A stretch of 32,511 nt of DNA from Verrucomicrobiota bacterium (GCA_049509595.1 JBEKZT010000001.1:1-32511); one strand, 5' to 3'; shown: positions 1 to 32,511, numbered from the stretch's first letter. Numbers and translations: made by a program. The notes: generated from the sequence alone by a model not told the origin.

Positions 1-67
1 CGAATCCGCCTGCCAACAAGCCGCAAGAAGTCCGTCAAAACCCGCCTGAAATCTCGTTAAGTTCCTA

Positions 68-97
68 AACCGTTGCAATCAATCGGTTGCAACCGTT
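68..97. terminator. Hairpin-forming inverted repeat in the gap 3' of the emrB-like gene; possible bidirectional terminator
   Basis: AACCGTTGCAA (68-78) pairs with TTGCAACCGTT (87-97) at 10 of 11 positions, with an 8-nt loop. It contains the perfect palindrome CGGTTGCAACCG at 84-95. It sits between a + strand stop codon at 58-60 and the emrB-like stop at 130-132. There is only a short T-run (TTTAGG) on the minus strand, so it is not a canonical terminator. Confidence 0.3.
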
Positions 98-129
98 CAC
101 TTATGCTTTGTGCATAATCCCAGAAAAAT

Positions 130-1701
130 CTAATGTGCTGCAACAGCTGACTTTTGCACAGTTTTAATCCGCTTGAACAGGAAAACCAACGGGATGCCCG
201 CGAGCGCGAGCAGGCCAAAGAGATAAAAATTGTCCACGAACGCCCACAGATGCGCCTGCTGGTCGAGCAGTGAATACACGGCGCTGTAAGCCTGTCGCGT
301 CGCGGTCACGGGATCGGTTTGATGGCCGAGCACGCTTTTGGCGGCGGCGAATTGTTCCTTGAATGCCGGATCGCTCGCCGTCAAATGCCCGACCATCAGC
401 GCCTGATGCGTCTGCGCGCCGCGCGCGAGCATCGTCGTCACGAACGCGATGCCGATGCTGCCGCCGAGGTTGCGCATGAGATTGTAAAGGCCGCTCGCGT
501 TGCCGATTTGCTGTTGCGCCAACTGGCTCATCGTCGTCGTCGTCAGCGGCACGAAAATAAAACTGATGGCCATGCCGTTGATGACGCTCGGCCAGATGAC
601 GCTGATTTTGCTCACTTGCAGATTGATGTCGCTCAAAATGAATGACGACCACGCCAGCATGACGAATCCGAAAATTAACATCCAGCGCATCCTAATTTTT
701 CCGACGAGCCGACCGACGAACCACGTTGTGAAAAACGCCGCGACGCCGCGTGGTGCCATTGCATAACCACTTTGCAAGGCGGGATAACCCATCAGCGTTT
801 GCAGAAACAAAGGCAGTTGCGCCGTCGTGCCGTAAAGAATCGCCGCGAGAGAGGTCATCAAAATCAAACCGACGGTGAAATTCCGGTTTTTGAAAACGCG
901 CAAATCCACCAACGGATGCTCCACGGAAAATTCCCTCGCGACAAAGGCGAAAAACGCCGCGATGGAAACCAGCGTGAACCAGCGCACCCATTCTGCGCCG
1001 AACCAGTCGGCTTCCTGACCTTTGTCCAAAACGATTTGCATCGTCGCCAGCCAGACCGCCAGCAGGCCGAGGCCAATGAAATCAATGTCCGCTTTTTTAT
1101 TGCGCTGGATATACGGCGGATCTTCGACCACCCATTTCGCCATCAAAGCCGCGAGAATTCCCACCGGCAGGTTGATGTAAAAAATCCAGCGCCACGAATA
1201 ACTGTCCGTGATCCAGCCGCCGATCACCGGGCCCAAAATCGGCGCGACCACGACGCCTTGCGCGAACACGGCCATCGCCGCGCCGCGTTTTTGCGGCGGA
1301 AAACTTTCGAGCATGATCGCCTGCGCGATTGGCACCATCGCGCCGCCGCCGAAGCCCTGCAAAACCCGCGCGATGACCAGCGTCGGCAAACTCCACGCCA
1401 TCCCGCACAGCGCCGACGCGAACGTGAACATCACGATGCACGAAATCAAAACGCGCTTGCGGCCAAAATAATTTCCGAGCCAGCCCGTCATCGGCAGAAT
1501 GATCGCGTTCGACACGAGATAACTCGTCAGCACCCATGTCGCTTCTTCGGGCGTCGCCGACAAACTGCCCGCGATGTGCGGGAGCGCGATGTTGGCGATG
1601 GACGTGTCCAGCACCTCCATGAATACCGCCATCATCACGGTGAGCGTAATGAGCCACGGATTGTGGCGCGGATGCCATATCTGTTGCGGCGCGTCAGCCA
1701 T
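130..1701 (-). CDS. emrB: MFS multidrug efflux permease, DHA2 (EmrB/QacA) family, 14-TMS type
   Basis: 523-aa ORF with ATG at 1701. N-terminal motifs LDTSIANIALPHIAGSL and GWLGNYFGRKRVL, plus multiple hydrophobic segments, are typical of the EmrB/QacA subfamily. It starts 6 nt downstream of the EmrA-like gene. Confidence 0.92.
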   Translation of the reverse strand: MADAPQQIWHPRHNPWLITLTVMMAVFMEVLDTSIANIALPHIAGSLSATPEEATWVLTSYLVSNAIILPMTGWLGNYFGRKRVLISCIVMFTFASALCGMAWSLPTLVIARVLQGFGGGAMVPIAQAIMLESFPPQKRGAAMAVFAQGVVVAPILGPVIGGWITDSYSWRWIFYINLPVGILAALMAKWVVEDPPYIQRNKKADIDFIGLGLLAVWLATMQIVLDKGQEADWFGAEWVRWFTLVSIAAFFAFVAREFSVEHPLVDLRVFKNRNFTVGLILMTSLAAILYGTTAQLPLFLQTLMGYPALQSGYAMAPRGVAAFFTTWFVGRLVGKIRMRWMLIFGFVMLAWSSFILSDINLQVSKISVIWPSVINGMAISFIFVPLTTTTMSQLAQQQIGNASGLYNLMRNLGGSIGIAFVTTMLARGAQTHQALMVGHLTASDPAFKEQFAAAKSVLGHQTDPVTATRQAYSAVYSLLDQQAHLWAFVDNFYLFGLLALAGIPLVFLFKRIKTVQKSAVAAH

Positions 1702-1707
1702 AATTTT

Positions 1708-2934
1708 TTACGCCGGCGATTTACGGTTCAGAAATTTTTGGAAAACAAACGCGAACACAATTGCCAAAACAATTGCGATCAGCGCAATCGCCCAATCGGG
1801 GAAATTAAATGAACTAACTTGCACGCTCGGCGTCACGGAAAGTCCGGGGCCGATGGTGTGATCAGCGGGCAACGGCTCGTCGAAAATAATTTTCACCGGC
1901 ACGCGCTGGACGACTTTCACGAAATTGCCCGTGGCATTTTCCGGCGGCAGCAGGCTGAACGCCGCGCCGCTGCCGGCCTGCACGCTGTCCACGTGCGCGC
2001 GGAATTTCCGGTCGCCGAGCGCGTCAATTGCCACGAGTGCGGGCTGGCCGGGCTTCATTTTCTTTAACTGCGATTCCTTGAAATTCGCCACAACCCAGAC
2101 TTCCACCGGTACGATGGACATGATTTGCTGTCCGACTTGAAGATAATCGCCAACTTCAACCTGCTTTCGCGTCACGCGCCCGTCACCCGGCGCGAAAATT
2201 TTCGTGTAGGACAAATTTAGTTCCGCCGCCGCGACGTTCGTCAGCGATTCTTCCCATTGCGCCTTGACCAATCCGACTTCCGCCTCCGCCGCCGCGAGCT
2301 GCGAATGGGATTCGTCCACCTTGGAATTTTCCTCGGCCACATTTTGCTCCGCGGAATTCAGATTCGCCTGCGCGGAATTATTCGCGGCCTGCGCGGCGTC
2401 AAATTCCTGCTGCGAAATCGTTTTGTCCTTCAGCAAAGATTGTGCGCGCTCGAAATTTGTCGCGGCGAGTTTTGCGCTGGCCGCGCTCGCGTCGGCGTCG
2501 GCCTGCGCCTTGCGCTCGCTCGCGTCGGCGGTCGAGACTTTTTTGCGCATCAATTCGTCCGCCGCGATGACAGTTTTTACGTTCGCGTCCGATGAATCTG
2601 CCGCCGATTGTTTTTGCGCGACGGTTATCGCGTAATCCGACGGATCAATTTCAATTAGCAAATCGTTCGAGCGAACAAGTTGGTTGTCCAAAACGTGAAC
2701 GGCGGAAACCTGTCCCTCAATCCGTGGCGCAATTGAAACGATGTGTCCGGCGATAAATGCGTCGTCTGTGGATTCGTGCGTCAGCGCGGAAAAAAAATAA
2801 TCCAGACCGATGAACAAAATCACGGCGAGAACAATTGTCGCCGGCCAAATGAAAAACGGCGAATTTAATTTCGCCAGCCGCTGGCCGTTGCCGCTGGCGG
2901 CGGGCGGAGCTGGTTGATTTAGATTTTCACTCAT
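1708..2934 (-). CDS. emrA: HlyD/EmrA-family membrane fusion (periplasmic adaptor) protein
   Basis: 408 aa with a single N-terminal TM helix (FFIWPATIVLAVILFIGL). A long Ala/Gln/Glu-rich coiled-coil hairpin is followed by the segment TKIFAPGDGRVTRKQVEVGDYLQ, typical of HlyD_D23 adaptors. It lies immediately upstream of the MFS pump. Confidence 0.9.
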   Translation of the reverse strand: MSENLNQPAPPAASGNGQRLAKLNSPFFIWPATIVLAVILFIGLDYFFSALTHESTDDAFIAGHIVSIAPRIEGQVSAVHVLDNQLVRSNDLLIEIDPSDYAITVAQKQSAADSSDANVKTVIAADELMRKKVSTADASERKAQADADASAASAKLAATNFERAQSLLKDKTISQQEFDAAQAANNSAQANLNSAEQNVAEENSKVDESHSQLAAAEAEVGLVKAQWEESLTNVAAAELNLSYTKIFAPGDGRVTRKQVEVGDYLQVGQQIMSIVPVEVWVVANFKESQLKKMKPGQPALVAIDALGDRKFRAHVDSVQAGSGAAFSLLPPENATGNFVKVVQRVPVKIIFDEPLPADHTIGPGLSVTPSVQVSSFNFPDWAIALIAIVLAIVFAFVFQKFLNRKSPA

Positions 2935-2947
2935 ACGACAATCAATT

Positions 2948-5900
2948 TCATTCTGCCGGCAACGCTTTTTCTCCGGCGTGATCCTTGGCGATCAAAATGT
3001 AGATGCTTGGAATGACCAGCAACGTGAAAAACGTGCCGAAGGTCATGCCCGCGACGAGCACGATGCCGATGGAATTGCGCGCCGCCGCACCCGCGCCGGT
3101 GACAAGGATGAGTGGGAAATTCCCCGCAACGGTTGCGACACTGGTCATCAGGATCGGGCGCAGCCGCAGCAGCGCCGCCTCGCGCACCGCTTGAAGTTTG
3201 GTGCGGCCTTGACGTTGCAGTTCGTTGGCGAACTGCACGATCAGAATTCCGTTTTTGGTCACCAGACCGATCAGCGTGACAAGGCCAACCTGCGAATAAA
3301 TATTCAGCGTCGTTGTCCAACCGTTCGTCCAGAACGGCAAATTTGGGTTCGGCATTTTCAGGAAGCAAAAAATCAACGCGCCGAACATCGCCAGCGGCAT
3401 CGAGCCGAAGATGATGATGAATGGATCACGAAAACTGTTGAACTGCGCCGCCAGCACGAGAAAAATCATGATGACCGCCAGCACGAACGCGGGTAGAAAT
3501 TTATTTCCTTCCGTCCGCAACTGGCGCGACTCGCCGGTATAATCAATCTTGTAACCTTCCGGCAAAATTTTCGCGGACTCGGTTTCCAAAAATTTCAACG
3601 CTTCATCCAACGGGCGGATGGCGACGCCGCTGATCATCACCGCGTTGAGCTGCTGAAAGCGGTTGAGCGCACGCGGCGTGGTGTGTTTTTCCAGATGCGT
3701 GAACGTGCTGACAGGGATGAGTTTGCCATTCGGGCCTTGCACATAATTATTTTCCAACTGATCAGGGTTCAGGCGCTCGATGCGTTTCAATTGTGGAATC
3801 ACCTTATAGCTACGACCAGCGAGGCTGAAGCGGTTGACGTAATTTCCGCCGACGAGGGCGGCCAAATCCGAGCCGACCGTTTGCATATCAAGTCCAAGCG
3901 CGGCAACTTTGTCGCGGTTAATGACGAGTTCCATTTCCGGCTGGTCAATCTTCGTGTCAATGACCGGCGGGAAGGCGAACATCCCGTTCGTCGCAGCCAT
4001 CTGCTGCAACTGCGTCGCGAACTGCAAAATCTGCTCCGGCTCGGCGGTCGAGGATAAAACAAAATTCACTGGAAAATTATCACCGCCCGGAATCGGCGAC
4101 GGCGTGACCATGAACAGGCGGATGCCGGGGACTTGGTTTACCATCGCCTGCGCCTCGGGAACAATCTGCGCGGCGGTGCGTTTGCGTTCGCCCCACGGCT
4201 TGAGTACCATGCCGCCGAAACCGCTGTTGGGCATGGTGAGTTGAAACGACTGGTCCGTTTCAGGAATGGACTTGAACATTTTGCCAACGGCATCGGCATA
4301 AAACGAAGTCTGGTCAATCGTCGCGTCCGCCGCCGCTTCGACAATTCCGAAAATCACACCCTGATCTTCCGCCGGAGCGAGTTCGCCGGGCGACATCGAA
4401 TACAAAACAAATGCGAGCAAACTCAACACGATCCAGATGACATAAACCGCCGGACGCGCCGAAAGCGTCATGTCCAGCACGCGCGCGTAGAATTTTTTTG
4501 CGCGGTCGAACTGACGATTGATGTGGCCGGTGAATCCATGATCTTCACGCCCGGCATCGAGCAGCCGCGACGACAGCCACGGTGAAAGCGTCAGCGCGAC
4601 AATTCCCGAAATGAAAACCGCGCCAGCAAGCGTCAGCGCAAATTCGCGGAACAAGGAGCCGGTCAAGCCGCCTTGAAACGCGATGGGCGCATAAACCGCC
4701 GCGAGCGTAATGGTCATCGCGATGATCGGGCCAACGAGTTCGCGCGCGCCGAGCAGCGCAGCGTTCAACGGCGTCAGTCCTTCGCGAATGTGGCGCTCGA
4801 CATTTTCGACGATGACAATCGCGTCGTCCACGACGAGACCAACCGCAAGGACAATCGCCAGCAGCGTGAGCAAGTTCAGTGTGAAGCCCAAAACCTGCAT
4901 CAAGAAAACGGCGCCGATGAGTGAAATGGGAATTGCGACAAGCGGGATCAAAACCGAACGCAGCGAGCCGAGGAATAAAAAAATGACGATGGAAACAATC
5001 AGCAGCGTCTTGATGAGCGTCTTGATCACTTCATGGATTGCGTCGTTGATGTATTTGGTCGCGTCGTAGGCGATTTTCTCCTGCAGGCCGCTCGGCAAAT
5101 CTTTTTGGATGGAAATCATTTCCTTGCGGACGCGTTTGATGACGTCGAGCGAGTTCGCGTTCGGCAACGCCCAGATGCCCATGAAGACCGCGTGCTCGCC
5201 GCTGAAGCGCACTTCCGTGTCATAATCTTCCGCGCCGAGCGAAATATCGGCCACGTCGCTCAAGCGCACGAGATTGTCGCCAGTGCGGCGGATGACGAGA
5301 TTTTTAAATTCGTCAACCGAGCGCAAATCCGTGTTCGCCGTCAGGTTCACTTGAATGAGCGAACCTTTGGTGTGGCCGACGGCGGCGAGAAAATTATTCG
5401 CCGCAAGCTGCTCGCGAATTTGATTCGGGCTGATGTTGAACGCCGCGAGACGGTCCGGCTTCAACCAGATGCGCATCGCAAAAGTGCGTCCGCCCAAAAT
5501 GTCCGCGCGCTGCACGCCTTCGAGCGCGGTCAGGCGCGGCTGCACGATGCGCACGAGATAATCCGTGATCTGGTTCGGCTCCAAAATATCCGACGTGAAA
5601 CTCAGATAGCACCCGGCGAATTGCGAATCGGCGGACTCGATGTTGATGACCGGGACTTCGGCTTCGGGCGGCAGATCGTTGCGGACTTGATTTACTTTGG
5701 AATTGATTTCGGACAGCGCCTTGTTCGCGTCGTAATTTAATTTCAGCCGCGCGGTGATCGTCGAAAGCCCGAGCGCGCTGCTGGATTGCAGATATTCAAT
5801 TCCATCCGCCGCAGCGATTGCACGTTCAAGCGGCTGCGTCACGAAACCGCGCACCAAGTCCGCGCTCGCGCCGACATAAACGGTCGTGATCGTGACGGTC

Positions 5901-6031
5901 GCGTTTTCGCTGCGCGGATATTGCCGGACGGTCAGCGAGCGGATGGCGGAAAATCCCGCGATGAGAATCACGAGGTTGACCACAATCGCCAGCACGGGCC
6001 GGCGGATAAATAGATCGGTGAAGGATTTCAT
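2948..6031 (-). CDS. RND (HAE1, AcrB/MdtB-like) multidrug efflux transporter permease
   Basis: 1027 aa. The N-terminus MKSFTDLFIRRPVLAIVVNLVILIAGF and the layout of 12 TM segments with two large periplasmic loops are characteristic of AcrB-family pumps. A GGAG lies 5 nt upstream of the ATG at 6031. Confidence 0.95.
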   Translation of the reverse strand: MKSFTDLFIRRPVLAIVVNLVILIAGFSAIRSLTVRQYPRSENATVTITTVYVGASADLVRGFVTQPLERAIAAADGIEYLQSSSALGLSTITARLKLNYDANKALSEINSKVNQVRNDLPPEAEVPVINIESADSQFAGCYLSFTSDILEPNQITDYLVRIVQPRLTALEGVQRADILGGRTFAMRIWLKPDRLAAFNISPNQIREQLAANNFLAAVGHTKGSLIQVNLTANTDLRSVDEFKNLVIRRTGDNLVRLSDVADISLGAEDYDTEVRFSGEHAVFMGIWALPNANSLDVIKRVRKEMISIQKDLPSGLQEKIAYDATKYINDAIHEVIKTLIKTLLIVSIVIFLFLGSLRSVLIPLVAIPISLIGAVFLMQVLGFTLNLLTLLAIVLAVGLVVDDAIVIVENVERHIREGLTPLNAALLGARELVGPIIAMTITLAAVYAPIAFQGGLTGSLFREFALTLAGAVFISGIVALTLSPWLSSRLLDAGREDHGFTGHINRQFDRAKKFYARVLDMTLSARPAVYVIWIVLSLLAFVLYSMSPGELAPAEDQGVIFGIVEAAADATIDQTSFYADAVGKMFKSIPETDQSFQLTMPNSGFGGMVLKPWGERKRTAAQIVPEAQAMVNQVPGIRLFMVTPSPIPGGDNFPVNFVLSSTAEPEQILQFATQLQQMAATNGMFAFPPVIDTKIDQPEMELVINRDKVAALGLDMQTVGSDLAALVGGNYVNRFSLAGRSYKVIPQLKRIERLNPDQLENNYVQGPNGKLIPVSTFTHLEKHTTPRALNRFQQLNAVMISGVAIRPLDEALKFLETESAKILPEGYKIDYTGESRQLRTEGNKFLPAFVLAVIMIFLVLAAQFNSFRDPFIIIFGSMPLAMFGALIFCFLKMPNPNLPFWTNGWTTTLNIYSQVGLVTLIGLVTKNGILIVQFANELQRQGRTKLQAVREAALLRLRPILMTSVATVAGNFPLILVTGAGAAARNSIGIVLVAGMTFGTFFTLLVIPSIYILIAKDHAGEKALPAE

Positions 6032-6048
6032 TCGCTCCTGAAATTAAA

Positions 6049-7164
6049 TCAACTGTCCGGCGGATTTTTCACCGTCGGCGGCACGATGTCGTTGTTGATT
6101 GTCACCGGCGCGCCGTTGCGCAATTTGAAAAGTCCCGCGCTCACCACTTTGTCGCCGGGCTTCAATCCCGTCAGCACGCTGATCGAATCGCCGTGCGATT
6201 CTCCCGTGCGGACAAATTGCTGCCGCGCGACGAGTCCGCCGCTGGAGTTGGTGGATTGCTCGATCACATAAACCGAGTCGCCAAACGGCGCGCTCAAAAT
6301 TGCCGTCGCCGGAACCGCCAGCACAGGTTGCGCCTGTGGTAAAACGACTGTCACGCTCACAAACATTCCCGGTCGTAACAATTGGTTCACGTTTTCAAAC
6401 ATCGCCTGCAACGTCACGCTGCGCGTCGTCGAATCCAGATCGGGATTGATCGCGGTCAATGTGCCGTCGAATGTCTGGCCGGGATAAGCGTCGCTGGTCA
6501 CCTGTATCGGCAGGCCGGTTTTCAACTGCGCCAGATCTTGCTGCGGCAGGGAGAAATCCGCATAAACCGGCGTGAGCGATTGCAACGAAACAATGCCTTT
6601 GCCGACGTCCAGATATTCGCCAAGATTTACAAGCCGGATACCGAGTTTTCCGGCGAACGGCGCGCGGATGTTTTTCTTTTCAATGGTCGCGCGGATTTCA
6701 TCGGCGTTGGCTTCAAACTGTTTCAAGGTGGCTTCGGCGGAATCCAGTTCGGATTGCGAAACCGTGTTGTCCGTGCGCAATTTACGCGTGCGGTCGGTGT
6801 TAAGCTTCGCCAGCTCCACTTGTGCTTCAACCGCGCTTAACTGAGCTTCTTCCGACGACGTATCCAGCCGCACCAGCAAATCGCCCTTCGCCACCACCGC
6901 GCCGGATTCAAAATCAATCTCCGTCACGGTGCCCGCGACTTCCGGTGCGACTGTCACACCCTGCGCCGCGTTGATCGAGCCAACGGCGGTGAGCGAGTCC
7001 TGCCAATTTTCCGCTTGCGCTATTGCGGATGAAACCGTGTCCGGCGGCGGCACAAAAGTTTTGCCAAAAGCGATCATCTTGTGGATTTGCAACGCCTTGA
7101 TCGCGGCCAAACCGAAAAAAATGACGGCGACGATGCCAATGGCGATAAATATTTTCTTTTTCAT
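6049..7164 (-). CDS. RND efflux periplasmic adaptor subunit (AcrA/MdtA-like MFP)
   Basis: The ORF track extends this to 7323. The internal ATG at 7164 gives a signal-anchor MKKKIFIAIGIVAVIFFGLAAI and overlaps the TetR stop as ATGA. The body shows lipoyl/hairpin/beta-barrel adaptor features (VAPEVAGTVTEIDFESGAVVAKGDLLVRLD ... IRAPFAGKLG). Confidence 0.9.
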   Translation of the reverse strand: MKKKIFIAIGIVAVIFFGLAAIKALQIHKMIAFGKTFVPPPDTVSSAIAQAENWQDSLTAVGSINAAQGVTVAPEVAGTVTEIDFESGAVVAKGDLLVRLDTSSEEAQLSAVEAQVELAKLNTDRTRKLRTDNTVSQSELDSAEATLKQFEANADEIRATIEKKNIRAPFAGKLGIRLVNLGEYLDVGKGIVSLQSLTPVYADFSLPQQDLAQLKTGLPIQVTSDAYPGQTFDGTLTAINPDLDSTTRSVTLQAMFENVNQLLRPGMFVSVTVVLPQAQPVLAVPATAILSAPFGDSVYVIEQSTNSSGGLVARQQFVRTGESHGDSISVLTGLKPGDKVVSAGLFKLRNGAPVTINNDIVPPTVKNPPDS

Positions 7165-7784
7165 GATTTTTTTGAACCTCGCTTTTTCTTTGCGCCCGCG
7201 CCGACTAAAAACAATTCCACGACCCGCTCGGCGGCCTTGCGGTTCGCGCGAAAATTCGGCATTAGCAAGTGTGCCGTGATGTAAAAATTCGTCTGGCCGT
7301 AAAAGCCGTAGGCCAGCTCCCAACTGTCAAAACGGTCGTCGAGTTCGCCTGCCACCTGTGCGCGCTTGATGAGCGAATGGATAAATTCCAGATTGCGTTT
7401 ACATTTTTCAAGGTGATTCAATCCGGGTGGTAATTCGCCCGGCGCGGCATATGCCGTGGAAAATGCGATGCGCGTCAGCTCGCGGTTGTGGTGGAAATAA
7501 TCGAACAGCGCAACGAGCACTTCGCGCAACTGGCCGGGCAGATCCTTCGCGCGCGCGGCGGCTTCCTGCGCGATACAAAATCGTCCGTCGTGCGCCTCGT
7601 TGACCAGCGCCTCGAACAGCGCGGCCTTGTCGCGGAAATGATAATACAGCGCCGGCTTGGAGACTTTTGCATCGCCGACGATCTGCTGGACGGACGTGGC
7701 CGCGTAGCCGCCGTTGGCGAAATGTTTCAGTGCCGCCCGCAGGATCTGCCGCCGCGTTTCGGAATTGTTCGTGGCTTGAGCCAT
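7161..7784 (-). CDS. TetR/AcrR-family transcriptional regulator, first gene of the efflux operon
   Basis: 207 aa. The N-terminal HTH RRQILRAALKHFANGGYAATSVQQIVGDAKVSKPALYYHFRDKAALF is classic TetR_N. It is translationally coupled (ATGA) to the adaptor gene. Confidence 0.92.
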   Translation of the reverse strand: MAQATNNSETRRQILRAALKHFANGGYAATSVQQIVGDAKVSKPALYYHFRDKAALFEALVNEAHDGRFCIAQEAAARAKDLPGQLREVLVALFDYFHHNRELTRIAFSTAYAAPGELPPGLNHLEKCKRNLEFIHSLIKRAQVAGELDDRFDSWELAYGFYGQTNFYITAHLLMPNFRANRKAAERVVELFLVGAGAKKKRGSKKS

Positions 7785-7790
7785 AAAAAC

Positions 7791-7808
7791 TTACCGAACG
7801 GTAGGTAA
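7791..7808. promoter_or_regulatory. Candidate TetR operator (overlapping palindromes) just upstream of the TetR start codon
   Basis: The sequence is TTACCGAACGGTAGGTAA. The inner arms are TACCG-AA-CGGTA and the outer arms TTACC...GGTAA. It begins 7 nt upstream of the ATG at 7784. TetR regulators commonly autoregulate through palindromes in this position. No binding data are available. Confidence 0.3.
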
Positions 7809-7929
7809 TAAACTAGAAGCCGTCAAATGAATTTTGCGTGCAGGAAGTTGGCTTGAATTATTTGGTGCGAATCGCTGATGACTCCGGCGACTGGTTAGGC
7901 CGCATGGTCATCTTCTCTCGCTTTCTTTA

Positions 7930-8379
7930 TCATCCGCAATAATGTCTCCTCAAACGCTCGACGTTGCGGGGTAAATCGTTCCAAGTGTGGAATAGATGCA
8001 AGATAGCTATCGTTTTGCCACGAATCGTAGTCTTGGTGAAAGGCAAACTTCCACGAATGGCCCAATAAATATATGGAAGCCCAAATAACAATAAAGCCAG
8101 TGCAAGCAGAGGCACATGTACCCGAATGTCGGAGAAATATACGATGACCGCGGCCACCAGTAAGCATACGCCTAAACGACCACTCTGGCGTGCTGGAAAC
8201 GAGACCCATCGCTCGATGGGTAGTTCGGGCTTCAAATATCGCAACGGAGTTCTTGTAACTCGCGAATCGCCGGGAGATTGCCACTCGACCGTGAGATGCT
8301 CATCGTCAATCCGCAAAGTGTAATCATACCCATCCCATCGGTAAGATAGGCTGCGAGCATTAAGCGGAATATCATCCAT
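7930..8379 (-). CDS. Hypothetical membrane protein: soluble N-terminal ~65 aa followed by two predicted TM helices
   Basis: 149-aa ORF with hydrophobic stretches LGVCLLVAAVIVYF and VPLLALALLLFGLPYIYWAI. I could not recognise a family. The region is visibly more AT-rich than its neighbours. An overlapping ORF in another frame (7895..8284) has an equally protein-like C-terminus, so the frame and 3' end are uncertain. Confidence 0.45.
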   Translation of the reverse strand: MDDIPLNARSLSYRWDGYDYTLRIDDEHLTVEWQSPGDSRVTRTPLRYLKPELPIERWVSFPARQSGRLGVCLLVAAVIVYFSDIRVHVPLLALALLLFGLPYIYWAIRGSLPFTKTTIRGKTIAILHLFHTWNDLPRNVERLRRHYCG

Positions 8380-8549
8380 GATGTTTAAGCGGTTTAATTC
8401 AATTGCCGGTTTCGACCTTATTTACTTTTTCCAATTTGTCCAGAATTGTTGCGTCGGAAACGTGGTTGAAAGTCGGCAGCGAATTTTCTAGCCTCCTGCG
8501 AGTGCGTAGGCGGCGCGCAAAAATCATCATGCAAACCTTTGGAGCAATT

Positions 8550-9701
8550 ATGAAAATCTGGCGCGGACAATTAATTTTCGTTGCGGCGATTGCACTTTTT
8601 CTCACCGGCTGTAACAAGCCGCCGGGCGAATCCGCCGCGAACAGCGACGTCATCAAGATCGGCGAGTTCGCGTCCATGACCGGCAGCGAGGCGACGTTCG
8701 GGCAGTCGTCGCACGACGGCACGGCGCTGGCGATTGACGACCTAAACGCGGCGGGCGGCGTGCTTGGCAAACAAATTCAATTACTCACCGAAGATGACCA
8801 GTCGCAGGCCGGCCAGCCGGCGACGGTCGTGCGCAAATTGATTTCGAGTGACGGTGTCGTCGCGATGCTCGGCGAAGTCGCGTCGTCGCGCTCCCTCGAA
8901 GCCGCGCCGATCTGCCAGGAAAATAAAATCCCGATGATTTCGCCGTCATCCACGAATCCAAAAGTGACCGAGGTCGGCGATTTTATTTTCCGCGTCTGTT
9001 TCATTGATCCGTTTCAAGGCACGGTCATGGCGAATTTTTCGCTGAACACGCTGCATCTGAAAAACGTCGCGGTGTTGACGGATGTAAAAAGCGATTATTC
9101 GCTCGGCCTTGCAAAATTTTTCAAGGAAAGTTTTGCGAACGGCGGCGGAAAAATCATCGCCGAACAAAATTACAGCGGCGGCGACAAGGATTTCAACGCG
9201 CAGTTGACCGCGATCAAGGCGCAAAATCCCGACGGCATTTTTGTCCCCGGTTATTACACGGAAGTCGGCCTGATCATTTTGCAGGCGCGGCAGCTCGGCC
9301 TGACCGTGCCGATTTTCGGCGGCGACGGCTGGGAATCGCCCGCGCTCGTGGCCATCGGCGGCGCGGCGACGGAAGGCTGCTATTACTCCACACATTTTTC
9401 GCCGCAAGACACGTCGCCCGCCGTGCAAAATTTCGTGAAGGAGTTCAAGGCCAAATACAACGAAACGCCCGACGCCATGGCCGCGCTCGGCTACGATTCG
9501 GCGATGATCCTGGCCGCCGCGATGAAAACCGCCGGCACGACCGACGGCGCAAAAGTCCGCGACGCGCTCGCGGCGACGAAGAATTTTCCCGGCGTCACCG
9601 GCAACATCACGATGGACGCGAACCGCAACGCCTCCAAGCCCGCCGTGATTTTGGAAATCAAAAACGGACAATTTCAATACGTGCAAACAGTGCAGCCGTG
9701 A
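8550..9701 (+). CDS. ABC transporter substrate-binding lipoprotein, branched-chain amino-acid (LivJ/LivK, PBP type 1) family
   Basis: The ORF track starts at 8403. ATG 8550 is preceded by GGAG at 8541-8544 and gives the lipoprotein signal MKIWRGQLIFVAAIALFLTGC (lipobox LTGC). ATG 8529 is an alternative start. The body (IKIGEFASMTGSEATFG ... VVAMLGEVASS ... IFVPGYYTEVG) matches Leu/Ile/Val-binding proteins. Confidence 0.88.
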   Translation: MKIWRGQLIFVAAIALFLTGCNKPPGESAANSDVIKIGEFASMTGSEATFGQSSHDGTALAIDDLNAAGGVLGKQIQLLTEDDQSQAGQPATVVRKLISSDGVVAMLGEVASSRSLEAAPICQENKIPMISPSSTNPKVTEVGDFIFRVCFIDPFQGTVMANFSLNTLHLKNVAVLTDVKSDYSLGLAKFFKESFANGGGKIIAEQNYSGGDKDFNAQLTAIKAQNPDGIFVPGYYTEVGLIILQARQLGLTVPIFGGDGWESPALVAIGGAATEGCYYSTHFSPQDTSPAVQNFVKEFKAKYNETPDAMAALGYDSAMILAAAMKTAGTTDGAKVRDALAATKNFPGVTGNITMDANRNASKPAVILEIKNGQFQYVQTVQP

Positions 9702-9704
9702 GGC

Positions 9705-10616
9705 ATGACTGAATTTTTACAGCAGTTGATCAACGGCCTCGCGCTCGGCTCGATTCTCGCGCTCATCGCGCTCGGCTACACGATGGTTTACGGAATTCTG
9801 CGTTTCATCAATTTCGCGCACGGCGACATTTTCATGCTCGGCGCGTTCGCCGGATTTTATCTCGCGCCGAAAGTCGCGGCATTTTTGCCGATGCCGTCCA
9901 TCGGCGGCGGACTCGCGGTCATGGGAATTTCGATGGCGATTTGCGCGGTCATCGGCATCGTGATTGAAAAACTTGCGTATCGTCCGTTGCGCCGCAGTCC
10001 GAAATTGACCGTGCTCATCACCGCCATCGGCGTTTCGCTTTTAATCGAATACACCTGCCAAAACGACCATGTGTTCGGTGCCGCGCCAAAAAGTTTCCCC
10101 GCAATATTTCCCACTCATCACATCACGCAACTCGGCGGCTTGAGCCTCAACAGCAATCAAATCGTCGTGTTCGCCGTCACCTTGATCTTGCTGCTCGCGC
10201 TGCGGTTCATCGTTTTGAAAACAAAAATCGGCATGGCCATGCGCGCGCTGTCGTTCAATCCCGAAGCCGCCGCGCTGATGGGCATCAATACCGACGTCGT
10301 CATCTCGTTCACGTTCGGCCTCGGCTCGGCGCTGGCAGCGGCGGCGGGACTTTTGTTCGCGGTGAATTATCCGGCGATTGATCCGCTCATGGGAATTTTG
10401 CCGGGGCTGAAGGCATTTGTCGCGGCGGTGCTCGGCGGCATCGGCAATCTCCCCGGCGCGGCGCTCGGCGGGATCATCATCGGCGTCACCGAAACGCTCG
10501 TCGCCGGCTACATCTCCTCGACCTACCGCGACGCGATTGCGTTCGGCATTTTGATTTTGATTTTGCTCGTCAAACCGTCCGGCTTGCTCGGCAAAAAGGA
10601 AATTGAAAAAGTATGA
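9705..10616 (+). CDS. livH: Branched-chain amino-acid ABC transporter permease (LivH family)
   Basis: 303 aa. The start MTEFLQQLINGLALGSILALIALGYTMVYGILRFINFAHGD is the canonical LivH N-terminus. It begins 3 nt after the binding-protein stop. Confidence 0.93.
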   Translation: MTEFLQQLINGLALGSILALIALGYTMVYGILRFINFAHGDIFMLGAFAGFYLAPKVAAFLPMPSIGGGLAVMGISMAICAVIGIVIEKLAYRPLRRSPKLTVLITAIGVSLLIEYTCQNDHVFGAAPKSFPAIFPTHHITQLGGLSLNSNQIVVFAVTLILLLALRFIVLKTKIGMAMRALSFNPEAAALMGINTDVVISFTFGLGSALAAAAGLLFAVNYPAIDPLMGILPGLKAFVAAVLGGIGNLPGAALGGIIIGVTETLVAGYISSTYRDAIAFGILILILLVKPSGLLGKKEIEKV

Positions 10617-11680
10617 ATTTCAATCGTGCCAAAACTTTCTTACGCGAAAAAGCGGCGCTGTATTTTAAATCTATCAAAGGTTTTTTGCTTGGTGCAATCG
10701 CGTTGGGATCTAAATACACCAAAACTTTTCTGCTCGGCGCGATTGCGTTGTTTTTTTTAATTTCGCTGTTTGCTAATCAAATCAATTCCTACTGGCTGTT
10801 CATCAGCTACGACATCGGCATCAACATCATTCTCGCCGTCAGTTTGAATTTGATCAACGGCTACACCGGGCAATTTTCGCTCGGGCATGCGGGTTTCATG
10901 GCCGTCGGCGCTTACACGGCGGCGGTCATCACAAACCAATTCGGCGAACTGAATCCATTTTTGTCCGGCGCGGTTTTTCTCGGCGCGCTGCTCGCGGGAG
11001 GATTGCTCGCGGCGGTCGCCGGATTGCTCGTGGGAATTCCCACGCTGCGTTTGCGCGGCGACTACCTTGCCATTGTCACGCTCGGCCTCGGCGAAATCAT
11101 CCGCGTTGTTTTTCAGAACATGCAATCCGTCGGCGGCGCGCGCGGTTTGAGCGTGATGCACGGCTGGACGAATTTTTTCTGGGCGTTCGGTTTCGCCGCC
11201 GTGACGGTTTATGTCGTCACCGCGCTCATCCATTCCACTTACGGACGCGGCTTCATCGCCGTGCGCGACGACGAAGTCGCGGCCTCGGCGATGGGCGTCA
11301 GCACGACCAAATACAAAGTCACCGCGTTTGTCGTCGGCGCGTTTTTCGCGGGCATCGCGGGCGGACTTTACGCGCACTCGAAACAATTCATCACGCCCGG
11401 CGGCTTCGGCTTCATGCAATCCATCGCCATCGTCGTGATGGTCATCCTCGGCGGCATCGGCAACATCATCGGCGTCATCATCGCCGCGATTTTGCTGACG
11501 CTGCTGCCGGAAGGATTGCGGAAAATTGCCGACATTGAACATATTCCCGGCATTGCCGCGCAATTTCCATTAAGCTGGGTTGCCGGTGTGCGCATGATCA
11601 TTTATTCGCTGTTGCTGATAATTTTGATGCTCACGCAGCCACAAGGTTTGTTCAGCCTGCGAAAATCTCCGTCAAAATAA
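10613..11680 (+). CDS. livM: Branched-chain amino-acid ABC transporter permease (LivM family)
   Basis: 355 aa and polytopic. The motif LNLINGYTGQFSLGHAGFMAVGAYTAA is typical of LivM. It overlaps livH as ATGA. Confidence 0.92.
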   Translation: MNFNRAKTFLREKAALYFKSIKGFLLGAIALGSKYTKTFLLGAIALFFLISLFANQINSYWLFISYDIGINIILAVSLNLINGYTGQFSLGHAGFMAVGAYTAAVITNQFGELNPFLSGAVFLGALLAGGLLAAVAGLLVGIPTLRLRGDYLAIVTLGLGEIIRVVFQNMQSVGGARGLSVMHGWTNFFWAFGFAAVTVYVVTALIHSTYGRGFIAVRDDEVAASAMGVSTTKYKVTAFVVGAFFAGIAGGLYAHSKQFITPGGFGFMQSIAIVVMVILGGIGNIIGVIIAAILLTLLPEGLRKIADIEHIPGIAAQFPLSWVAGVRMIIYSLLLIILMLTQPQGLFSLRKSPSK

Positions 11681-11681
11681 A

Positions 11682-12461
11682 ATGTCCACGCTCTTGCAAC
11701 TCGACAGGGCCACCATCCGCTTCGGCGGATTGACGGCGGTGTCGGAACTGGACTTGCAAATCGGGCGGAACGAATTAGTTGGTTTGATCGGCCCGAACGG
11801 CGCGGGCAAAACAACGGCGTTCAATCTGATCACCGGCGTTTATCAGCCGACCAGCGGTGAAATTATTTTTGACGGCCAATCTCTCGTCGGTCGCAAGCCG
11901 CACCAGATTGCCAAGCGCGGCATCGCACGAACATTTCAAAACATCCGGCTGTTCGCTTCAATGACGGTGTTCGACAATGTGCGCACCGCCGCGCGCTTGC
12001 ATTGCCCGCGCGGCGTCCGCAACGCGCTCTGGCGCGGACGCGCCTTCCGCGACGGCGAAAAAGAAATCGCCGGCGAAGTAATGGCACTCCTGGAAATTTT
12101 TCAACTCGGAAAATTCCGAGAGACGTCGGCGAAAAGTTTGAACTACGGCGACCAGCGGCGATTGGAAATCGTCCGCGCGCTGGCGACGAAGCCGAAATTG
12201 CTGTTGCTCGACGAACCCGCCGCCGGCATGAACGCGAGCGAAAAGACCGAATTGATGCGGCTCATTCAGTTCATCAAGGACAAATTCCAGATTTCCGTTT
12301 TGCTGGTGGAGCATGACATGAAAGTCGTCATGGGCATCTGCGAACGCATCGCCGTTCTGGATTACGGCGTGAAAATCGCCGAGGGAAAACCTGACGAAAT
12401 CCGCGCGAATCCAAAAGTGATTGAGGCATATTTAGGAGAAGAACATCCAAAAAATGTTTAG
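11682..12461 (+). CDS. livG: Branched-chain amino-acid ABC transporter ATP-binding protein (LivG family)
   Basis: 259 aa with Walker A GPNGAGKTT, signature LNYGDQRRLEIVRAL, Walker B LLLLDEPAAG and the LivG-type C-terminal extension (IRANPKVIEAYLG). Confidence 0.94.
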   Translation: MSTLLQLDRATIRFGGLTAVSELDLQIGRNELVGLIGPNGAGKTTAFNLITGVYQPTSGEIIFDGQSLVGRKPHQIAKRGIARTFQNIRLFASMTVFDNVRTAARLHCPRGVRNALWRGRAFRDGEKEIAGEVMALLEIFQLGKFRETSAKSLNYGDQRRLEIVRALATKPKLLLLDEPAAGMNASEKTELMRLIQFIKDKFQISVLLVEHDMKVVMGICERIAVLDYGVKIAEGKPDEIRANPKVIEAYLGEEHPKNV

Positions 12462-12464
12462 TCA

Positions 12465-12556
12465 GCCACAGAGACACAGAGGCACAGAGGAAATTCTGGA
12501 AATTTATTTTCGGAAAACTCCGGCTTTTTTTCTCTGTGTCTCTGTGTCTCTGTGGC
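12465..12556. repeat. REP/MITE-like palindromic element: long (CACAGAG)n-type inverted repeat filling the livG-livF spacer
   Basis: The left arm 12466-12489 (CCACAGAGACACAGAGGCACAGAG) pairs with the right arm 12532-12555 (CTCTGTGTCTCTGTGTCTCTGTGG) at 24 of 24 positions, counting one G:T wobble. The helix is extendable to about 29 pairs (12465-12493 with 12528-12556). The 34-nt loop contains a mini-hairpin CGGA-AAAC-TCCG followed by a T7 run. I saw only one copy in the window. Confidence 0.8.
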
Positions 12557-12563
12557 AAATCCC

Positions 12564-13271
12564 ATGTTAGAAATAAAAAATCTTCAAGTCAGCTACGGCG
12601 CAATCAACGCGCTGCATGGAATCTCGTTGTCTGTGCCGGACGGAAAAATCGTCACGCTCATCGGCGCGAACGGCGCGGGCAAGACGACGGCGCTCAAGAC
12701 GATTTCCGGCCTGCTCAAGCCAAAGTCCGGCGAAATTTTTTACGACGGCAAAAACATCGCCGGCCTGCCGCCGCATCAAATCGTCGCGCGCGGATTGTCG
12801 CACGTTCCCGAGGGCCGGATGATTTTTGCGAACCTGACCGTGCTGGAAAATTTGCTGCTCGGCGCGTATTTGCAGAAAGACCGAAAAATCATCCGGCACG
12901 AACTCGAACACGTCTTCAGTTTGTTCCCGCGATTGAAAGAACGCGAAAAACAAATCGCCGGAACATTGAGCGGCGGCGAACAGCAAATGCTGGCGATTGG
13001 ACGCGCGCTGATGAGCAAGCCGAAATTGCTTTTGCTCGACGAACCGTCGCTCGGCCTCGCGCCGTTGCTGGTGAAAACTATTTTTGAAAAAATTGTCGAA
13101 ATAAACCGCGAGCAGGGCATCACAATTTTGCTGGTGGAACAGAACGCCCACCTAGCTTTAGAAATTTCCCATTTCGGCTACGTTTTGGAAACGGGCAAGG
13201 TTTTGTTGTCGGGCGACTCCGCTTCACTTCGCCAGAATCCTCAGGTCAAAAGCGCCTATCTCGGCGGCTGA
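12564..13271 (+). CDS. livF: Branched-chain amino-acid ABC transporter ATP-binding protein (LivF family)
   Basis: The ORF track starts at GTG 12552, which lies inside the hairpin arm. ATG 12564 gives the canonical MLEIKNLQVSYG start. Walker A GANGAGKTT, signature LSGGEQQMLAIGRAL and Walker B LLLLDEPSLGLAP are present. Confidence 0.93.
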   Translation: MLEIKNLQVSYGAINALHGISLSVPDGKIVTLIGANGAGKTTALKTISGLLKPKSGEIFYDGKNIAGLPPHQIVARGLSHVPEGRMIFANLTVLENLLLGAYLQKDRKIIRHELEHVFSLFPRLKEREKQIAGTLSGGEQQMLAIGRALMSKPKLLLLDEPSLGLAPLLVKTIFEKIVEINREQGITILLVEQNAHLALEISHFGYVLETGKVLLSGDSASLRQNPQVKSAYLGG

Positions 13272-13312
13272 AAAGTAGTGATCCAATTTTGCTATTAATC
13301 TGCGATGGGCAA

Positions 13313-14254
13313 TCAATGCGCACGGTGAATGATTGCATATTGAACAATGAAAAGAATTCCATCGCAAATCGCTATGATTGCAAAAATGGTCTTCAATACT
13401 ATCGGGTTGGAATGACGACTCAAGAAAGGGGCCAGTCGCGCGCCAAAAACGCAACCCAACCCGGTAAAAGCGGCGATGTTCCAAGGTATCCCTCCGAGTA
13501 GAAATTGATGGACAAGGGTCAGAAAAATAGAATTGATTGAAAGCAATACCACCCCCAAGCCGATGCACATGGTGACATCCACCCCATAAACAAGCATCAG
13601 GAGCGCGGCAACGAGTTCGCCTTCGCCGATGGCTATCCAGCCGGTGATGAGTCCGCCGATGACGGCAATAATGAAAAGCGGAACCGACGCGTTTGGAGGA
13701 ATCTCCGTGCGCGCTGCTGATTTCGCCGCCCTGCGCGAGAGGACAATGGTCAGGATCCCCAGCAAAATTGAAACCGGACCGAAAAGCAGTTTGACCAGCA
13801 ACGCGCTGGGATGAATCACCAGTGAGCTGATGGAACTTCCAATCAGCAGCCCTGGCACGGTGAGTTTCAAAGCGCGCAGGGGAACCACTCTTTTTTGCAT
13901 CCACCCGATGGCACCGCTAGTCATTCCCCAAGACTGGCTGGCCAGCGCAATTTTCAATGCGGTCACAGGTGGCAGATGAAAAATAAATATGATGACCGGG
14001 ATGAAAACGATCCCGCCGCCCACGGCTGAAATGTTTCCGAGAATCGCGCCGCAAAAACCGACCGGGATGTAAATCCAATGCTGTTTGAACAGGGCGATGG
14101 GATCGTGCGCCAGGCTGAAATAGCCGGATATCCAGACGACGACAAATAACACCAACCACCAGGACCAATAACGAAAATGACGTTCAATTCCCTGACCGGT
14201 CGTTTTTTTAACTTCAATTATGGTTGAGGCTAAGTTTTCGCTGATGGAGTTCAT
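13313..14254 (-). CDS. TauE/SafE (DUF81) family anion/sulfite-exporter-like membrane protein
   Basis: 313 aa and polytopic. It has internally repeated Gly-rich helices (GNISAVGGGIVFIPVIIFIF and AVIGGLITGWIAIGEGELV) typical of TauE/SafE permeases. It is convergent with livF, and its composition is somewhat AT-richer than the flanks. Confidence 0.8.
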   Translation of the reverse strand: MNSISENLASTIIEVKKTTGQGIERHFRYWSWWLVLFVVVWISGYFSLAHDPIALFKQHWIYIPVGFCGAILGNISAVGGGIVFIPVIIFIFHLPPVTALKIALASQSWGMTSGAIGWMQKRVVPLRALKLTVPGLLIGSSISSLVIHPSALLVKLLFGPVSILLGILTIVLSRRAAKSAARTEIPPNASVPLFIIAVIGGLITGWIAIGEGELVAALLMLVYGVDVTMCIGLGVVLLSINSIFLTLVHQFLLGGIPWNIAAFTGLGCVFGARLAPFLSRHSNPIVLKTIFAIIAICDGILFIVQYAIIHRAH

Positions 14255-14365
14255 AGCGGGTTATTTATTCAATGAGAAAATCATAATTAAGCTACAGCTG
14301 CCGCCAAATCAAGAAAAGGTTTCACAAATTATTGAAAGCATGCCGCTACCGGCTGAAATGTCCTA

Positions 14366-14393
14366 TTGACTTCGTTCGCGCGTTTGTTAAATT
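14366..14393 (+). promoter_or_regulatory. Candidate sigma70-type promoter for rplM-rpsI
   Basis: A -35 TTGACT (14366-14371) is followed by a 16-nt spacer and a -10 TAAATT (14388-14393). A TG at 14385-14386 gives an extended -10. The element ends 25 nt upstream of the rplM ATG. Confidence 0.45.
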
Positions 14394-14418
14394 CGATGTC
14401 CCTTTGTTCAGTTTTAAG

Positions 14419-14853
14419 ATGAAAACGTATTTGCCAAAAGTAAATTTGGATGAACGCAAGTGGCACGTCATTGATGCCGATGGCGCGGTACTTGGCCGGT
14501 TGGCCGCGCAGGTTGCCGACGTTTTGCGCGGCAAAAACAAACCCATCTACACGCCGCACCTCGATGCCGGTGACTTTGTCGTTGTCATTAACGCCGAGAA
14601 GGTGCGCGTCACCGGCAAAAAGGAAACGGACAAAAAGTTCATGACCTACTCCGGCTGGAAAGGCGGCGAGAAATACGCCACCGTCGAGCAGGTTCGCGCG
14701 AAACATCCCGAAAAACTCATCACGCACGCCGTCAAAGGCATGATCCCAAAAAACCGGCTCGGCGACCAGTTGCTGACCAAACTGAAAGTGTTCAAAGGCG
14801 GCAAACACCCGCATGCGGCGCAAATGCCTGCTGCGCTCGCCGTTGCCAAATAA
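14419..14853 (+). CDS. rplM: 50S ribosomal protein L13
   Basis: The ORF track begins at 14332. The internal ATG at 14419 gives [62 protein letters not shown], the canonical L13 sequence. Confidence 0.95.
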
Positions 14854-14861
14854 TTTTTCGT

Positions 14862-15260
14862 ATGGCCAAAACCACTAATGAATATCTCGGAACGGGACGC
14901 CGCAAAACCGCCGTGGCGCGGATTCGTCTTGCGACCGGCAGCGGCAAGATCACCGTCAACGGACGGACGTTTGAAAATTATTTCCCGCTCGAAACACAGC
15001 GTTCCATCGCCACGCAGCCGTTGACAGTAGCTGGCGCAGTGGAAAAATTTGATGTGCGAGTGAATGTCGCCGGTGGGGGACCAAACGGTCAGGCCGACGC
15101 CGTGCGCCACGGGCTTGCCCGTGCGTTGATTCAGTTTGACGCGAACCTGCGTCCGCCGCTGAAGGCGGAAGGTTTGCTTACGCGCGATCCGCGTATGCGC
15201 GAACGCAAAAAATACGGCCAGCCGGGCGCACGCAAGCGCTTCCAGTTCTCGAAACGTTAA
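14862..15260 (+). CDS. rpsI: 30S ribosomal protein S9
   Basis: 132 aa. [14 protein letters not shown] and the C-terminal [17 protein letters not shown] are hallmark S9 motifs. Confidence 0.96.
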
Positions 15261-15280
15261 TCGCACTGGAAATTTCCAAG

Positions 15281-15310
15281 CCCTGCTGGTTTATCCGGCA
15301 GGGTTTTTTT
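15281..15310 (+). terminator. Rho-independent terminator of rplM-rpsI
   Basis: CCCTGCTGG (15281-15289) pairs with CCGGCAGGG (15295-15303), 9 bp including one G:U, with the 5-nt loop TTTAT. A T7 run follows at 15304-15310. It begins 21 nt after the rpsI stop. Confidence 0.8.
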
Positions 15311-15350
15311 GTTTTGAGAAATGCCTTAATACGGTAAAAGAAAGGTCGAA

Positions 15351-16388
15351 ATGAAATCGAAAAAAGTCGCCATTGTCGGCGCATCCGGTTACTCCGGCGA
15401 AGTTTTGGTGCAGTTGCTGTTGGACCATCCGCATGCGGAATTGGCGGCGGTGACTTCGCGCCAAAATACCGGGCAAACGCTCGCGCAAGTTTTCCCAAAA
15501 TTCGCCAGCCATCCGAAATCGAAAATGCTCCGCTTGGTCGAGCCGAATGCTGAAGTGTTGGCGAAGCAGGCGGATGTAATTTTTCTGGCGTTGCCCCACG
15601 GTGTTGCCACCGAATATGCCGTGCCGCTTCTCAATGCCGGCTGCGTGGTCATTGATTTGAGCGCGGATTTCCGGCTCAAGAGCGCGGAGATTTACAAAGA
15701 ATTTTACGCGCATGACCATCCTGCGCGGGATTTGCTGCAAAAATCTGTTTATGGTTTACCGGAAATTTACCGGGACGAGATTAAAAAATCCTTACTTATC
15801 GCGTCGCCGGGCTGTTATCCAACGAGCATTTTGCTGCCGTTGATTCCGCTGCTCAAAGCTGGACTCATCAAACCGACCGGCATCATCGCCGATTCCTTGA
15901 GCGGCGTCAGCGGCGCAGGCCGCAAAATTGAAGGTGAATATCTTTTTGTCGAATGCAACGAAAGCGTGCGGCCTTACGGCGTGCCGAAGCACCGGCATTT
16001 GTCCGAGATTGAGGAACAACTTTCGTTTGCGGCTAAAACGCAGGTAACGATCCAATTCACGCCGCATTTGATTCCGGTCAATCGCGGCATTTTGACGACA
16101 ATTTATCTTGAGCCGACGAAGAAATTGTCCGACGAAAAAATTTTCGCGTGCTATGCAAAGGCCTTCGGCAACGAACCGTTTGTCCGTTTGCTGGAAGGCA
16201 AATCATTGCCTGACACAAAAAACGTTGTTGGCACAAATGTGATTGAAATCGCGTGGCGGCTCGACGCACGCACCGGACGGCTCATCGTGATGAGCGCGGA
16301 AGATAATCTGGTCAAAGGCGCGAGCGGCCAGGCCGTGCAAAGCATGAATATTTTATGCGGCTGGCCGGAAACAGCGGGATTAGTTTAA
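15351..16388 (+). CDS. argC: N-acetyl-gamma-glutamyl-phosphate reductase
   Basis: 345 aa with the Rossmann start VAIVGASGYSGEVLVQLL, the catalytic-Cys motif ASPGCYPTS and the C-terminal DNLVKGASGQAVQSMN. Confidence 0.94.
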   Translation: MKSKKVAIVGASGYSGEVLVQLLLDHPHAELAAVTSRQNTGQTLAQVFPKFASHPKSKMLRLVEPNAEVLAKQADVIFLALPHGVATEYAVPLLNAGCVVIDLSADFRLKSAEIYKEFYAHDHPARDLLQKSVYGLPEIYRDEIKKSLLIASPGCYPTSILLPLIPLLKAGLIKPTGIIADSLSGVSGAGRKIEGEYLFVECNESVRPYGVPKHRHLSEIEEQLSFAAKTQVTIQFTPHLIPVNRGILTTIYLEPTKKLSDEKIFACYAKAFGNEPFVRLLEGKSLPDTKNVVGTNVIEIAWRLDARTGRLIVMSAEDNLVKGASGQAVQSMNILCGWPETAGLV

Positions 16389-16391
16389 GCC

Positions 16392-17201
16392 GTGCCTGCA
16401 ACTGTTGCTAAACCTGCGAAATGGAACGCGGCGGATTACGCCGCGAATTCCGTCGTGCAGCAAACCTGGGCGCGTGAACTCATTGCACAGTTCAATCTGC
16501 GCGGCAACGAACAAATCTTGGATGTCGGCTGCGGCGACGGCAAAGTGACGGCGGAAATCGCCAGCGCGTTGCCGCGCGGTCTGACGACCGGAGTTGACGC
16601 TTCACCGCAAATGATTGCGTTCGCAAAAAAAACCTTTCCGCCGAAAAAATTTCCAAGCCTGGAGTTCCTCGTCATGGACGCGAGAAAAATAAAATTCACG
16701 CGACAATTTGATTTCGTTTTTTCCAACGCGGCGTTGCATTGGCTCGACGATCATCAAGCATTTTTGCGCGGTGCGGCGGCGTGTTTGCGTTCCCGCGGAC
16801 GGCTGGTTGTTTCGTGCGGCGGAAAAGGCAATGCCCATGATGTTTTTATCGCTTTGCGGCCGGAAATGCGGTTGAAACGCTGGCGCGAATTTTTCCGCCG
16901 GATGCCCGCGCCGTATTTTTTTTACTCACCGGAAAATTACGAGAAATGGCTACCGCGCTTTGGTTTCAAACAATGTAGTGTCAAGCTTACGCCAAAGGAC
17001 GCGACTTACAATGGCCGCGACGGTTTTGCCGCGTGGCTGCGCTCGACATGGCTGCCTTACACGCAGCGCGTGCCGGAAAATCTGCGCGAGGAATTCATCG
17101 CGGCTGTCACGGAACGCTACGTTGCAAAACATCCGCCGGATGGGGAAGGCAAAGTCCACGTCCACATGGTGCGGCTGGAAATTAACGCGGTAAAAGTTTG
17201 A
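16392..17201 (+). CDS. Class I SAM-dependent methyltransferase (trans-aconitate methyltransferase-like)
   Basis: 269 aa with a GTG start 3 nt after the argC stop. SAM-binding motif I ILDVGCGDGKVT is present, followed by FDFVFSNAALHWL. The substrate cannot be determined from sequence. Confidence 0.8.
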   Translation: MPATVAKPAKWNAADYAANSVVQQTWARELIAQFNLRGNEQILDVGCGDGKVTAEIASALPRGLTTGVDASPQMIAFAKKTFPPKKFPSLEFLVMDARKIKFTRQFDFVFSNAALHWLDDHQAFLRGAAACLRSRGRLVVSCGGKGNAHDVFIALRPEMRLKRWREFFRRMPAPYFFYSPENYEKWLPRFGFKQCSVKLTPKDATYNGRDGFAAWLRSTWLPYTQRVPENLREEFIAAVTERYVAKHPPDGEGKVHVHMVRLEINAVKV

Positions 17202-17244
17202 AAACCTTGGGCGCAGTCCGCAAATTTCTGTACGCGGCATCAAA

Positions 17245-18570
17245 ATGAAAAAATTGTTAAAAGAAATTTCAGGTTCAATCATTGCACCAAAAGGTTTTCT
17301 TACGGGCGGAGTTTTCTGCGACATCAAACGCCTCGGCACGGGCAAGGGCTCGCAGAAAGGAAAAAAGCGCGACCTTGCGCTCATCGTTTCGGAAATTCCG
17401 GCGACGGTTTCCGGAATGTTAACCACGAATCAAATTTGCGCCGCGCCGGTAAAAGTTTGCGTCGAACGTGTGAAAAAAAGAACCGCGCAAGCCATCGTTG
17501 TCAACTCCGGCAATGCAAACGCTTGCACGGGCAGGCAAGGTCTGGCCGATGCGCGCGCGATGGTTTCACTCGCCGAGAAAGTGCTGAATCTTTCCGCCGG
17601 CTGCGCACTGGTGGGCTCGACCGGACGCATTGGCGTCGCAATGCCGATGGAAAATGTGAAACGTGGAATTTCCGAAGCCGCAAACTCTCTCGGAAATTCC
17701 GTCGAGCATGCGAATCATGCCGCCGAAGCGATTATGACGAGCGACACGCGGTCAAAACAAATTGCAGTTGAGTTTGATCTGGGTGGAAAAACCGTTCGCA
17801 TCGGCGGGATCTGCAAAGGCGCAGGAATGATTCAACCCGGAATGAGTCCAAACGGAAAATGTCCCCCCACAAGACCGCTGCACGCGACGATGCTGTGTTT
17901 CATCACAACAGATGCGGCGCTTGACGGGAACGTTTTACAGCTAGCGCTGAACGAAGCGGTTGCGCAAAGTTTCAATCGTATCACCGTGGACGGAGACATG
18001 AGTACGAATGACACGGTTTTGGTTTTGGCGAATGGCTTGGCGGGAAATAAAAAAATCAAAGTCAAAAGTTCGGAGTTCAAAATTTTTCAAGCTGCTTTGA
18101 ATCACGTCTGTCTCGAACTGGCCAAAATGATTGTGCGCGATGGCGAAGGGGTTCATCGCGTCGTGACAGTGCGCCTGAACGGTGCGAAGACAATTCGGGA
18201 TGCCGATGCCGCCGCGCGCGCGGTGGCGAACAGTGCGTTGGTCAAGACAAGCTGGCACGGCGGCGACCCCAATTGGGGGCGCATCATTGATGCACTCGGT
18301 TATTCGCCGGCAAAAATCGTGGAAGAGAAAGTGGACATCGGTTACAGTGCCGTGAATTCAAAAGAAATTCTTTGGAGTTTAAAGCGCGGCCAGTCAACGA
18401 AAGTTTCCTACCGAAAACTTTGCGCCGTCGTCGCGCCAAAAGAATTTGATTTGCACATCAATTTGAATCTCGGACATGCGAACGCAGTGATGTACGCGGC
18501 GGATCTGACGGAAGAATACGTAGATTTCAACAAAGGAGACGTAGGCGACCCAAATTCGCTGGGCGGTTAA
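17245..18570 (+). CDS. argJ: Bifunctional ornithine acetyltransferase / N-acetylglutamate synthase
   Basis: 441 aa with the autoproteolytic site motif HATMLCFITTDA, plus GICKGAGMIQP, TVDGDMSTNDT and the C-terminal EYVDFN motif. Confidence 0.94.
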   Translation: MKKLLKEISGSIIAPKGFLTGGVFCDIKRLGTGKGSQKGKKRDLALIVSEIPATVSGMLTTNQICAAPVKVCVERVKKRTAQAIVVNSGNANACTGRQGLADARAMVSLAEKVLNLSAGCALVGSTGRIGVAMPMENVKRGISEAANSLGNSVEHANHAAEAIMTSDTRSKQIAVEFDLGGKTVRIGGICKGAGMIQPGMSPNGKCPPTRPLHATMLCFITTDAALDGNVLQLALNEAVAQSFNRITVDGDMSTNDTVLVLANGLAGNKKIKVKSSEFKIFQAALNHVCLELAKMIVRDGEGVHRVVTVRLNGAKTIRDADAAARAVANSALVKTSWHGGDPNWGRIIDALGYSPAKIVEEKVDIGYSAVNSKEILWSLKRGQSTKVSYRKLCAVVAPKEFDLHINLNLGHANAVMYAADLTEEYVDFNKGDVGDPNSLGG

Positions 18571-18578
18571 ACCAAAGA

Positions 18579-19394
18579 TTACGGCGCAGGCGGGCCGCCT
18601 TCTGGAACGATCCCAGCGGCATCATCCAAATCCGTGGGCGGATAAATCCGAGATATCGGATCGCCCGCTTGCTGGGCTTGAAGGTGTTGAGCCACTATCA
18701 TTGCCTTTTGTGTGTCCGGGTCTATCTGCGGTTGTGCCGGCACATTTTGCAAATTTGAATTGCCGGATGAGGAATTATTGTAACTCGAGCCGTTATATCC
18801 TCCATTAAAATTACCGCCGCCGTTATTTTGCCCATTTTGCCCCCCGCGATTTCTGCCAAAACGACCGCCAAAATTTCCGCCGCTATTGTTGCCGGCATTC
18901 ATGGGCGCAAACATGGCCGGAACCGGATTTGGCGCAAATGATGCCGGTGCGGTTAAGGCAGGCGCGGCGACCAACGGAATTTCCTGAACAGTGCCATGAT
19001 TGTTGAAAGTAACAATTCCGCCCTTCTCATCAATGTGCATGACTTCAATGTCATCCTGTCGCTGGCCCTCGCTGAGAATGTAGGAAATGTCTTTGGCCGG
19101 TTGTCCGGGCTTGGCCGGGCTGGCAGCTTTGAACAACGCCTGAGGACTGCCAAAAATAGTCATGATGCCGTTGGGCGTAATCTTCGGCGGCGGTTCAGTT
19201 GGAGTCTGGTCAACCGGTTGTGGTGGATTCAGGTCGAAAACATTCCGTACTACAATCGGCGCATACGGATTATTTGGCGCAACACTTCCTGCATGCGCAA
19301 CCGCACACAATGCCAGTCCGCCCGCAAGGCAAATCGCAATTTTTCCGATGTATCTCACAATCGAAATATACCACGAATCAAACACCGCCGCCAA
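18579..19394 (-). CDS. Secreted hypothetical protein with a PilP/GspC-like beta domain and a Gly/Asn-rich low-complexity region
   Basis: The ORF track start at 19394 is a TTG. An in-frame GTG at 19358 would give the signal peptide M-RYIGKIAICLAGGLALCAVAHA/GS. The protein has an RNVF motif (VVRNVFDLNPP) and a compact domain DISYILSEGQRQDDIEVMHIDEKGGIVTFNNHGTVQEIPL. An N/G-rich tract (NAGNNSGGNFGGRFGRNRGGQNGQNNGGGNFNGGYNGSSYNNSSSGNSN) follows at about 18747-18899. Confidence 0.7.
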   Translation of the reverse strand: MAAVFDSWYISIVRYIGKIAICLAGGLALCAVAHAGSVAPNNPYAPIVVRNVFDLNPPQPVDQTPTEPPPKITPNGIMTIFGSPQALFKAASPAKPGQPAKDISYILSEGQRQDDIEVMHIDEKGGIVTFNNHGTVQEIPLVAAPALTAPASFAPNPVPAMFAPMNAGNNSGGNFGGRFGRNRGGQNGQNNGGGNFNGGYNGSSYNNSSSGNSNLQNVPAQPQIDPDTQKAMIVAQHLQAQQAGDPISRIYPPTDLDDAAGIVPEGGPPAP

Positions 19395-19412
19395 AATTTC
19401 GTTGCGGTCAAA

Positions 19413-20435
19413 TCAATAGGCTGCCTGCGTGCCTTTAATCTGCCGCTTTTTCATCCACGGCATCAGGCCGCGCAGACGCGCGCCGACTTTTTCGATGCCG
19501 TGCTGTTCGCCTTTCTTGAGCAGCGCGTTGTACTTTTTGTAGCCGCCTTTGTATTCGGCAACCCAACCTTTGGCAAATTTGCCGGACTGAATGTCTTTTA
19601 ACGCGGCCTTCATGCGTTTCTTCACACTCGCATCAATAATCTTTGGGCCGACGCTCACGTCGCCCCACTTGGCGGTTTCGGAAATTGAAAATCTCATTCC
19701 GCTGATGCCCGCTTCGTTCATCAAATCCGCGATGAGCTTCAATTCGTGCAGGCACTCGAAATAAGCCATCTCCGGCTGATAACCGGCCTCGACGAGCGTT
19801 TCGTAACCGGCCTGCACCAGCGCGCTCGCGCCGCCGCACAGCACGGTTTGTTCGCCGAACAAATCCGTCTCGGTCTCTTCCTTGAACGAAGTTTCCAACA
19901 CACCAGCGCGCGTGCCACCGATGCCCTTGGCCCACGCGAGCGCGATTTTTTTTGCATCCTTGCCGGGGTTTTGATAAACGGCGATAAGGCTCGGCACGCC
20001 CTTGCCTTCGGTGTATTGGCGGCGGACGATGTGACCCGGACCTTTCGGCGCGACCATGATGATGTTCACATTCTTCGGCGGAACGATGGTCTTGAAATGA
20101 ATCGCAAAGCCGTGCGAGAACAAAAGTGTTTTGCCCTTGGCCAGATTTGGTTCGATATCTTTTATGTAAGCGGCGGGCTGCTTCGTGTCCGGCAGCGCAA
20201 CGAAAATCACGTCCGCGCGCTTGACGGCTTCGGCAGTGGTGACGACTTCAAATCCTTTTTCCTGCGCGACCGGAATGGACTTGCTGCCTTCGTAAAGACC
20301 GATGATGACTTTAAGACCGCTGTCTTTGAGATTAAGTGCGTGAGCGTGGCCTTGCGATCCGAAGCCAAGCACGGCAAGCGTTTTATTTTTCAACACGCCG
20401 AGATCGGCATCTTTATCGGTATAGACTTTTGACAT
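19413..20435 (-). CDS. ilvC: Ketol-acid reductoisomerase (class I)
   Basis: 340 aa with [30 protein letters not shown] and [11 protein letters not shown], the canonical IlvC motifs. Confidence 0.96.
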
Positions 20436-20472
20436 AAGTTATTTTTAATTAGGAATTTGTGGTTTGCAAATT

Positions 20473-20916
20473 TCAAGCCGCTTCCAAGCAACAAACTTCT
20501 TCACACCACTTTTCAATTTGCTGTTTAATGGCGTCGCGCACTTCGCGCGTCTGTTCCAATTTTTCTTCGCTTGTGCCTTGAAATTTTGACGGGTCGGGAA
20601 AACTCCAGTGTAATTGCGTCGTGACTTCGGAAAAAATCGGGCAGCGTTCAGCGCTTGCCTCGTCGCAAACGGTGACGACGCAAGCAAACATTTCTCCAGA
20701 CTTGATGCAATCAAAAACGGCTTTGGTTTGGTTGCCAGAAATATCAATGCCGATTTCTTGCATCGCTTCGACAACGATGGGATTTAATTTTCCCGGCTCA
20801 AGTCCCGCGCTATGCGCTTCAAATTCTTCACTGCAAATTTGATTCAAAAACGCCTCGGCCATTTGGCTGCGCGCGCTGTTATGGATGCAAACGAACAGAA
20901 CTTTTTTCTTTTTCAT
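20473..20916 (-). CDS. arsC: Arsenate reductase, LMW-PTP (thioredoxin-coupled ArsC) family
   Basis: 147 aa with the P-loop VLFVCIHNSARSQMAEAF (CX5R). A second Cys pair occurs in VVTVCDEASAERCPIF, and HWSFPDPS is present, as in Gram-positive-type ArsC. It begins 4 nt downstream of the MIP channel gene. Confidence 0.85.
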   Translation of the reverse strand: MKKKKVLFVCIHNSARSQMAEAFLNQICSEEFEAHSAGLEPGKLNPIVVEAMQEIGIDISGNQTKAVFDCIKSGEMFACVVTVCDEASAERCPIFSEVTTQLHWSFPDPSKFQGTSEEKLEQTREVRDAIKQQIEKWCEEVCCLEAA

Positions 20917-20920
20917 AATT

Positions 20921-21598
20921 TTATGATGCAGTTTCAGGTTTTAATTTTGAGCAACAACCCGTTTCGCGGATGCAGCGGCAGGCAAAGATTGCTGCGAGGG
21001 CGCCGAGCGGCGGAGCAATCAAGTAAATCCACAAATGCTCGAAATGCCCGGACACAAGCGCGGGCGCAAGCGAGCGAGCTGGATTCATGGACGCGCCGGA
21101 AATCGGCCCGGCAAACATTGCTTCAAGCGCAATCACCGAGCCGACGGCGATTCCCGCCGTGATTCCTTTTTCATTAGAGCCGGTCGAGACGTTGAGAATT
21201 GTCAGCATCAGAAAAAATGTAAGAACAGCTTCGAGAACAAACGATTGCATTTCCGAACCAGCGGGCAAAGTCGCGCCTAGCAACCTATTTTCTGGAAAAA
21301 GAAATCGCAGCAAACCGCTAGCGAGAAGTGCTCCGACAAACTGGCTTGCAATGTAAGGTAAAACTTCACGCCCGGACATTCTTCGCGCCGCCCAAAATCC
21401 AATTGTCACGGCGGGATTCAAATGCGCGCCTGAAATATCGCCAACAGTGTAAATCATCGCCAGCACGATTAACCCGAACGTCAGCGCGATGCCGACGTGG
21501 GTGATCGAGCCATTGCTGATTTCATTGATGATAATCGCGCCTGTGCCTGCAAACACGAGCGCAAATGTTCCAAGAATTTCAGCGGAGAATTTTTTCAT
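20921..21598 (-). CDS. MIP-family channel (aquaporin/aquaglyceroporin, NIP/AqpN-like), probable arsenite/metalloid channel
   Basis: 225 aa with two NPA boxes (HLNPAVTIGF and SMNPARSLAP) and six hydrophobic helices. The tail is unusually Cys-rich (FACRCIRETGCCSKLK). It is adjacent to arsC. Confidence 0.88.
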   Translation of the reverse strand: MKKFSAEILGTFALVFAGTGAIIINEISNGSITHVGIALTFGLIVLAMIYTVGDISGAHLNPAVTIGFWAARRMSGREVLPYIASQFVGALLASGLLRFLFPENRLLGATLPAGSEMQSFVLEAVLTFFLMLTILNVSTGSNEKGITAGIAVGSVIALEAMFAGPISGASMNPARSLAPALVSGHFEHLWIYLIAPPLGALAAIFACRCIRETGCCSKLKPETAS

Positions 21599-21617
21599 TC
21601 AGCCAGCGCTAATAAAT

Positions 21618-22091
21618 TTATTTCCTCGGCAAAGCCGCCTTGCCCGTGCGCGTGATTTCCTGAACGCCGAACGTTTTCATCAGGTCGAGGAATTTTTCCA
21701 CCTTGCTGTCGTTGCCGGTGATTTCGATGGTGAGCGACTTGGGCTGCACGTCCACGATTTTGGCGCGGAAAATGTCCGTGATCTGCATCACCTCGGCGCG
21801 TGATTTGGAATCCACGCCGACTTTCACCAGCACGAGTTCACGGTCTACATATTCGCCCGCGCTGAAATTTTGAACCTTAATCACATTCGGCAATTTATTG
21901 AGCTGCTTGACGATTTGTTCTAGCGTCGCCTCGTCTCCGGTCGTGACGATGGTCATGCGCGAAAGGTCAGGATCGTGCGTCGGGCCGACGTTGAGCGTGT
22001 CAATGTTGTAGCCGCGGCCGCTGAACAGCCCGGCCACGCGCGTAAGCACGCCGAACTTGTTCTCGACCAAAATTGAAATGGTGTGTCGCAT
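21618..22091 (-). CDS. ilvN: Acetolactate synthase small (regulatory) subunit
   Basis: 157 aa. MRHTISILVENKFGVLTRVAGLFSGRGYNIDTLNVGPT is the canonical ACT-domain N-terminus of IlvN/IlvH. Confidence 0.94.
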   Translation of the reverse strand: MRHTISILVENKFGVLTRVAGLFSGRGYNIDTLNVGPTHDPDLSRMTIVTTGDEATLEQIVKQLNKLPNVIKVQNFSAGEYVDRELVLVKVGVDSKSRAEVMQITDIFRAKIVDVQPKSLTIEITGNDSKVEKFLDLMKTFGVQEITRTGKAALPRK

Positions 22092-22188
22092 AAAACCGTT
22101 TGGAAACGGGCGAGAAAGCTAACAATCGAAATCGCGCGGGTCAATTTGCAAATTCAATTCAACTTCGGTTGTTAAATCTCCAGTTTAG

Positions 22189-23268
22189 TCAACGAACCGT
22201 GGCCGGTTGCTCATTTTTCTGCATGGCCTGTTTGAAAAATTCGCCTGAGTCGGTGAGGTCATAATTCCACGATTGCAACAGCGTCGGCCCCCATTCGGGA
22301 TCATAACACCACGCCATCCAACTGATGCCCTTGCTTTCAAGATATTTGACGATGAGCGGGCCGTAATCGTCGTCTTTGAGAGTGGTTCCCTTGCGCATGG
22401 AAAATCCAATCTCAGTCGCGATGATTGGATAACGGGCGGCGGCGAACCCAAAATCCTCCTCCCATTTCGGCACCCAGGGTTGTGACCGCTTGTTCGCGTA
22501 GGGATGTGTCACGTAACCGATTCCTTCCGCCTGAATCGGTTCGATGTTCAGCGGTGTCAGGTCGTAAGCCCAATCGAGTCCCGCCACGAGCGGAATCGTG
22601 TTGGTGTCATACGCGCGAATCAGGCCGATCATGTCCTCGTTCAGCTTTTTCCATTCGCTCCAGGACATGCTGCCGAGTTGCCCGCGATAAAGCGTCGGTT
22701 CGTTGAACAATTCATAAAAAGCAACGGTGCTGTTTCCTTGAAAATGTTGCGCGATTGTTCGCCAGAATTGAAACGTCTCCTTCTGCGTGGTGTCATACAT
22801 CGGGTCCTGGAACAGTTCCATTTTCAAATTGCCGATGCTGTGCCAGTCAATGTCAACGTAAATGCCCAGTTCGGTGCACCATTCGACCGCCTGATCAAGG
22901 AGCTTTAGATATTCGCGCGGAGTGCGTTCGCGCCACGCAATCGGATGGACTGGGATGCGGACAAGCGTGACACCCATGGCCTTCATTTCCTCGAAATGAT
23001 GTTTGTTCCAATGTCCTTGATGTTCGATCTTGTCGGGATCGGAAATGGACACGCCGCGGAACAAAACCGTTTTGCCGTCCGGATCAACAAATTTATTTCC
23101 TTGCACTCGTATCCGTGGAAGCTGGTTTGTCTCGTCGGTGTTGAAGGGTCTGCCATAAGGCCGGTCGTGCCACCATTGATGGTAGTCATTCGTTGATTGG
23201 GCATCCGCGTTCGGGAGCCAGAACAACGCGAGGCAGACGCTGGCGAGCAATTGGTGCGCGGTTTTCAT
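22189..23268 (-). CDS. Secreted glycoside hydrolase family 5 (cellulase/endoglycanase-like)
   Basis: The ORF track extends to 23484. ATG 23268 gives the signal peptide MKTAHQLLASVCLALFWLPNADAQ. The acid/base motif is FYELFNEP and the nucleophile motif is IIATEIG. VTLVRIPVHP is typical of the GH5 (beta/alpha)8 fold. Confidence 0.85.
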   Translation of the reverse strand: MKTAHQLLASVCLALFWLPNADAQSTNDYHQWWHDRPYGRPFNTDETNQLPRIRVQGNKFVDPDGKTVLFRGVSISDPDKIEHQGHWNKHHFEEMKAMGVTLVRIPVHPIAWRERTPREYLKLLDQAVEWCTELGIYVDIDWHSIGNLKMELFQDPMYDTTQKETFQFWRTIAQHFQGNSTVAFYELFNEPTLYRGQLGSMSWSEWKKLNEDMIGLIRAYDTNTIPLVAGLDWAYDLTPLNIEPIQAEGIGYVTHPYANKRSQPWVPKWEEDFGFAAARYPIIATEIGFSMRKGTTLKDDDYGPLIVKYLESKGISWMAWCYDPEWGPTLLQSWNYDLTDSGEFFKQAMQKNEQPATVR

Positions 23269-23540
23269 CTTGGTTGATTGCAAGTTAATACCGAGAAGGG
23301 AACGCCATTGGCAAGCCGCAAGAAATTCAGGTAGTGCCAATACTTCTTGCGTTTCTTGATTTCGCAAGTAGTTTGTTATGTACCTAGATTTGATTGCCAA
23401 ATTTCCAAAGCGTGGTGGATCTTTAGTTGAACCTCGTTCGGTCATGATTTGATATTCAGCGTCAGGAACGGTCCGGAAGAGCAAATAAAGCCAGGTACAA
23501 AATTATTCGCCGGCAGTAGCGGCTGCCCGCGTAGGTTGCG

Positions 23541-23560
23541 TCACGGTTTTTCACGGTTTT
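23541..23560. repeat. Perfect tandem duplication of the 10-mer TCACGGTTTT upstream of infA
   Basis: TCACGGTTTT occurs at 23541-23550 and again at 23551-23560. Related inverted copies are AACGGTGA (23590-23597) and AACCGTGA (23621-23628), which lie between the repeat and the infA ATG at 23645. Confidence 0.6.
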
Positions 23561-23644
23561 AATCCAAGTCCGTTTCGACAGCGGAAGTGAACGGTGACTT
23601 TACTGAATTTTTATCCGGGCAACCGTGAAGTCATTTTTAGTTTT

Positions 23645-23863
23645 ATGAGCAGTGAACAACCCATTGAGTTGGAAGGAACGGTTCAAACCGTTCTGCCCGG
23701 CACCATGTTTCGCGTTACCCTGGACAACCAGCATGAAGTCCTGGCGCATCTTTCCGGCAAAATGCGCAAACATTTTGTGCGGCTGACCGTCGGTGACCGC
23801 GTGCGAATGGAAATGTCACCTTATGATTTGTCAAAAGCGCGGATTACCTATAGACTCCGTTGA
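23645..23863 (+). CDS. infA: Translation initiation factor IF-1
   Basis: The internal ATG at 23645 gives a 72-aa protein. [66 protein letters not shown] is the canonical S1-like IF-1. Confidence 0.95.
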
Positions 23864-23885
23864 GTCGCAAACAAATTATTACATT

Positions 23886-24491
23886 GTGATCACTTTATTT
23901 TTATTTTGGACGGCCATCGGTTTTGTCATCGCCGGCTTCTTCGCCTCGTTTTTTGAATGGACGCTGCATCGCTATGTCATGCACCGGCCTCTGGGAAACT
24001 TTACCTATCCTTTCAAGAGCCACGCGCTGGTTCACCATCGCATTTTCAAAGCCGACCACACCTATCATTTGATTGATGAAAAAGACAAATACACCATCCC
24101 GATGGCCTGGTGGAACGGGCCGGTGCTGATCGCGGTCGGCTTGCTGCCTTTCGTGCTCGCGTCTTTGTTGTCGGGCAAGTGGGGAATCATTTGCGGCGCC
24201 ACGCTGGCGTGCGCCGCGTATTACGGCGCCTACGAATACATGCACTGGTGCATGCACCTGCCGCGGAAACGCAACGTCGAACGTTCGGGAATTTTCTTCC
24301 GGCTCAACGGCCATCACCTGCTGCACCACCGTTACATGCACAAAAATTTCAACGTCGTTTTGCCACTGGCTGATTTATGTCTCGGCACGCTGCTGCTGCG
24401 TTCCAAAATCCATTTCAAACAGGCCGAGGGTCCGTCCGTTCCCAACGTCCAGCCAAAAGTGCCGCGCGCCCGTATTGTGACGGCATCTTGA
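23886..24491 (+). CDS. Fatty acid hydroxylase / sterol desaturase superfamily membrane protein (di-iron His-box enzyme)
   Basis: His boxes are HRYVMH, HALVHHRIF, HWCMH and HHLLHHRYMH. The start is uncertain. The track ORF begins at 23793 inside infA, so I place it at the first in-frame GTG after the infA stop (23886). ATG 23823 is an alternative. Confidence 0.7.
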   Translation: MITLFLFWTAIGFVIAGFFASFFEWTLHRYVMHRPLGNFTYPFKSHALVHHRIFKADHTYHLIDEKDKYTIPMAWWNGPVLIAVGLLPFVLASLLSGKWGIICGATLACAAYYGAYEYMHWCMHLPRKRNVERSGIFFRLNGHHLLHHRYMHKNFNVVLPLADLCLGTLLLRSKIHFKQAEGPSVPNVQPKVPRARIVTAS

Positions 24492-24534
24492 AATAAGATG
24501 AAAGCTTTTCCGGTTTCCGGTGTATGCTTGATAC

Positions 24535-24717
24535 GTGAGTGACGAGACCCAAAGATTTACGAAGTCCAATTACGGAAAATTGCCCGTCTTAGGCTTGCCG
24601 GTGCAAGTCCAATGCGGAGGGTTCAAATGCATGGCCTATCGTGACTCGCAGGGAAGATGGAGAGACCTTTTCACCCGCAAATTGGTGTTCCGCGTTCTCG
24701 GAGTGGTTCTTGCCTGA
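24535..24717 (+). CDS. Small hypothetical protein (60 aa) with a CGGFKC motif
   Basis: GTG-initiated ORF containing LPVLGLPVQVQCGGFKCMAYRDSQGRWRDLF. The composition is protein-like, but I could not name a family. It competes with an antisense TTG-initiated ORF (24589..24804). Confidence 0.3.
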   Translation: MSDETQRFTKSNYGKLPVLGLPVQVQCGGFKCMAYRDSQGRWRDLFTRKLVFRVLGVVLA

Positions 24718-24825
24718 TACCGTGTAGATTTTATCTCCACGGCAAACTTCCACTACAATTATTTCCTCCTGACGGTGCTTATGGAAGATGACCGCCTGCA
24801 ACAATTGAGTTGCATCCCACCGGCA

Positions 24826-24844
24826 TTTTGCGAGATTCGCAAAA
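24826..24844. promoter_or_regulatory. Perfect 8-bp-arm inverted repeat TTTTGCGA-GAT-TCGCAAAA upstream of the VOC gene
   Basis: The repeat was read directly and ends 19 nt upstream of ATG 24864. A second palindrome, TGCAAC-AATTGA-GTTGCA, lies at 24796-24813. These could be operators or 5'-UTR hairpins. Confidence 0.3.
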
Positions 24845-24863
24845 ACTCAAACCATCAACGATT

Positions 24864-25253
24864 ATGAGCGAAAAAACGAACCTTCCCAAACCCGGCGAAT
24901 TCTGCTGGAACGAACTCGTCACCACCAGTGTGCCTGCGGCCAAAAAATTTTACTCCGGACTGCTCGGTTGGAAGGCCAAATCTTTCGGCAAAGGCATGGA
25001 TTACACGATTATCTTCAAAGGCAAGGACAAGCCCGGCGGCATCGGCGGCATGATGAAATGTCCCCAGCCCGGCAATCCCGCGCAATGGATTCCCTATATC
25101 CTCGTTGACGACGTGGACGCCACGGTGAAGAAAGCCGGCAAGCTTCGCGGCAAAGTTTGCGTGCCGCCGTTCGACGTGCCGACCGTCGGGCGCATCGCCG
25201 TTCTGTCTGACCCGCAAGGCGCGGCATTTGGAATTATCAAGCCGATGATGTAA
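24864..25253 (+). CDS. VOC (glyoxalase/bleomycin-resistance/dioxygenase) family protein
   Basis: The internal ATG at 24864 gives a 129-aa protein. PGEFCWNELVTTSVPAAKKFYSGLLGW ... WIPYILVDDVDATVKKAGKLRGKV ... GRIAVLSDPQGAAFGI matches the small single-domain VOC proteins. Confidence 0.85.
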   Translation: MSEKTNLPKPGEFCWNELVTTSVPAAKKFYSGLLGWKAKSFGKGMDYTIIFKGKDKPGGIGGMMKCPQPGNPAQWIPYILVDDVDATVKKAGKLRGKVCVPPFDVPTVGRIAVLSDPQGAAFGIIKPMM

Positions 25254-25319
25254 ATAGGCGTGAGCGAGTCCACTAACAAACTCGCGTTACGCAAAACTTG
25301 AAACCGCTTTTCCAACACC

Positions 25320-25991
25320 ATGAAAACGAAACATGCCCATACCAAGATTGAAGTCACCAAGAACGGCCCCTATCTCGTCAGCGGCGACCTGCCTTTGAGC
25401 GAGCAGTGGATCGTCACCAATGCCGAGGGTGATTCACTTGAATACCGCGAAGGGAAAAAATACCCGGCCCAGCCGCAATATGCTCTCTGCCGATGCGGCC
25501 AGTCCGCCAACAAACCCTTCTGCGATGGCACGCACGCGAAGGTTCGCTTCAACGGCACGGAAACGGCCAGCCATCAACCCTACTTGAAACAAGCCGAGAC
25601 CATTGAAGGCCCCACGATGCTGCTCACCGATCAAGAGAACCTGTGCGCGTTCGCCCGGTTCTGCGACCCAAAGGGCAAAATCTGGAATCTGGTCAAGCAG
25701 GATAGCCCCGAAGCGCAGGAAATTGTAAAACACGAAGCCGCTCATTGTCCCGCCGGACGACTGGTGATTTGGGATAAGGCGACCGGCAAAGCCATCGAGC
25801 CGGAATTTGAGCCGTCGCTCGGACTGATTGAAGACACCGAGAAAAAAGTAGGCGGCCCGATTTGGGTGCGTGGCGGCGTTCCTATCGTTTCTGCCGACGG
25901 GAAGACTTATGAGATTCGTAACCGGCTGACCTTGTGCCGCTGCGGCAGTTCAGCCAACAAACCCTTCTGCGACGGGTCGCACGCGGCCTGA
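25320..25991 (+). CDS. CDGSH iron-sulfur domain protein with two CDGSH motifs
   Basis: The two motifs are CRCGQSANKPFCDGTH and CRCGSSANKPFCDGSH. Both match C-x-C-x2-S-x3-P-x-C-D-G-(S/T)-H, the mitoNEET-type 2Fe-2S ligand pattern. Confidence 0.9.
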   Translation: MKTKHAHTKIEVTKNGPYLVSGDLPLSEQWIVTNAEGDSLEYREGKKYPAQPQYALCRCGQSANKPFCDGTHAKVRFNGTETASHQPYLKQAETIEGPTMLLTDQENLCAFARFCDPKGKIWNLVKQDSPEAQEIVKHEAAHCPAGRLVIWDKATGKAIEPEFEPSLGLIEDTEKKVGGPIWVRGGVPIVSADGKTYEIRNRLTLCRCGSSANKPFCDGSHAA

Positions 25992-26101
25992 ACTTGAAAC
26001 CGTCGGCGGGTTATTACAAAAGGAACTCCAGCATTGCGAAAGTAAATGCAAACACCAGAAACCAGCTTAAATTATCCCGCTCATTCACAAAAACCTGAAC
26101 C

Positions 26102-26257
26102 CTAATTGGCGGGTGTTTGCGTGGTGGTCGTCGTCGAAGTGGCAGGCACGGCGGGGGTCGTGGTGGTGGTCGTGCTGGTGGTGGTTGGCGCAGTTGAGCA
26201 GCCGGTGAGTGACACAAGGGCGGCGGCGACGACGCATGAAAGGATGAATTTTTTCAT
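26102..26257 (-). CDS. Small Thr-rich lipoprotein (51 aa)
   Basis: ATG 26257 gives MKKFILSCVVAAALVSLTGC (lipobox LTGC). The mature peptide is STAPTTTSTTTTTTPAVPATSTTTTTQTPAN. The track ORF (26102..26296) starts further upstream. Confidence 0.7.
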   Translation of the reverse strand: MKKFILSCVVAAALVSLTGCSTAPTTTSTTTTTTPAVPATSTTTTTQTPAN

Positions 26258-26344
26258 AAGTATAATTGTTGTTTGGTTTGTTACTTTACAAACCATGATT
26301 GCGTCATCGGCTGGTCAAAGGCTATGGGGTGTAACCCTACCCTG

Positions 26345-26503
26345 TTAACTTTTCGTGCTGCGGAATCCGCCCATGCAATAGATGACAAGACATATGAGCA
26401 GAATCAGGCCCAGCCCGCTGCCGCCGATGACAGGACCGCCAAAGTAAAACCCGCCGCCACCGAACAAGAGAAGCAGAACAACCACAAGTAATAATATATT
26501 CAT
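26345..26503 (-). CDS. Small hydrophobic Gly-rich membrane protein (52 aa), DUF3309-like
   Basis: This ORF is not in the track because it is under 60 aa; I translated it by hand. The product is MNILLLVVVLLLLFGGGGFYFGGPVIGGSGLGLILLICLVIYCMGGFRSTKS, with a TAA stop. Two hydrophobic helices joined by a GGxxYxGG loop resemble DUF3309-type peptides. The family assignment is from memory. Confidence 0.6.
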   Translation of the reverse strand: MNILLLVVVLLLLFGGGGFYFGGPVIGGSGLGLILLICLVIYCMGGFRSTKS

Positions 26504-26534
26504 GCCGTTAAGATAACACGCCGCTGCATAGTTC

Positions 26535-26556
26535 CTATGGGGTCTTCACCCCATAG
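26535..26556. other. Perfect 8-bp stem hairpin CTATGGGG-TCTTCA-CCCCATAG in a divergent intergenic region
   Basis: Read directly. It lies between the start of the DUF3309-like gene (26503) and the response-regulator start (26624). A second bulged hairpin (CAGACAcaaCATTG ... CAATGTCTG) spans 26570-26607. The 9-mer CTATGGGGT recurs at 26322-26330. Confidence 0.4.
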
Positions 26557-26623
26557 ACAGAGTGGCGACCAGACACAACATTGATGTCAATTAAGCACCA
26601 ATGTCTGTGACGTAACACTATTT

Positions 26624-27061
26624 ATGAAGCGAATCACTGTCCTGCTGGCCGACGACAACGGGGTCGTGCGGAAAGAATTCAGAAAGATTCTGGAACTTGA
26701 AGACGACCTCGAAGTCGTGGGCGAAGCCAAAGATGGCCATCAGGCGGTCGCCCTGGCCAAAAAACTTCGCCCCAAATTGGTGCTGATGGACGTGACCATG
26801 CCGTTGCTCAATGGCCTGCAAGCCACCTGCCAGATTCTCAAGGCCGCACTCGCCACCAAAGTGCTCATGCTTTCGGCGCACAGCGATGAAGCGTATATCA
26901 TCGAGGCCGTCAACTCCGGCGCGATGGGCTATCTCATCAAACAAACCTCCGCTGACCATGTCTGCACCGCGATTCGGGAAGTTCTCAGGGGAAACACATT
27001 CTTCAGCCCGTCCATTCCCAAACGACTGCACAAACGTATTCGGAAAAAGCCGATGGATTGA
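26624..27061 (+). CDS. Stand-alone response-regulator receiver domain (NarL/FixJ-like REC, no output domain)
   Basis: 145 aa. VLLADDNGVVR provides the acidic pocket, KLVLMDVTMPLLNG contains the phospho-acceptor Asp, and VLMLSAHSDEAYIIEAVNSGAMGYLIKQ is also REC-typical. The protein ends in a basic tail KRLHKRIRKKPMD with no LuxR-type HTH. Confidence 0.85.
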   Translation: MKRITVLLADDNGVVRKEFRKILELEDDLEVVGEAKDGHQAVALAKKLRPKLVLMDVTMPLLNGLQATCQILKAALATKVLMLSAHSDEAYIIEAVNSGAMGYLIKQTSADHVCTAIREVLRGNTFFSPSIPKRLHKRIRKKPMD

Positions 27062-27199
27062 GACGGATTCTTTCACGGCAGACGCCGAAGCCATGGTGGC
27101 CGTCCGCAAGAACCGGTTGTCGGGATACAGTCATCAATTGACCTTGCCAAAATAAAATTAACTTCTCAAGATTCGCGGGACGGAAAAATCTTTGGCCGC

Positions 27200-27832
27200 A
27201 TGAAAAAATATTTATCCATAGCCCTCGCAGTCGTATGCACCGCGTTGGTCATATCTCTGATCGTGATTAAACGAGGTGATGATGCACAGCATGAAAATGA
27301 CACCGGTGCGATTGCCGATTTTTCGAACCGGTTGGACTCGGCGCAGTCACAAATCACCGCTTGCAACGGAACGATTCTCGTATTTTCCAACAGCCTCAAC
27401 GAAAGCCAGTCTGAGTCATTGACATTTTCAAACCAGTTGATTGAAGCCGAATCCACCAATGCTCTCGACGCGGAACAAATTACCAACCTGAACCTGCAGA
27501 TCGCGGAGTCGGCCTCGGAAAATCAAACTTTAGACCAGCGCATCATGGATTTGACCAACCAGATGGCTGGCCTCACGCAGCAAATCGCTTTGACCGAAAC
27601 CAATCTGGAGCACGCAAATCAAAACTATGCTCTTCTGGAAAATCGTTTGCGCAGGGACGTGGCCGAGCGGATTGTTGTGGAACGAAAATTCAACAATTTT
27701 ATTGAACTGCGGGCTCAAATGCAGAAATTAAAGGAGCATCCCGCCGAGGTGATTTCCTCCGACAGCATCTATGCAGGTTTGAATGTGGAGGTCAGTTCGA
27801 ACGGCGCGTTCGTTGTCATGCCGCCGGATTGA
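27200..27832 (+). CDS. Membrane-anchored coiled-coil protein, hypothetical
   Basis: 210 aa with the N-terminal anchor MKKYLSIALAVVCTALVISLIVI. About 130 aa of heptad-like Q/N/L/E-rich sequence follows (NLNLQIAESASENQTLDQRIMDLTNQMAGLTQQIALTETNLEHANQNYALLENRL). Confidence 0.7.
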   Translation: MKKYLSIALAVVCTALVISLIVIKRGDDAQHENDTGAIADFSNRLDSAQSQITACNGTILVFSNSLNESQSESLTFSNQLIEAESTNALDAEQITNLNLQIAESASENQTLDQRIMDLTNQMAGLTQQIALTETNLEHANQNYALLENRLRRDVAERIVVERKFNNFIELRAQMQKLKEHPAEVISSDSIYAGLNVEVSSNGAFVVMPPD

Positions 27833-28227
27833 TTTCCTCCGTCACGATATTTAAGACGGACACCGGACGCGTTACCGACGTGCAATAATAATAAACCTGC
27901 CGGGAGGTGGAGACCGAAACCCGACGACATGATTTTCTGCGGATCATTATTCGCCGTCAGCTCCACATACGTCGCCAGCGTGTCCAGCGTGACAATCAAC
28001 TGGTCGCGCAGCGTGTTTTTATTCAACGTATCCGCCGGAGTGCTGCCCACGCAGACGGACACCGCGGCATTGAAGCCGTTCCCCTGCGTCGTCAACGCCG
28101 CCGGGGTTACGGGCGGAGTCGTGAAGTTGGCGTTACCCGTGAGTGCATCGGCCACATGCAACGTGAAGTCGCCCAGTTGGCCGTTCGTTTTCTTTGCGTA
28201 ATCACGCAATATATGATTTTTTGCCAT
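27769..28227 (-). CDS. Hypothetical protein resembling the helical N-terminal domain found ahead of FN3 modules in many bacterial proteins; apparently truncated
   Basis: ATG 28227 gives MAKNHILRDYAKKTNGQLGDFTLHVADALTGNANFTTPPVTPAALT...LDTLATYVELTANNDPQKIMSSGFGL. From memory, the pattern TGNxNFxxPP ... LAxYVE ... D ... I.SSGF precedes a fibronectin-III domain in related proteins. Here the ORF ends about 45 aa later and its last 64 nt overlap the convergent gene. Confidence 0.5.
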   Translation of the reverse strand: MAKNHILRDYAKKTNGQLGDFTLHVADALTGNANFTTPPVTPAALTTQGNGFNAAVSVCVGSTPADTLNKNTLRDQLIVTLDTLATYVELTANNDPQKIMSSGFGLHLPAGLLLLHVGNASGVRLKYRDGGNQSGGMTTNAPFELTSTFKPA

Positions 28228-28325
28228 AATTTGCCCCTGCTGACTGTTGTATTGGTTAAACCCCGGAACCCCGGGAACAAGGCCACTTAGCCCCGCTATA
28301 CAGAATACGGACGAAGAAAACCCAA

Positions 28326-29003
28326 TCATTCCCGTAAACGGTTGATTTCCTCAAAGATGGCGGCCGCCGTGTTCGGGTTCAATCCGTCGAAATAGCCGCG
28401 CAGATGGCCGTGCGAATCCACCAACGCGATACGTTCGGTGTGCGAAAAATTGCCCGGCATATAACTGAACGGATCGTCCAAATCCTGCGCGAGAAAACTT
28501 GTTCCGATTAAATCATACAGCGTGGTTTTGTCGCCGGTCAGCAAGAACCAGCGATTGGTGTCCGCACCGAAACGCTCGCCATATTTTGCCAGCACATCAG
28601 TCGTGTCGTCACGCGGGTCAACCGTCAGCGAGACGAGTTTGACATCGGGCTGGTTCGTAGTGAACTGCTGGATTTGCGCCATGCAGTGGTTGACGGTGGG
28701 ACACGTCAGCGAACAACTGGTGAATAGAAAATCCACCACCAGAATTTTGCCGACCAATTCCGACCGCGTCACCGTGCGGCCGGTGCGGTCGGTGAGCGAG
28801 AAGTTGACCAGTTGCCGGGGATGATCTGGCGCGATGAGCCGGGGCGGCGAATTTTCCACCGCTTCGCCCGTGTTTTGATCATGATTGTTCAATGCCCAGA
28901 TAAGCAGGCAAAAGCCAGTTCCAAAAACCAAAGACATAGTTGTGGCGACATAGAAAAACAGTCGCTCGTCGTTGCGTTGTCTGGAACTGGCTGCCTTGGA
29001 CAT
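28326..29003 (-). CDS. SCO1/SenC-family thioredoxin-fold copper chaperone / thiol-disulfide oxidoreductase
   Basis: ATG 29003 lies 8 nt after the upstream stop. An N-terminal TM anchor is followed by the CxxxC motif FLFTSCSLTCP and the conserved His region FSHTERIALVDSHGHLRGYF. Confidence 0.88.
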   Translation of the reverse strand: MSKAASSRQRNDERLFFYVATTMSLVFGTGFCLLIWALNNHDQNTGEAVENSPPRLIAPDHPRQLVNFSLTDRTGRTVTRSELVGKILVVDFLFTSCSLTCPTVNHCMAQIQQFTTNQPDVKLVSLTVDPRDDTTDVLAKYGERFGADTNRWFLLTGDKTTLYDLIGTSFLAQDLDDPFSYMPGNFSHTERIALVDSHGHLRGYFDGLNPNTAAAIFEEINRLRE

Positions 29004-29011
29004 AGGAACAA

Positions 29012-30001
29012 TCAAAACATGTAACTCACGCTGAACTTGAACAGCACCGGCGCGGCCATTTGATTGCCGGTGAAGTGTTGAAGGACGGGAAATTCCGCGT
29101 CTGCGTAAATTTTCACCGGATGAATGTGAAACTCGATTCCCGGCGAAAGCATCACACGCTGGTAGCCGGAGGAAACACCATCGGCTGGATCATCGTTTGA
29201 ACCACCGGAAGCGTTGGAGCCACTGTCACTGGTCCGTTCGGAAACGATGACCTGCGCCAGCGGAGAAATCCGCGCGCGCCCGACCGAGAATCCCTTGTAA
29301 TCAATCCCGGCGGCACTATCGAGTTCGACACCCGGACGATATCCGGCTTGTGTCAGCGTCGGCACATCCAATAGGAACTGCGCGAACCAGTCCCAGTTTT
29401 CATCTTTCGTGATATTGCCGCGATAAAAACCGCCGAGCAAAATGTCCGTGCTGCCGGTTCCGATTTCGCTGTCGCGATCAACGTCACCATAGGCATTGTT
29501 GTATGTGTAATCGCCGGTTGGTATTTTGAGGCCGAAGGTCACGCCAGCGGACTTATCCGCGAAAAATCCCGTGTATATGCCTTCCAGCCGGATGTCGCCG
29601 AGAGCACCCCAGTTTACGGTCGCAACGGTGCCGGGTGGAACGTTCGGATTGCCAGTAACGGTTTTAAATGTGCGGTAGTCATAAGGCACTTCAACCTTAA
29701 AACCCCAGTTGTTATTGAACATATATTGGACACCGGTGGTAATGAAGTGCGTCTCAATTTCCTTGTCGCCATTGTTGGCTGCTGGCGCCTGTGAAAAGCC
29801 ACTCCAATTGCGATTTTGGTCCTGATAGTCATATTGAAGGAAAGCCATTCCGCCCTGGCCATTGGGAATCATTGAACTGCCGCCCACGTCAAAAACACCG
29901 CACCCGCACGCGCACGCGTGAACAACGCTTGGCGCGAGAATTCCTGCCAACAAACCACAACCAACTTTTACCACTACTAAATTATTTTTTTTATTTTTCA
30001 T
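29012..30001 (-). CDS. Outer-membrane beta-barrel protein with a Cys-x-Cys-x-Cys motif at the predicted mature N-terminus
   Basis: The track ORF runs to 30463, overlapping the upstream gene. ATG 30001 gives the signal peptide MKNKKNNLVVVKVGCGLLAGILAPSVVHA, followed by CACGCGVFDVGGSS. The rest shows alternating hydrophobic/aromatic beta-strand periodicity and ends ...FKFSVSYMF, the terminal Phe typical of OMPs. It resembles the barrels grouped as the MetA-pathway/transporter family, an assignment I have not verified. Confidence 0.75.
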   Translation of the reverse strand: MKNKKNNLVVVKVGCGLLAGILAPSVVHACACGCGVFDVGGSSMIPNGQGGMAFLQYDYQDQNRNWSGFSQAPAANNGDKEIETHFITTGVQYMFNNNWGFKVEVPYDYRTFKTVTGNPNVPPGTVATVNWGALGDIRLEGIYTGFFADKSAGVTFGLKIPTGDYTYNNAYGDVDRDSEIGTGSTDILLGGFYRGNITKDENWDWFAQFLLDVPTLTQAGYRPGVELDSAAGIDYKGFSVGRARISPLAQVIVSERTSDSGSNASGGSNDDPADGVSSGYQRVMLSPGIEFHIHPVKIYADAEFPVLQHFTGNQMAAPVLFKFSVSYMF

Positions 30002-30105
30002 ATCAAATTTCAAAATTACGAGAACGCGCAACGGCGCTCTCAAGGTTAAATGGAAATTATTTTTACCTGCGCCAATAGGGCGCGGGCAACCAAACTGCGA
30101 TTGAA

Positions 30106-30486
30106 TCAAACGAAGATTCCGCGCGGCGGCTGTAGCAGAGGTTTTTGCGAAAGAGATTTTGCGGAAGAATTTTCTTGCGGCAACAGTTGAAACTGCGATG
30201 GCGCGGTCAAAACAAAATTTTGTTTGGCCGGCGGGAATTCCAGCTTTTGCGTTTGCAAATTGAATTCGGTCTTCTTTTCCGATTGTTTTCCGGCGGCGAT
30301 GGCTTTGCAGAGGCAGCAGGGATGCTGGCCGTCGAAAGTTTTTGTTACCGCGTCGTGAAACGAACTCGATTGAAGGTTGTCCGCGAGCATCGTCGTCCAC
30401 GCGACAGTTTGCAGCAGCGCCCAATGCGCGCCGAGCATTGTCGTCAGCGTGAGGACGAGACAAATTTTGCGAATGCGGACGAACAT
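30106..30486 (-). CDS. Small single-pass membrane protein with HWALLQTVAWTTM and HPCCLC motifs, function unknown
   Basis: 126 aa starting at ATG 30486. The N-terminal hydrophobic helix ICLVLTLTTMLGAHWALLQTVAWTTML is followed by FDGQHPCCLCKAIAAGKQSEKK and a Gln/Pro-rich tail. I could not assign a family name. Confidence 0.65.
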   Translation of the reverse strand: MFVRIRKICLVLTLTTMLGAHWALLQTVAWTTMLADNLQSSSFHDAVTKTFDGQHPCCLCKAIAAGKQSEKKTEFNLQTQKLEFPPAKQNFVLTAPSQFQLLPQENSSAKSLSQKPLLQPPRGIFV

Positions 30487-30536
30487 GAAACCAAGCTAGT
30501 GAAAAATTTCACAAAGTCAAATTGCGATTATTACCA

Positions 30537-31205
30537 TCACCAAAAATGCCATGCGCCTTGCCAGACAATCCAGACACCCAGAAGAAAATTGGTAATGGCG
30601 TGCGCGGTCATCGCGTCGCCCAAACGATTTTTCCGGATGGCCAGCCACTGATAAGCCGCGCCGCACAAAATTCCCGCCAGCCATTCACGGTGCGAAAAAC
30701 CAAAAACAGCGGCGGTCGCAAAAAACGGCAATGGCAAAAAACGGTTCAACGGCACGGACAGAAAATCAACGCTGGCCAGATAGCGATAAAAAAATGAGCG
30801 GTAAAAAACTTCTTCCAGCGACGGGACGATGAATGTCATTCCCAAAATGTGAACGGCAATGAAAAACCAGCCGAGCGCAGGATTCCCGTTGAACGCGGCA
30901 AGCGGATTTCCCGTCGCGCCATCCTTGACAAACTTTGGATAAAACGGATCGAGTCCGACCCAAAGCGCAAAAATCCCAATGCCAACCGCAATCGCCTCCC
31001 AACTGACAGCCCAGCGCATCTCCAAAACGAATGGCCGCATTTCCCAAATCAGCCAGGCACCGATAAAAGTTTTCGCCAGATAAAACCAGTAAGGGGAAAC
31101 CGCGCCGAATTTTCCCTGACAAAACGTCAGCGCAAGAAAAATAATAAACGGCGCGACGCGCGCGGCGGCGGGCGATTTTAAAAAAAATGTTTTCAGAAGC
31201 CGCAC
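30537..31205 (-). CDS. CPBP-family intramembrane glutamic endopeptidase (CAAX protease/Abi-like)
   Basis: 222 aa with a GTG start. All three CPBP motifs are present: EEVFYR (EExxxR), FGFSH (FxxxH) and HAITN (HxxxN). Confidence 0.85.
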   Translation of the reverse strand: MRLLKTFFLKSPAAARVAPFIIFLALTFCQGKFGAVSPYWFYLAKTFIGAWLIWEMRPFVLEMRWAVSWEAIAVGIGIFALWVGLDPFYPKFVKDGATGNPLAAFNGNPALGWFFIAVHILGMTFIVPSLEEVFYRSFFYRYLASVDFLSVPLNRFLPLPFFATAAVFGFSHREWLAGILCGAAYQWLAIRKNRLGDAMTAHAITNFLLGVWIVWQGAWHFW

Positions 31206-31223
31206 ACGAAGAAAGTTGGAAAA

Positions 31224-31760
31224 TTATTCGCCGAGAAACAATTCGTTCGTTTCGCCGTTACCGACAAGCGTGATGTTGTTTTGCGAAATTGCATAGACGC
31301 GCATATCACGAACGTAATCGCCGACATAGACGGTTTTGCCGCTGACAATCGCCCACGGATGGGTTGGGTCAAAAAAGATGCCTTGCACTTTGGGTGGCGG
31401 CAATTGCGGCGCGGCCACGACATTTGAAATTGGGGTTGCATTCGTGTCTGGCGTCGCGTTTTCTTGCGGTGCATTTATGGCTGCTGGTGCGTTGGCGACG
31501 GTTTCGACGGTATTTGTCGTTGTCGTCGGCGACGAAACGGAATTTATCTCGGTCGGATGTTTGAAAAGTGCGAGGCAGATACAAAATATCCCAGCCGCAA
31601 GGAGCAAAACAATGATAACGGGCAGAAACCACGCGTTCCCGCCGTGCGGTGGTGCAGATTGCACTGGACGATACAGCGGCGGCGGTGTCGGCTGTGACGG
31701 CGTGGGATTTTTTTGCTGCGCTTGTTTTGCGCGTTTGAGTGCATCGTTGATGAGGCTCAT
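31224..31760 (-). CDS. GspB/ExeB-like protein (single TM, Pro/Thr-rich linker, C-terminal small beta domain)
   Basis: The track ORF extends to 31955. ATG 31760 overlaps the upstream stop as ATGA and gives MSLINDALKRAKQAQQ, the characteristic GspB-type N-terminus. The TM helix is WFLPVIIVLLLAAGIFCICLAL. The C-terminal domain is VQGIFFDPTHPWAIVSGKTVYVGDYVRDMRVYAISQNNITLV. Confidence 0.7.
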   Translation of the reverse strand: MSLINDALKRAKQAQQKNPTPSQPTPPPLYRPVQSAPPHGGNAWFLPVIIVLLLAAGIFCICLALFKHPTEINSVSSPTTTTNTVETVANAPAAINAPQENATPDTNATPISNVVAAPQLPPPKVQGIFFDPTHPWAIVSGKTVYVGDYVRDMRVYAISQNNITLVGNGETNELFLGE

Positions 31761-32511
31761 GCGTTTATTTTTCCTTCCAATTCGCGAATCGCGCGGCCAA
31801 TGGTGTGAAAAGTGATGCGATCGGTTTGCTGGACAAAACCGGCAAGCAACGCCTTGTCGCAGACGGCGTTGATGAGGCGCGGAACGCCGCGGCTGTAACG
31901 GTAGATTCGCCACAGCGCGGGCTGCGTAAAATAGGGAACGCCACGCGCGCCGCAAAGTTCGAGCCGGTGCTGGATGTATTGTCCCATTTCAAAAAAAGTC
32001 AGCGGCATCAGGTGATAACGCACGGTGATGCGCTGGCGTAGTTGACGGAGGCGCGGATTGTTCAGGCGGTCGCGTAATTCCGGCTGCCCCATCAAAACAA
32101 TTTGCAGCAACTTGCGGTCGTCGGTCTCGATGTTCGAGAGTAGGCGGACTTGTTCGAGCAACTCGTCGGTCAAATCCTGAGCTTCGTCAATGATCAGCGC
32201 CGTGTCTTTGCCCTGCCCGGCTTGTTTGAGCAAAAATTCATTGATTGCGGCGACGGTGTCCAACCGGTCGAAACCTTTGACTTTTAGCCCGAATTCCGTC
32301 GCGATGGCTTTCATCAATTCCTCGGCTTTCAAAACCGGGTTCAAAATGAGCGCGGTGGAAAAATGGTCGTCGAGTTGTTCGAGCATGGCGCGGCACATGG
32401 TCGTTTTGCCCGCGCCTACTTCGCCGGTAAGCTGCACAAAACCCTTGCGCTCGCGGAGGCCGTAAAGCAGATGGTTGAGTGCCTCGCGATGCTTCGCACT
32501 ATGAAAAAGCA
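31757..32511 (-). CDS. ExeA/GspA/MshM-like AAA+ ATPase, 5' end outside the window
   Basis: The reading frame stays open to the window edge. Hand translation upstream of the track start gives ...LFHSAKHREALNHLLYGLRERKGFVQLTGEVGAGKTT. Walker A is GEVGAGKT and Walker B is ALIIDEAQDL. The protein ends right after the ATPase domain, with no peptidoglycan-binding extension. Confidence 0.85.
   Translation of the reverse strand, partial: LFHSAKHREALNHLLYGLRERKGFVQLTGEVGAGKTTMCRAMLEQLDDHFSTALILNPVLKAEELMKAIATEFGLKVKGFDRLDTVAAINEFLLKQAGQGKDTALIIDEAQDLTDELLEQVRLLSNIETDDRKLLQIVLMGQPELRDRLNNPRLRQLRQRITVRYHLMPLTFFEMGQYIQHRLELCGARGVPYFTQPALWRIYRYSRGVPRLINAVCDKALLAGFVQQTDRITFHTIGRAIRELEGKINA

Follow-up and report, generated by a model that had tools for sequence, protein, structure and literature searches.

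What brings together, in one Verrucomicrobiota genome, a small cysteine-rich membrane protein, an outer-membrane barrel and a SCO1/SenC protein, and what could the three be doing in the cell envelope? The original prediction for this locus proposed a relay for a soft metal or for thiols, and we followed it up computationally in the window, that is, the whole 32,511-nt stretch of DNA analysed (GCA_049509595.1 JBEKZT010000001.1:1-32511). The first two genes turned out to be a conserved pair, not previously studied, whose neighbours elsewhere point to envelope copper or nickel handling. An envelope metal or thiol relay, like the identity of the metal, the direction of transport and the role of gene 1, is what we infer.

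Locus layout and gene families

Three co-directional ORFs were read on the minus strand between positions 28326 and 30486:

Gene 1, 30106-30486, minus strand: 126-aa ORF of an uncharacterised Verrucomicrobiota family
Gene 2, 29012-30001, minus strand: 329-aa ORF beginning MKNKKNN, a predicted outer-membrane beta-barrel
Gene 3, 28326-29003, minus strand: SCO1/SenC (PF02630), 225 aa from its ATG

The ORF coordinates agree with the predicted three minus-strand genes and with their gaps of 104 nt (30002-30105, between genes 1 and 2) and 8 nt (29004-29011, between gene 2 and the ATG start of SCO); an alternative TTG start at 29015 would extend SCO to 229 aa (28326-29015). The motifs that had drawn attention to the locus, namely HWALLQTVAWTTM and DGQHPCCLC in gene 1, VHA/CACGCG in gene 2, and CSLTCP with the His of FSHT in SCO, were all found in the translations. 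The reported absence of cytochrome oxidase, PCuAC, nos and P-type ATPase genes was likewise confirmed among the window ORFs scanned or read. Genes 1 and 2 are real genes rather than chance ORFs, since they retrieved 1512 and 3294 homologues, respectively, at E≤1e-3; the best 120 matches of each share 70-100% identity with the query. The gene 1 family comprises 2412 clusters at 50% identity (E≤1e-3), and relatives of gene 2 occur in at least 512 stretches of a collection of species-representative genomes. Profile scans found no Pfam, NCBIfam or PHROGs family above threshold for either gene, in keeping with their description as uncharacterised. Judged from its sequence, each is a member of a large Verrucomicrobiota family without curated annotation.

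Gene 3 matched PF02630 with E=6.4e-23 (81.6 bits versus a cut-off of 22.8) and gave weak Redoxin and AhpC-TSA matches; its PDB relatives, matching at up to 2.5e-17, include 4hde, 1xzo/1on4 (B. subtilis Sco), 4wbj (B. japonicum ScoI) and human SCO1. The C97-S-L-T-C101 motif lies at 28701-28715 and His188 at 28440-28442; both cysteines are present in 32/32 orthologues and the histidine in 24 of the 31 aligned. These features uphold the assignment to SCO1/SenC, and gene 3 is, on this family match, a bona fide membrane-anchored member and putative copper chaperone. Proteins of the SCO family share a thioredoxin fold and bind copper, as Cu(I) or Cu(II). They can also work as thiol-disulfide oxidoreductases, and some are reductases or partners in TlpA-ScoI type relays. 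Gene 3 shares PF02630, CxxxC, the conserved His and the membrane anchor with SCO1/SenC/PrrC/ScoI. Unlike the usual SCO gene, it is not beside oxidase, PCuAC or nos genes and is attached to the gene 1-gene 2 pair.

Two non-coding stretches of the locus also carry conserved features:

Promoter-like region of gene 1, 30493-30520, minus strand: -35-like TTGACT, palindrome in the spacer, -10-like TAGCTT
Gene 1-gene 2 spacer, 30002-30105, minus strand: two GC-rich hairpins, H1 and H2

TTGACT (30520-30515) and TAGCTT (30498-30493) are separated by 16 nt, within which lies the palindrome GTGAAA-TT-TTTCAC (30512-30499). In nearly every one of 68 loci, a TTG(A/C) box occupies the constant position -34/-35 relative to the gene 1 start codon, in most cases accompanied by a TTTAnnTT-like -10 box. 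Loci L036, L018 and L068 carry the same palindrome upstream of gene 1, and L024 has a close variant of it. A strict sigma-70 scan did not flag the region; its conservation suggests that it serves as promoter and operator. The gene 1 mRNA would be near-leaderless, because transcription is predicted to start on the ATG at 30486 or immediately ahead of it. In the spacer, H1 occupies approximately 30067-30085, and H2 (30019-30042), which is followed by TAATTTT, was flagged as terminator-like. The spacer measures 98-106 nt in 36 of 66 loci and its sequence is conserved; nine of the 13 pairs predicted by RNAalifold show compensatory changes. Scanning 27500-31500 against Rfam gave no match in the spacer or the leader. 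A tie to the upstream PEP-CTERM/exosortase genes (CPBP protease, XrtA-associated ATPase) was considered and rejected, because this adjacency is confined to the window and L036 and gene 1 has a putative promoter of its own.

The predicted barrel and its small membrane partner

The start of gene 2 is divided as follows:

Gene 2 signal peptide, 29915-30001, minus strand: residues 1-29, MKNKKNNLVVVKVGCGLLAGILAPSVVHA
C30-A-C-G-C-G35 of gene 2, 29897-29914, minus strand: predicted first six mature residues

The signal peptide is divided into n-, h- and c-regions, position -3 being V and position -1 being A; in the orthologues the -1 residue is always A, G or S, and the sequence upstream varies. The -3/-1 rule and this conservation argue for cleavage after VHA. 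A lipoprotein reading of VHA/C is less likely, the -2 residue being H, W, F or R and the -3 residue rarely Leu. CACGCG was present in 65 of the 66 orthologues read, which share 58-91% overall identity, and was CACGCS in the remaining one; it is invariant in alignments A2 and A3. As would suit a metal module, the Cys ligands are invariant and the flanking and signal-peptide residues variable.

Gene 2 has the generic traits of an outer-membrane barrel: a signal-like N-terminus, amphipathic strands, an aromatic C-terminus (...SVSYMF) and a barrel model (AF2; pLDDT 74.8, pTM 0.75) with 12-13 strand elements. Weak OMP_b-brl matches were found in 39/64 family members. Its 329 residues, the ~12-stranded model and the aromatic C-terminus fit the predicted outer-membrane beta-barrel of roughly 329 aa. 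In Foldseek searches, the best structural matches of the model were the 12-stranded FapF (5o67; E=6e-9, TM 0.57/0.65) and COG4313 channel 4rl8 (E=1e-6), at TM 0.5-0.66. Comparison by hhalign of alignment A3 with the PF13557 barrel of locus L083 gave a probability of 95.8% (E=7.5e-9, 225 columns), and the barrel of L081 reached 94.5%. The Pfam scan returned no PF13557 match at E≤0.1 for the window protein; across 64 family members a single one reached E=0.018, with no Pfam match above threshold, and the CopB family was absent from their matches at E≤1. According to this model, gene 2 resembles a ~12-stranded barrel of the COG4313/FapF fold class and not a new fold.

Gene 2 has in common with COG4313/PF13557 and FapF (5o65/5o67) the ~12 strands of its model, a similar size and a segment of ~20 residues before strand 1; a G-[ST]-G-S-x-D motif is also common to gene 2 and the PF13557-type barrel. 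In the COG4313 protein Pput2725 (PDB 4rl8), the barrel lumen is blocked from the periplasm by the ~14 residues at the N-terminus (PMC4493636). Because the N-terminus plugs the pore in COG4313/FapF-like channels, the Cys3 motif would lie at or in the channel, and by analogy CACGCG would sit where the lumen-occluding N-terminus of COG4313 channels sits. In our model ~15 residues separate it from strand 1, and residues 1-36 have pLDDT <50, which makes the modelled position of the motif unreliable. Unlike the COG4313/FapF proteins described so far, which serve hydrophobic substrates or amyloid secretion, gene 2 has an invariant Cys-x-Cys-x-Cys N-terminus, a small partner gene and a metal-gene neighbourhood. 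The characterised COG4313 channels are tied to hydrophobic substrates and not to ions, an observation that weighs against a metal module.

PcoB/CopB resemble gene 2 in being outer-membrane barrels with a ligand-rich N-terminal region, important for copper handling, and PcoB is an established precedent of a barrel with an N-terminal metal-binding tail. They are encoded with periplasmic copper proteins, and their transport direction is still debated. The N-terminus of PcoB is long, disordered, poorly conserved and His/Met-rich, whereas that of gene 2 is a short invariant Cys3; no sequence relationship between gene 2 and PcoB/CopB was found, and no multicopper oxidase partner is present here.

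The gene 1 protein starts with a basic segment, continues with an extended, conserved hydrophobic helix and the H-P-C-x-L-C motif, and closes with a disordered tail that has PPxPPPR at its end:

Hydrophobic helix of gene 1, 30385-30465, minus strand: approximately residues 8-34, with invariant or near-invariant columns in alignments A1, A4 and A6
H55-P-C57-C58-L-C60 of gene 1, 30307-30324, minus strand: conserved His and two Cys, with CxxC at a helix N-cap
C-terminal proline motif of gene 1, 30121-30141, minus strand: P116...P120-P121-R122, consensus PPxPPPR

The conserved face of the helix is formed by G19, H21, W22, L25, Q26, A29, W30 and M33, His21 being frequent and not invariant (104/128). 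By the positive-inside rule, the helix is a probable inner-membrane anchor with N-in/C-out orientation. Residues upstream of G19 vary and those downstream are conserved, and cleavage after the invariant G19 may occur. The CxxC is present in 149/150 cluster representatives and the His in 139/149. Conservation of the cysteine motifs, on which the predicted relay hinged, was thus found for this CxxC as for CACGCG and the CxxxC of SCO; the 'vicinal-cysteine motif' claimed for gene 1 did not hold, residue 58 being Cys in 20/149 representatives and otherwise P, A, K, R or others. Because the second Cys of the pair varies, the conserved motif is H-P-C-x-[LI]-C. PPxPPPR occurs in 124/150 representatives, with P116, P120 and P121 invariant in alignment A6. 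The weak AF2 model of gene 1 (pLDDT 65, pTM 0.26) has a helix at 2-40 and another at 58-69 that starts at CxxC, the rest being disordered. No family match was obtained for gene 1 in Pfam, NCBIfam, PHROGs and PDB searches, and PDB sequence searches with the gene 1 and gene 2 profiles gave nothing meaningful. Sub-threshold matches to PF24838 '8xMP' were seen in 9/76 gene 1 family members; the best (P0463, E=8.5e-4) aligned residues 34-106 to profile positions 50-122 of 136 with 16.5 bits versus a cut-off of 30.

Envelope systems that use cysteine pairs are known. In MerT/MerP/MerC, successive envelope Cys pairs pass a soft metal inwards, and MerT has a vicinal Cys pair. Gene 1 shows no homology to MerT/MerC, its Cys pair is not conserved and lies after the membrane helix, and no mer genes are nearby. 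ScsABCD of Salmonella and Proteus is a multi-protein envelope set with CxxC that links thiol redox to copper tolerance; it includes a small CxxC protein and has no outer-membrane channel. Compared with ScsABCD, the module has no DsbD-like ScsB, no thioredoxin-fold ScsC/D and no detectable homology.

Genomic neighbours and competing readings

Of 80 species-level loci collected with gene 2 as the seed, 67 have gene 1 immediately upstream of it, and the other 13 have the barrel without gene 1. When gene 1 was used as the seed, the next gene was a barrel with Cys at the predicted mature N-terminus in 27/43 loci (16 CACGCG, 11 CDLC), so the synteny of the pair is conserved from both sides. SCO follows the pair in 31/80 loci, each time with a CusF-SCO fusion. 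The proposal of SCO as third member therefore stands in that it recurs and falls in that SCO is accessory, not obligate. The window holds SCO without the CusF-SCO fusion found with it elsewhere, and synteny with the nearest relative (L036, 94% identical) stops exactly at the SCO stop codon; for these two reasons, a rearrangement or an assembly error may have affected the SCO end of the module in the window.

The metal genes beside the pair elsewhere are CusF-SCO, YHS-like protein (18 of 89 sequences, that is, 88 loci and the window), HMA P-type ATPase, NikR, NiCoT and TonB systems; one further locus (L086) carries lysyl oxidase, HMBD and ZnuA. That metal genes attach repeatedly, in independent genomic settings, speaks for a metal module. 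Literature searches around SCO1 and copper in Verrucomicrobia, Phenol_MetA_deg and copper, NikR with FmdE, and 8xMP yielded nothing of use. CxC repeats, CxxC with His and CxxxC with His are classical soft-metal ligand sets. Taken together, we propose an envelope module, specific to Verrucomicrobiota, that is built around genes 1 and 2 and serves a thiophilic transition metal, most likely copper here; we give this reading a probability of roughly 0.45. Copper is the most likely metal in the window because a SCO1 gene is attached to the pair; it is not certain because part of the family sits in nickel-type clusters.

Those clusters suggest nickel or cobalt acquisition. On that reading, genes 1 and 2 would let Ni(II) through the outer membrane under the control of NikR, with nickel bound to the N-terminal Cys-x-Cys-Gly-Cys in thiolate/amide (N2S2-type) coordination and SCO serving only to keep cysteines reduced. 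NikR, FmdE or NicO was found in 10/80 loci, with NikR directly upstream of gene 1 in several. In locus L088 the gene order is NiCoT (HAVDADH signature), TonB-dependent receptor, TonB, FmdE, NikR, gene 1, gene 2. The NikR sequences keep the His/Cys motif HVHLDHxNC, which we take, after E. coli NikR, to be the Ni site, and Cys-Gly-Cys is the Ni-binding tripeptide of acetyl-CoA synthase. NikR-controlled nickel uptake by a NiCoT permease and a TonB-dependent receptor operates in Helicobacter pylori; some gene 1-gene 2 pairs lie inside such clusters, directly downstream of NikR, and we know of no description of the pair as one of their components. However, the window has no NikR, NiCoT or TonB gene near the module, and copper-type SCO/CusF-SCO partners are three times as frequent as nickel markers. 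L037 and L054 hold both NikR and SCO/CusF-SCO, and a neighbour-joining tree of 81 barrels does not cleanly separate SCO-linked from NikR-linked copies. We therefore consider a dedicated nickel route unlikely, if worth keeping in view.

The same clusters bear on direction. Acquisition is more likely than efflux, uptake being favoured by the genes that adjoin the module elsewhere: FmdE, a NikR whose Ni ligands are intact, a receptor of the TonB-dependent type, and NiCoT with its importer signature. It is rather unlikely that the barrel instead detoxifies copper or silver by exporting periplasmic Cu handed over from SCO or CusF-SCO and gene 1, a role that has also been argued for PcoB/CopB, even though one locus is laid out like a resistance island: in L083, gene 1 is flanked by an HMA P-type ATPase on one side and by CusF-SCO, SCO, a PF13557 barrel, YHS, OEP and CzcB on the other. 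CusF domains belong to efflux systems, and Caulobacter PcoB, with its His/Met-rich N-terminus, has been reported in efflux. Passive export against a gradient is problematic, however, and on this ground import has been proposed for the E. coli PcoB. NiCoT, the TonB receptor and NikR, all of them neighbours elsewhere, are uptake genes; the majority of source MAGs stem from surveys of peat or soil, with no metal pollution evident in the record titles, and no multicopper oxidase or RND partner lies beside the module in the window.

The cysteines could also be redox-active or structural, with SCO acting as an oxidoreductase that matures or protects a channel for another substrate, in a thiol-redox module without metal transport. 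Periplasmic cysteines might indeed form disulfides instead of binding metal. The thioredoxin fold of SCO and its reductase or TlpA-ScoI type relatives would suit this reading, as would B. japonicum ScoI and the Redoxin and AhpC-TSA families among the matches of gene 3, the thioredoxin-like position of the gene 1 CxxC at a helix N-cap in the model, and a periplasmic Fe/Mn SOD that joins the operon in ~10 loci. Yet ~60% of gene 1-gene 2 loci have no SCO nearby, the gene 1 model has no thioredoxin fold, CxCxC is unusual for structural disulfides, and the CusF, YHS, NikR, NiCoT and HMA neighbours are left unexplained, which makes a purely redox role improbable.

Finally, gene 2 might be an ordinary COG4313-type channel for small molecules, hydrophobic or other, with gene 1 unrelated and SCO a chance neighbour. 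The known COG4313 members are linked to hydrophobic compounds (PMC4493636), genes 1 and 2 have no recognisable metal gene within 8 kb in 24/80 loci, and the pair is often found between the housekeeping genes ArgA/YkuD and ProA. These 24 loci and the 13 barrels without gene 1 also count against a metal module. Neither the gene 1-gene 2 adjacency with shared promoter/attenuator architecture nor the invariant Cys motifs with repeated, independent metal-gene association would be expected by chance, and we regard the ordinary channel as very improbable.

A candidate route for metal across the envelope

In the metal module that we favour, transcription would start from the promoter before gene 1, and the conservation of the palindrome between -35 and -10 suggests a repressor site. 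The terminator-like hairpin after gene 1 would reduce read-through into gene 2 and SCO. Gene 2 would be exported, cut after VHA and folded as a ~12-stranded COG4313/FapF-type channel, as the moderate-confidence model indicates, with the ~20 residues before strand 1 lying in or under the pore as in Pput2725. The Cys-x-Cys-x-Cys could then offer thiolates with which to capture or filter Cu(I), or a different soft ion, on its way across the outer membrane. Gene 1, helix-anchored in the inner membrane, would show its His, its Cys-x-x-Cys and a proline-tipped disordered tail to the periplasm, and may dock to the barrel N-terminus or swap metal or thiol-disulfide with it. From what is known of its family, SCO would take the metal for cuproprotein assembly, keep partner cysteines reduced, or both.

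A bolder version of this scheme, which we consider a long shot, is that the gene 1 helix G-H-W-x-x-L-Q-x-x-A-W-x-x-M forms an oligomeric inner-membrane ring that, with the Cys3-plugged channel, provides two-membrane Cu/Ni import by thiolate relay. The ring is hinted at by the weak match to 8xMP, an 'octameric membrane protein' family. If true, this route would work without TonB, P-type ATPases or known permeases and would represent a hitherto undescribed principle of transport.

For most bacteria, little is known about the passage of copper and nickel through the outer membrane, the metal routes described being TonB-dependent receptors, general porins and the disputed PcoB. Our analysis defines a sizeable unannotated protein family in gene 1, and the gene 2 family would add a metal-linked branch to the COG4313/FapF channel class. 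The SCO, CusF-SCO, NikR and NiCoT neighbours suggest which metal, partners and regulators to consider. The module, which is widespread in soil and peat Verrucomicrobiota, is a candidate route in which a small plugged barrel with an invariant Cys3 in its plug would act together with a new His-Cys2 membrane protein.

Gene layout and spread of the module

The original prediction suggested that three minus-strand genes form a Cys-rich envelope relay for copper, another soft metal or thiol redox. The window, an entire 32,511-bp contig of a Verrucomicrobiota MAG, does contain these genes, with the intergenic gaps of 104 nt and 8 nt that had been claimed, and all of the motifs quoted for them were found.

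30106-30486, minus strand: gene 1, putative membrane protein of 126 aa (NCBI product: hypothetical protein ABSG87_00170)
29012-30001, minus strand: gene 2, outer-membrane barrel of 329 aa (NCBI product: hypothetical protein ABSG87_00165)
28326-29003, minus strand: SCO1/SenC gene (SCO), ATG start; an alternative upstream TTG at 29015 is possible

As also predicted, no cytochrome oxidase, PCuAC, nos or P-type ATPase gene occurs among the window ORFs scanned or read. The other ORFs so covered are housekeeping or efflux genes, among them those for a zf-CDGSH protein, a GH5 cellulase, ArgJ, TauE, an RND pump and an MFS transporter. PEP-CTERM/exosortase genes lie upstream of the module at 30537-32437 on the minus strand, among them genes for a CPBP protease of the CAAX type (TIGR03008, E=4e-43), for an unknown protein of 243 aa and, running towards the contig end, for an XrtA-associated ATPase (TIGR03015, E=2e-72); this adjacency was seen only in the window and in the homologous locus L036. 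At a distance of 7 kb from the module, an ArsC-like/low-molecular-weight phosphatase gene (CIHNSARS motif) sits beside an aquaporin/GlpF-like gene (20473-21598, minus strand); judged by eye, the two could be a putative arsenic pair. As(III) too favours three-Cys sites.

SCO is a PF02630 member (Pfam profile match, E=6e-23) that has relatives with solved structures. Genes 1 and 2 gave no above-threshold match to Pfam, NCBIfam or PHROGs, nor to the PDB at the sequence level. Both are nevertheless widespread, with 1512 (gene 1) and 3294 (gene 2) matches in 90%-identity clusters, 2412 clusters of gene 1 homologues at 50% identity (E<=1e-3), and gene 2 relatives encoded on at least 512 stretches of the GTDB species-representative genome collection. 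All named sources of these homologues are Verrucomicrobia, Limisphaerales or Pedosphaera. A few MAG records (L001, L007, L042-L045, L049, L051, L055, L059, L060, L062 and L080) are titled Alphaproteobacteria, Bifidobacteriaceae, Acidoferrum, Limnocylindrales or Sulfopaludibacter. Their contigs show the same Verrucomicrobial synteny: gene 1 immediately precedes gene 2 in all but L055, and many also have ArgA/YkuD. The labels look unreliable.

Conserved cysteines and the barrel model

Alignments of gene 1 revealed a hydrophobic helix with conserved G19, (H21), W22, L25, Q26, A29, W30 and M33, followed by a conserved T-F-D-G-x-H-P-C-x-L-C and a C-terminal PPxPPPR. The CxxC is kept in 149/150 cluster representatives, with a His before it in 139 of the 149. 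The "vicinal" Cys pair stressed in the original prediction did not hold up, since its second Cys occurs in just 20/149 representatives and the pair is therefore incidental. The AF2 model of gene 1 is weak (pLDDT 65); in it, an extended helix at the N-terminus is followed by a second one that begins at the CxxC, and the tail is disordered. Nine of 76 gene 1 homologues match Pfam PF24838 ("8xMP, octameric membrane protein family"), all below threshold; the best match (residues 34-106 of the homologue P0463, E=8.5e-4, 16.5 bits where the cut-off is 30) spans the helix and CxxC region. The library searched had no literature on the 8xMP family. These sub-threshold matches keep open that gene 1 might oligomerise in the membrane.

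The cysteines of gene 2 proved to be conserved, as the original prediction required: CACGCGVFDV is invariant in the alignments, and CACGCG was found in 65/66 loci of 58-91% overall identity, the sole exception being CACGCS. With cleavage sites assigned by rule rather than by a predictor, the invariance of this Cys3 motif, the variability of the signal-peptide residues ahead of it and a -1 residue that is always A, G or S argue that CACGCG would belong to the mature protein. The SCO cysteines C97 and C101 were kept in 32/32 orthologues, and the window protein has His188.

The AF2 model of gene 2 is a barrel of ~12 strands (pLDDT 74.8, pTM 0.75), matched best in the PDB by FapF (E=6e-9, TM 0.57/0.65) and the COG4313 channel Pput2725; the gene 2 profile matches that of a PF13557 barrel with 95.8% probability. 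In Pput2725, about 14 residues at the N-terminus are folded from the periplasmic side into the barrel lumen and determine how wide the pore is (PMC4493636), and the CACGCG segment of gene 2 would take up the same position. We infer that CACGCG might likewise be placed in the pore; for this segment the model is unreliable (pLDDT <50). Gene 2 may alternatively be an unrelated channel for a hydrophobic substrate, which is the least likely of the readings considered; its strict pairing with gene 1 and the Cys3 motif at the plug position speak for metal trafficking. The barrel fold itself is already known, while neither gene 1 nor the proposed Cys3-plug design has been described before.

Putative promoter and spacer of the gene pair

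30493-30520, minus strand: promoter-like -35/-10 of gene 1, at a fixed distance from the start codon in nearly all of 68 loci
30512-30499, minus strand: perfect palindrome GTGAAA-TT-TTTCAC between the -35 and -10 boxes
30002-30105, minus strand: gene 1-gene 2 spacer of 104 nt, conserved in length and sequence in dozens of species
about 30067-30085 and 30019-30042, minus strand: GC-rich spacer hairpins (predicted pairs)

Ahead of gene 1, nearly all of 68 loci carry a TTG(A/C) box, located at -34/-35 relative to the start codon, together with a TTTAnnTT-like box around -13. This fixed spacing implies that gene 1 has its own putative promoter and a near-leaderless mRNA, which would set the module apart from the upstream PEP-CTERM genes. 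The window shares the palindrome with four other loci, in one of them as a near copy, and most other loci carry TTGC-N-GCAA type repeats in its place, which suggests that different repressors may act among the loci.

Compensatory changes support 9/13 predicted base pairs of the spacer, and its second hairpin (30042-30019) resembles an intrinsic terminator. The spacer had no match in Rfam. We infer an attenuator by which the ratio of gene 1 to gene 2 would be determined; it may be this or an undescribed cis-regulatory RNA.

Neighbouring genes and a proposed role in metal trafficking

The three-gene unit stood in part. In 67/80 gene 2-seeded loci, gene 1 is the immediate upstream neighbour of gene 2, but SCO follows in only 31/80, where it always comes with a ~300-aa CusF-SCO fusion. 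The core is thus a two-gene module, with SCO a frequent accessory. Often beside SCO is a 92-aa YHS-like protein (18/89 sequences, that is, 88 loci and the window), and sometimes a Tat-signal Fe/Mn SOD (10/89). Collinearity of the window with the 94%-identical L036 is limited to the stretch between 28323 and the end of the contig, and breaks exactly at the SCO stop. Beyond it, L036 continues into CusF-SCO; the window, which is without CusF-SCO, has a 186-aa ORF (region 27769-28329) with no homologues in the sequence libraries searched. The break at 28323-28326 could be a rearrangement or an assembly join.

Among 43 gene 1-seeded metagenome loci with enough downstream DNA, the next gene was of four kinds:

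CACGCG barrel: 16/43 loci
second barrel type, predicted mature N-terminus CDLC(S/G)xY: 11/43 loci
DUF1559 protein and His-rich ~270-310-aa protein: 10/43 loci
unrecognised: 6/43 loci

Gene 1 thus stays constant in the lead position, usually partnered by a barrel starting with cysteines. Loci L081, L086 and L095-L146 (e.g. the gene following gene 1 in L098, from 1760) show two further operon types. The second barrel family has the predicted mature N-termini CDLCSVYS, CDLCGCYTPQ or CDCCAVFSSC. In the third operon type, gene 1 is accompanied by a pseudopilin-like protein (DUF1559/N_methyl) and by a protein of ~270-310 aa whose N-terminus is rich in His or Met and which contains DP[FY]GHIHGR.

Distant homologues of gene 1 pointed to three more settings, in L083, L086 and L088. 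The copper island of Verrucomicrobia bacterium SCN 57-15 (L083) runs from an HMA P-type ATPase through gene 1, a 270-aa protein and a DUF1559 pseudopilin-like protein to CusF-SCO, SCO, a PF13557 barrel, YHS, OEP and CzcB. An apparent in-frame TAG in this barrel gene (~10617-10700, likewise in L084; frame judged by eye) separates a signal-peptide-like start (MNIQTSSLHPFSLAALGIFIASAGAA) from the mature part (ADHGPGTS...), at the Cys position of gene 2. Possible explanations are a pseudogene, read-through or an error in sequencing. L086 carries ZnuA, lysyl oxidase, gene 1, a barrel and an HMBD protein. In L088, NiCoT (HAVDADH importer signature), a TonB-dependent receptor, TonB, FmdE and NikR precede genes 1 and 2; among the gene 2 loci, NikR, FmdE or NicO occur in 10/80 and TonB-dependent receptors or ExbBD in 14/80. 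The module may also serve nickel uptake. Copper is the likeliest metal in the window, because SCO is attached to the module there.

SCO acting on the module cysteines may also give a pure thiol-redox function. Against metal trafficking, 24/80 gene 2 loci hold the pair alone without a metal neighbour, typically between ArgA/YkuD and ProA, and the window lacks the CusF-SCO partner. Taken together, a role in metal trafficking would best explain the module, since three envelope proteins carry classical soft-metal ligand sets, genes 1 and 2 are strictly paired, the Cys3 motif would lie at the plug position, and the module was repeatedly and independently recruited beside copper (SCO, CusF-SCO, YHS, HMA ATPase) and nickel (NikR, NiCoT, TonB receptor) genes. 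The metal role originally proposed is thereby supported in part, by the pairing, Cys motifs and metal neighbours, but with SCO as an accessory and the CC pair as incidental. PcoB-like efflux may be its direction; we favour acquisition over efflux because of the uptake-type neighbours and the peat/soil origin of the MAGs.
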